The notes beneath the pieces are model-generated. The model had not been told where the DNA came from. It worked only from the letters and a program-made list of their open reading frames with translations, and ran no database searches. Both the position numbers and the translations under genes were made by a program. This document shows, piece after piece, positions 1 through 64,000 of a stretch of DNA of 64,000 nucleotides. The stretch is from assembly GCA_047967505.1 (NCBI GenBank), contig CM106538.1; one strand, given 5' to 3'. How positions within the stretch are numbered: the stretch's first letter is position 1; each line of letters starts with the position of its first letter. The stretch comes from Dipteris shenzhenensis (Eukaryota).

Positions 1-519
1 ACCACGACATTAGGCATGTCTTTCTCATCGCATCCTCCACCATATACCAAACTTCACATGTGGATTAAGCTTTTGGCCTTACATGAGGGCTAGCGAATTA
101 TTTTGTCATTTAGCTTGTATGACACCACCTTTATTATAAGCATGTGATATTATTTAAATGAGGATCTCTTGCCAAAATGGCGAGGTCCCCACTCATATTT
201 AATGGTCCATTCCCCCCTAGTATGTCTCCCCAAGTAGTGAAAAATGGGAGATTCGTATTCATTAGTGTACCCCTAAGCTAAGTTAAATGCGTCCCTTCAA
301 ATGATTGAAACAATTAAAAAAAAAAAAGAGGTCCATCCCATCTTTCATCTCTTTTCACTCCTCTCTTTTTACTTATCCACCTTTCCCATATTCATTCACC
401 TTCATTTGCATTTTTTCCTTTCCCTTTCCTTCCAATTTACACCTTTCTTTTCCCTTTTACAAGTTATTGGATAATTTTATTGTAATATTTATCCGAGCTA
501 CTTTACATTTTGGGACTTA

Positions 520-926
520 GGGCCAGTGAAAAAATGCTCAACTGGTGTGACTTTGATTCTCAACTCCAATTATCTGAATTTATCGCGCATGAACCAGATG
601 GTGGCATTCAATACGAGCGGCAGAGTTTGTCTAACTATTGCAGTGGGGAGCTGTGTGAGATGCAGAGTTGCACCTGTCCATTTTTCATTGGTTTGGATAG
701 AGCAGGAAGAAACATTCAATGCAATGGTAGTGCCAAATGTCAAGGCGCTATTGGGTGGAGAAAAAATGGCGCTCCAGTGCCCAAATTCGCACCCTCCAAA
801 ATCAAGGTGCCAATTTGAGCACCAAATGCACAATAGAGTCGCATGAGTTGGGGAAACATTTAGGTGTGTGAACGGAACTATTCACAACAACCAGAGGCAC
901 ATTTTTTGCTGTGCGTGCATTGGGCC
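520..926. mobile_element. Possible PIF/Harbinger (Tourist-like) MITE
   Basis: TTA on both sides (517-519, 927-929), with short imperfect inverted termini GGGCCAGTG / CATTGGGCC. Confidence 0.3.
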
Positions 927-1242
927 TTAGTGATTGTGCCACCTTGTTGAAAGCAAGGCCGTAGTGGTCACTTCAGCAGAGATGCCTCCCACAATCAACA
1001 AATCTACAAACCATGATGGACTACTTTCACTTCAATTGAGAACTAACAACTTAAGACTCTCATTTAGACCATATTTGGAGCAACCTTGACAAACCCAACA
1101 ACCAAGCACATACCTCATTCGCATATGGGACAGATCATTCCATTGCATACATTTGCACAAAATGCACACTAACACTTTCACCTACTATAACATTCTAAAA
1201 GGCAGGGCCTTGGTGGGATCCCTAGCTTGCTTATTTTGTAAG

Positions 1243-1243
<1 letters not shown>

Positions 1244-1283
<40 letters not shown>

Positions 1284-1427
1284 ACGCATCCACAATGAAC
1301 TTCTCTTGCATGCATGACCATGCACCCCGCATGCACACGCACACACACACACACCATACATACACATGTCCGGCCGACCCCATCCCCCCCTCCCCCTCCC
1401 CCCACACACAAGCATACACCTTCTCTC

Positions 1428-1470
<43 letters not shown>
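1244..1470. repeat. Compound (CT)n/(CA)n microsatellites upstream of the PDV gene; another at 1968-2010
   Basis: Directly visible dinucleotide runs. Confidence 0.95.
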
Positions 1471-1473
<3 letters not shown>

Positions 1474-1967
1474 TGACAAGCATATGTGCATGCCCCATGG
1501 GCAAACACAAGTGAGTGCTACGAGAGGCATATGTTGGGATGTGCATGCATACATGCATTGAACACATACATGCAACACTACACAAGTGCGTAAGATGCAC
1601 ATGGAAGATTGGTACAAGTGGCAAGAAGTTACGAGTAAGGGGGAGTGCACAATGCGCACATACACCCACATGTGTGCGATCTTGTGAAATAACACCAAGA
1701 TGGTTGGGCCAGAAGTAGGCAACAATAGCGATCCAGAGGAGCAGAAAGGAGTTACAGTCTCACATGGCACCTTCACTCTCTGTCAACCTCCATGCTCTCC
1801 TGGCTCTAGTGTTCTGGGAACCGTCCGATCCGGATGTGCGCATAGGCTCATAAAGGCAATTGGAAAGGCCATTCTCGTTGTCGTTCGTGGCACCTTGAGT
1901 TCTCTCAGCCTACATGCTCTCCTGTTGCTCATGTGTTTGGGCTACGTGCCAATGCACATAGCAATGG

Positions 1968-2009
<42 letters not shown>

Positions 2010-2244
2010 GCGCGCACGAGCGTGTGTTCTGCATGCCGTGCTCAGGCACGCACACACACACGGGCACAACATCGGAAATCTGTGCACACGTGTGAGGATA
2101 CACACACACGAGCTGCCACTGAGAATGTATGAGCTGGTTTTTATATGCTGCTGTTGCTTCTTCTTCATCATCTTCTTCATTTTACCATTTTTTGCAGAGC
2201 TGGTTTTGGGCTTGAGCTTGTCTTGTGCTGTGAGCTGTGTCGCT

Positions 2245-3731
2245 ATGGAGCCTGAGGAGATCGCCGTCGTCCTCTCCCGCTCCTCTGAGCTCCACTCCAA
2301 GCTCAGCCTCGCCATCGATCGCCTCTTCAACGCACCACCTCCCTCTCTTTCTCCCTCTTCTTCCTCGCCTCCTCCTCCTCCTCCTCCCCTTGATACCCTC
2401 CCCATTGATCCTTCCTCCCTCCGCACTGGCCTCCAAAACGGCATTTCCTCCTTCGATAGGCCCCCTGCCGATGGCCCTGCCGAGGTGCGCAGCCTGGCTT
2501 CCATTCGAGATGCGCTGGAAGCATTGGAGGAGAACCTGGAGGCTTTGCAGGTACCTTCGCCTTTCTAAAGCTCTTCTGGTTCGGTTTGCCTCTTCTCACG
2601 TACCACTGCCTGTAATGCTGCAGTGGACCTTGGAATCGCGTTTTTCTTCTCTTTGGGAACACTTGTTCAATGGCCGTATAGGCCATACACACCTGGGAGA
2701 TCGGTTCTCTCCTTTTTCCGTTCTACGTTGCATCTCGTCACCGACTACGTAACGTTCTTTGAGTGCGTACTTTCCGTTCTCTAAATTTTGTTTTCGCCTG
2801 GCAGGCGTTGCAACAGCAACAGCGAGCAGAAAGAGACGCAGGTCTTGCTGAGATTGAGGAAAGTAGGCGAGTTCTTCTTAGAAGACTCAAAGAACACAGG
2901 GGTAGAGAATCTGAAATAGTTCAAGAAGCCCTCGCTTTTGCTGGCGGAAGTGTGGCTGACAAGGATGATTTGCCGCTGCCGCCTTATCCGAAAGTATACG
3001 ACGATGAATCTCCACGGCGCCCTGTCTCAGCTCCTAGCAGAAGGACCCGCCCAGGGCAGAGATCGGACATGGCTGAAGAGCCCCAGGATAGGAGCGAAGT
3101 CCTTGACTTTGAGCTGGAGGAAGCCCAAGAAGACGATGAGGGAAGCGATGGTGATTTAGCGTTTCAGTACGAGGAGGAAAGAGAGCCTGATAGGCTTTTA
3201 GAAGTGGCTATGGATGCGGCAAATAGATTGAAGAACTCGGGAGCTTTTGCATTTGCTGCGAATGCTGTCAAAAGCTCTGTTGCTCTACTGCGCTACATAG
3301 CGGGGAAAATCACAGGGCAAGTAACGGGACCATCCTCTAAAGTCGTACTGATAGTGGTGAGTACCCTTGCGGTTCTTTCCTTGACTGATATAGGGGAAAA
3401 GAGGAGGAAATCCGTCTCCAGAGTTTCCAGGACGCCAGCACACCGATCTCATTATCATCATGTCGGTGACCTCATTTCTCCCGACAGCTTGCACATCGAA
3501 CAGGCCGAACCCGAGAAATCACCTCAAGTCGGATCCATTCATCAGACAAATGAAGAACGACCTTATTCATCTACAATTGAACATCCTTCTGCTTGTGATG
3601 AAAAGCCTCCTAAAAAGAGTGGCACGGTGAAGTCGGAAGATGAGTTTCCAAAATGCGTTGTTAGAGAGCGACTCGAGCTCCCGTTTTACCAGGAATTGCG
3701 GACCCCTGATGTTCTTTATGGGCGAGGTTAG
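2245..3731 (+). CDS. PDV2: Plastid division protein, PDV family (PDV2-like). Exon 1 2245-2550, GT-AG intron 2551-2804, exon 2 2805-3731; about 410 aa
   Basis: N-terminus MEPEEIAVVLSRSSELHSKLSLAI; coiled-coil segment RSLASIRDALEALEENLEALQ|ALQQQQRAERDAGLAEIEESRRVLLRRLKEHRG; DDLPLPPYP motif; hydrophobic segment VVLIVVSTLAVLSL; C-terminus PDVLYGRG ending in the conserved terminal Gly of PDV proteins. The splice is phase 0 and in frame (CAG|GTAC...GCAG|GCG). PDV1 versus PDV2 assignment rests on the C-terminus only. Confidence 0.85.
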
Positions 3732-5289
3732 AGACATTCGATCAAGGTGGTGGTATTTTTTGGAACATGGATACCTGGAGATCATCAGAAGTTTTAGGAT
3801 GGTGAGGATTTGAGCCTTCAGATCCAATGAAGCTGTGGCAATATGCAGACCTTTGAAGCAGGTTTGTCTGTGATTTCCCACCTTTTACAGAAAGCAAGAT
3901 TTTGCAGAGCTCTCCTAGCATTAGGGCCCGATTCTTCAGATATCATGGAATTCTTTTGAGGAGCCAGCGTGACCTTTTGGTTGGTTTTCTAAATTTCCCC
4001 TGTATGTCTCTTTGAGGTGGAGGAAAATCTGTGTGGCTGTTACAGACAAAATCTTATTGTAAGACAATGTACACCATTGCACAGATGTGTCAGGTTTTGA
4101 TCTCTCCATTTCTCATAAACGATTGATCATTGAACACCATTTATCACCAGGGCCTACACACATGGTTTGATTCATTCCTCAGGCATAAACGATTCAATCA
4201 CGCACAAACATGGTCCAGGTGCATAGCTCACTTTGTTTCCTAGATCTCATTTTGAATGTGCTCTTGTGAATTGTACTTAACGTGTGGGGATGTGCGATTG
4301 GATGCCCTACTTTTTTGTGGTGAAGAGAATGTCTGGTACTTTAGTAATCTGTCAATACTTCTTAGTCATTGTGAAAAGAATACCAGAGTTGTGTTTGGAC
4401 ACCTATTGCCTGCTGTGCTCTGGGCCAATATAAGCTAGGTGACTGGCACGTGGTTTGATTTTTATTAGTCTATTCTCTACATTCTATTTTGTGGAGGAAG
4501 CTAAATCCTTGTGAGAGCGTTATTGTGTTTTGCTGGGTCCCACAACTGAGTTTATTGGGGAAGATTTGCTTTTTTTGTCAGTGCACTTCGTCGGTTCTCA
4601 TTTCACTGATCTAGACTTCTGCTACCTCTCAAGATTCAGTGTGATGCATTCCCTGTTACAGCCAAAGGGAGATCAATTTCCTTTTTTACTGGCCTTAGGA
4701 TCCAAGGTTTCAGTGTGTTTAAAGGAGGTACGTATAGGAAGGCAGAGTGGTCTTATAGTAAGTAGGTGTAACAGATAGTAGAAACCCTTAGGCTCATGTT
4801 GCCAGAAGCATAAAAGGTGAATCCGAAAAGCTCTATGCAGTGCAAATGTGTGCAAAGGAAATACTAAGTAAGGCATCAAGAGGAGTGAACAGAAGAGGAA
4901 TGGACTGTGTGGTCAGGTATTTATAGGAGGGCAGAAGTGGCCTTATGGTAGTTAGGCGCAATAGATATAGGCTAGTGTTGCCAAAATCATGTAAGGTCAA
5001 CATGCAAGGATTTAAGCATCCAAAATGTGTGCAAAGGAATTACTATTTAAGTCTCCGAGAGAGAGGAGTGAATGGACCACAAGCTAGAACACTGTATTGG
5101 TCAAAGGATGAAGGACTTCTTGGAACATACTCAAGATCTCCAATTAGGTATCTGCTATAGAAGGAGCATCAAAGAGCGAAGCTTGTCCATAGTTGAAGCG
5201 GAGGCAGTGTCTGGAGTGCTGGCACTTTTCATGTCATTTCAAACATCTACTGAACCAGATTTGTTGATATCTCGATTATGACAATGATT

Positions 5290-8200
5290 TGTTGGAGGAC
5301 ATCTCCTGATGTCGCCTTAGAGAGAGAGGGCCTTGATTGTGGGTGTGCCTGCCTGGTGAGTGAGGGTAGCCTAGAGAGAGAGGGCCTGTGTTGTGGGTGT
5401 GCCCGCCCCCGTGAGAGTAGGACTGTGACTTTCCTCTGCTTCATGCGTTGCCACGTAGGCCATGGAGGTTCCCCGAGGGGTGCAGGGCTGTTTGGGCAGA
5501 TATGCCCTGTTGTGCTGCATGGGTATGCCCTTATAGGCGCCCTTAGATGAGGGCTGTAGAGCATATGGTGGAGGTTGGCCACCTTGGCTGGTGTCAGCCC
5601 TTCATAGGCTAGGGGAGAGCCCCCCTTTATAGGGCTGTGGGCAGCCCTAGTGCTGGGTTGGCCGATTGGCCCTACAGCAGGGGGGTCGGTCCCCTTTAGA
5701 TCAGCCGACCAGGCAGGGGGGGCTGCCTATATATAGGCCCCCCATTCTCATTGTTTGGCATCATCTCTTGGAGCAGTATAGCCACTACTGTCCAGTGCCT
5801 TGTGGAGCAGCATAGCCTGCCTTGTTGAGCAGCCCTAGGGCAGGAGTGTGGAGCAGTCCATCCACTCTTTGTGTATCCATTCCTCGAGGTTGTTGAGCTG
5901 TTTGTCTGAGCTCTCGAGAAGCCTGTTGGTTCTGAGGTTTTCTCCCAGTTGTAGTGGGGTTTTCTCCAGAGGTCACTTACGATTCTCTTGTGCCTTTTCT
6001 CTCTCCTTTCTCTCCTCAGTGTGTATGTGTGAGGCGTGCTCTCTCTCTCTCTCTCTTCCGTTTCTCTCTCTTCCGTTCATTTCTGCTGCACTTCTCACAT
6101 GGTATCAGAGCCACGGTTGGCTTGAGACCTGAGGGGTGGAGGGAGTGTTGAGCCAACACACAGAGAGGAGGACTAGGGTGCTGTTCGGAGGTGTCTTTGA
6201 GGAGCGTGTTTGAGGAGTGGACTGTTCGGGTGACCAGCAAAGGGGTGACTTTGAAGGGTGTCGTCAGATTAGAGAGGTGGTGTCTCAAAGGGACGGAAAG
6301 CGAGGTGTGAAGGTACATTGGGCTGTCAGCCCCTTCATCCTCTTCTTCTGCCTTCTCCTTTCTTGAACCCTCAGATCCCTTCCATCCCATCCACCTTCTC
6401 TTTCAGTATATCGTCCTCTTCAATCCGACATGGTGACTTTGTCCGAGATGGCAGAGAACAAGACTAGAATTCCAGTGTTGCCCACGTTCCTGGTTGACCG
6501 ACAGCTAGATGGGCTCAATTATGGCGCTTGGCGGGTGATGATGGAACCTGTGTTACAGTCATACGACATGGCAGATTTTGACGTTTTGATAGGTGTTGCC
6601 TGACCAGATCCCCTCGTAGAGGACCTTGGCATCCTGGCTCGGAAGGAGGCCGAGACTTTGTCCTAGCTATGGAACGGTGTTAATGCCAGGGTAGGATCAT
6701 TTATATTTCTTAACTGTACTCCTCAGGTGATCAATCATGTGAAGCACATGACAGTGGCCAAAAGTATATGGGAGCATTTGGCGACCTCTCCCATGAAGAG
6801 GGTTTCACTGTAGGTCCGGATGAGGTTGTTGGATCCCAAGAAGTCTTCATCGATGCGGGAACACATCAACAAGTTACAGGAACTTCAGCAAGAGATCCTA
6901 AAGGCACGGAAGCAGATTTCGTCAGCGGACATGGCCATTACTCTACTCTCCCAGTTATCCTCTCAGTACGGGGCCTTCTATTCATCCTTGATCACTAGTG
7001 GAAGGGTGAATGAGTTGACCTGGGAGTAATTGGTCCCCATGGTGCTTGACCAAGAGGAGCGCTTTGTCGGTATACCTACGACAATCAGCCTGAGGCTTTG
7101 ACAGCTGATCAACAAAAGCAGTTGACAGCTGAGGAACGAGAAGCTCTCAAGGCATCCCGAACGTGTAATCGATGTGACCAGAAAGGTCATTATTTGCGTT
7201 AGTGTCTCTAAAGGAACGTAGAGGGGTCTAGTAACTAGGTGGCCAATAGTGTGACTGCTGCGACCACGTTTACTCAAGCCTTCTAGTAACACGAGGCAGG
7301 TGTTGCCAGCAGGCTTTCTGGATCATGATGGAGGATTGCTTGCTTGTCTGTGGCAGGTGGACCTGCTGGTCAGGTGCATCGAGCAGGGAGTTATTTATCG
7401 AGACAGGATTTCAGGCAGAATCTTGAGCCACGAGGAGTTGTTTCCGTTGACTCAGGAGGTAGTTTGTTACTAGTTTCTACTTTGTTTGGACGTTATGACC
7501 TAGCAGATCCAGAGGGGGTCTCCTAGTGTTCTGCTGCAACTAGTGTCTGATGCTGCTGGAGATCCGGATGGGTCAGTAGATTGTCAGTGTGGGAACCCAG
7601 ACAGAGTTGATTGATCCTTGTGAGCTGTTATACACCCGTTGTTGCCATTTGAGCACTAAAGCTCATCGATTTGGTGACAGTCTAACACACAACTAAGAGC
7701 CCATTACAAAATCTAGCCTTAAAACTCTGTACACCGATCCACACCTACAACGAATATATGGCATACCCAAATAACTTTGGAATGTTGTTCTATCTGAAAA
7801 CGATGTTGGATGGCATCCTCGTAGAAACAGACCCGGAGAAGAAGGAAAATAGTTGCAAGGAGGACATGCTTTGGTGGTGGTGTATTACTTTGAGACTCTG
7901 CAGAGACGGTGATTATTAATTTTCCTGGCTATTGTTTTTCTTGCTCCTTTAAGGTACTCGTCAAGCTCATGATGTAGGTTTCTTTTGGCAGGACAGTTGA
8001 CCTAGTGTACCATTACTAAGACCAGAAGAGTGTACCTAGCACCTACGGCCTGGGAGCAATAGTTCCAGGTTTCTAGTTCGACAGTACCTGTGGAGGTCTT
8101 CAGCGGTGCAGTATCACACGATGGATTCCTCCAGTTGTTCCAGCAACACACCCAGCTCCCTAGCTTCTTTGTTCCATCCAGGAGCTGAGAGGGGGTATTA

Positions 8201-8910
8201 GAGGACATCATCTCCTGATGTCACCTTAGAGAGAGGGTCTTGATTGTGGGAGTGCTCGCCTAGTGACTGAGTGTAGCATAGAGAGAGGGCTTGTGTTGTG
8301 GGTGTGCCTGTCCACGTGAGAGTAGGACTGTGACTTTCCTTTGCTTCTGCGTTGCCACGTAGGGGGTTGTTTGGGCAGATATGCCTTGTTGTGTTGCATG
8401 GGGCATGGGTATGCGCTTACAAGTGCCCTAGATGAGGGCTGTAGAGCATAGGGTGGAGGTTGGCCACCATGGCTTGTGTCAGCCCTTCATAGGCTAGGGG
8501 AGAGCCCCCCTTTATAAGGCTGTGGCCAGCCCTAGTGCTGGGTCGACCTTACAGCAGGGGGGTCGGTCCCCTTTAGATCAGATGACCAGGAAGCGGGGGC
8601 TGCCTATATATAGGCTCCCGATTCTCATTGTTTGACATCATCTCTTGTATCAGTATAGCCACTGCTGTCCAGTGCCTTGTGGAGCAACATAGCCTGCCTT
8701 GTTAAGCAATCCTAGGGCAGGAGTGGAGCAGTCCATCCACACTCTGTGTCTCTATTTCTCGAGGTTGTTGAGCTGTTTGTCTGAGCTCTCGAGCAGCCTG
8801 TTGGTTCCGAGGTTTTCCCCCAGTTGTAGCGGGGTTTTCTCCAGAGATCACTTGCAGTTCTCTTGTGTCTTTTCTCTCTCCTTCTCAGTGTGTGTGTGTG
8901 TGTGTGTGAG

Positions 8911-8953
<43 letters not shown>

Positions 8954-8978
8954 GTTTATTTCCGTTGCACTTCTCACA
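5290..8978 (+). mobile_element. Non-autonomous Ty1/Copia-type LTR retrotransposon (gag only, pol missing)
   Basis: LTRs at 5290-6099 and 8196-8978; perfect 5-bp TSD TGATT (5285-5289, 8979-8983); PBS TGGTATCAGAGCC (tRNA-iMet) at 6100; polypurine tract just before 8196. Confidence 0.92.
6448..7210 (+). pseudogene. Decayed Copia gag
   Basis: LDGLNYGAWRVMME motif, MREHINKLQEL...LLSQLSSQY segment and a zinc knuckle CNRCDQKGHYLR*C; contains stops and frameshifts. Confidence 0.85.
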
Positions 8979-9814
8979 TGATTATCCTCATTTATGCAAC
9001 CCCAAACACTCCCAGCCTCCCCTCAAACAACCCTGGGCTGCGTTACTTGCTACTTCTTCTAGCCCTCTTTCTTTTGTTTTGCTTAGACGATGTCCCTTGT
9101 ATTGTTCCCCCTTCACTTGACTTTGGGTTTGATGTGTATGCACTGACTTGACCTCACCACTACTGTGATATATGTGGTCATTTAGATGCAACCCTTTAGT
9201 ATGTACATTGCTCTTCATTTTGTTTTTATATAACGATACTACAGGATTATTCCTTGCAAGTTGTGCTGGAGCTTGAGGGTGCCCCTAAATCTTGTACTAT
9301 CAAGAGGGATTAAAACAAGCTAAAGGCTAGGTACATTTCATGGATTCATGTAACATGGGGTGTTGTAGTATGTTATCTTGGTTTTGATTGTTTTAGCAAG
9401 AAAAGTGGTTGAAATTGTATTTACAACTTCTCTTTCTAACCCTTCTCTTTTGACTTGGTATCAAGGGCCCATGGAGAGCATTGTGAGCATTGCATCACGT
9501 TGAAGCATTTCAAGACTATACATGATGAGGAGAAATGCTAGTACTATAATCTCTTTTAAAAATTTGAGGTTTCACCAGAGCCTAGTTGGGGGTTAAACTC
9601 ACACGCTTGTGTGGGTGTGTGCACACACACTTTTTTTGGGGGTGAAATTCATTTGTCACTATATTACATAGAACAGTCCCATGAAAATGGACAACCTGTT
9701 TACAAAGCCTTAAAAAATATCATTTTATGACAAGAAGGCAGGATAATCTAAATCCAGCACATGTACACAATCGCTCACACACACACACATTAATTTAGCT
9801 TAATAATTTATCTT

Positions 9815-9852
<38 letters not shown>

Positions 9853-11571
9853 CTAATATCTTCAAAAATAAAATTTCCCATCTGTACACGCACACACATT
9901 CATACACATCCATACTTCCCCTATCTCCAACACAAGTATATCTTTGAACTCATAAAAAAAATTTCCCCCCACATACACAATATAAAACTTTTCAATCCTT
10001 TATTTTTTATTTTTGATTATTAAACTCACACACACAATTGCAATTTTTCCATTTACTTGCTTCTACCCGCTCCCCCCCCTCCCCCTAGTTTATTCTTTAT
10101 TCCCATCTTTACAAAATTTCCCTTGTTGTACTAAAAACATTTTAATTTTACCCACACACACACTAAACATTTTCTTTAACCTTGTAAAATAAGTCTTAGA
10201 ACATTATCTATAGGTGATATATAATACCCCACACCCTTCTTCTATCTTCATGCCCACCTCCCCTCGCCACTTGCTCTAACGGTCATGCTTGTTTAGTTAT
10301 TGAGCTTCTTGCTTATTGCCACTTTCTTTTTCTCCTAAGCCTACTAAACCCCATATGCCTAGCCTATACTATTAAACCCCCTTAACTATACCCTGACTTG
10401 AAACCCCTAACCTTAACGGGCTCACCACCCTCGACCATGCTTGATGAACTTGTAACGCTTGCATCATGGTGTTGTAATGCATGCAATCCATGACCCTCTT
10501 ACTTTGGGCTCATCATCGTGATGGAGTGCTTAGTTCTCTGGGCCTAACTGTTATCAACAACTCTCGCTCACGTTGGTTTTTTCTCCCTACTATGACTATG
10601 ACTCTAAGGCTTTACGTTGCTTTTTGGACGAGCATGGCTCTGCTCTTTTCCTCCTTACGACTGCGTGGTTACTGTTGCTCTCGTTTGTGATTGATGAGAT
10701 GGTTCTTGTTGGTTTAATTCCTTTATATTTTCATGTAGCTCTGTCAGCTCTTGCAAGGCTCTGGATTCGCGCCTTTCCCTTTTCTTTGCAGGCATGATTT
10801 GTAGCTCCTTCTGCCTACTCTCCTGTCTTCTGTTCTTTTGTGGCTCCCCATACGTAAGGTAAGTAGACCTTCATGTGCTCCTCCCTTCTCACCGTCTTGG
10901 CATTTCTTGCCTCTCTCGTGTTTCACGCCTTCTCTTTGCAACTGTGACACATTTTCCTTCCCTGGTTTAGTGTTCACTTGGAACTTTTTTTATGGCAGCT
11001 TTGGATAGGTGACTCGACTTTCTTGCCTAGGTGCCTGTCGTTAGCTTCCCTTCTGCTTTGCTTTCCTTCACTTTGGACCTTTGGAAAAGTCTTCATTGGA
11101 AGCTTGTCGCCTTACTTAAAGAATTTTCCTAGAGTTGTCTAGTCAGTTGATAACCAGCCCGCCCTCCGTGACTCGTGTTACAGCCCCTTTGCTTGGGTTC
11201 CTTTTACTCGGTCCTTTGCTCGCTTTGTTGGCTAGACTTTCACAAAATTTTCTCATTTATGGGTAATTGCTTTGCCAGTAATCGTCTGCATACTCGCATA
11301 GTCACGAAATCACGTAAACTCCTTGCGCATTTGACGAAGTCACGTACTCTTGAAATCACCCAAAGCTCTCTGGCGCTGCTACTCTGGCTTAACAGTGTCC
11401 ACTTCTTCGCTGTAGTTCTCTCTCTCTCTCTCTCTCTCTCTCATATTTTTTCACCTTTTATTTTCTTTTATTTTTTCCACTATTTTTTTGAATTTTGCCT
11501 TCAATTTTTTCCCTCACAATCTTGATTATTTTGTTCTTTTCTTGATTTGTCCCTAACACTGTCCCCCTCAC

Positions 11572-11643
11572 AGTCATCCCTTATTCTTGATTCAATTTCA
11601 AGTCATCCCTTATTCTTGATTCAATTTCAAGTCATCCCTTATT
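11572..11643. repeat. 29-bp tandem repeat, about 2.5 copies
   Basis: Unit AGTCATCCCTTATTCTTGATTCAATTTCA. Confidence 0.9.
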
Positions 11644-12141
11644 GTTTCTTATTTAAGCAATTGCTTTGCTCATGTTAATGCATTTATCAATTTGCAATTT
11701 TATCTAAATTATGTATTCATTTAAGGCAATTGATTTTAGTTTTTCCCTTGCTTTTACCTTCTATAAAGGAAATTACCTTTATTAAATTGATTGCTTGATT
11801 CTTTTATTTGTTTTTTTTGTGTGCTTTAGCTAGTTTGGTTTTACTTCCTTTTGCTTGTCTAGAGCATGGGTGTGGAATACCCCTTGACTTTAATTAAAAT
11901 TTTCTATTTAACTAGCTAAATAAGGATTTGGACTACCCTCCTTAATTTTCTCATTTGGGGTTGGACTACCCCCGATACCTTTTAATATTTTTCAATAATA
12001 ACTTTCATTAACTTTCAATTGTTCTTAAAAATTTATCTTTTCTTATCAATTCCTCATTTTTCTCATTTAATTTATAAGCAAACTATATGTTCCTCATTTA
12101 TTTCCTTGACAATTCATTAAAGTAAGTTAGGCTTTTTTTTT

Positions 12142-12312
12142 GGATTCCTCCCTTAAATAGTTGGGCACCTAGTTGTTTAACTACTGTAAGTTTATGGATT
12201 CCCCCCTTAAATCATTGGGTACCTATTTGTTTAACTATTGTTAGGCTTTTTAACAAGTGAATGGATTCTCCCCTTAAATAGTTAGACACCTAGTTATATA
12301 ACTACTATTAAG
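12142..12312. repeat. Three diverged copies of a roughly 50-bp unit
   Basis: GGATTC(C)TCCCTTAAATAGTTGGGCACCTAGTTGTTTAACTACT recurs three times. Confidence 0.8.
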
Positions 12313-14412
12313 TTTTTGTTGACTAAACCTCCTTTGTCACCTTCACTTTTTAGCCTCTGGAACTATACTTTAAGTTCTTTAAATGGTAAACCCCCTCTTT
12401 TTTCTTGCTTAATTTCTTTACACTTTCCTTTTTATCTTAGAAATCTGAAAGATTTGTTCAAGTTCTTTGGTAAAGTGATAACAAGCCAGGGGATATAGAC
12501 ATTACCTGTCTATCCAAATTCACCTTCATTGTTCTAATAATTGGTTGGTTTGGATGGTGGCAGGTAGGTGGAAAGAAAAATTATATTGCCAATTCTCTTG
12601 CTTTCCTTATAAACTTTTGGATTGCAATATTGTCAAAAGTTACTTCAATTTAGTTTTCTTTAAAAAATTCAATCCATTTCTCATCTACAGCTTTTTGTGA
12701 TTATCCAAATGATTGAATTAATTGTATGGTTCATTTATTGATGGGATTATTAAATCTAAACGCACACACACACACACACGGCTAGGACCCCTTTGGCAAC
12801 TACTATAATTTTGGCTGTGAGGGAGCTTCCAAAAGCACTCAATTCTAACTTTTTGTCCACCCATGATTGAAGTTGGTAGTCATTCCACATTTTGTTAAAT
12901 GTATATGCTTGGGTTGAGCTTGTAAGTTTGATTGGAGGGTTTGCAAACGGAAGGAGAGTGTAATAGAGAGCAGACAAGTTTTTTGAGTGACGAGTGGCTT
13001 TTAATATGGTTAACACAAGCACTATTTTTGCTAGTAGGGAGAGTTGGTAAGAATAGCAATATGCCTTGGTGCCCTATGAGCCCAAGAGCCCATGGTTGTA
13101 AAGTGAGGGAGAGTGCTAAAAAGGAAAAGGTTAGCCCTCCCTTCAAAAGGTGACTTGTATAAAAGACCAAATGTTTGACTTTGGTCTTCATTGTTGTTTG
13201 CACAAGTTTGAATACAAGCTCCCTCTTCTCTTCCACGAGTAGGTTGACCCGTCTCCGATGGGGTAAGGGATAGATGAGTAAATATTTTTTACCACCCTTG
13301 GTTTTTTCACCCACTAAAGCTATGTAGTATGGACTCATACATAATCTTTGGTTCCTCATTTGAAAAATTAAAATGAACTATTTTCTCAAACATTCCATTA
13401 GCTTCTTTCTCAAACATTTCATCTTCATGAAAGATGAGGCAAGTGTAGCCTTGATATCTACCCCTAACGACCTTAAAGCTCATCACCACCTTTGACCTCT
13501 TTTGTTTTGTCCTTCCCTCTCTACTTTCTCTCCTCTCTTCCTAGCCTGTCTCTCGGCACACTTTACTCTCTACCTCTCTCTAAATTCCCCTCACTACTTC
13601 ATGCCTCTAGTCTCTCTCTCTTCATGACCTTCACCCCCTCGCAACATTTGCTCCCATCATCGCCGCTCTAGCTCATTATCCCCTCCTCACCTCCCCTCTC
13701 TTCGTGGTTGTTCCTTCACCCTTCTTCACCTCCCCTCTCCTTGTGGCTTCTCCCTCCACCCACTTCTCTGCTCACCACCCCCCTTGCACAGTTGCTCTCC
13801 ATCTTCATCTTCTTATTCTTGCAAGCTTGCCTCCCACCTTTGCTCCACCTCCCTCTTCCCTCTCCTTATGTGTGCTCTCTCACCTTTTCTCCATGTTTCC
13901 CTCCTTTCTCCTCGCTTTGCCCCTCAACCTCTGCTCTTGAGTCCCTACCACCTTTGTTCACTACTTTTTCTTTCAGTTGTCTCTCAAGCCCCCTCAATTT
14001 TGTCCACCTCCCCCTCCCCACTCCTTACGGTTGCTCCCTTAGTTCCTAACCACTCCCTTCTCCCAGAGCTGTTTCTCTTGACCTACGGCATCTTTGCTCC
14101 ACCTTCACCTCCCCTCTTCTTACGGTTGCTTCCCCTTGCTTCTATCATCACCCTCCCAGAGCTGTTCTCTTGACCTACGGCATCTTTGCTCCACTTTCAC
14201 CTTCCCTCTCCTTACGATTTCTTCCCCTTGCTTCGGCATCACTTACCCACTCCTCCACCCCTCCACCCCTCACCTCTCATCGACTTTTTCTTACAGATTT
14301 TCTCTTAGACACCCTCACCTTTTCTCACCAACATTCCTTGTAGCTACTCTCTTAGCCTCCCTCACCTTCATTCTACCACCCCCTTTCCTCTCATCGTGGT
14401 TGCTTGTCCCCC

Positions 14413-15482
<1,070 letters not shown>

Positions 15483-16369
15483 CCCTCCCCTCTCTCTCAT
15501 TCTCTCTCTTCCCCTCCTTTTCTCTCTCCTTCTCTCCCCCCATACTCTCTCTCTCTCTCTCTCTCTCTACGATGCAATGCCATGTAGCAATCCACCAGAC
15601 TGTCCTGCTGTCCACTGCCATGTGGCAATTTGCCACCGCACGCATGTGTCAACCCGTCAATGCCTTCTACTCTACACTGCCATGTCATCGCAGTGCGTAG
15701 TGTCATCTCCTCACCGCCATATGGCACCGCTAGACAGTCTACAATCCACTGCATTGTGGCCCATCGTGCCAACATGGCATCCGTCCCATGTGGTGATTCT
15801 GTCGCATGCATTAGCAGTGCTAGCACTGATGAGCAGTGAGCAATCGGATCTCGTACTCTAACTGTCAGTCCACTGAGTGGACTTTTCTATAGACTATAGT
15901 TGGAGGGTGCTCTCTGCTCTACCGCCTCCATTTGCAGGAGTCTTTGCTTTGCCGCCTCCCTTGACATGCCACATCATCATTTTCCCTTTGTTGTGCCATG
16001 TTGGTGGTCCACATTGGCATGTGCCATGCCATGTGTCTTCTGCTGGCCACTTGCAGTCGCGGTGTCCTTTGCCGGGCCCCTTGCAGTAGTGGCAGCGTGC
16101 CACATGTCTGAAGTCTGACCTACAATGTCAGTAGAGTCTGCACTGTCACGCTGCCAATCTGTGTCAGATGGCATCTCTGCTCCAGTCACTGGCAGTCAGC
16201 ATTGCATATCATTGACAGGTGTCATGGCGCAGTTCTCTGCGCTTTCGTGAATTTGGTTTGGGATCTTAATTGAATGGTGAGAAATCTCTCAATTCTCCCA
16301 AAGCTCCCCGAGGTTGCCCCGAGCCTCTGCGAGCCTCCCTCGAGCCACCCTTGCCTATTAGAAAGTATA

Positions 16370-16815
16370 TAGAAGAGAGTGTTTTGGGTGTTCTCTTGTT
16401 TCCATTGTAGTGCCTTTGTGGTTGTCACTCTATCCCCCTTCACTCCCTTCTCCTTCTTCCCTCCTCCTCCCTCCTTCTCCCCTCCTCCCTCTCCCCTCCC
16501 CTCTTCCTGTTCCCTCTTCCTCACGTGAAACCACATTGCAACAATCTGCCGCTTGAGTGACACTTGCGAATGGCTAGTGCTATGCATTTCTCCCACAAGA
16601 AGTAGCTAGGAGTGGAGGCTCCCTCGGCATATCTTCAACTACCCCATGACATGTGAGTACTGCTGAGACCCACTACATTTTTGGCACCGCTGCCGAGGAG
16701 AAAAGGTATGCTTTAGCATCTGCACTTGTCTCCATTCGATATATTTCCATTGCACAAGTTTTCAAGCTTACCTTGGAGCTTGTTAGTGGAGTTGTAGGAG
16801 AGAAGAGAGGTGGAA

Positions 16816-16888
<73 letters not shown>

Positions 16889-19800
16889 GAAATCTATTTT
16901 TTCATGTAGGAATGCCATTTGTGAGCTTGGGAAGCTTGTTTTGGATGCTTTTTGGTGTTTCAAGTTGATAGGAACCTAGTAGGCTTGATTGCTAAGGTGT
17001 ATGTGTGGTCTAATCACCTTTAAAAAACAACAAAACTAAGGATTTTGTCAAGTTTTGAAGTAGTTTCATGTTCTAGAACTCCCCTTTTCGGAGTTTTTGC
17101 ATTTTGACTTTCAAAAAGTGTTTGTTTTCAAGTTTTTTTCATTGAGTAGGTAGAATAGGTAGTGTAGCACCCCCCCATCGCAAAAAATCATGAACAAAAA
17201 CTGCAAAATCCTCAGAAATCACCAAATCTCAGTCGGTGAAACTGTGTATGACTATCCCGTCGAGTCGGCGCTATAGCATATTGTATCGAGCAATTTCCCC
17301 ACCAACTGATGCGTTAGTCGGATTCTGCCAGTCAACATGCGTTGACTCAGTGCCATAATGCTTCCCCGCTGACCTAACCTTTGACTACGGTTTACCCCGT
17401 CGCCTGGAGTTAATGCGCGTCAAAGTTACTTTTGCATCGACCTGACAAGTTGTTGACTGGTGCTGTAGTGGTTCCCCATCAATCGTTGCTATTTGACTAT
17501 CTAGCCACCAGCGCGGTGAACCCACCCCTCCGTCCATGGTCATAATCATTCCCCTCTTCCATCGTGTTACTCCATCGCACCGCTCGTCACTGTGCAATCC
17601 CATCGTCCGGTGTTTTTTGCTTACCCTACCATCGTCGCTATACAATCCCACCGTTCGGTGTCATCTTGTATCCCTACTCCCGTGGGGATATCCCTTCTGA
17701 CTGATCACGCCGACCACGTGGAAATTATTTTCCCACCGATCGTCGTGATACATCCATCACACCGACTGGTGCTATTTCCTTATTCCACCGATCGTCGTCG
17801 CTGAAAGGTTATGTCGCTGCCCATCACCAAAACCATACTACACTGCTCGTTGCTATACCCGCACCCCACTGACCGGTGCTATAGAGTTATCCTGCCAACC
17901 GGTGTGATACCTCTGGGGTAGCTAAGGAATTAACAAAAAATTCCAGAACCTCAAATCAGCTTGGGTGTCCCCAGCCAAAGGCATCCCACATGCACTTGAG
18001 GTCTAAAAGGATTTTGCCAAAGGGTCCAGTGCCAGAAGAAAGCACGTCGAGCTACGCTCAGCCCACCCTCCACCCTAGTTGGGAGTCCAGAAGCTCGATC
18101 CCGAGCCTCCACTCATTTGTAGGTCCCCATCCAGACACTCCATCGAGTTTAAACAAAATAGAGAGCCTTGAAGTAGTGATGCAAGGCCCCTCAAGTCCAA
18201 GGGCATCAGAAGCCCCCTTCACGAGTGTAGCCTCTCCCAACTCTCCTACACCTTTGGTTGCATCTAGGCTTAAAGGTACGTTCTCTAATATGTTCTGGCA
18301 CTTAGGGCGAATAGAGCCGACGGACATGGAGAACCCCTTTGCCGGCATGTCTGTAGGAAGGGAAGGCCAGTGGGAGAATATGGATGATGAAGATCCATGG
18401 ATGAGGGAATTCCATAGACAAGACCCGAGTCGAGGGGATACCAGGAACTTCCAAGGTGGAATGCCTCATGACCCTCTAAGAGTCCTGGCCCCACCATCCT
18501 TGGCCAACTTTGGGGCACCGCAGTTCCCACCCTACCGCCCGTAGTATGGGGCCAATGTTACCATGCCCCAGGACCCACCACCTCCGGGAGTCGGTCCCTT
18601 CCCGTCTATACCGATTCCACCAATGAACATAGGCATGGGTATTTCTGTCCCAATGCTGACACCAGCAACTACATGGACACCACCACCTGGGCTAGCCAGC
18701 CCTATGACACCCGTCAGGCCCACAGCAACACGTCTACTAGCTGCTTGAACGGTGTTGACTGACGAGGCTATGCGTATTTTGGTGAACTCCCTAGGAAGGG
18801 GGGCAATACCACCTCCACACACCCCAGTGTTCCTAGCAGGGATGGCAAACCCCTCGAGAAGCCGTCCCATAGCCATTTCCAAGCTAATGACCAAATTCCA
18901 CAGAGAAGGAGACTCGGTCTCCCATGTGGAAAGGTTTGAGCAGATTTGTGAAGCCTTTGGTGCACCAAGTGACCTTGAAATGGCCAATGCATTCGGCCTT
19001 AGCCTAGACGGCAAGGTAGGTCAATGGTATAGGGCTCTCACCCTAGAGGAAACGATCACTTGGGAGACATTGAGAAAGGCATTTATTGTGGGATTCGCTC
19101 CCAGCGGCCATAAATGGAGCCTGATCAACCAGTTGTATGGGGTAAAACAAAACGACAAAGGGATTACATTGCAAGGATTAAGCACCTCAATGCCCCTTGT
19201 TTTTCCTATGAGCGAATGAGCGACGAACGACTGTTGCCTCGCTTCCTTATCGGGTTAGCAGACCCAAAGCTACACGACCACCTCATGGTGATGAATCCCA
19301 CCTCCTTTGATTTATGTAGCAAGGTGGCCGTCCGTATATGTGACAATATGATGGACAAGTGGATTCGGACAAGGCCTCGTCCCCCTCCTAAGTCGCCCCA
19401 TCGGTTAGGTCCTCAAGTGTAGAGTCAAGCAAGAATGAGGCTAACAAGCCTACAAGTTTGGATGTGAGTGAGGTAGCCTCCAATCTCTTGGAGCCGCTAG
19501 GTCAGCAATGGAGAGCAGGAACCTCCAAAGAGGTGCCGAGCAACCCCGACTTGTTTGTCTGGTGTGGGGTATGCAATGGCAATCACCGCTCCAATGAACG
19601 CCTATGCCTAAGGGCAAGGTCGACACTCTACTATGCACACTGCCATAGATGGGGAAACCATGATACCTTCCAATGTCGATTTTCGAGGTCCCTTCCCCAA
19701 CCCATGTATCAAATGCGACCCCCATTGGCCGCACAACCCCACCCAACCCCCAGATCTTGCAAGGTGGCTCTGTAGCTAGCTCTAGCGAGTACCGGGCTGC

Positions 19801-22800
19801 TTCGTTGCCCCCACCCATACTAGGTCCGCAACCCCTACTACCTCACATTGCCCCAGTCAATCAAGTGTTGGTTGAAGAGTTGCCCAACGACTGGGAGCAA
19901 ATGGACCCTGATCATGGACCTCATGATTATTACCCCTACGAGGAGGGGAGTGAAGCCTTGGCTCACTACCTCCCGCAAGAGGATCAATAAGTCCCCGTTT
20001 TCCAAACTACCCCTGTAAACACAAGAGCAAGAGATCTGAAATCAATTGCTCGGAGACCCTCGCTCCAATGTTATACCTACCAAGGTCCCCATAGAGCAAG
20101 TGAATGCCCCTACCAAGGCACTTCAAACCTACTGGTGTCCTGTTTCAAATTCCAAAGCCCACACTTCTTGAAGGACTGTCCATATAGGGATCATATGCCC
20201 ACCGCCCCAACCGCAACCAACCCCACTCCCTTGTGTGCAGGATGTGGCATGGAGCTTCTATTCTAGGACTGTCCCACGAGAAGACCAACCACTCCTCACC
20301 CCACCAAAGAGCACCAGCCTCAATCTGCTTAGCATTGAACAAGGCTAGGTGGTCGCAGTGCCACTATAAGTCATTACAAGGATGCAGGCCAAGGCACTAG
20401 GCAAGGCCATGAGGAAGCTCACCAAGAAGGGTAAGGTATCCCTATTGCCTCGTGAAGAGTTTCCTCTACAGCCTCTAACTCATTCCAAGAAGGCCATTCA
20501 AGTAGGTGACAGTTCCGATCAGGTGCTCATCCAGGACGAGATTCCGATGAGGAGACAGCTACCCTTGCCACCTCGTCTACGTCCAAACAGTCTTCCATCT
20601 AGGGTGACCCTGAGGTACCTCCGATTCCAAAAGTAAGCAAACTAGTGCAGGCTCATGGCCTGGCACCGGCACCCACCTATCTTTAGACCTACCCTAACTT
20701 GGTCTTAGAGAAGCAATACATAAAGAATGCCCAAAACTTGGTGCATGAGTGCCAGGATAAGTTCGAGCATTGACTAAAGGCTAGTAGGGGGTCAAATACT
20801 ATTCATCCAGCCCACCTGATGGGGCATTGAGGAACAAAATCGCTCAAGGTCCCAGAAAGAGTGGAGGAAGAGGAACACCTCAGCTTGGAATAGTTGGAAG
20901 CTTCGGACCTGATACTAAAGATGTTCCAAGAGGACCCAATGTTGCATAACCTCCAAGACGAGAAGGAGACCTATATGGCTTTGATGACATGGTGTCCATG
21001 GAGGAAGAAGTCACACCAGAACCTTGCAAAAGTGCCGGGTTGGCTACTTTCCTATCTACAGAAGTGAAAATGCCATTCATGTCTCTGCTAAGAGGAAATC
21101 CCATCCTATGTCATGATCTGTCCAATTGGATGAATAGGTTGTTCCTACCTCCAGCCCCTGCCAGCCAACCAATCAACGCTAGATAAGGGGCAGAACCTAC
21201 CCAAGATTCCCATAAACAAGTTAGGCCAATATTTCAAGGGTGATGACACAAATGCTTCAATCCCCATAGTCTACCAAAACCAGAAGGTGGAAGCCATCCT
21301 AGATGGGGGAGGAGGAGTGAGTGTCTGCACCCACCAAGGAATGCTGGGAAAAATGGGGAAAATCCACAATCGAGCAGACCAATCTAGTGCTAGCCAATGG
21401 AGGAACCGCTGAACCTTTGGGAGTACTAATTGGCATAAACATTAAGGTGTTTGGATTCATGTACCCTGTCAGGTTCGTGGTCATGGACTTCACTCGACAG
21501 CCCGGATATGAAGCTATCTTAGGCAGATGCTTCTTGTGAATGTTTAGACTTGTCGTGCATGACTAGCGTAATGATAATATCTACTTGTAGCACGCAGAGC
21601 AAACCATGAGAGTGGACCTGCATACCTACAAGGCCCACCCATTGTCAGGACACCTCACAGAGTCTGACACCACTGCCCAAACCACCTCCGTAAAGCTATT
21701 CCAACCCTGTGACAAGGAAGAGGATGAGAAGGATTTTGGCGACTTTTGGTATGCACCTCTTCTCGAGCCGAAATTCTCGCAGAACTGGATGCACATCTTA
21801 GCCAACATAGATTTCCTAGAAAGAGTAGGGTTTCAGATCACCACCCAAAGCTCAAGGGTTTGATGCCGCTGGTTCCCTTAAGGATGTTCAATATGCTCAA
21901 ACCCCGAGAGGTAAGCAAGGGAACAGTAAGGGTAAAATCAGATCTTCATTGGTTGACCTACGTAGGTGCCATGACCACCCACCATGAGTTCTCCTCTAAC
22001 TGGGGAAACAGGGTGAGTAAGGTAACCACCTCTGTCAACTCTATAAGTACAAAGGAAGAGCCCCCTTCAGGTCCCAAGTCCCCTGTATCCAAAGGCAAGG
22101 CTAAGGCCAAAAAGTCCACTACTCCAATAGAAAAATAGAAGGAAATTGAGGATAAAGAAGACATACGATAGGTGCCAGCCCACTACAAGGCCTATACTAT
22201 TCAGGATCACAACCAACAGGCCAAAAGATCCAGACGGTTGTTCTCAAGGATATGATGGACCGGCCTCGATCAAGGAAGTAAACTTAGCCCCAGAAGGGCA
22301 AGACCCACAACCCATATTTGTTGCCGATGACACACCCAGTGAGGAGAATGCCTTAATAGCTCTCCTACAGAAATATAAGGACTGCATGGCCTGGAAATAC
22401 ACAGACATTAAAGGTGTACCTTTCGCAGTAGTACAGCATACAATCCCCATGATGGATGATGCCAGGCGAGTACAGCAATGCCCCTATCCTATGAATCCTA
22501 AATACGCACTCATAGTGAGGGAAGAAATCCAAAAACTCATAGATGCAGGATTCATCTATGAGATCGAGCATACAGATTGGGTATCACCCATTGTAATAGT
22601 CCTAAAGAAGAATGGAAAAATCAGAGTATGCATGGATTTGAAGAAGGTAAATGTAGCCACAAGACGTGACCACTACCCCTTGCCATTCATAGAACATGTT
22701 CTAGAAAGGGTAGCTGGAAAGGAAGCGTATAGCTTCCTGGATGGATTTTCGGGTTAGAACCAAGTCTCAATCGCCTCCCAAGATCAACATAAGACCGCCT

Positions 22801-24757
22801 TCACAACCGAATGGAGAGTATATGCAGCCAGGGTTATGATATTTGGATTAACCAATGCCCTAGCTACCTTCCAATGTATGATGATCATGGTATTCAAGGA
22901 ATACCTGAGGGACTTTGTGGAAGTCTTCTTGGACGATATATGTGTGAACTCAAAATGGAATGACCACCTGCAGTATCTCAGGCTCATCCTCGAGAAGTGC
23001 CGCCTATACTGCATATCCCTCAACCCCCTTAAGTGCCAGTTTGGGGTCAAACATGGTGTCATCGTGGGTCACAGAGTGTCTCGGAATGGAATCTCTACGG
23101 ACCACAACAAAATCAAACTCATTTGGGAGTTACTGCCCCCCACCAACGCTATTACCATAGATTTATTTTGTTCTACGCCAACATAGCCCACTCGTTATAC
23201 AAACTGCTAGTATCCTTTGAGTGGACTGAGGAATGTCAAACATCCTTTGAAACCCTCAAGCTAGCTTTAGCCGACCGCCCCAGTACTGAGGTCTCCCGAC
23301 TGGAATTTAATATTCTGCATCCACATTGATGCCTCTAACTTTGCCATTGGATGTGTATTAGCCCAGCTCGAGGAGCATAATTTGGATTACCTGGTATACT
23401 TTGTGAGCCATCAACTAAATGAGGCCGAAGTTAACTCTACGAGAGTGAGGGTCTCGCCATGGTCTATGCAGTCAAGAAGTTTAGGCATAGCTAACAAGTT
23501 TGTCTTCTTCGTGGACCATCAAGCATTGGTGTACTTGGTCAACAAACCTTGCATGATGGGCGCATCACTAGGTGGATGCTAATCCTGCTAGAATTCAACT
23601 TTACAGTCGTTGTGTGCAAGGGCAAAACCCATGTTCTAGCCAACCACCTATCGCGGATCCCAAATGGCGAAGCTCCAACGGAGTAGAAGATGATCTCCCC
23701 AATGCTTCCCTCTTCTTCCTCGACGTCATTCTAGAATGGGCCGCCGAAATCGGCCACTACTTGGCCAATGGACTACCCCTAGTCCAAGACCTTAAGAAGG
23801 ATAGAGCCCGTAAACTCATTAAGGATGCAGCACCATATCAGTGATAGCAGGCCAACTCTACCGCATGGGTAAGGATGGCATACTGTGAAGATGCGTATGC
23901 AAACACAAATACATTGAGGTGCTTGAAGAAGCCCACTCAAGAATCGCAGGAGGCCATTTTGCTACCCAGGTTACAGTGCATAAAGTGCTGCAAACTGGTC
24001 TCTGGTGGCCAACACTCTTCGGAGATGCGATCGAATTCATCAAATGATGTGACCCCTGCAAGCGCATCCAAATCCCACACAGGGCAGATATGATGCCCCT
24101 GATCGGGATCCTGGCTAACCAACACTTCAAGAAATGGGGCATCGATTTCATTGGTCTCGTAAGCCCAACCGCTAAGGGGATCGGGGCTCGATACTCATCC
24201 TAGCCACCGACTACTTCACCAAGTGGGTAGAAGGAATAGCCACGGCAAAGGCTGATGCAAGATCCACCGCCAAGTTCTTATATGAACAAGTCATCACGTG
24301 GTTTGGATGCCCGTTGGAGTTAGTCATCAGCGATCGAGGAACTCACTTCCTCAATGAAACCATAGCAATCTTGAAGAGCGAGTTTATGATCATTCATAGG
24401 AAGTCAATGCCATATTACCCTAGAGCAAATGGCTTGGCTGAAAGCTCCAACAAAACTTGTTGTAAGATTATCACATGTACGATAGAAGCCAGTCATATCG
24501 ACTAGGTGCATAAGCTCATAGTAGTGTTGTGGGCCTATAGGACCTCCCCCTCCTTCTCCCTCTCCCTCTCCCCTCCCCTCTTCCTCTTCCCTCTTCCTCA
24601 CGTGAAACCACATTGCAAATCCGGAGGCCGCTTGAGTGACACTTGCGGACAGCTCGTGCTATGCATTTCTCCCACAAGGAGTAGCTAGGAGTGGAGGCTC
24701 CCTCAGCATATCTTCAACTACCCCATGACACATGAGTCACCACTAAGACCCACTACA
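16370..24757 (+). mobile_element. Decayed Ty3/Gypsy LTR retrotransposon, Athila-like. True 5' boundary lies upstream and is unresolved
   Basis: 5' LTR ends ...CCCACTACA at 16677, followed by PBS TGGCACCGCTGCCGAGG (tRNA-Asp-like). A homologous LTR end at ~24545-24757 ends CCCACTACA. Gag-PR-RT-RH-INT remnants lie between. Confidence 0.85.
17990..24545 (+). pseudogene. Gypsy gag-pol remnants
   Basis: Gag (HVERFEQICEAFG...WETLRKAF), protease (EAILDGG ~21290), RT (WVSPIVIVLKKNGKIRVCMD, YSFLDGFSG, VFLDD), RNase H (FFVDHQAL), integrase (KWGIDFIG, ISDRGTHF, VLWAYRT); many stops and frameshifts. Confidence 0.9.
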
Positions 24758-25398
24758 AACTTACACTTCTTCAAATATTTAGAGGCCATAATTACAAACT
24801 ATTACATAAGAGTCTGCCATCATTTGTGTACTCTCATCTAGTAAGAGCTACTAAGTTTCAGTTGCAAGTTGTGCCTAGATGAAAGAGAGGCAAGAGTGTC
24901 TCCAAAATGGATTTAGACATGCATGAGCACATCATGGGGTATCTCGGAGTACTGGACGACTAAGACAATACAAGAAAATGCATTTTAAGGAAAATGTATT
25001 CCACCTATCCTGGAAAAATGAAAAATATATTTACAATCGGCTTTCATTTAGTAAATCCCAAACCCAACTGCGCTTGTTTTATAACCACACTGCGCTTGTT
25101 TCATATAAATCCCAAAGAGTAAATCTCCACTGCACTTGTTTTACAACAATTGCGCTTGGTTTTTATAGTAAATCCCAACCCACCATGCTTGTTTTAGTAA
25201 TCCCAAATGAAGGAAAATTTATGCCACTTATCTTGTAGAACCACCGACTGGTGACCACAAATCTTGAACAAATGAATTGTATGCCATTCATATTGTAATA
25301 ATTGAAGGAACCTACTGCAATGGTGGCATTGAATTCTTGTGTAACCAACCACCACACTGGTTGCCATCCTAAAATAGCTCATATAAGTGCAATTGTCG

Positions 25399-25516
25399 AT
25401 ATGGCCCTTGAGGGGTCCCCTTTAGGAGAGTAAGGGCCATACTGACATGCCAGTAGACATATAGGGCATGTTGATGTGGCCTTTGCCCCTAAGGGGGACC
25501 CCTCAAGGGTCCATAT
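25399..25516. repeat. Fold-back (hairpin) element of about 118 nt, MITE-like
   Basis: ATATGGCCCTTGAGGGGTCCCCTTTAGG pairs with CCTAAGGGGGACCCCTCAAGGGTCCATAT; inner arms AGGGCCATACTGACATGCC / GGCATGTTGATGTGGCCTT; loop about 13 nt. Confidence 0.8.
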
Positions 25517-28079
25517 ATTGTATGCAAGTAGCCACTGCACTAGTGACCACTTATCCTATACTACCACTGTGCTAGTTGTTGCGATCCTTTAAAAAAGGAA
25601 ACTTGTGAGACCACTTATCCTATACTACCACCGTGTTGGTTGTGATCCTAAAATGGCTTGTTTGTATAAAGGAAGTTTCTAAAATAGCTTGTTTGTATAA
25701 AGGATAATTGTATTTGAATGGTTGCAAACTTTTGAAAACTCTAGCAATAATTAAAGAGTGGTTTCATTGACAATTGAATAGATTCATCTCATACATTGAG
25801 GCCTTTTAGCTACATCTGGTCGCTTGGAGGTCTTTTATGTATATCTAGAAGATGGGAACTTTTCACTCCTTTCCTTTAAGGGCTAGTTCCACATTTAACT
25901 TTATGCTTTGAGCTCCCTTCATCAGGTCACTTTGAGCTCTTTGGGCTACATCCACTCCCTAATAGAAGGATCAGCCCTGATGGGGGGATTGGCCCTTCTT
26001 CATGAGGCTCAAGCTTGGGCTTCTTTAGGCTCCTTTCTTTTAGGGGTTGGTTCTTCCTTTCAAGGCCCTTTCTTTTTTACTTGTAGGCCCACTTGGCCAT
26101 TTCCATTGCAATGTCTAATTTCTCGTTGTGGATAGCTACAGTAGGCATGCATGATTGATGTTTCTGTGATGCAGGCAGAAACCACAAGCAGGTCCTTTGT
26201 AAAGTGAGTTTTCATCCACAAACACCTCAGATCAAAACACATGCAAAGGGTGGCTGCACTTGGGCCATTGGATCATGTACTCATGTATGATGTGCAAATG
26301 GCAAACCATGCCCATCACATCTCAAGAGGATAGTCATCCGGTTTAACTATTGTGGTTGTCAAGGCCACAATCTAACCCTCTACACTAACAAGCTATTTCT
26401 TGATTCCTTCTTGCCTCAACGTGAGGGTGTGGAAATTATCTTCTAGCACCTCCACTTAGTGCTCACTCGCTGTAACAATTCTATCTGATTCTATCAGCTC
26501 TACTGCTCTTGAATCTGACAAAATTGGCTTAGCAACATCTGCGCAGGTCTCTTCCCAGAGATCCACTCTATGTTGGCTTTTTAGTCAGGACGGAGGACTA
26601 CTTTTTAAAGCTTTCAAGAGCCATGGCAAGCTCAAATAGAGCCCTAGTGTAGTTTAATTTTAGGGAATCGTACAAATGCTACCAAAATTACACTTCTCTT
26701 TTTCTTCTTCACTGTGGCTACTCTTTGCTCGATCTGCATCCTTCCTTGACTTTGAATCTCTCCCATAGCTCCTGCATCAATGCTCTGGTTTTTGCATTTT
26801 GCCTTTTTAGTTTCCTCCTTATTGATGTTCAATTCATTCTCCATTCTGAAAAGCCCTTGGTAAAGAGCCTTCTTTTTTACACTTTGATCTTTAAGAACTT
26901 TTTTCATTCATGCTAGCTCTCGCTCCACTTTGTCCCCATCCATTCTATCATCAAGCTGCTGATATATAGTAGATTGATGCACTTCTCTTATTGTTCTCTT
27001 ATATGCCTTTCCATCTTAGCCATTTTTTTAGCAGCTTAATTTGCCCTCGTGCCTACAAGGCCTTCACTTCTACCTCCTCCACCTTGGCTTATGCACCCTC
27101 CTTGAGATTTCTCTCATGTAGCACTGCCTTTGCTACATCAGTGGCTTTCATATGTAGAAACTTCATCTTCCGATCATATTTCTCAAAAACCAATTTGAGG
27201 GAAGTCCCCATTAGGTGCATAGCAACCCCAATTGGCTAAGATGACAATTTGGATTTGCCATCCCTGAAATTCTTCAAATTAGTCATCACACTCCTAGAGA
27301 TCGCCTTTGAGAAAGAGACCATACGTCCGCTCAATTCCTCTACTACTGCTTGAACATGCCAGAACTTCAAGGTTATTCTCGTACCAAGATTGATACTACC
27401 TTGTCTAGTTTAATACATCCAGAACATATGTTGGCAAGCCCAAAACATTGACTCCACCATCTACACTGATCTGAGCATTGGGGTATAAAGCTTTAATGCC
27501 ATTTCTCTTCCATGACTTCTTCAAGAATTATGCTTGCAAATTTCCTCCAAGAATGCCTAGGACCTTTTCAATCATGCTTTCACTGATGTTAATCTTCTAA
27601 TTTTGACAAACAATGTATCCATCCTTCATGTTCACTTCATATATAAACTTGGTGAAGTTAGAGAGAGAATCCAAATCAAGCTTTCAAAAGACTGTGTGAG
27701 GAGCTCTGTTATGTCACAATTTCAAAGTTAGGGAAGGAATGATTGTGTGAGGAGATCTTGCATGTCATGATTTTGAGAATTGGTGAGGAAATATTGTGTG
27801 AGAAGCTCTCACACTATGAAGAGGGGGAGGACAAATTGTGTGACACACTCTCAGACTGTGCAGAGATGGAGGAGCAGGATGACACATTTGGGAGCTTGGT
27901 GTGCCCAAGGGAATCCATTGTGAGAGGGGATATAAATTGCAAGAAGAGTGCAATAGAGAAAGGTCGAGAGGTAATGGTGAAGGGAGTTGGAAATGGCAAA
28001 GGAGTCCTTATGATCTAGAAGAAATAGTGAAGATGAAAAAATGAAATAAGTTAAAAATGGTATATGAAATGGAATATTA

Positions 28080-29200
28080 GAGGCTTAAGTAGAGTCAAGG
28101 CCACCGTGGTGGTCTGGCTCAAGTGAGGGCCATTGCGGTGGTTGGTTCAGGCTCAAATTGGTAGCTAAACCATAAGTCTTTTTCCACCAAAATAATTCAA
28201 CGTGCATGTAGTTGGGTAGAGTGTAGCTGATTGCCAGCCACCATAGTGGCTCCATGGTTATTTGGATGGTTGGCATGTAAATAATTGGTGGCTCAAATTT
28301 TGATTAATCAAATGCTATAGTGGCAGTACGACCTAGCTTGCATGCAATTTAATTACCACTTAATTAGTAGTCACTGGCATAGCATCTCCTTCATGATTAT
28401 TTGTAGGGCACCACCAGGCTTGCATGCAATCTGAGGGTGCATTGAATGCATTTGTAATGTGTGCAATCTTACCAATGTCACAGGCAATATTTCTTGTCCA
28501 TGATTTGTGGAGGTGCACTAGTCACCGATATGCATGCCATTTAATTACCACTTAATTCAGTCACCGGCATGGTGGCTCCTTCATGATTATTTGGATGTCC
28601 CGACTATGTTTAGTACAACTAATTACCAGTCATCACGGTGGATGTGATCAAATAGCGGCTCATGACTCTATAATTGGAGGGGCTTGCATGTGATTATTTT
28701 TGGGATATTTATTTTTAGTGCAATAAATTTCAGTCATTGTAGTGGCATGTGAAATAGTGGCTCATGACTCTATAATTGGATGGGCTTGCATGGCGGTGAT
28801 TATTTTTGGGGAAAAACAAGAAATCTAGTCCCAGTCATCGCGGTGCCCTCACCTTTGATTAGAAGGCCAAATTTTACTATTTTTTAAGGCCTTTTGATGG
28901 GATTTTGCATGGCAAAGAATATCTGCAAAAGACAACACTGCTCGGGCAGCTAAGCATGTGATTAATTGGTGGCTCAATTTTTTGATTAATTAAAGATGGC
29001 TCATGATTATTTGGATGGCACCACCATGCATGCAGTCACCATGGTGGCTCGAATTTTGATAAATTTAAGGTGGCTTATTAAGATGTCTCATGATTAATTG
29101 GATGGCACCACTAGGCCTCTAGTCACCGTGGTGGCTTGAATTTTGATTAATTTAAGATGGCTCATCAATATTAGAGTGTGACTCTTACTATTTAACCGTG
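28080..29200. repeat. Degenerate short-motif repeat field (GGTGGCTC / CATGATTA / TTTTGATTAATT)
   Basis: Motifs recur many times with variable spacing, typical of TE subterminal sequence. Confidence 0.6.
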
Positions 29201-30309
29201 GCTCTGAATATGGGTAATGCTATTTGGCTACCTTGCTCTCATCCACCCCTGCTCTGCTACTTTGCTCCATGCTCCCTCCTCTAGCTATCATCCACCTTTG
29301 CTCTGCTACTTTGATCCATGCTTCCTCCTCCAGCTCCTATCCACTCATCCACTCCCCTACTCATCCACTCCACTGCTCACCCACTCTTTTAACCATGGAA
29401 AGAACCGCATGGAATGCAACCAATAATACTACTCCCCTCGATAAAACATGATCCCAATCTTGACTACTTTCTCATACAAGGTCATTGTGTTGCACTTGTA
29501 AGGAAGTGAAATGATTGCCCTTGTGGAATGTCTTCGTAATCTCCATCCATTACCCCCACATCTCCGAGTCACCACCTTGGATGACATGCATGCATCTGGA
29601 ATATTTATGGCTATGCTCTATGGATTCCCTGAAGACGTTCACGAAGGGCTAATAATTTTTAGGACAGAGTTTTCTCATATTGTTGTCGAGGTCAAATTCT
29701 GATTCTTGCATTTGTGTACAGTCTTTGGCCTCTCTATCGGCCTCTCCATCATCTCCTCTATTGGCTCCTCAAAAATTTGGATGTAGCAAGCTGGGTTGGC
29801 CTCTGTGAATATGATAATGTATAGTGTTCTATCAGCACAGCAAGCCTCAATGAGGCTCTCAATAATACTTAGTTGTACAAATATCCTCTTTGTAACTTTT
29901 TCTCAATAAAGCTCATAACCACTCAGCAATGGCTAACTGATTATCCTCGCCAGATGTAATCTTTTGGGCTCTAAGGCTCTCAGCAATTGTAGAGTTGTTA
30001 TAAATATAATCTCTATTGTTCAAATTTTACTCCATGATACTCCTAGCAATTGCTAAGTTGTTAGGTTTTATAAATTGTCTTTGGATGTAGATGTAATCTC
30101 TTCTGTTTGATTTTTGCTAGATGAGCCTCTCATCAATTGCTGATTTGTTATAAATTATCTTTGGATGCAATCTCTTTGTTCAAATTTTACTCTAAGCAAT
30201 GGTGCCTGAGTTGTTATACTTGCCAAATGTAATCTCTCTCTTTTAAGTTTCAACTTTCATATAAATAATACTATTATTGCAATCGTTGTTATTTCTGGTA
30301 GCAATCGTT

Positions 30310-30680
30310 GTTGCAAGCGATTGGTGCATAAGGAAATACATTTTCCTTGGTTTAGGATTAATTGCAAGCATCACTAAAATATTTCTAAGGATGAGTGTGA
30401 TGGTTGCAAGGAAATACATTTTCCTTGGTTTAGGATTAACTGCAACCCACACTAAAATAGAACCAACGTGGTGGTGCACAAGGAAATATATTTTCCTTAA
30501 TTTAAAAAGAAAAATGTTTAGCTTTGTACAACCACCACACTAAAATAGAACTAGCATGATGGTTGCAAGAAAATAGATTTTCCTCGGTTTAGGATTAACT
30601 GCAACCCACACTATAATAGAACCAGCGTGGTATGGTTGCGTATAATGGAATACGGTTTCCTTCATTCACGATTAACTTTT
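30310..30680. repeat. Tandem repeat with units of roughly 75-95 bp, about 5 diverged copies
   Basis: AAGGAAATACATTTTCCTTGGTTTAGGATTAACTGCAACCCACACTAAAATAGAACC recurs. Confidence 0.8.
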
Positions 30681-31959
30681 AACCCATTGGTTTAAAGTAT
30701 TGATTTCACTCTCATTATAGTATAACAACATGTTGTTCCAATCGATGGCACCTAAAAGAACGTAAATTAAGAAAGGGGACCCCTCAATGTGAAATATATA
30801 TGAACAATTGTGGGACTCCAATGTCTCACGTGACCCAGCTAATGAATGAAAATATGTTATTCTTTGGTTTAATTAGGAGTAGCTACAGCCCACCACTAAA
30901 ATACCTCCAAGAACTAGCACTATGGTTGCACCAAGCCAGCGTTAGCATGGTGGTCATGAATGTAGATCAACATGGAAAAGCTACGCATAGATGAAAGGTG
31001 GCAATCTATGGGTAGATGATAGCTAGTGAGCTGGGGGTAAATGACAGGACAAATTGTGGACAGAGTCTGATGCACAAAGATGAAGCACGGAGACTATGCA
31101 AAGGAGGGCATATATGCTTGTGTAGTGACATGTGTCGAGATCTGATATGTTCTAGAACAACAAGTTTTGATAGATTGTGTCTCATTATTGCACCAGTAAG
31201 GAAATCATTACACTGAGAAAATTTCCAATGGGAGCAAGAGTCCACTCAAAATTTAAAATATTGCCCACCAACGCATCATGTCGCGGCCCCAAAGTTACCC
31301 TTAAAATAAATTGCCTGCACCCGATTGTGCATTGACCCATTCAGGTAAGTTCTAAGAAAGAACAACTATCGACCTAGCTTTACCACTAGCTGATTTACCT
31401 TGCATGCTATTGATTCAACAAGGCCTTGTATGCATCTTATAAGAAATTAAAACTATTCTCCTTACCTTGACTTGCACTTCGTTCAACCTCTTTGATCCTT
31501 TTAGACATGGATTTGGGAACATCTGTAGTCAAATTGCATGGGTCAAGGACCTTCTTCGGTTGAGACTTCTCTTCTAGTGCCCTTTTACTATGATATGCTT
31601 TAGGCATCTCTTCTTCCTAGATTCCATTATATCCACCTTCTACAAAGGATGGCTCCACCGCCCCATGTAATCTTGGAAAGGGGATGCTTGGAGGTGCACA
31701 TCACCTTTAGAATTTGTATTAGCCATTCTTGCAAAATCCAAGCAATCATCAACAACCATCCCCATGATCGTTACATTAGAAGGATGTTCTAAAGCCATAC
31801 ATGTAACCCAATTCAATGTTGAGGCGAATCAAACTACACTTAAATTTTCCCTTCTTGCCAACCACAAGTCACGGCTCTCCTTCGGATTTATTAGAACGAT
31901 AAACCATCTTATCCACCTCTGCCCTATTAGAACGATCAACCATCTTATCCACCACCCAA

Positions 31960-32640
31960 CTCTCCTATGTATGTTGATATTCCTCTAGCTGGTCATTGGC
32001 ATCACTCGAGGAAAGATTTCTCTTACGAGACTCTTGCACAGCAATAGTAATGTCATCCACCTTGTCACCAAGAGCAAGTGCAGTGCAACCTTCTAAGATA
32101 GTTTCTTGCATAGTTGGTCGTGGATCTATAAACGAAGCATGCATTGGGGAATGCACCCAATGACACTTGTAAAGAAATGACCACACCATTGAGTAGCTCA
32201 ATGTTCACAAATTTAGGGGTATCTTGGCTTCGATCCCAAAGTATCCAAGCCCTCCTATGATTCGGCGGAGATTTTCATGGAGGTGCCAACACCATGCGAC
32301 TCAAAAATGTTGCAATCCACTCAACCATATTTCCAAATATCATAGGGAGAGTTGGGAAATCCACTGGGAAATCATGGAACAAAAATTCATCAACACTAAA
32401 CATAGGATTTCATAGAATGACCAATACTATCAAACAAACAAAAAAAATTGAACGACCAACCAACACATCCCTAAGATTTTTTGACACTAGCCTAATTAAG
32501 AAAAAACCCTTTCCCAAGAAATCTTGCAAATCCAAATTCGGGGCTATCACAGTCATAAGGGGGTCATAAGAAAGGAATTCCTCTAGCTCAGTAAGCAACA
32601 ATGGGACATTAACACTAAATAATAAATATAAAAACCACCT
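31960..32640 (-). pseudogene. LINE (L1-like) ORF1 / DUF4283-type fragment
   Basis: Minus-strand translation DFLGKGFFLIRL...VDFPTLPMIF resembles the plant LINE ORF1 RRM-like region; disrupted. Confidence 0.55.
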
Positions 32641-34449
32641 TTAGCAAGGCGACTTTAGCATCTAGAAAGAAGCAGACAGTAGCGCATGTAGTAGCATGCT
32701 TCTTTTTGGATTCAAACCAAGGCTTTCTCGCCACCTCTTTAGAATGCATTTGAGATTTTGCATGCCAGTAGCTTTTTTTACAAGATCGTCATCAAGCTTG
32801 AAAGTAATTTTATATGAATCTTGCTCTAATAATACTCCAAATGCGGTATTGGGAGTCATTGAGTCTCCCTTTGTCACCCAAAAGCACTTGTTTCCAATTA
32901 AGGGGATAGTAAATTGCACTTTCAAAAGCTTGATGCGATACAAAAAAGATGGAGATGATTTTCCATGCTTACTTTACAAATTGGCAAAATATCCTTTGAG
33001 TTGAAAACGTGGACATTAGCAATCTCCACAATATAAAGATTAATGTAAATTAAATTGCAGGCCTTCCTTTTCTTTACTGTAAGAAGACGAGTGACCAAAA
33101 CCTTACAAGAGTCAAAGGCACTAGCTTTCTCTAAGAGGCTTGTATTGAACTTGATATGTTAGCTGCTATCAATGTGATAGGAGCGCCTTTTCAGAGTTAA
33201 CTAGACAACTCTGATCCCTTGCACCAAGCGGCAAAGAGCAACAAATAATTGCTTGGTAGTTATATCTTGAAAGTATGTAGTCAGATATAGTGTCACTATT
33301 TACTGCTTCTGGAGGGTTGGCTATGGGTATTGTGCCCAATTTAGTAGTCATTTTTTGTAATGGTCATTTTTCTAGGATTGACCATCTCTTATACAATATA
33401 AGTAGGCATGTTTATGTAATTAAAAAAGAAGAAGCTCTTCTTACTCTATATGAAGGAGGGTGGGAGGCACAAGATTTTGCCATAGGTTGGTCAAGGGAGA
33501 GCCTCCAAGCACCATGTGTCACATGGTTGGAAAGTAAAGAGAGTGAGAAGAGGGAGAGCCTCCATGTGCAACTAGGTAGTGGGAGATTGCAAGAGGTAGG
33601 AGTGGAGCATTGAATGCTTTGCTTCATTTTGAAATCATGGCAAGTGCATTGAAGTCTTCTTCCACCTCTTTCTGGAAAAAAAGTCTCTTTTCACCTGCCA
33701 CTCCTCCAGAGATCAACCTCTCCTATGACACTCACACTTCTCCTCTGCTATGATGCTCATGCTTGCACATCCACTCTGACTCTCATGCTTGCATCTCTGC
33801 TCATGCTCATGCAATGTCAGACCTCCAGACTCCACAGCTCATGTTGAAGCACGACTCACATGCAGACCTCCAGACTCCAGAGCTTTGATGCAGACCTATA
33901 GACTCCAAAGCGGGAACATGCTCTCATGCAGACCTTTAGACTTGAGCATGTCAGAGCATGGTGACCTCCATGCTCTCACCCAGTCCTCTGACCTCCACGT
34001 TGACCTGAAAACGTCCAGGCTCTGAGTGGTTGTTACACACACTTTGCCCACAAACTCAAGTGTATCGACCCACCTCCTCCTGACAAACTTCTCCTCCTCC
34101 TAACAACCGTGATTCTGTTCCTTGGTGATAGGTGATAAGTGGCACCTCCTTTTGACAATCATGATTTTGTTCCTTGGCAACTAGGTGATCAATGGTGAAT
34201 TGTGATTTCACTGTCTCTACGGTACCTGCCAACTGCCAAAAGGTCATCATGCACTAGTCAGGAAAGGCATCAAAATTATAGATGCACATAGAACTAACGA
34301 GCATTGCAGTATGAACAAATAACGTGACTTGCAATGTCCTCAGTGTGTACAGACCACCATCTACAAAATACCACATTTTTATATCATACCTTGAAAACAT
34401 CCTAACACAAAAAAATAAAATTATATTCCTAACAATCTTGTTGGGGGAT

Positions 34450-37400
34450 TCCATGCCTCTTCAGGAGTACCACCATCCAAACTCTTACTAGGTGATCTAT
34501 TGATCACATGCACTACAGTCTTCATTGCCTCAGCCCAAAAACCACCAGAAAGACTTGCTTTTTTGCAACTCGATTTTGCTCTGGAGTACGAGGGGATGTG
34601 AGCTCCTTCTTAATCCCACGTGTATCACAGAAATGCTGAAAGTCATGAGAGAGATACTCTCCACCATTGTCAGTCCGTAGGCATTTAAGCATTCTACCTG
34701 ACTCTCAACCAAGGCCAACCATTTCTGAAATACCTGGAACACATCACTCTTCCGAGCTATAGCATAAGCCCACACTTTCCTAGTTGCATCATCAATGAAT
34801 GTCACATAGTATTCAACCCCACCTAATGACCGTGTAGGCATGGGACCACATACGTCTGAATGCACCAAATCAAGCTTTTCAAACTCTTTCTTTCCCCTTC
34901 TTTTATGGGCTGATTTAGTCTGCTTCCCATAGAGACAGTGCTCACAAAATTCAAAATCAAAGAAACTCAAATGCGGTACATAACCCAAATGGCATAAGAG
35001 TTTCATTCCATTCTGGCTCATGTGCCCCAACCTGCAATGCCATAAAGAAGTGCTTGGGTGCTCGGTTATTGCAACAACATGATCAAATATTCCTGATACA
35101 TGTAAGGGATACAAAGTCCCACACTTGGCACCCCTAGCCAAAAGCATAGAGCCCTTCTGAATTTTCCAACTCTGAAAGCCAAAAGTGGTGTGAAAACCAC
35201 CATCATCTAGTTGACCCACTGAAATAAGACTCTTGGTCAACTTAGGCACATGTCTCACATGTTTCAAAATAAATGCAGACCCATTTGCAAAAGAAAACTT
35301 TATGTCACCTACTCCCACTATGTCACATGCATAGTCATTTCCAAGATGCACATAACATGTCTTTCCACTGTCATAAGTGGAGAACCATTCCCTATGGGGA
35401 GTAACATGGAATGAAGCACCAAAATCCAAAATCTAATCCTGGGAATATGCATCATCTGAAGTGGTAAGCAACTCTGCAGATAAAGTAGACATGAAGAGAA
35501 CGTCATTGTCACTATCATGTGTGACTACATTGATCTCCTCGCTCTTCACTTTTCCTTTGTCCTCCCTTGGACTCTCTTCCTTTTGATTTGCACCCCAATT
35601 TGCATTCTTTTTCTTATCCTTTTGCTCTCTTTTCAGCTTGTAGCAATCCTTTTTCATATGGCCCTTCTTGCCACAGTGGTAACACTCAATGTTCCGTGCC
35701 TTGGACTTCCCTCTTTCTTGGGATTTCCCCCTGAACTGTGATCTTCCCCTTTTCACATTTAAGGCTGCATCCTGCTTGTTGCCATCCATAGACTTCCATC
35801 TAATCTCCTCGGCCAACAAGCTACCCACAACATCATCAAATTTCAGTACTCCACCAAGTGCAGAGTTACTAACAGCTGTATGGAAGGTATCCCATGAGGA
35901 TGGCAATGAACATAAGAGATATATTGCCTTAGTCTCCGCATCAAAATTCATCTTCTGAGCCTGAAGCTGGCTGAAAATAATATTGAATTCATTCAAGTGA
36001 GAAGCAATGGAGACCCCTTCCTTCATGTGCAGCTCAAACAACCTCTTCATGAGGTAAACTTTATTAGAGGCAATTTCCTTCTCATAAGTGGCACACAGTT
36101 TCTTCCACAAATCTTCCGTAGTCTGCTCATTTACTATTGTGAAATAAACTAACTCTGCAAGATGAAGTCTGATAGTAGACTTTCCTAATGCATCCAACTT
36201 ATTCCAATCATCCTCAGACATATCTGCTGGCTTAGCTTCAATACCTGCCAAGGGTTTAATCTGCTTCTTTTGAATAAGCACATCCCTTATTTGTTCTTTC
36301 CACAAAGAAAAGTTTGTCCCATCAAACTTTTTAATGCTGAAAGCCTCCTTTTCAAACATGGAAGAGGATGCCATGATGCAAATGAAACAAAATCCCAAAT
36401 GCTAGTACCTGCAAGAGAGAATCACACCAAATACTAGGTGCACCCAAATGTGTATGCCACAATAGAGTGAAATATCACCAAAACTCAAAGCTCAAAGCAT
36501 CAAAAAGATACAGCTGACTCATGTGCATGTACTATGCATCCATGGTCCAAAAGAAAATTGCTAGCAATCCAAAATGCCAATAGGTGCCAAATGGCTCAAG
36601 CATAAACACCATCCATGGGTATATGCATCAATAATATCTCATCCAAGAGAGCATAACACTATCAATGCATCACCTACAATGTGTCAAAGCTATCCCTCAG
36701 CATAAAATAGCATCTATGTGCAAAGCGTCCATAAAAAATAGCATCCCACAAGGTAATCTTTGCCTATCAGCGCATCCAATAAGGATCGCAATGCATCCAA
36801 ATGGCCTATAAATCATCCACTGCAACCCAATGCACACCACGAATGAGCGCACATGGCTCAAACTGCAACCAGAGTGATCTGCATAAGGTATGCTCAAGAA
36901 ATCATGGTCCCACAAAAATGACCGCTACTGAAAATAGAACCTAAGATGCCTCAAAACATGGGCACCATTGCATAATCGGACTTAGCAAGAAAATCTGCAA
37001 ATATCTCTATTCTGCTGGAACTCCAAAATCCCAACCGATGAGTGAGAAACGGGAGTCAACACTTATCCACTGCCATGTGGCATAAATCTAAGTTTTCAAA
37101 ACCTTAGAATGAAAAATGCATAATAGAGAGACGAAATCGAATACACAGAGATCTATAACTCTGAAAATACTCCACCGAATTGCACAAGAACTGACAGGTA
37201 GGGGTTTTTGGGTGTCCGAAACGTAATGGGACAGACGGTTTTAGAAACCGTGGTTTCAATCACTGGGTCCAACACACGGACTGAAAAACGTTTTTTGAAA
37301 CAGAACTGTTTGTAAACTCCACCGGAGTGCAAATGATGAGCAACATAGAAGTTTTAGGACCTCTTGAGTCCACCGGAACTGACAGATCTGCAAATGGTTG

Positions 37401-38020
37401 CTCCAAACTTGAGTTCCAACATGCGGGTAGAAAAACGTAGGAACTGACACAGTGAGTCAAAAATCCAATAAAATGATTCCAGATTCAAGAATGAAGGTGT
37501 TTCCAAGCTCCTGAAGTGAAGTGGATACCAAAAGCAAGCAATAGTTGCCTCTACAAGTCAATACAGAGTCTCTGTCATCGAACAGAACAGGAAAAAGCTT
37601 TAAAAACGACTTTTTCTTTGAAAACACTTAACAGGTTCTCAAAACCACTTCGCAAAGCCAAAGTGACTTTTCCAAAGGTTCCTCCAAGGTCTTTGCACAC
37701 TCGGATGCAAGTAAAGTCACCCACAAAGCTTCCCATAGAGCTTCTCCTTCCTCCCACAAAGCTGCTGAGCTTCCAAGCATTCACGCATGCTCAGCTAGAT
37801 CACCCGGGCTCTGATACCAGTTAAGAATGCTCTCAACAGAAGCAAGAACGGAAGAGGGAGAGAGAGAAACAAAGAGCCAAACAAGTTTTGGTGGGTGCAG
37901 AACCACCCTAATCTTCTTTTTCATTCATTTATATATGTGTTTGAGTATTGTACATAACCGGGGTAAAGGCACAGTGACCTTTAACCCCCACAGCATGTTC
38001 ATTATCCACGTTCAATAACA
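34450..38020 (-). mobile_element. Truncated Ty1/Copia retrotransposon: 5' LTR ~37820-38020, gag, protease, integrase; RT/RH and 3' LTR not found
   Basis: PBS (reverse complement of GCTCTGATACCA, 37808-37819); gag ORF 35433-36398 with FDGTNFSLWK and CYHCGKKGHMKKDC; ORF 34530-35429 with D(F)GASFHVT, LWHCRLGHMS and LDLVHSDVCGP. Confidence 0.9.
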
Positions 38021-39855
38021 TCATATTTTGAGATGATGATGATTTGGAGAATGTAGTAGATAGGGGACAAAATTGGAAGACTACTCTCATATACTAGTTC
38101 ACTTACAATCAATTGCAACATGACGTAAGTAACTTACTGTACGGTGACTTGCCATGCGAGTTGGTCTCGAACAAAAGCAATAAATGGCGAACTAGAAGAC
38201 AGAGGGGTGATACCATTGGCCGAATGTACAATATTTCCCCATCAACTGGTAAGCTCTACTTCATGCATATGTTGCTTAATGTGTGCAAGGGTTGCAAGTC
38301 TTTTGATTACCTGCATACTTTTGATAGGCAACTCTATTCTACTTTCATGGTAGCATGCATAGCTAGGGGTTTGTTGGAAAGTGATGATGAATGGTTTTTT
38401 TGTATGCAAGAGGACATGTTTTATCGAAATAGCGCAGACTTGAGACACCTATTTGTCACAATTTTGCTTTTTCATGAGCTAATGTCTCTCGGTTCTTTGT
38501 GGCAAAGATTTCCCTCCGAGAATTTAGATGATTTTTTCCATGCATTGGAATCAAGTATGATTTTTTCCATGCATTGAAATCAAGTATGAGGAATTTAATT
38601 GGTCATCATGCCATGGCAAGAAAAGAGCCTGTATTGCACTTGGAGCATATTCTTCTATAGCTTCGGTGAAGGTTGGTAGACTTTGATGGATTGCCTATTA
38701 TCGACAAATCATCTGTGTCGAAAGTTACAAATGGTTTATTGCAAGAAGAAAGAATGTTTGATGCTATGACAGAAGCACAAATTGTCCAACGGATGGTAAG
38801 TACCTTAAATCATGCCAATGGTCTCCCTTCGATCAAATTTTGGTAAGGATCTATAAAGATGGTGGTAAGGTTGGCTAAGCTAATAATTCAAATGAGGCAC
38901 CCATGACTCGTCGGTTTTCATTTGAAGCATTGGATAGAACATTGCAAGATATCATTCAAACTAAGGAACATTTTGGTGGAAAGGTGGTGCTGTTGGGGGG
39001 GGGGGATTTTAGGCAAGCCTTGTCAATGCTTCCAGAGGAAACATAAGGAAACATAAGAGGAATTATCAATGCTACCTTATGCCACTCATGGATTTGGAGA
39101 TGCACTATAGTATTGAAGCTAACACATAATATGTGGGTTCTTCAAAATGGTGATTATTCAATTGAGCAAGAGTTCATACAATGGGTTTTGGACATTGGAA
39201 ATGTGATGAACAGGCATGTACAAGAAGATACTATTGTAGTTCCATCACAAATGCTTTTAGAGACAAAGTCCATGGAAGGCCTAATTGGATGGGCATATAG
39301 AGGGCTTACAATTGTTGTGGATTTTGCACCATATTTTTAAGAGTGCACTATTCTTGCACCTCACAACCTTGAGGTTGATGCAATTAGTTTTACTCATTGA
39401 AGGAAATGCCCGAGAAGCATAGACTCAATGGATAACTCAAATGGAGATTCTTTTTTGTATGTAGTAGAGTATCTGAACAGTCTGGATCTTGGTGGTGGAT
39501 ACCCGCCTCATTGATTGGTTTTGAAAAGGAATCTCCTATAATGTTGTTGCACAATCTAAATCCTCGCCATTCAATGACTGTGTAATGGGACTCAATTGTA
39601 TTGCAAAGATTTTCACATGAAAGCATTAAAAACTAAAATTATTACTGGTACCAATACTAGAGTTAGGACATTGTCTATTTTGGGTCTATACTTGGTGACA
39701 CAAGTGTTCCATCATGGGTAGCTATACGTGGCTTTCTCGCATATCCAAGCATCGAATGTTGTCAAGTATTCCTTCCGAAGAATGTGTATGATGCCATTGA
39801 TGAGGATGCAGGAATAATTTCTACCATAAATGTTGTATACAAAGAAGTTTTTTAA
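38021..39855 (+). pseudogene. Helitron RepHel (PIF1-like helicase region) remnant
   Basis: IGRMYNISPSTGKLYFMHMLL, ACIARGLLESDDEW, FEALDRTLQD...FGGKVVLLGGDFRQ, HG*LYVAFS and the terminal NVVYKEVF are typical Helitron motifs. Confidence 0.9.
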
Positions 39856-42257
39856 TTGGCAACATCAAGAGCCTAGGAGTATGCCATTATTCTTTTAAAC
39901 CCTCCAACAAATTTTCATTCATGTAATCTCTATATTATAAATGGTATTGTAGGCTTTAAGAATCTATTTTTGTATCATTGTGTTCTTTCAATTGATCAAA
40001 AGACTATTAATTGGAAGCTTGTGAAGCATGGATTGAAAAGTGGTGCCAACCCTTTGTATAGCTTTTTTGACTTCATTCAATATTCCATTCAAAAACTATT
40101 GTATCTCTTGGGGAATGCTAGCTAGATGTATACATATTATATAATAGTTCATGACTTTGTCCTTCACAATGCCTGACTTCTATTAGTTTTCTGTTCTCAC
40201 TACTTTGTGAGAATTAATTTTTCTTTAAGTTATGGGTTTGCAATATACTATAGACTACTTTGTCTAGACATTATGGTTTAGAAAGTCTTTTGTTTTCTCC
40301 CATGTATATAGATTGACACATATGTATCTTTATTGCAATGGGGTAGGATGAATGGATCATTTACCTTTACCAACCCGAAACAAGAGCGTGGGTGGCAAGT
40401 ACATAATTGCTTAATAGTGAAGTTCTATGTTGATTTCTATTTAATAGTGGTCATTGTGACATTTAAAAATATACAGATCCTATGGGGGCTGGTGGTCTTT
40501 AGAGCACGTGCAACTACTGTTACATCTACTAGAGTTGTTGAGGTACCTTGGGTAGAAAACATGTATGCTTTGTTTTTTTAAAAATAAAAAGTTATTTGGA
40601 TTATATATGAGTGGGTAAACATGCTAATTGTTTTTATTTTAGGATTGTTCCCGATTCAAGGTTTGTAATGAACCTCCACGTCGATCATCCTTTTGTGGGA
40701 TGGATCCATTTGGTATTTTACAAAATGTGGTTGCTCAATGGCTTGATGGGACTGATGGACCGCATACCATCTCTAACTACTATTGGTTGGGATACCATGC
40801 ACATGTGAGAAAATGACTTTTCTATGAAGGGATGAATTTATACTATTCATATACCATTGTCTGCATTGTTCGCAGTGTTGTGTGCAAGAGTAAACACTCT
40901 AACTAATAATTTTTTGTTTTATCAACATATAGTAATAAAAGTTTTCTAGCTCAATAATTATAGTCCTTAAATTAGCTTTTTGTTTAACGTGGGTCCAGAT
41001 CGGATTGTTAATAGTGTGTGGAATGTCCATCATCAACATGGATGTGGCAAACAGATGTCACTCTTTTCTTGGATATATGACTTGCTTCTTGGATATAGAT
41101 ATTGCATGTTCAAATATATGACTTCTTTTCATATGTAATATTTTGAAGCACTCTGTTATAGAGCATTTTTTGGTTGGAGTATGTTGCTTGCATTTAAATG
41201 TTTTGTTGTGTTGTAAAAAAAGACGTAACAAATATGGGTGGCCTACGTTCCCAACCTTGAGCATGCATATTTCATTTGTATGCATACAAACACATTTAAT
41301 TCAAATAATTTCATAAAGTCTATTTATTTATTTACTCAAACTAATGTATCCCATGAACCAAGATTGATTATGTTGCCATGTAGCACTACATTGGCACCGA
41401 ATATATCCAATGCATTAGGCACATAATGTCGCATGAAAGAACTAAAGCCATGTATGAATGCTGAGAGGTGGTTTTAGGAAGCTGAGGGGTTCAATGGAAA
41501 AACCATTTTTCATAAGAAATAAAAAGGCTTTAAACAATTTAGGCCTTCCAAGGGAATGTCATCCTCCAAATATGCGAGCTTTTACCAGGCATGTTCAAGC
41601 ATACACATAAACACACATGTGCATGCATGAGCAAAAATGCATGTGCATTACACACATTGTTATATAGCCATACTACTCAAGGGGGATATAAGTTTGTTGG
41701 TTGATCTTTGCACTCAAGTGATTAACGGATATTTGTGGGTTCTTTTAAGCCTATAGTTTGGATTGTTGGAATGTACACATAGCAAGCGGGAGTAGAGCTA
41801 TCAATTGGTTGAATTAAATGGAACCCATTCTACCCTAATGAAGTCTTAAATTAAGAAAGACTGACAAGAAGCAGATCATTACTTAGTTGCTTGAGTCAAT
41901 ACACCCCAAGTAGTTTTGTTTTCCACTCAAAGGCATTGGATGTTCTCCTCCAAAATTGTCTTTCTTCAATTTTAAAAGTTTAATTGTATTAAATATATTT
42001 TAATTATTGTTCAAATTAAATTTTTTGAATTATATATACCTTCAAATGAAAAATCAATTTAGGCTGATAACTAGGATGATTCATTACAAGTGATGACTTA
42101 ATTCATTTAATTTAGATCACATAATGAATAAAAAGGCACTCCAATGGTTTCATTGGGATTTGATTAAGAAACATATTAGGAGGCATACAAATGTTGAAAT
42201 ATGTAAACATAGCAAGTCGCTTTCACAAGGGGATAGGGGGGGAGAGAGGGAGATGGG

Positions 42258-42337
<80 letters not shown>

Positions 42338-42429
42338 CAATGCTACAAATATTAATTTTTGCAACTAAATATTCTAAATTAAATTTTGCAACTAAACATT
42401 CCTGGATATAAATAGCAACCTTTGATTCA

Positions 42430-42695
42430 ACGGAGTGGGTCTTAGTGGAGCAGGTCTGTAGTGGAGTGGGTTAAAGAACTTTGAGACCAACGGAGCATGT
42501 CTATAGCAGAGCAAGTCTGTAACCCATCGTAAATGGGCCATGCTACTCTTATCAGCGGAGCGGGTCTGTAGTGGAATGGGTTACAAAAATTTGAGACCAA
42601 TGGAGCAGGTCTATAGCGAAGAAGGTCTATAACAGAGTGGGTCTATAGTAGAGAAGGTCTATAACCTGTCGCATAAATGGGTCATGCTACTCTTA
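42430..42695. repeat. Degenerate tandem repeats (GGAGCAGGTCTATAG-like) in a duplicated block
   Basis: Directly visible; each block ends AAATGGG(C/T)CATGCTACTCTT. Confidence 0.7.
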
Positions 42696-43391
42696 TCAAG
42701 CGACCTTGCCAGGATTGAGCTAGTTGGCCAATAGTAGGGTAGACTGAAAATGCAGCAGAGATTATTCTTACTAAAGGCCTACTCCATGTGCAGCACTTTA
42801 AATTGGTAAAGCATAACACCAGTTACTACTACAGTGAGTGCGATGTAATCTTGCTATATATTAAGGAGGGTGAACATCATGAGAGGCTGCCACGAGGAGC
42901 CCATGCCAATGTGGCAAGCAAAGTGGAGGTTTGTAGGTAGGTTCGGAGGTTTGGGCACACAGAGAGAGCCTGGAGAAGTTGCTTTGGTGGACACATGGGG
43001 ACTCTAGAGAAGCACTGGCAGGCAAAACAATTGCTCTAGACTGCCATGCGATGGGACAGAGGGTCTAGGGTAGAGAGACGTGTTTCAGTGTGCCACATGG
43101 CATGAGGCAGGGGATAGCGAGGACACAGGTGCAACTACCACATGCGCCATTAAACGGGGCACAGATAGCAGACTAAATGGTTGGTGAGAGGCTATGTGGC
43201 TGAGGCAAGGCTGCAGTAACCTCACCCGCAGCACAGTCATAGACTCACAGATGTGGCACCGTCAGATGAGGAGTAGGGGGTAGTGGCAGAGCTGTAGTGG
43301 TGCAGTGCCACAGTAGCAGAGATGCAAGCCCGCGCAATGTGCCAGAGAGGAAGGGGAGAGGACACACAGCGAGTGGCGAGAGGGGGGGAAG

Positions 43392-43484
<93 letters not shown>

Positions 43485-43500
43485 GGGGGGAGAGGATAGC

Positions 43501-43537
<37 letters not shown>

Positions 43538-43596
43538 GAGAGACAAAAGAGAGACAAAAGAGAGAGAGCAAGAGAGAGGGGGGCAAAGAGGAGTTC

Positions 43597-43638
<42 letters not shown>

Positions 43639-45639
43639 GAGAGGGGGGGAGAGAGATGTTGGCTCTCAAAGCATCTAAGAAGTTCAACACATGTGATATA
43701 GAAAACACACAATGTTGCAGCAATGAAGATGACTCGACTCCTATTACTTCTTGACAAAATGAGGAATATTGGCTATTACAAGACCTACAAATGACCCCTA
43801 TACCTAGAACTATGAGTAGCTACTAGCTGCGACTCCTACAGGCTCGATGCTTCGACAAAAAGACAGATCTAATTGCCTCCATAGTTCATATACTAATCAG
43901 CTTGGGAGAGATGTCGATTGCAGCCCTCGAACATGTGAACCTTTAAAATCTGTTTGCTGTCAACCAAAGACCAAACACGCGTTCACCATGCATAGGCTAG
44001 TCTCCATATGCTTGCATGGTCTAATCCTCTTCTAGCAGCCACCTCATGAGCACATGAATAAATCACACGACTACCCAGTCGACCACCTGAAGAGCTAATT
44101 CACACAAAAGTGACCCCTAACGGAATTTAGGTCCCTTGTGAAGGAATCTCCAACAAACCCCCCTCAATCCAAACAAGGGATGAACAACCACAAGATGGAC
44201 ATCACAGTCCACAATTCTTCACTAGCTTCATAGCCCTCCAAACATTGCAGTGACATCGTAGTCACTAAAACAACCATCAAACAAAGCTTACTGTTTGGCA
44301 TCGTAGCCAAACCCAGAACCATCATTACTCAAAATGCCCAATCCTGATCGGGCATATCATCACTCACTAAACCAGCTATATCTCCTTTGAAGTAGACTCC
44401 TTGATCACATGCCTTGTGCTTTTCCTTTTTCGTCTCTTCATCCTTTTGTTTTCTGACACAGAACCTCTAGATATGCCCTGGCTAATTGCTGCAATAGTAA
44501 CATGCACAGATATCTCTATTCTTGTTTCTCTAGTCCTTGATGGCAAATGCAGCTTCACCACTAGGAAACATACTCTCCTCTCGCTTCTCTTCTGCCATAA
44601 GCAACCCCACACAATCAATGTAATCTGCTTCATCATCCAATCTGAGAATTCATGAAGTCTCATTGAACTTGGAAGGAAGGATCTTCAGTATTATAGCCTT
44701 TTGATCTTTGTCCTTGATTTTGGATCCAAGGTCTTGCAGTTGTTTCAACAAAGACTACATGCGGTTCAGGAAGGTGGCTAAGTCTTCATTGTCATCCATG
44801 CGTAAGTCGTACAATTGTTGCTTTAAATAGCCTTCGAATGACACATCTTCACTCCAAACAATGTTTCAAGAACTGTCCAATTAGTAACAGTCGACTTAGT
44901 GACTTTGAAATGATGAAAGTAATCCTCCCCTAGTGTTTGACCCATCATGCCAATAGCTTTGTCACTCTGCTTCCTCCAGACCCATTTCTCAGCCTCTCCA
45001 CTAGTCGGTTCTTTCTCTATCCCAGACACGATACTCCATAAACCTTTTTGCATGAACCACAATTTAGTTGAGAGTTGTCAGCTCGCAAAATTCCAACCAT
45101 GGAACTTGATTAACGTCGCTCTTTGTCTTCTTTCCCAAATCCATGGAACAAGGAGTAGATACCTAGAGTCTCCTAAAAACAAGCCTCACATTAGGGGAGA
45201 ATTGGGGTCTCCAAAGGGCCCCCAATTAGTGTTTCCTAATTTTAAGGGATTAGTGAGGTATTTGAGGTGTACCAATGGGAGTGCTCCTTTTTGTGGGGCA
45301 ATGCCATGTTGAGGTGGAGGGTGGCAGACCTACAAACAGCCCCTATTGGCTACTCCTCTTACACTGGGGACCACTCAAACCATCCCCCCCCCTCAACCCA
45401 TGCTTGACCCTTCTCCCATATGCACCTCCCCCAAACAAACCTACAAGTCATTCAAGAGGTGGTGGGCCCTTCTGGGCGAATTTTTCCCCCCTCTCAGCTT
45501 GTTACAGGCCTGCCCCCTCCTCTTCTCTGGTCCAACTCCATTCTCCCTCCATTTTTCAAACGTGGGAACTCATTTGGCATCTTCTCTGCCCCCTCCTACT
45601 CTGGTCCACTATGTTTCTCCCTCTCTGGCACCTCCTGTA

Positions 45640-45870
45640 GCAGCTGCTCATTCTCTCTCCACTCCTAGTTGTAGCACCTCCTACAACACCAGCTGCTCAT
45701 CCCCCTCTGCTCTTTCTTCCTCCATTCCTAGCTACAGTACCTCCTATAGTGGCTGCTCATCCCCCTCTGCTCTTTCTCCCTCCATTCCTAGCTACAACAC
45801 CTCCTGGAGTAGCTGCTCATCCTGCTCTACTCTTTCTCCCTCCATTCCTAGCTATAGCACCTCTTGGAGC
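45640..45870. repeat. Subterminal tandem repeats of about 60 bp
   Basis: GCTGCTCATCCCCCTCTGCTCTTTCTCCCTCCATTCCTAGCTACA... about 4 copies. Confidence 0.8.
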
Positions 45871-45992
45871 TTCTCTCAAGCTTCAGTTGCACCCTCTATA
45901 CTTTCTCCCTCTCTCTCCCTCTATCGGAGCTACTCTCTCCCTCCAAGCTTCACTTTCTAGTCCACTATTGCTGTTGTGACCTCTGTACAAGC

Positions 45993-47267
45993 ATGGTGAG
46001 GAGACCATACATGTACTCTGTGTCCCACAGGAGCAAAAATGCACTGGGTGAATGGGTGCCTTGCACCTACAGCTTGAATGATTGGATAGTCATGAGAGGA
46101 TCTGCCAAGGGTCCACATAAGCTTCCTAAGAGAAAAAGAGGTGATCTTTTGCATGAATGGAAGGGCCGCATCATGAAGTTCAAGCTTGGGAAGAAAGGAT
46201 TGCTTGAAAGGCGCAACACATCTACATGGGGAAGGACATGCACCTTCCTCCGTCGAGCAATCAATCGACAATACCATCGCATTGTAAGTCTACATTTTGT
46301 GTAAGATTTTGAAGTGTAATGCGTCGGCTTGAAATTGTATTTTGAAATAGAACCAGTGTAATGAGTCAGTTTGAAATTGTATTTTGAAATAGCACTTGTG
46401 CATAGCATATGTATTTCCTTCAGACTTTGAGGAGTGGGAACCAGTCGAGTGCTTCTTAAGTAAGTTTACTGCCATTCATGAGGATTTAGGAAGGCAAATG
46501 CACACTGGAGAGAAGTCCTCTACTTTGAAACAGAGAAATATCTATTGGTATAATGCCAAGTACATTACTCCAAGGACAGCATCAGGCTATGGCCATCTTT
46601 AATGCATTGCAACACCACAACTTGAAGACATGGATTGCAGCATGGTGGACACAAGAATAATGCAATCATGCAAGGAAAATATTGCAAAGGATGTGGGCAT
46701 GGCCATGAAGTTTACATTTGGCTCTAAATGGGTAAGGTTGTCTTGGTTTATGCCTCTACACATTTTTGCTTCTTGTTTTCATAATATCCACATGCACAGA
46801 ACAAAAACCATGTGGTCATGCAAGTGCCTACATGAGAATGCCCTTGAGGAATTGCTTGGGGTGAATTGGGGAAGCAGGTCAGGTGAACAAAAGGGTGATT
46901 TGTTTCAATGCCATGTATGTAAGGACAATGTGGTTGTCAAGTACCACGTCTCCCGCCAAATGTTATATTTTGCTTTCCAATATAGGCACTGGAAGAAAAC
47001 AGTGACAATTGGCTCCCCCTTGACTCTAAAGATGATGATAATACAGGGGTAAGTTTATGTATTGGTTCTCATTTGGGAGATGTTAAGAATGTGACTGTCA
47101 TGCCACAGTGGACTCTCAGGGATGTGTGGGAACAACTATAGGTCATGGAGGATGACATGTCTGAGTCCTTTCACTTTACCTTAAATGGTGAAAAGGTAGG
47201 AAAGCGTGCAGAGAAGCTCGTGCATAGTGCCACTTTTATCCCTCCTGCAATATTTAAGATTGTCTAG
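45993..47267 (+). pseudogene. Transposon accessory gene: N-terminal BAH-like domain, possible C-terminal ubiquitin-like domain; probable intron ~46284-46405
   Basis: YSLNDWIVMR...WKGRIMKFK...QHIY...YVFPSDFEEWEPVECFLSKFTAIH...YWYNAKY follows the BAH consensus order. After a frameshift near 47000 it reads KNVTVMPQWTLRDVWEQL*...FHFTLNGEKV...PPAIFKIV*. Confidence 0.55.
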
Positions 47268-47500
47268 AAAATGTGGGGTGGAACAATTGTGGATTTTGAC
47301 ATTTTCCAATTAATAGTGGTGCAATTAATTTTGATGTTTTGAATGGTTTTGTTTCATGTCAATGTCAAGTTTTTCCCAAAAATTTTATAATTCTTTTTAT
47401 TTTTTATATTTAGAACATTTGGGTATATATAGGTTATAAAGTTACTTTAGTTTCAAAGTTTCACTATCATAGCCATAGTTCTCCTAGCTACCAAACTACC

Positions 47501-50500
47501 ATGGATTCTGCTAGGCCTTCCTTCCACGATTTCATCTCCCGTACTCCATTAATTGATAGAGAGGAGGAGTTATTTCCAGTCTTTGATAAGAGCATAGATG
47601 TCCTAGGCACCTACTTGGGAGCCTGAGATGATTTTGAAGACCTCATCAAGTACATGCAAGAATGCATATCAACTTGATGAGTCTACAAAAAGATGGGTCC
47701 CAATTGATTATTTGAAGTACTTGTTCAATCAAGAACCCAGGCTCGTGAAGCATTTAGATCACTTTTGAGCCCAACTCACACCCCTAGGATTTAGGGAGGT
47801 GGACACTGATGACCTCCTAGCATGTGGAGTCATCGAAAACACAGGAAATAGGTTCCTATCTTGGGAAATGATGTAGAGAAGGGGGAAGGGGCAGATTTGG
47901 AGATGGGGAGAGAATAGCAAAAGGAAGGGAGGAGAAGAGAGGAGAAGGGGAAGGAGAAAGGAAGAGAGAGAAGGTTGAGGGAATAGAGAGAGGGAGAGAG
48001 AGAGAGTGTGTGAGTGTAGGCAGCAGGTAGCAGGAGGGAGAGTAGATAGGATTAGATGTCACATCAAAAAGTGCCTTACAATCCTTTTGGGTTGACTTAT
48101 ATAGTCCCCCACAGTTCCCACATTTCCCCTACTATTCTCCCATCTATTTCCCCCTTAAAATCCTTCTTTTTCCCACCTTCATTACAGCCATCCCTTCCCA
48201 AAGAATTTTGCCCTCAAAATTTCCAAGAGGTCGCCTTGGATGAGAAGGATACAACAGAAACTGATCAGCTCTGTAGGAGATAGGGGTAGTCCTGCACAAT
48301 GCTCTCAGGTTGCCAAGAATTCTCATCTTCCGTTATACCTTTCCATTTGATGAGGTATTCTGTGTAGGCTTTGTTCCTGAGTACATGATCTCTGAAGCCC
48401 TTGATTTGCTCTGGCACATAGATTATGTGGCCCTCTTCATCCATAGGAGGTAGCTCAGGAAGAACCTGGACATGTTGTCTGACATGTGGTTTCAGCAAGG
48501 ATACATGGAAAACATTATGGATCTTGGAGGTACTCGGTAGTTCCAACTGATATGCTACCTACCCAACTTTGCGGATGATTTTGTAGGGGCCATAATACCT
48601 GTGGGCAAGCTTTGTGTTGGTATTACCTTTCAGCGAGGAATATCGATTCTTATGGAGACGTAAATGCACATAATCCCCTTCTTCAAAAGATAAGTACCTC
48701 CTTTGTTCATCCGCATACTTCTTCTGCTTGGCTTGGGCATCCTGCATATTCCTCTTAGCCAACTGCAGAAGGGCATTCATACTCTCCAAATCATTCCTTG
48801 CTTGCTGATTTTTCACAGCCAAGTTTGCAACCCTAGAAGGCATTCCCACTTTGCATCCATACATAGCCTCGAATGGACTCATGCCAATAGAGAGGTGTTT
48901 GGTGCTGTTGTAGCAAAATTCAGCCAATGCTAACCATTTGTTCCAAGACTTCTGCGTGTCATGATAGTAATGCCTTAGATACTCCTCCAACCACTTGTTC
49001 ACCCTCTCTGATTGTCCATCCATCTGTGGATGATAAGCAGTACTAGGCGCAAGCAACTGCAGTGAATAACTCCTGCCAAAAGTGACCCATAAATTTAGCA
49101 TCCCTGTCACTGACAATCTCCTGAGGAAAACCATGGTGCTTGAACACATACTCAATGAATTGCCAGGCAACCTGTGAAGCGGAGTACCGAGTTTTAGTCG
49201 GTATGAAATGGGCCTGCTTAGTCATCCTGTCAACCACCACAAATATGCTATCCCAACCCTTATCTGTAAAAGGCAAGCCTGTAATGAAGTCCATGGCAAT
49301 GTGAGTCCATTTGCCTTCAGGAATGGGTAGCGGTTGCAGAAGGCCTGCGGGTAACCAGCTGTCCACTTTATTTTGTTGGCAGGGCAAACATTCACTGACA
49401 AACTTAACCACATCTCGCCACAAACCATCCCAAATAAAGCTCTCCTTGACTTTTTCATATGTTTTTGTGATACCCGTATGCCCTGACATAGGGGATGAGT
49501 GCATTTCCTGTAATACCATCAACCTGTACTTGGAGTCTGGCACAAGATAAATTCTGTCCTTGCACCATAACAGTTCGTTGCGGAGCTGAAATCGAACATG
49601 TCCTTGGCTGGACGGACTCTGTAACTCCACAAAAATAGGAGCTGCATCAGAATTTTGCATGTATTCCTCCTGAATCCCAAGTATCCACTCCTGATGAAGC
49701 ATGGAAATGGCAGACAGTTTGCATGACCACATCCTGGACAAGGCATCAGCAACCACATTCTCTTTCCCCTTTCTATATTCAATGTCAAAATCATAGGACT
49801 GAACTGCAGCCAGTGATCTCTTCTGCTTCATGGATAAATTAGGCTGCGTTAAGAAGTACTTGAGTGTCCTGTGATCCGTTTTGACCTTAATCTTGCTACT
49901 GTACATGTAGTGGTGCCATTTTGCAAAAGCATGCAAGATTGCCAGCATCTCTTGATCATAAACATGATAATTCATTTCTCTGGCATTAAGCTTCCTGCTC
50001 TCAAAAGCAATCACACCATGCTCTTGTTTTAGGACAGCCCCTAAACCTTTGCCACTGGCATCCGTCTCAATAATGAAAGACCGTGAGAAATCAAGGCACA
50101 CCAATACAGGTGCATTGCTAAGGGCATCCTTGAGGTTATCAAAGCTGAGTTGTGCTGCTTCTGACCATTGGAAGGCATCCTTTTTCAACAAATCAGTGAG
50201 AGGGGCAGCCCTTTTAGCGAAGTGCCTAATGAATCTCCTGTAAAAAGAAGCAAGACCCAAGAAACCTCTGAGTTGCGTGGTATTTTGTGGCTGCGGCCAC
50301 TCCTTAATGCATTTCACCTTAGCTGGGTCTACCCTGATTCTGTGCCTACTTACAACATGACCAAGATATTCAACCTCCTCTGCCATAAATGTGCACTTGC
50401 TGGCCTTGGCATAAAGCTGATGCATTCTCAAGATTTCTAGCACTTGTCGGACATGGTCAATGTGTTCCTGTGCATCCTTACTATAAATGAGAATGTCATC

Positions 50501-53500
50501 AAAAAATACCAGCACACATTTGAAAAGAAGGTGGTGTAAGATCTTGTTCATGAGTGCCTGGAATGTGGCTGGTGCATTAGTCAAACCAAAAGGCATCACC
50601 TTGAACTCATATAATCCTCTTTCTGTACGAAAGGCAGTCTTATGCTCATCACCCTCTTTCATCCTGATCACTTTCAGACCATGGTCTATCTCTGTAGCAA
50701 CTAATCCCAATCTTTGCAATGTTCTACAATTAATGAAACTGTGAGTGCTACCACTGTCTACCAATACATGGACAGATTTGCCATTAATCATTCCCTTCAA
50801 CCTGATTGTGTCAACACTTTTGGCACCCATCAAGGCATGTAGTGAGATGGTATACAGTGTAGACTGGGCATCCCAATAAATCTGTTCATCATCCATAGGA
50901 ACATTACCATTAGCATCACCTCTGACAGGAAAAGGCATTGTATGTTGATGCTCTAACACAGAGAGTGTTGGCTTACGGCCTTTCCTGCTACATGTAGGCT
51001 GAATATCAATCTCATGCATCACATGAGTGGTTTGCTCAATAGCCCCACCCGGATCAAAAGGAAAAACAGTCCCCTTTGTGGCATCTGTGTCAGGAGACTC
51101 ATCTACATCATGAACTCCTGTCAATTCCTCATGAGAGACATCATGGGGGTCTGCTACATCAGCCACTTCATCATCATCAGATAATTCAATTATCATGATG
51201 AGTTTGGCTGAGCTGACATTCTTCATTTTGCACACATCTCAGTGCTCAGGTGTCCATTTCTCTCCACACCTAAAGCATAAATTTGCCTTCTTCCTGTTGT
51301 CCATTATGGCTCTGGAATGTTGTTTAACTTCTGATTTGCCAAAACCAGCACTGGGTTTGACACCTGTCTTTGCATCCATGGGCCTGTATGGCTTTGCATA
51401 TGGCATCTTACTTCTAGAAACCGTTGGATATCGTGGGAAGGAAGTAGCTGCTGGTTTTTTATCAATCCAATCAGCAGAATTTGTCTTCCTGTCAACATCA
51501 TAAGCAGTACCATAGAAGCTATTGACACATGCTTGTACTTGCCAGCATATTTTGGCTCAAACACCTCAGCAAGCTGGGCTGCTCGCTCAATGGTTAGAGG
51601 ATTGTGAGCTCTCACATCAGCAGCTAGAGAGGGATCTAAGCCTTGTATAAAACGCAGCAACTTCCCTTTCTCAGAAATATCCTGTACAAACAAAGAAAGT
51701 CTCCAAAGACGCTGCAAGTACTCCTGGACCGTACCTGTTTGTGACAGTGCATAGGATTCAACAAGGTACTGTTCAAGGATCAGGGCCGAGACGAAGGTCG
51801 TGACCATAAGCTCCTTGAACTGTTTCCAGGTGGTAGGCTTCTGAGGTGACTCTCGCATGTAACGCCACCATGTATGTGCATAATCCTGTAAATGCATGCC
51901 AGCAAAAATGATCCTCTCCTCATCATTCTTAGGGTAGAAGCGGAAGTAATCTTCAAGCTTTGTGAGCCACTCCTCCAACTCATTGGGAGTGCGAGTGTCA
52001 CCCTTAAACTTATGCACAGAGATTTTATCTTTCACATCTTTGGCTGCATTATTCCTATAGTGACTACTAGCATACTCACGCTTGAAGCTCACATACTGTG
52101 AAAAGGGCATCTCATTACGAACATCCTCAGGCAAAGCCCTATATGAACGTAAGGCATCTGAAAGCATATCATCCAGGTTTGCATGCTGCCCACTTCCAGC
52201 ATCATGTTGGTTAGGAGAACCACTCCCCTGATGCATAAAGTGCGTCTGACTGAAAGCATTACCTCCCTGATACGCAGGCTGAGTCTGACTGAATGTATTA
52301 ACAGGAGGTGTCATCGAAGCATGCAATCTCTGCTGAGTCTGCCTGCCATAAACATCTCGGTGGGTGGGTGGCATAGAAAAAGGTTGAGAAGAGGATTGAC
52401 CCCTCTCCCAACTGCCCTGTTCAACCCAACACCCAATCCAGGCATGCTCGCCGTTGGCAAAAATGTGCCAATGGGCTGGCCCAAAATGGACGGCTCAGCC
52501 AATGAAATATGCGAGCCAAATGGAGGCCTGGAATCAATAAGAGAAGTGCTCGGCGGCATGGGCAAGGCATCACCAAAATCAACATAATCCCCATGCTAGG
52601 GTGCATGCATAGAACCAACATCATAAGTGCGACGGCCATCAGCCATAAATCCCCTGTGTGGGTCAGGAAAATCACCCTGGCTATCCGACTGATCCCTGTG
52701 CTGGGGTGCGGGCTGCTTACCCTTATCGTGCATACTGATGGCGGTAGTGATCTGTTGCCCAAGGTTCTTACCTATCTGGGTGATAGCTGTATCGTGCATA
52801 GCCATAGCAGTGGTGAGCTGCTGCCCCAACTGCTGACCCATCTGCTGAAAAGCCCCCTGAAGCATCGAGGCCAATGCATCTAGAAATTGTGTGTCGGTAG
52901 GCATAGCAAAAACTGGCTGTGAAGGAGATGCACCCTCTGGGACTGGCATCTGCTCCTGCTGAGCAACATCGTCACCGTGCTGAGATGACTCATTCGACCG
53001 GGGTGCACGTTTGGGTGCCATGAGTGACACGAGGAAAATGTGCCAAGTGTCAAAGGCTCGATGTAGAGGCTCGAGAGGTGTCAGTAAAGAGGCTCAAATG
53101 CAGTCGTTGAAGAGGTTCAAAGAAAGCTCGGTGAAGAGGCTGGAAATGGGGCTCAAAATGAGCCACGAAGGTGGCTTAGAAAGGCCCAGAATAGGGCTGT
53201 AGGAGTACCCTAAAAGAGGGCTCTTTTTTTTTTTTTTTTTTTGGAGCTTAGGACAACTAAGACACCTAGGGTAGTCTCAACTAAACCAAACTGACTAAAC
53301 CCAACCTTATCCAATCACTAACCTAACTAGACCTAAACTAACCTAACCAACCAAACCCAAGTAGCTAACCAACCCAACCTAAACCCCAACTAGCTGAACC
53401 TTAGCAATTGCTAAGGTCTCCAGCGATGCAGCGCCGATGAAAGGCGACATCAACGGCACGGGCGGAGAAGGCACGAGCGTGACGTGGGCGCCAAGATGGT

Positions 53501-55344
53501 GACGGGTTGCAGGCACAATGCCAGGATGGTGACGGGCTTTGGCGACTGACGGGCTGAGGGCCTGAGCGACGGATGGGCAACAACGCCAGAGATGCAGGCT
53601 ATGGTGGCTGATGGGCTAAGGGAAGGAAAAACGGCGGGGCGACGATGGGGGAGTTGGAGTAGCGACGACGGGGAGCTGGAATACTACACAGACTGTTGAG
53701 GCTCAAACTTGCAACGCAGGCTACTGGACAGCAACGTAATCAGGCATGTCGTTGATGGCGCACGTCCGTGCTGTTGTTTGTTTGCTGGCAGCCCACGCTT
53801 GTTTCCTTGACGATTTCCTTGACGTAGCTTGGCCGACGACATGCTAGTAGTTCCCCTCAGCCTGAAGCACTGGCAAACCATGATTGATAGCAAGACTCAG
53901 TGAGGGTCAGGTGCCAAGAGCTTGGGCTCTGATACCAATGTAGAGAAGGGGGAAGGGGCAGATTTGGAGATGGGGAGAGAATAGCAAAAGGAAGGGAGGA
54001 GAAGAGAGGAGAAGGGGAAGGAGAAAGGAAGAGAGAGAAGGCTGAGGGAATAGAGAGAGGGAGAGAGAGAGAGTGTGAGCGTAGGCAGCAGGTAGCAGGA
54101 GGGAGAGTAGATAGGATTAGATGTCACATCAAAAAGTGCCTTACAATCCTATTGGGTTGACTTATATAGTCCCCCACAGTTCCCACATTTCCCCTACTAT
54201 TCTCCCATCTATTTCCCCCTTAAAATCCTTCTTTTTCCCACCTTCATTACAAATGACCTTTATTTTCCTTCTCCAGGAGGGACAAATGGAAGAGGAGGCC
54301 TCGACCTCAAGCCCTGACCCTACCCCTGCCCTTTCCGATCCTCTTATTTCTGTAGTTGAGCCCAACATGTACAATGAAGAGCCCATAGATGAAGAAGCTG
54401 AGGAGCGGGAAGCTGCATTGGCCCTGGAAGTGCTCCAGCGACCTCCTGAACCCCATTCTACTTCTCAAATTCCATCCACCTTGGGCACCACCTCTGTTGA
54501 CCCCGCAATAATGATATGGTTTCTTGCTCCCCTTCTTGTCGATGGAGAACAATACCTCTTTCTCCATGACATAGAGGTTATGTTTGGTCTCCGGGAGGAT
54601 GAAGCTCTTGGTATCCTGTGTGGATATGAGGTGGACATGACTATACAAGAACCTGGGTTTTTGGAAGCATATGATTCAATAGAAGAGGTTCTTGCTTTAA
54701 CACTGGCCCAAATCAAAGATGTAGAGACATCAATCTACTCCAACCTACCTGATGTTCCAGAAGAAGCCTCCACATCTCACTGTAGATAGCAAGAGGCCTC
54801 TGGATCCATCCTCATTGACAAAGAGGAAGGGATTGAGCATGATGACTCCATAGTGGTAAGAAACTATGAGCTTTGAATTTCTTCTCTCTTGGTATACTTT
54901 TGCTTTAATGGAATTCTAATGTAATGTTGGACTGTTGCAGGAGGCATTTGAGGTCGACCTATTCTCATCTCGGCAACACCTTGTTCGCAGTAGCTTCGGC
55001 CGAGATCACTCACTGGAACATTACCTTGGCCAAGCAAAAGGGTGCTTTGTGGTTATCCACAAAAAGTTTTCTCCACATGGCATTAGTGCAAGGCCTTGTC
55101 AAGAGTGATTGGTCATGCTGACATCAATCGCAATGCTGACAAGGTCATTTTGGTGAACCGCATGGCTGCCCTCAATGCCTTTGGAACCAATTTTCAAGGT
55201 ATGGCATTGATGGCAGCAGCCATGTCCCTGGTCAGTAACAACAATAGCAATGACTCTCTATCAACTAGGGTTAGAGCTAGGAGTGTATTTGGGAATTCAA
55301 AGCCCAATGTTCTTAGTGTTTTAGAGAAGAGAGAAAGGCTCTAA
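47501..55344 (+). pseudogene. Second plus-strand accessory gene of unknown function (acidic), split by the nested Gypsy
   Basis: ATG 47501 (MDSARPSFHDFISRTPLIDREEELF). Coding-like sequence resumes after 54256 (EGQMEEEASTSSPDP...). A phase-0 GT-AG intron lies at 54856-54940. Stops and frameshifts are present. Confidence 0.45.
47872..54251 (-). mobile_element. Ty3/Gypsy chromovirus LTR retrotransposon, young, with an internal deletion
   Basis: LTRs 47872-48186 and 53939-54251 are nearly identical; perfect TSD AATGA; PBS-Met 53926-53937; gag 51304-52374; pol 49043-51235 (LVDSGSTHSF, VFFDDILIYS, IETDASG, HIAMDFITGLP); chromodomain EYLIKWKG...NSW at 48265-48546. Confidence 0.95.
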
Positions 55345-55569
55345 AGCCTTATTGTATAGAAATTTTATTTTATATGAATACAGCTATACTTTTTATAAGT
55401 GCCCCATTTTGTGTTCTTTTACAAAATTTATTTTATACTGTCATTATATTTTTTTACTTTAATTGTTGTTGGCATTAATATTTTCATTCACTATTCTGTT
55501 CAAAAGCATGTGATCAGATAAATATTTGCGCTATAATGGTCATTTCTGAGCAATCTAGTAAGAATCTCA

Positions 55570-55900
55570 TTGCGCAGCAGAAGGCAAATGTGTTCGGCAT
55601 CGCGCGGGGAGCCCAAAAATGGCAAAACCCGCTATGGCACGTATGGGGCCTGTTTGACCCATACGCGCCATAGAGGGTTTTGCCACATGTTCGGCATCGC
55701 GTGGGGAGCCCAAAAATGGCAAAACCCTCTATGGTGCGTATGGGGCCTGTTTGACTTAGGGAGCCCAAAAATGGCAAAACCCTCTATGGCGCGTATGGGG
55801 CCTGTTTGACTAAGTCAAACAGGCCCCATACGCACCATAGAGGGTTTTGCCATTTTTGGGCTCCTCGCGTGATGTCGAACACATTTTCCTTCTGCCGCGA
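55570..55900. repeat. Fold-back made of tandem and inverted copies of a roughly 52-bp unit
   Basis: GAGCCCAAAAATGGCAAAACCCTCTATGGCGCGTATGGGGCCTGTTTGACT occurs three times forward, then inverted around a 1-nt centre at 55812. Confidence 0.9.
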
Positions 55901-55983
55901 GGCGAAAAAACATCATTTGACCACTCAAATTCACATTGAACTTGCATAAATTGATGGAAAGCATCATGTAATATGTATAATAG

Positions 55984-56578
55984 GGTCTGCTTTGTCCTTG
56001 GTCTCTTTTCCTTTTCATGAGGCTGTGAGACAGTAGGCTGAGGCTCTTGCTCAGCTTGTACTAGAGGCTCCTCATATTTGATCATCTCGAGGCACAGAGG
56101 GTTGATGGTGCTCTTTCGTGCGGTCTGCTTGGCTGAAGGATTGGGGCCAAGGTTCATTATATCTGCGAGCCCGCCAAATACTTCCTCTTGTTGTGGCCCC
56201 TGTAATCTCTCCATCTCCTCTCTTTGCCTTTCTTGCTCCCCTTGTTGATCTAGATGCCCCACGCTAGGACCCCACGGAGAAGGGAGGGGCAGTTGATCAG
56301 GACTGACTGGACTATTTTGCCCCTCTCGGGAGACCTCTCTACTTCCACGATTAGTTGTGGAAGGACTGAGGGGAGCCCTCATCATGCTTAGATCCTTCAT
56401 CGTGCTGGGATTCCTCATGGCACTGAGATCCCTGGGATCTCCCATGAGAGTTGGATGGTGGGGACTCGTGTTGCTTGGACTCCTAGTGAGGAGACGTTTC
56501 TATGGCGTTGTGAGGAGGACAACGGGTAGCATCTAAACGGCATCCAGTGGGTCTAGCAGTTTGTTTAACTCGTGCCAT
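55984..56578 (-). pseudogene. Small disordered protein with three histone H3-tail-like motifs; frameshifted and apparently 3'-truncated
   Basis: ATG at 56578 gives MARVKQTARPTG. KQTARKST is at 56130-56107 and PRTKQT at 56001-55984. One frameshift and one stop lie between the first motif and ORF 55810-56445. Confidence 0.7.
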
Positions 56579-56593
56579 AGAAATGAGGGATTT

Positions 56594-56662
56594 TAGGGTT
56601 TTGAAGTGCTTTATATAGTCTTTTTTAAAGCACTTTAGGGTTTTTCTTTTAAATTAGGGTTT
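56594..56662 (-). promoter_or_regulatory. Putative promoter: three telo-boxes (AAACCCTA) and a TATA box
   Basis: TAGGGTTT at 56594, 56636 and 56655; CTATATAA on the minus strand at 56618-56611, directly upstream of ATG 56578. Confidence 0.6.
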
Positions 56663-56858
56663 TTTGAGTGCACCTCCTCCCCCCCCAGTCTTTTGTCGCC
56701 AGTTCAGTAATACTTAATCTTCACCACCCTCCCTCCCAACCCACTCACCCCTCCACCCTGCCATGTTGCACATGCAATTCTGCAATTTTCAAACAAATTT
56801 GTGAATTTTGGAATCTATAATTGACTCAAAATAGTGTTAATTTTATTCATCAAACATT

Positions 56859-59738
56859 TTACATTTGGGGCTCTCTTAGGACCCAACGCCTCCCCTGTCT
56901 GACTCTACGTTGCAACCAAAGTGCAACCCCTTGGCTCCCTATTGAGGACTTCCAAGCAGCAAATCTCCTTGTCTTCTTGACATGTTGAACCGCTTTTGTG
57001 AGACTTGAGAACTCTACCTTATCACGCTTGAGAGTCCTGGCCTCTAGACATCTATAAAACCAATCGAACATTTCGTGTAGTGCATTGCTTTGCGCGATAC
57101 CACCCCCATGCCTTGTATTCTTGAAGTATGCTACCTTTGCTCTGTAGTGTGATTTCTCCATTCCTTGAGTATTCCAAATGGACAGAGGGCCCCATTGCTC
57201 CACAAACCATGGTGCATGTGCGTAAAGAATATGCTGTAAAGAAAAACATTGTATTAGAAACATAAATTGACTCAAGTTTAAAGCACAAAATTTCAACCTA
57301 AGGAGGATTACCATGTAATGTGTAATATGTGACTCCCCCCATGCTTCTACCATCAATGATATGAATTCTCCCAATGCTATCCTAAATCTCTCATAATAAA
57401 GCTCATCTGTTTGACCTTGTCTAAGCAACTTTATAAATGCATCAAGATTTGTCCACAGTTTTGCTCTCAAAGTAGCAATTCACGGATGTGAAGCTTGATT
57501 TGTGGTGCACTCACAAAAATCTTTCTAGTATTTCCAACCTAGGGTGCTTTGAGCCAATGTATGTTTTTCTTTATCAGCATTGTGGTTGGACAAGTACCTC
57601 CTTGCCTTTCCTCCACCCATGGACACTTTAGCAGGAAGATTTTGTGTCTTTCCTGATTGTTTCTTATCCTGCTTAAGCTTCACATTGCCTCCGTGAAGTC
57701 CCATTAGTGAGAGTAGTTCTTTAGCTTTTGCAATGCATTGTGCAGATACTTGATGTGGCCTCAAATTCCAAGCATAAACTAGATGGAGATAGAGTAACTT
57801 ATCAAGTATACGCAGTTCAGTATGCAAAGTACACATGTGTACTTGCTCCAATGGAATTGGTAGAATGGGGTCCGACTTAGGATCCTTTTTGTGACAATCA
57901 GGGGCTACACTTTGGTTGCAAGAAAGGATGCCATTTTCCCACTGTAGGCTTCCCTTTTGCATCTTCTGAGAGTGGGTGAATACAAGCATGTCCATTTTGC
58001 ATCTGCACCTATATCACAACCATACAAGCACTTGAGGGTCTTCAAATCACCAGATTCCATTCAACTTGAAACATTCCATGCCCATCCACGATTAATGTTT
58101 GCCCTACCTCTTGTCTTCGAATAATCGACGGGATGCCGCTCTCTTCAAAACCCACTTCAATGTCTCGTGGCACTCCTTTGGGGTCTCAAAGGTTGCAAGC
58201 CACCATATGTCCTTCTAAGATTGGACTAAGAAATCCTGCTCAACTTCCTCATCCCCTTGAGCAAAACGCAAGGCGTCGTTCATAATACAAATGCTCACCC
58301 TTTCTAGCTTGTGCTCTTTTACCAACTGAGCTTCATCCATTTTTATAACAAATACTAGCTTGCCATCTGTACAATGAAAGAGAAATTCAATAAGGATATA
58401 GAAATCAAAAGAAATAAAGTTGAATGTGAAGAGGGAATTTCTCTTACCTTCTTCTCTCATCCCATAGAATTTGACCATGGCTCTCTGCAAATTCTTTACA
58501 TCCACATAAACATTATTGAAAGCATTCATCTCAAACATTTGGATGCCAGATTTCTTTTTACTCTTCCAAGTCATTGTGCCACTTACACAATGGTATCCTC
58601 CAAGCTTTTCTCTAGCACATTGGTTTGTTTCTTGACGTGCAAGCCTTACAGACCACGGTGTTGGCAATGGCATTGTAGATATCTTATACTTTTCCTCCAT
58701 AGTAGACTTGAAAATTTTAAAAACAGAGTTGTAAGCTTCACGACTTACACCAATAGCATCACAAGCTCCAAGCACCTCCTTTGCTTGGACGAGGCCCTTG
58801 AAATCCTTCATTACCTCTCTAGCAACTTGTTTACATAGCCCTTTTTGTCTAGGGTCCTTCAACACTTCCATGACATCACTTGGCTTTATTAAACTTCTTA
58901 GAACATATGAAGGATCACTATTATCCATTTCCATTGTTCCCATCACATCCTCTATGAAATTCCTAAAGTAGAGTACAAATGAGTCTTAGTGGAAAGAATG
59001 CAACACCACAAATATTTTGGTGTAAGCAATTTCATTGAAAATTTTGGGAACTAACCTTGCAGCCTGTATTCTCCTCTTTCGGGCACCACTACTGGTTGAC
59101 AATGCATCCATAGATTGCAATTATCTTTTCCTCTCCTTTAGTCCCAAAGGTGTTCCCTTCAACTTTTGTACTTGTTCTATCGACTTCTCTTGTTCCTTCT
59201 CCACAGCACATTGAACTTGGCCATAGATAGACCTTTCCAAATCTTGTTTGCTTTCAGCAAGCTTTTGGATTGATTCTTCCAATTCATGTCGCTCCAAGTC
59301 CAGTGCATGTGCTTTGTCACTGAGTTCTTTGTTTTGCAATTGGAGATCCTACATACTATTATGCATTGCCACAATAGTAATATTTCCCAAATGTGCAAGT
59401 TCTTATGCTTGGGCTCTCTGCACCTCGCTTGCTTGCATAGCCAATGTCTGAGAATGGTTCAATCGATTGCAATAACCGAGCAATCCAGCATGTCCCTTGC
59501 CAACAAACCGAACAACATCATGCACTGTATGAAAAGGAGGACTCTTTTGGGTGGCAGGGTCTAAAGGATACAAGTTTCCATCCACCCAAAGGACAAGATG
59601 CTTCTTCCCTTGCAATTGAAGACTGTGGAGCACACTTTGAGGAGTTCCACTATATCCCAAAGAATGTGTGCTTGCATATTCTGCCTCCAGTTGTAGGTTC
59701 ACATGGTACTTGTTGGATATGTCCTCGAATGGTGCCAC
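56859..59738 (-). pseudogene. RAG1/Transib-like DDE transposase with three predicted GT-AG introns (59055-58963, 58447-58367, 57311-57234)
   Basis: FVIKMDE (D at 58337-58335); GDLKTLKCLYG...WTCLY[C] (D at 58048-58046); CTLHTELRI; ITHYM|HILYAHAPWFVEQWGPLSIWNTQGMEKSH (E at 57158-57156). Order and spacing parallel the RAG1 core. N-terminal coiled coil. Several stops and frameshifts. Confidence 0.75.
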
Positions 59739-60937
59739 GAGTACTTAAAGAGAGGTATAAGTGATGCTGGCTAAAATGTAGGGGAGAGCTGGCAAAGATG
59801 GAGTAGTGAGAGGGAGAGAGTAGCAAGGAAGAGGGAGAAGGAGAAGCAGATGAGGGCAAGAGGAAGAGGAGGGGAAGAGTAGGGCGACAGGTGTAGAAGG
59901 GAGGGAAGGAGCTGCTGTAGAAGCGAGGAGGAGGGGAGAGATGCTGCAAGAGGGAGGAGGAGGGGAGAGATTCTGCAGGAGGGAGGAGCAGAGAAGAGGG
60001 ATCCTAGGCAGGTGGAGAAGGACGGGAGAGGAAGGAGGGAGGAGGAGCTAGAAGGAGGAGGACAGGAGAGGGAGGAGGGAGGAGGAGGAGCAAGACGGAG
60101 GAGGGGAGAGGAGGAGGGAGGGGGAGGAAGGGAGACGGAGAGGGAGAGGAAGGAGGAGGAGGGAGGGAGGTAGGCAGGGAGGGAGAGAGAGGGAGAGAGG
60201 GAGAGAGAGAGAGAGAGAGGGAGGGAGGGAGGGAGATTCGAAATTTGAAATTCAAATTTCAAAAAGTGGCCCCCTCCCCTCATTGATGGGGGGAGAGGTG
60301 GGCTCAAATGTGGGCTTAACCCACCTAGGTTGGGCTGGTTAGGCCTCTTTGGGACCCTCCAAGCCCATTGCATTAGCCCACTAAGCATTCCCTAATCCAT
60401 TCCTTATGAGGCCCTTTTGAGACCCCAATTCTCCCCTAATAGTTAATAAAACTATCCCTAATCTTCGTGTTCTACCCGACAAACTTCTAGGTCTCTGGAG
60501 TTGGCGAGGAAAAGCAAGTCTTCCTTTCCTACAGAGTTTCCTCGACACACCAACTCGATCACTGCTTCAATCACACGCTTTTATACCATTGTTTGCTTTG
60601 ATACCATTGTTGGCTCTCAAAGCATCAAAGAAATTCAACACAAGTGATATAGAAAACACACAATACTGCACTTCTATTATTGTTTGACAAAATGAGTCTC
60701 AACCCTATGGGGTTTGTTGGCTATTACAAGACCTACAAATGACCCCTATACCTAGAAGTATGAGTAGCTACAAGCCACGACTCCTACATGCTCAATGGCA
60801 TTGATAAAAAGACAGATCTAAATGCCTCCATAGTTCATATATTGGTCATCTTGAGAGAGACATCGATTGCCGCCCTCGAACATGCGTGAACCTTCAAAAT
60901 CTGTTTCCTATCAACCTAAGACTAGACACGCATTCAT

Positions 60938-61864
60938 TGTTGGCACGCTCTACGTGTGCCACATGTCAGATGAAGCGTCGAGTGTGGGGGGTCCCAATCC
61001 CTCATCTCCTAGCCACGCATGCCTCTCTCCCGCCCCTAAAAGGCCCGAGAGGGATGAGAGAGAGGGTTCAATTGAGCCTTTTATATTCAAGGCCCCCAAG
61101 AGGGCACATATGCATATGGGATTATTTCCCATTATATCCACGTGTCGACATCGCGCAAGACCCCCTCCACAATTCATCTTTTAACCATGCTGAGGGGTGA
61201 AGGTCACCACTTCCCAACACCCCCCTGTGGACAAACTCCAAGGTACAACTCATCAAACCAAAGGTGACTCCCAACCAAAGCAAGGAGGGGCCAACCAAAC
61301 AAGGCAAATGGGACAAATCAAACTCCATGTAACCAACAACAAAGATCACCTTTGCAGGTGGTGTAGTGTCGTGGATGTCTCGCACACAAAAGTGCATTGC
61401 TTTGTCTACCACAGAGGCTGAGCATAGCGTGTAGCCAAAGCCCACGGGAGTCAAATCACAATCAGTGCCTTCAAGAGCCATCGTCGTAATAAAGTCACAA
61501 ACAATGCGCCGCCACGAACAGTTAGTCTCTATCACCGCACGTAATCTGTCATACAATCGGCAGGTTCAGCCCTGCTCTGATACCATGTTGGCACACTCTT
61601 TTTCGTGCCATGTGTCAGATGGAGCCTCGAGTGCAGGGGTTCCAATCCTGTGCCTCCTAGCTAGGCATGCCTCTCTCTCCCCCCGACAGGTCCCATGAGG
61701 GATGAGAGAGAGGATTCAATTGAGCCCTTTATATTCAAGGCCCCCAAGAGGGCACATATGCATATGGGATTATTTCCCATTATATCCACGTGTCACAAAG
61801 TGCAAGACCCCTCTACAATTCATCTTTTGACAATGCCGAGGGGTGAAGGCCACCACTTCCAACA
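60938..61864 (-). mobile_element. TRIM (terminal-repeat retrotransposon in miniature) nested in the Copia 5' LTR
   Basis: Direct repeats 60938-61219 and 61586-61864 (TGTTGG...CCAACA); PBS-Met 61574-61585; PPT after 61219; TSD TTCAT/TTCAC; the sister LTR has a single TTCAC (empty site) at 43982-43986. Confidence 0.92.
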
Positions 61865-62118
61865 TTCACCATGCATAGGCTAGTCTCCATATGCTTGCAT
61901 AGTCCAATCATCTTCTAGCAGCCACCTCATGTGCACGTGAATAAATCACACGACTACCCAACCGACCATCTAAAGAGCTAATTCACACAAGTGAGACCCC
62001 TAACGGAATTTAGATCCCTTCTGAAGGAATATCCAACAAGACAGAGAGAGAAAGAGAGACAGAGAGAGAGGGAGGAGAGCAAAAAACACTCACACACACA
62101 CACAGAGAGGGAGGGGGG

Positions 62119-62157
<39 letters not shown>

Positions 62158-62231
62158 AAAGATATATTAACGTCCACCGAGGCCTCGCAGGCCAATGGGA
62201 CAAGAGAGAAGTGCAAGAAGAGATGCGGAGG

Positions 62232-62292
<61 letters not shown>

Positions 62293-64000
62293 GATTGGGT
62301 TGGAAAGGTTAAGCAGTCTAGGTAGGCTCGGCTGGCCTTCAATGGGTTGCTAGCATGAGAGACAACAAATAGAGACCTATAGGCTGCTAGCATGCAAGAC
62401 AACAAATATAGACCTAACATTAGATACAGTGTAGATCTATAGAAATTTCTGATATAGTCAAATCCGGATGTGCTGGTTTCAGGCAGCAATAGCTATATAT
62501 TAGATGACATGGAGAAATAGATTAAGGGACAAATATAGGAAGGCATAGATAGGCTAACTCAAAGAAGGCTAGGCAAAACCGTAGTTATCATTTTCATGAC
62601 TAGAGGGAAAGACATGTCCAACCGACACATGTTAGGTTAACTCAAGGAAGACTAAGCGGAAACGTAATTAATCGTTTTCATGACAGAGGGATAGACCCAT
62701 TGCGAAGGGTAGAAAGCTGCAAGAAATGGTCCAAAGAAGGGCGAGATCTAATGTGAAAATTACATAGAATTTAATTAAACCTGAATTTGATCCTCACGTT
62801 CCCACCTTGAGAACCGGCGGAGCGATTGTCTAACCTGTCGTAGACGACTATAACCTGACCAGTGTAAATTCTATTTCCTTTCGGACGGCCTAATATTGAT
62901 ATACTGTAATATAAACAGTGTAAATTCCTTTTCCTTTTGGGACTGCCGCACTTATCAGGGGCAATGTCGCGTTATTATGAAACTTCGAACTGTGTTCATG
63001 AGAAGCTATGGGAGCCTAAGACCCAGTGCCCAGATTTAACAGAGACTTTCGCTTGGACAACTTTTGGCTCAGGGACCTTATGGAGTGAACATTTGTGACT
63101 ACATGGTCAAGAGTAGTGTAGACTAAAAAATGCAGAGAAGAAAAGCTACCTGAAGTGTGTCAACTCTAGTCGGCAAATGTAGAACCAGTTAGTAGTGCTG
63201 CGATGTCACGAACATGAGTGCATTCCTCAAGATATTCAGTCTGTCGCGGTGCACTGATCTGCACGGGAGCAATATTGCATCATAATAGTTTCACGGATAC
63301 AGTTCACAAGACATGCTTAAAATGTTAATTGTAACGTGTGATGCAAGACTCTCTCTCAAGGAGTGGACAAACTTTTGTCATAATATAGTTGGGTTCAATA
63401 GTGCTCGATTTAACAGTCTCGCTTGTTAAAACAACATTTCGCTTGCGATGTACCCATATCCATTAACATTATCTAGAAGTAGGTGCCCACGACAATGGAA
63501 AAAGGGGTATTAGAATTTGTCGTGGAGCGGGTAAGGGCGATTAGGACAATAGCCAAACATCTTAACTTCGGAATGTATAATGCTGTGAGGAAATCTACAT
63601 ATTTATACAAGAGATCAAAATATTTCATCGAGACAGATTACATCAACCGACGTCCGATTATTAGCTATTTGCTGCATTAATCATTACATAATGAGAACCG
63701 TCACTTAGTAGTTCGCTTGAAGATGTCTATCTTCCTAACCAATGCCTAGTGGGATTGGTGTCTCGCTCGAAAAAACTATTGCTTTACCAAAACAGTGACA
63801 GATCCGAGAGAATCCAACCGATGAACAAAAATAAGCAATGCACAACAGGATTCGTATCCTCTTAAGCATGTGCTTTAGCAATCAGAACTCTCATTAAAAT
63901 TCAAAAACTACTTGGCTACGTGTATAACTTAATAATTCTCCCAATTCAGTACAATAGCCGTTTCAGAAATTGAATTTATGGAACGCAAACTATGTTACAA

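Follow-up and report, generated by a model that had tools for sequence, protein, structure and literature searches.

A BAH-fold accessory protein with a probable ubiquitin-like end, encoded inside a decayed RAG1-like transposon of Dipteris shenzhenensis

Background

Among proteins that partner a transposase, RAG2 is the textbook example of a chromatin reader; where it came from is still debated. Elements of the RAG1/Transib kind have terminal repeats that begin with a CAC-type heptamer and are accompanied by a 5-bp target duplication. The PHD finger of RAG2 binds H3K4me3 (PMC8355894), and in RAGL elements the RAG1L and RAG2L genes are convergent (PMC7204232). Relatives of these transposases occur in plants, where 39 Transib-like proteins have been counted (PMC9435367).

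The ligand of a BAH domain is not always a histone mark; in some cases it is another protein or a face of the nucleosome. In OsASI1, the BAH residues Tyr55, Trp75 and Phe77 hold an unmodified Arg of SUVH6 (PMC9910501). The reader domains captured by transposons are commonly Chromo and PHD, and the chromodomain of MAGGY targets regions carrying H3K9me; BAH is not named among the transposon fusions in those sections of the preprint on which we draw (bioRxiv 10.1101/2021.11.30.470311). A full-text search of a limited collection found no publication joining Transib and the BAH domain, and no gene of the kind described below was among the matches listed for BAH domain with DNA transposon or for Transib with bryophytes.

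The window analyzed here, that is, the whole stretch of DNA under study, comprises 64,000 nucleotides of Dipteris shenzhenensis (assembly GCA_047967505.1, contig CM106538.1) and is eukaryotic and repeat-rich. A sequence-only reading of it had proposed a BAH-like reader gene in the position that RAG2L occupies in RAG-like transposons. We show, or come close to showing, that a three-part accessory protein with a BAH fold, called BAH-UBL below, is encoded inside a decayed RAG1-like transposon. BAH-UBL resembles RAG2L of the RAGL and ProtoRAG elements in being a second gene that lies inside terminal repeats and is convergent with a RAG1-type transposase, an arrangement seen at one locus; unlike RAGL elements, this one has at least two further ORF regions between the two genes. 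Like RAG2, BAH-UBL carries a domain of the histone-reader class, which in RAG2 is the PHD. Unlike RAG2, it has neither a kelch/WD-type propeller nor a PHD, consisting of an N-terminal BAH domain, a middle domain and a probable beta-grasp, and the two proteins are not homologous.

Classical Transib elements are described as having a single gene, whereas this element has the accessory BAH-UBL gene next to a transposase that shares a RAG1/Transib-type motif with the plant Transib-like transposases. With the chromoviruses it has in common that a mobile element bears its own reader-type module; it differs from them in the fold of that module and in its being a separate accessory gene, not a fusion to integrase or transposase. 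The capture of readers by transposons was already known; a BAH-type accessory gene beside a RAG1-like transposase appears to be a new form of it.

Results

The gene model was based on tblastn of homologues against the window. The interval 45993-46602, in which the sequence-only reading had placed the gene, takes in the BAH part but proved to be the 5' half of a gene of about 400 residues with one intron, which continues to 47264 (45993-47264, plus strand). Its parts are as follows.

45993-46283, plus strand: exon 1, N-terminal half of the BAH domain (tblastn with P0004 residues 21-96 and 80-107)
46284-46405, plus strand: intron of 122 nt, GT..AG (read from the sequence)
46406-46640, plus strand: start of exon 2, C-terminal half of the BAH domain (tblastn; BAH matches of the structural model cover residues ~7-189/202)
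46641-47045, plus strand: conserved middle domain (conservation among homologues)
47046-47264, plus strand: C-terminal, probable ubiquitin-like beta-grasp (tblastn with P0004 residues 353-402 and P0003 residues 206-270)

Exon 2 as a whole covers 46406-47264 and is followed by a stop codon at 47265-47267. All five motifs that had been taken for a BAH pattern are on the plus strand where the sequence-only reading had put them: YSLNDWIVMR (46068-46097), WKGRIMKFK (46158-46184), QHIY, which is one frame over (46214-46225), YVFPSDFEEWEPVECFLSKFTAIH (46408-46479) and YWYNAKY (46543-46563). An additional intron at 46733 was considered and ruled out, the ORF being continuous there in the homologues.

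The copy in the window is a dead pseudogene within a decayed element, and carries two frameshifts and two in-frame stops. The loss of one base in the window copy moves exon 1 out of frame 0 and into frame 2 at about 46206, and a TAA is in frame at 46600-46602 in the BAH part of exon 2. The second frameshift, at about 47001, falls in the middle-domain part, and a TAG is in frame at 47139-47141 in the ubiquitin-like part. Related pieces of the gene were present in 47 contigs of a public run (X1), with 85-99% identity; three further runs, X2-X4, gave none. The window copy is considered broken at 46206, 46600 and 47001 because X1 contigs differ from it at these places, with one more C after 46206, C where the window has T at 46600, and one more G after 47001; contigs with the repaired sites also bear 17-base gaps of their own. 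The TAA at 46600, with which the interval first proposed for the gene ends, was in addition taken as a lesion because the matches of the homologues run straight across it. The shift of frame ahead of QHIY, which had been noticed from the letters of the window, is therefore real, as the extra C of the related contigs indicates, and the frame-shifted motif is kept in the homologues as VQHVY or VRHAF.

Two X1 contigs bear on the intron. One joins 46282 to 46408, skipping 125 nt in frame (depth 16.6, side 27), and the other spans 46284-46405 unspliced. That X1 is RNA is a guess, and the intron-skipping contig gives a weak hint of a spliced transcript of the BAH-UBL gene. The homologues P0018, P0033 and P0019 have no insert at the intron site.

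The protein family was collected with HMMER from 1.84 billion representative proteins, using as query the downstream exon with its in-frame TAA read as X. The search gave 58 proteins at E<=1e-3, six of which reached E<=1e-10, with 8.2e-13 as the best value; P0041 and P0052, both among the 58, are unrelated repeat proteins. After 18 of the 58 had been dropped as short, frameshifted or unrelated, 40 members remained in the family alignment. The whole window gene, with an X at each break, scored 293.7 bits against an HMM of ten full-length-type members, and the maximum of 200 shuffles was 4.5 bits, which rules out a chance resemblance to the family. A word-index protein search with P0004 gave no match besides P0004 itself. 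The members with a named source come from the moss Ceratodon purpureus, with one protein, and from the fern Adiantum nelumboides, with two; Pfam has no name for the family, and the annotation of its moss and fern members goes no further than "hypothetical protein". Among moss-type, fern-type and other members the three-part architecture is held over about 400 residues at 20-45% identity. The family is multicopy and conserved between mosses and ferns.

The BAH assignment was examined by sequence profiles and by structure. The window's own pieces of the gene matched nothing, BAH included, in Pfam or among PDB sequences, so that the window alone gives only a by-eye BAH pattern. Pfam BAH (PF01426) was the most frequently matched family among the 40 members, yet it matched three of them at E<=10, the other 37 having no BAH match even at that level, and its gathering score of 30.8 was not reached by the best of them, P0018 (15.5 bits, E 0.017). 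A profile of the 10 members possessing the N-terminus (A2) had a sole PDB match at E<=10, the BAH domain of BAHCC1 (6vil_A, E 0.017, 17.3 bits). In that alignment VQHVY is opposite the strand bearing the cage Trp and Tyr, and YPS..D.W and FFY..Y are opposite later BAH strands; the motif order first recognized by eye is the same as that given by the profile alignment. The A1 profile, which is without the N-terminal columns, found no BAH in the PDB and only a phosphomevalonate kinase (E 0.18), and P0018 alone found antibody light chains and an amidotransferase (E 0.05-0.45) and no BAH.

An AlphaFold2 model was built on a 40-row alignment for the intact homologue P0033, not for the broken window copy, and had a mean pLDDT of 82.4 and a pTM of 0.65. 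Foldseek returned 81 PDB matches for this model at E<=1e-3. All 40 of the matches listed are BAH-bearing, the best being Ash1L PHD-BAH (E 1.3e-5); BAHCC1, DNMT1, EBS, TNRC18, MET1, Orc1p, AIPP3 and SHL are among them, as are ORC1b, ZMET2, DIM2, MTA1 and Sir3. VIA-align, which is independent of Foldseek and was run against 48,161 representative chains with a background Z of 7-8, gave BAH domains on ranks 1-17 (Z 9.0-12.9, 106-141 residues aligned, model residues ~7-189/202) and in 19 of the best 50 rows. The best Z, 12.9, belonged to ORC1b (131 residues, rmsd 2.9 A), and the top match, 5hh7, is a BAH-PHD cassette with an unmodified H3 peptide bound. The VIA-align Z does not separate the plant readers from the BAH domains of ORC1, PBRM1, TNRC18 and Ash1L. 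The HMMER comparison with the Pfam BAH model that the sequence-only reading had proposed thus stayed below the cut-off, but the BAH fold was found in the model of the homologue P0033. In the predicted structure the domain has a BAH fold, and it is probably a very divergent BAH homologue.

BAH-UBL therefore has the same fold as the BAH readers EBS, SHL, AIPP3, ASI1, ORC1, BAHCC1, TNRC18 and Ash1L (Z 10.5-12.9). It differs from known BAH readers in lying below the Pfam threshold, in having a conserved His in place of the central Trp, in the lack of a PHD, AAA, RRM or TFIIS partner and in being encoded by a transposon. Two of its three cage positions are aromatic with the same spacing as in OsASI1 (PMC9910501). 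Cage position 1, at the side of the pocket and mapped by spacing only, is W or Y in 9/9 members; the position of the cage Trp is His in nine of 10 members and Tyr in one; and cage position 3, the second side, is Y or F in 10/10. With the extra base of the related contigs counted in, these positions are spaced +20 and +22 in the window, as are Tyr55, Trp75 and Phe77 in OsASI1. The family is likely, judging from these alignments, to have a conserved, non-classic pocket of W/Y, His and Y/F. The classic methyl-lysine cage was not found in the A2 alignment of 10 members, and methyl-lysine reading is doubtful because the canonical Trp at the back of the cage is His.

The remaining parts of the protein were assessed on the same model. 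The middle domain (model residues ~200-333) is conserved among homologues and confidently modelled, residues 200-330 of P0033 having a pLDDT of 89-96 and a mixture of helix and strand. The C-terminus of BAH-UBL is probably a ubiquitin-like beta-grasp in the model: 31 of the best 50 VIA-align rows are ubiquitin-like, PB1, UBX or similar beta-grasp structures aligned to model residues 323-418, with Z 7.2-8.6, which VIA-align grades as middling, and the pLDDT there is 58-80, falling below 50 after residue 397. The sole Pfam sign of this end is a weak match of OTU1_UBXL in P0034 (E 0.015).

No kelch or WD family was among those listed by Pfam for the 40 members, nor in the 34 ORFs scanned of the 57 element ORFs of at least 55 residues. 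Likewise, no PHD family was among those listed for the 40 members or in the same 34 ORFs, and the lone PHD-type match was PHD_ash2p_like (E 0.1) to the frameshifted tail of P0031. These scans, together with a P0033 model made up of BAH, helix/strand and beta-grasp parts, bear out the earlier view that no kelch repeats or PHD finger are present. A homologue of RAG2 was ruled out, BAH-UBL having neither a kelch-type propeller nor a PHD.

The surroundings of the gene were then read as a single element, with the following features.

45190-45220, unstranded: left arm of a candidate terminal inverted repeat, 31 nt, 97% complementary to 60410-60440
47871-54251, minus strand: nested LTR retrotransposon, Ty3/gypsy type by eye, which splits the host element (LTR pair)
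54290-54789, plus strand: ORF with LFLHDIE...LREDEAL (tblastn with fern proteins)
55573-55900: hairpin-repeat cluster, between the 54290-54789 ORF and the H3-like stretch
55995-56578, minus strand: three histone-H3-tail-like peptides (read from the sequence)
58985-58215, 58013-57525 and 57479-56859, minus strand: RAG1/Transib-like transposase in three ORF pieces (RAG1 alignment)
60410-60440, unstranded: right arm of the candidate terminal inverted repeat, pairing with 45190-45220

The 18-nt core of the inverted repeat occurs at two places only within the window, and none of 100 shuffles had two or more matches; at the left arm a weaker similarity extends inward for about 100 nt. A CAC lies directly outside the shared 31 nt at the left end and is absent at the right end, and no target-site duplication is recognizable at these candidate ends. 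The BAH-UBL gene, on the plus strand, begins some 770 bp inward from the left arm of this unique repeat pair, in agreement with its earlier description as next to the left TIR. The gene is on the plus strand (45993-47264) and the transposase on the minus strand (58985-56859); they are therefore convergent, as had been claimed, and in this respect like RAG1L and RAG2L.

Between the two genes, the LTRs of the nested retrotransposon (47871-48186 and 53938-54251) are 98.1% identical over 316 nt, and its gag, RT, integrase and chromodomain-like ORFs were read by eye. For the 54290-54789 ORF Pfam has no family; its stretch LFLHDIE...LREDEAL is present in two fern proteins as well, where it comes after the BAH part (P0019 residues 242-273 and P0056 residues 235-286, matching 54502-54651). 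The linkage of the BAH-UBL gene to the transposase is defined by one locus and by this neighbouring motif common to two fern proteins. Six related metagenome loci contain the transposase only, with no BAH gene or H3-like motif, and are too short to include neighbours.

The H3-like peptides are MARVKQTARPTG at an ATG (56578), AKQTARKST and RPRTKQT. They lie on the strand of the transposase within about 580 bp, and we take them to resemble the tail of histone H3. Directly upstream of the first (56590-56660) are a TATA-like box and three AAACCCTAA repeats. The element-borne H3 mimic which the sequence-only reading had postulated is thus represented by H3-tail-like peptides at 55995-56578 on the minus strand. 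The motif ARKS is the context of K9 and K27 in H3 (PMC13068663).

The transposase was compared with RAG1 through its homologues. With P0069, the one homologue spliced across the intron, 15 of the 19 PDB sequences matched at E<=10 were RAG1 (best whole-sequence E 0.0088; best single stretch 14-15 bits, i-E 0.15-0.29). Residues 49-88 of P0069 align to residues 928-967 of RAG1, and its His58, His63 and Glu83 are paired with His937, His942 and Glu962; the Zn-binding His pair and catalytic Glu motif of the RAG1 core is present in P0069. Pfam RAG1 matched the same stretch of P0069, one of 25 members to do so, at E 0.049 and 12.2 bits against a cut-off of 25, and did not match any of six longer transposase homologues. 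No curated Pfam family was found in the transposase ORFs of the window or in the 24 + 6 homologues, and two transposase family profiles found no RAG1 in the PDB. AlphaFold2 gave only a poor model for P0066 (pLDDT 56), with which Foldseek found no match. In the ESM Atlas, whose results are leads and not tests, RAG1 came first among the named clusters for P0092 residues 215-764 (0.97, 203/256 features), eight of the ten best named hits agreed on RAG1, and the Atlas's own model of P0092 gave a TM of 0.66 over 448 residues with a RAG1 model. The neighbour of BAH-UBL is probably a transposase of the Transib/RAG1 superfamily. The copy in the window retains the motif QGMEKSH and is considered defective because it lacks the stretch bearing the conserved GDLK...CIYCC block.

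Discussion

On balance, we favour the interpretation that BAH-UBL is an accessory chromatin-binding subunit of a cut-and-paste transposon that is Transib/RAG1-like and belongs to land plants without seeds. It is most likely in intact copies that the protein would play this part, its BAH pocket (W/Y, His, Y/F) gripping a histone tail or the surface of the nucleosome. Holding the transposase or a host factor would fall to the middle domain and the ubiquitin-like end, and cutting or integration would become tied to the state of the chromatin. In this way BAH-UBL, with an unrelated fold, would serve its transposase as the PHD of RAG2 serves RAG1, and the two would be analogous, not homologous. If so, the pairing of a transposase with a reader arose more than once, and on different reader folds, and the gating of a RAG1-type nuclease by a reader could be studied in a second, tractable element. 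For plant epigenetics, the locus contributes a BAH protein that is encoded by a transposon and whose pocket is altered, and BAH-UBL and the adjoining H3-tail look-alike are candidates for a role in target choice or in escape from silencing.

Transposon accessory proteins can reverse silencing, as VANC of the VANDAL elements does. It is possible, if unlikely, that the BAH protein, perhaps with the H3-like protein, acts in this way, competing with host heterochromatin readers and writers or diverting them, so that expression of the element is kept up, without guiding the transposase. The closest structures do include plant silencing readers (EBS, AIPP3, ASI1, MET1 and ZMET2), and the H3-like gene with an ARKS-type motif is in the same element; however, these plant readers are not set apart by Z-score from ORC1, PBRM1, TNRC18 and Ash1L.

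Another explanation would make the H3-like peptides the ligand. The pocket of the BAH domain would bind the element's own peptides (MARVKQTAR..., AKQTARKST) and in this way assemble or gate the transposition complex, which we regard as rather improbable. The BAH cage of ASI1, which reads a peptide of SUVH6, is a precedent (PMC9910501). Three H3-like peptides do lie within about 580 bp on the strand of the transposase, and the unmodified H3 peptide held by 5hh7, the top VIA-align match, is also in line with such a pairing. The TATA-like box and the AAACCCTAA repeats tell against it, since the first motif could derive from a host H3 gene whose 5' end was captured, and so does the absence of H3-like motifs from the six short related loci. 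It is similarly doubtful that the BAH reader, in an element of early land plants, switches the RAG1-like transposase on or off with the state of the chromatin by binding the H3 mimic, or the true H3 tail in competition with the mimic, and we think it quite unlikely that the H3-like gene, with its start and K4-K9 repeat, forms a pseudo-chromatin module together with the BAH-UBL reader and its W-His-Y pocket. Were a module of mimic, reader and transposase real, the logic behind V(D)J recombination, which links RAG1, RAG2 and histones, would have been invented independently in this element.

Plant DNA transposons often carry captured fragments, and BAH-UBL could be a piece of a host gene kept by chance and useless to the element, as the death of the window copy would allow. 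We consider this very unlikely, since a three-part architecture kept over about 400 residues at 20-45% identity is not what a passenger would be expected to retain, and the intron-skipping X1 contig hints at a spliced transcript. The BAH part is, moreover, too far from host BAH domains for Pfam to detect, and because Pfam misses it a long independent evolution is indicated.

That BAH-UBL is an ordinary host gene beside a transposon, or a chance BAH look-alike, is scarcely credible even though the arrangement is known from one locus only, since the gene lies inside the inverted-repeat pair, its family is multicopy (47 contigs), this copy has decayed like its neighbours, and the BAH fold was reached by three independent routes, namely the profile, Foldseek and VIA-align.

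H3-tail-like peptides and the LHD module

The - strand of the RAG1/Transib-like element encodes three short peptides, all inside about 580 bp, which resemble the histone H3 tail.

55995-56660, - strand: three H3-tail-like peptides, including the upstream box and repeats

The first peptide, MARVKQTARPTG, begins at the ATG at 56578 (- strand), upstream of which lie a TATA-like box and three AAACCCTAA repeats, and the motifs AKQTARKST and RPRTKQT are found downstream of it on the same strand in a different frame. Two origins come into question: the peptides belong to a gene with which the element mimics the H3 tail, or they derive from the 5' end of a host H3 gene that was captured.

The + strand ORF at 54290-54789 carries a module (...DGE.Y.FLHDIE..F.LREDEAL..., here LHD) common to P0019 and P0056, two proteins of the fern Adiantum nelumboides that are relatives of the product of the element's BAH-UBL accessory gene. 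In both Adiantum proteins the module is repeated and placed after a truncated BAH part. A Pfam scan of the module in the ORF, P0019 and P0056 revealed no family.

The transposase copy

The transposase of the window (57479-58985, - strand) lacks approximately 85 residues that are present in its homologues, the gap falling between the piece ending ...VQS and the piece beginning YRCRCK. Among the absent residues is the conserved block VEWH..GDLKTLKCMLG...FPCIYCC. The coding sequence is interrupted by an intron at ...THYMV/LQHILYAH.

Repeats within and around the element

45313-45960, + strand: Ser/Pro-rich low-complexity stretch
55573-55900: dense cluster of nested inverted repeats (arms of 28-86 nt, 91-100% complementarity)
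43801-44156 (left) against 60749-60936 and 61865-62039 (right): direct repeats, 85-91% identical

The direct repeats bracket the entire element, and the copy to its right is split by an interruption of about 930 bp. The inverted-repeat cluster, comprising pairs I1-I3 and I8-I10, has the LHD ORF (+ strand) to its left and the H3-like ORF (- strand) to its right. It is possibly an insertion, of a hairpin-forming or MITE-like kind. The Ser/Pro-rich stretch follows the left terminal repeat and ends before the BAH gene begins; within it, 45644-45743 and 45767-45863 (80% identical) make up a repeat of roughly 123 bp.

Nested and neighbouring mobile elements

34530-36401, - strand: Ty1/copia-type gag-integrase ORF pair (by eye)
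38098-38577, + strand: Helitron-like ORF (by eye)
47871-54251, - strand: nested LTR retrotransposon, LTRs 98.1% identical

The ORF at 38098-38577, which matched no Pfam family, resembles by eye the part of Helitrons that connects Rep with the helicase. Inspection of the nested retrotransposon by eye revealed gag followed by protease-RT-RNase H-integrase, with a chromodomain-like C-terminal end at 48265-48558.

Follow-up and report, generated by a model that had tools for sequence, protein, structure and literature searches.

Short stretches that imitate the tail of histone H3 are found in non-histone proteins, as with the ARSK motif of influenza NS1 and the automethylation motif of G9a, and the activity of vertebrate RAG is coupled to the reading of H3K4me3. 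An H3-tail-like automethylation motif in a non-histone protein is likewise described for SETDB1, as far as the excerpt available on it goes. In the Dothideomycetes Pseudocercospora fijiensis and Pyrenophora tritici-repentis, DNA transposons of the hAT type have been reported to have captured H3 and multiplied it and, according to the available sections of that account, the H3 of P. fijiensis is a retrocopy that has been inactivated by RIP in every transposon copy (PMC6710886). One survey, on fusions between chromatin genes and transposable elements, lists in its accessible part mainly reader domains (10.1101/2021.11.30.470311). Published cases of H3 capture by transposons are confined to inert cargo in hAT elements of fungi, and in the full texts, supplements aside, we found no description of a transposon-encoded H3-tail mimic or of an H3 variant in a RAG1-like transposon.

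The H3-like open reading frame (ORF) described here lies on the minus strand of the window, by which we mean the whole 64 kb stretch of DNA that was analysed, and is placed between two genes of a transposon family, the transposase and a second gene, ORF2. The features of the locus are as follows.

54121 to 55344, plus strand: ORF2, the second gene of the family, convergent with the transposase and recognised by tblastx
55573 to 55899, no strand: repeat array with a unit of about 55 nt (GGAGCCCAAAAATGGCAAAACCC...) in direct and inverted copies, directly downstream of the H3-like ORF
55984 to 56499, minus strand: core of frame B of the H3-like ORF, 172 codons, rich in P, S, E and Q, with AKQTARKST inside and PRTKQT at its end
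56483 to 56578, minus strand: frame A of the H3-like ORF, consisting of MARVKQTAR (H3-tail motif 1), 22 further codons and a stop
56593 to 56662, minus strand: three exact AAACCCTAA motifs upstream of the ATG, on either side of the TATA box
56609 to 56619, minus strand: TATA box ACTATATAAAG, about 40 nt 5' of the ATG at 56578
56859 to 59744, minus strand: transposase pseudogene, tentatively of distant RAG1/Transib likeness, with ORF0 as first exon (59744..59403) and the main body at 58985..56859

The ATG at 56578 opens MARVKQTARPTG, of which MARVKQTAR occupies 56578..56552, and frame A closes after 31 codons at a stop (56485..56483). Frame B extends without a stop from 56499 to 55810 (229 codons) and carries AKQTARKST at 56133..56107 (motif 2) and PRTKQT at 56001..55984 (motif 3), beyond which it continues through AT-rich DNA and then through the repeat array. 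The canonical H3 used for comparison (P0255) begins MARTKQTARKST. The N-terminal tail of H3, ARTKQTARKS, is represented by the start MARVKQTAR, by the internal KQTARKST, which is an exact copy of H3 residues 4-11, and by the terminal PRTKQT. These three motifs had been read correctly in the original prediction, which had also described linkers rich in P, S, E and Q, an agreement borne out by the composition of frame B (P 12.8%, S 9.9%, E 9.3% and Q 8.7%), and a frameshift that splits the start of the ORF from the rest. The two frames are indeed out of register, being jointly open over 14 nt only (56499..56486), and a one-base frame change within that stretch would be the simplest link between them. 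An intron was considered as another way to join frames A and B; formal GT..AG pairs are plentiful, yet all of them lack a good donor and the DNA there is not AT-rich, and an indel was preferred. A fourth, weaker echo of the tail, P*KRLLTR, had been proposed as well. It is not supported: it lies in frame B, upstream of the frame-B stop, so that an extra frameshift is needed, no profile detects it, and the derivation of its TAG from CGG by CpG decay takes two substitutions rather than one CpG transition.

Translated in six frames, the 64 kb window contains KQTAR twice, both times in the H3-like ORF; residue frequencies give an expectation of 0.03 for the window, and block shuffling (n = 200) produced one KQTAR in six shuffles and two in none; the corresponding expectations for MARVKQTAR and KQTARKST are 1e-7 and 7e-6. 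The pattern M-x-R-x-K-Q/E, searched as a regular expression, matches the window only at 56578. The length of the ORF was dropped as whole-window evidence, as an ORF of at least 229 codons arose somewhere in 92/200 whole-window shuffles, and only the local test is informative: in 20000 local shuffles the 229-codon frame B was open in none and its 172-codon core in seven, while the other five frames over frame B contain 4 to 11 stops. Frame B therefore is, or recently was, coding. All five codons that motifs 1 and 2 share differ between them (AAA CAA ACT GCT AGA against AAG CAG ACC GCA CGA), the codons AAG CAG ACC are common to motifs 2 and 3 while motif 1 uses others, and the mutual similarity of the DNA flanking the three motifs is not above that of shuffles. 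On these two grounds, different codons and surrounding DNA at shuffle level, recent DNA duplication of the motifs was rejected, and their likeness is one of peptide only.

The absence of a histone fold from the ORF, also part of the original prediction, is upheld by Pfam, by tblastn and by an H3 profile. Pfam PF00125 was not found in frame B, and tblastn with the histone part of a fern gene model (P0052, see below) gave no match in the window. The profile, built from transposon-borne and canonical H3 and run against the six-frame window, had no match in or near the ORF; its matches all had an i-E of 2.3 or worse and all lay away from it, which rejects a fold hidden elsewhere in the window, and the same search detected no host H3 gene within the 64 kb. 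Frame B matched no Pfam family and had no Atlas match, and no homologue of it was found at 125-401 aa or 30-124 aa (5.8 billion proteins). Nor was there any Rfam match over 53000-61000. Directly after motif 2 (56106-56060, minus strand), LCLEMIKYEEP loosely echoes the H3 alphaN segment ALREIRKYQKS, with which it shares E, K and Y; an H3 that had lost most of its tail by deletion would look like this, although the echo is unseen by the H3 profile and may be chance.

Upstream of the ATG, AAACCCTAA, which we take to be the plant telo-box, has three exact matches in the 64 kb window, all of them at 56593-56662 and on the strand of the H3-like ORF; three matches anywhere were reached in 1 of 100 shuffles. 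With this motif and the TATA box before its ATG, the H3-like ORF has the look of a separate transcription unit.

The H3-like ATG lies 280 nt downstream of the stop of the transposase, on the same strand. The transposase has 125 relatives among 1.84 billion representative proteins, and its profile found no loci in prokaryote genomes and viral contigs. Conserved in the family are VIKLDE, AGDLK, PC-x-x-C, H-x4-H and QGME, which we presume to correspond to RAG1 residues. No Pfam family reaches its cut-off on the transposase. A profile made from 10 transposase relatives (A3) matched nine distinct PDB sequences, all of them RAG1, with a best E of 0.0031, and another profile (A1) had no PDB match; on Pfam, RAG1 appeared at E about 0.003 in 2/10 relatives, below the cut-off. 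The transposase is thus tentatively placed as distantly RAG1/Transib-like. RAG1 is its sole PDB or Pfam match, covering the part of the protein that contains H-x4-H and the last catalytic Glu, and the convergent second gene is reminiscent of the RAG1L/RAG2L arrangement in the accessible description of that pair (PMC7204232). In contrast to RAG1/Transib, the E value is only about 0.003, below the Pfam cut-off, ORF2 is without a Kelch or PHD match, and towards the ends of the elements only subterminal hairpin arrays were seen, with no TIRs or target-site duplications found.

When compared with intact relatives by tblastn, the transposase of the window shows three in-frame stops at collinear aligned positions, so at least three premature stops are present, and it has at least two frame changes near 58150..58054. 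These stops and frameshifts indicate that the transposon copy in the window is dead. Between THYM and HILYAH (57309-57230, minus strand) about 26 codons can be read through in frame; this stretch, shared with P0001 and lacking in P0009 and P0046, marks a short transposase intron.

ORF2 was matched by tblastx to the equivalent downstream gene on the opposite strand of two related loci, L009 (E 6e-5; 3102-4572, minus strand) and L001 (E 0.002; 3287-5120, minus strand), with weaker collinear matches at L004, L006 and L008. The ORF2 of the window matches no Pfam family, the ORF2 and ORF0 of L001 and L009 gave nothing meaningful in Pfam, and no Kelch or PHD signal was seen in ORF2 by Pfam. The repeat array contains four exact copies of its unit, which occurs nowhere else in the window, and could form long hairpins. 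Similar hairpin arrays are found at one end of L001 (5051-5291) and L004 (5009-5257); their sequences are unrelated between elements and their positions, subterminal or intergenic, are comparable. Unlike the layout in L001 and L004, the array of the window sits between the H3-like ORF and ORF2, and because of this placement the locus may be rearranged, or it may consist of two adjacent copies. Low-complexity DNA that is GA-rich (CT-rich on the other strand) flanks the transposon genes at 53975-54103 and 59797-60253, and a (GA)n run lies just 5' of the ORF0-like start at L018; the GA-rich flanks may reflect a target preference or be part of the subterminal structure. Transposable elements are dense across the wider window. 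By eye, a gypsy-type LTR retrotransposon with gag, reverse transcriptase and integrase occupies 48559-53093 (minus strand), and Pfam identifies copia-type gag/pre-integrase ORFs at 34530-36401 (minus strand). No host genes were recognised among the 10 large ORFs scanned in the window.

Scanning of metagenome contigs with the transposase profile gave 18 related loci, in 11 of which the match is followed by at least 800 nt of downstream sequence. At three of these 11 (L011, L016 and L018) an H3-variant gene follows shortly past the transposase stop on the same strand:

L018: 168 codons, start MGRVKQCAKRLP, intact
L016: start MVRIKECANRLP, with one in-frame TGA
L011: start MARTKQTACKNPP, long tail, fold at 1048-1377, with one frameshift and one stop

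No H3 gene was found at the other eight loci with enough flank, so that not all members of the family carry it, and several of these eight have the convergent ORF2 within a few hundred nt instead. The distance from transposase stop to H3-variant ATG is 281 nt at L011, 107 nt at L016 and 136 nt at L018. At all three, a TATA box comparable to that of the window precedes the ATG by about 50 to 70 nt, and AAACCCTAA is missing. A fourth example is P0052 (KAH7296203.1), one of the 125 transposase relatives and a Ceratopteris richardii gene model in which the C-terminus of the transposase is joined to an H3 fold, and which may represent a real fusion transcript or an annotation artefact across two neighbouring transposon genes. 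The Pfam Histone family is matched at E values of 5.6e-34 (L018), 5.6e-26 (L016), 3.7e-31 (L011) and 9.4e-31 (P0052), and the H3 variants of the relatives combine the start M-x-R-x-K-Q/E and a divergent tail with a full histone fold. The L018 type has a longer loop 1, a C-terminal extension, a divergent N-terminal tail and a conserved fold; it comprises 12 clusters of 62-94% identity, nearly all of 155-170 aa and many with intact members of 168-169 aa, after which the next matches are canonical H3s at about 50% identity. Some 370-480 nt past the H3-variant gene, L018 (2713-2856) and L016 (3078-3238) have a further ORF with its own TATA box. These ORFs start MVRVKKTPTR (L018) and MVRRKITPRR (L016), are loosely H3-tail-like, and match the transposase ORF0 of L001, L009 and the window by a common Y-x9-Y pattern; they are either tandem copies or a sign of altered gene order in that lineage.

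Between L018 and L016 the H3 gene has a dN/dS of 0.21 (tail 0.215, fold 0.203) at a dS of 1.26, and its dN of 0.26 is equal to that of the transposase (0.27). The H3 variant of this lineage is under purifying selection. Given this ratio and the mostly intact set of 12 clusters, at least one lineage of the transposon family therefore carries a functional H3 variant. In a tree of the C-terminal region of the transposase, from which L014 (matched over just 66 residues) and the majority of the 125 protein relatives were left out, the window groups with P0001/P0005 and the P0052+L011+L013 clade at a support of 92/91, which is below the strong-support mark of the tool. That clade contains both carriers of the long-tail H3 type that starts MARTKQTA, and L016 and L018 form a separate clade. 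At least one acquisition of an H3 gene took place in an ancestor of the transposon family. Identity of the two transposon H3 types is 48-60% to canonical H3 and 41-47% to each other; as each is nearer to canonical H3 than to the other type, separate captures are possible, the alternative being one old capture.

These observations bear directly on the origin of the window ORF, which is probably what is left of a transposon-borne H3-variant gene, namely its promoter, its start codon and its long, disordered N-terminal tail, preserved as a relic in a dead copy. This is supported by position, strand, stop-to-ATG spacing, TATA box, start motif and transposase tree. The H3-variant genes share the strand of the transposase, begin some 100-300 nt past its stop and stand behind a TATA box, as does the window ORF, and the window ORF has their M-x-R-x-K-Q/E start; the complete fold that follows the tail in the relatives was not found in the window, hence the ORF is at best a truncated derivative of such a gene. 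No sequence similarity was detected between the tail in the window and those of L011 and P0052, and homology thus rests on position, start motif and transposase tree. The ORF is derived from H3 and, with complete H3-variant genes at the same position in related transposons, it is most simply the tail end of one of these. Of the interpretation first given to this ORF, the derivation from H3, the location inside a transposon and the lack of a fold stand, whereas the complete and selected H3-variant gene at the same position in relatives had been missed, and a relic comes close to the decaying captured H3 gene fragment that the prediction itself had named as grounds for its refutation. The plant setting (SUVH/CMT3) that it assumed is plausible, since a relative is a fern gene model and three telo-box motifs stand just 5' of the ATG. 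Simple decay of a relic does not explain the second and third motifs, written in their own codons. Motif 2 is nearer to canonical H3 than the start of any relative, and the two further motifs, which are absent from 18/18 related loci and from 135 related proteins, may be a lineage-specific elaboration of the tail.

Other origins for the ORF were weighed against a relic of this kind. It could be a patchwork of 5' fragments of host H3, possibly with a host promoter, that were captured piecemeal apart from the H3 of the family (by gap repair, for example) and have been drifting neutrally, which we regard as unlikely. Capture of H3 by hAT elements is documented in Dothideomycete fungi, as far as the available sections of that account extend (PMC6710886), all three motifs begin at H3 residues 1-3 and so at the 5' end of the coding sequence, motifs 2 and 3 share codons that motif 1 does not use, the telo-boxes lacking in relatives would fit a captured host promoter, and the transposon-borne H3 types may be separate captures themselves. 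The spacing, strand and start motif nevertheless match the H3 gene of the family closely (280 nt against 281 nt at L011), the likeness to H3 ends after 8-13 residues in each fragment and leaves the rest of the 172-codon frame unlike H3, and neutral drift does not predict an open frame of 229 codons. A chance resemblance in non-coding repeat DNA has practically nothing left to recommend it: an open frame of this length is indeed common in whole-window shuffles (92/200), yet two KQTAR in 0/200 shuffles, the minute expectations for MARVKQTAR and KQTARKST (1e-7 and 7e-6) and the local open-frame test refute it, and it leaves the position behind a transposase with H3-carrying relatives unaccounted for.

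It is also conceivable, though quite improbable, that a multivalent mimic consisting of the tail only evolved from the H3 variant of the family, as a fold-less, disordered decoy or competing substrate for the writers and readers of H3K9 and H3K4 that would blunt silencing. Three H3-tail motifs within about 600 nt, in different codons and without DNA likeness, are what would be expected if the peptide was kept; in addition the frame that holds them is open far beyond local chance, the ORF has a TATA box and three telo-boxes of its own, and motif 2 retains the exact K4-T11 stretch including ARKS. Weighing against such a mimic, no homologue in which conservation could be seen was found in the 125-401 aa, 30-124 aa and Atlas searches, the internal motifs are absent from 18/18 related loci and 135 related proteins, the copy is frame-broken and lies in a dead element, relatives encode a fold-bearing H3 at the equivalent position, and the ORF is without a clear natural end, entering AT-rich DNA and the repeat array. 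In its fullest form, a plant transposon lineage of RAG1-like type would have acquired an H3 variant, shed the fold and repeated the K4-K9 motif, yielding a soluble multivalent decoy that is expressed from a telo-box/TATA promoter and that titrates H3K9 methyltransferases and chromo/PHD readers, or diverts H3K4 writers, to escape silencing, with the window as a recently inactivated copy; this scenario we consider very doubtful.

The window copy lacks a part coding for the fold, its reading frame has one break and its transposase is broken too; most likely it is inactive now. In intact relatives, the H3 variant would be transcribed from its own promoter, pair with H4 and enter nucleosomes. The four H3-like starts keep the R2/K4 region and break the ARKS context of K9 (replaced by AKRL, ANRL and ACKN, and by ARPT in the window), and nucleosomes containing the variant would then be poor substrates for H3K9 methylation. 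An anti-silencing role for the H3 variant in intact relatives, which this would fit, is our favoured guess; transposase targeting, which it would fit as well, or nuclear import via the H3 tail, would be alternatives.

The locus and its relatives resemble the described systems in part only. As in the fungal hAT elements, the nearest published case, going by the available sections of that account (PMC6710886), an H3-derived cargo lies beside a transposase and many copies are degraded; unlike in those elements, the transposase is distantly RAG1-like and of another superfamily, in the relatives H3 is served by a TATA promoter of its own, its tail has diverged strongly and its dN/dS is about 0.2 across deep transposon lineages, and the window copy keeps tail motifs only, three of them. 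The L018 type shares with CENH3/CENP-A a divergent tail, a longer loop 1 and a conserved fold, and the tails of the L011 and P0052 type are long and unalignable, as CENH3 tails are. In contrast to CENH3, the transposon H3 genes adjoin a transposase and are multicopy, and the window copy is fold-less. With the mimics in NS1, G9a and SETDB1 the window ORF has in common a short motif (nearly) identical to the H3 tail, in a disordered region and with no histone fold, but its motifs number three and, most likely, come down from a real H3 gene instead of being convergent.

Our results suggest that the H3 variant at the level of the family, which is under selection, is a more interesting result than the relic in the window. 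The H3 variant has its own promoter, is under purifying selection and diverges in step with the transposase, which implies that a family of DNA transposons employs a histone of its own, and the link of this variant to a RAG1-like transposase is suggestive. If confirmed, this would provide an example, amenable to testing, of how a mobile element can alter its own chromatin substrate.
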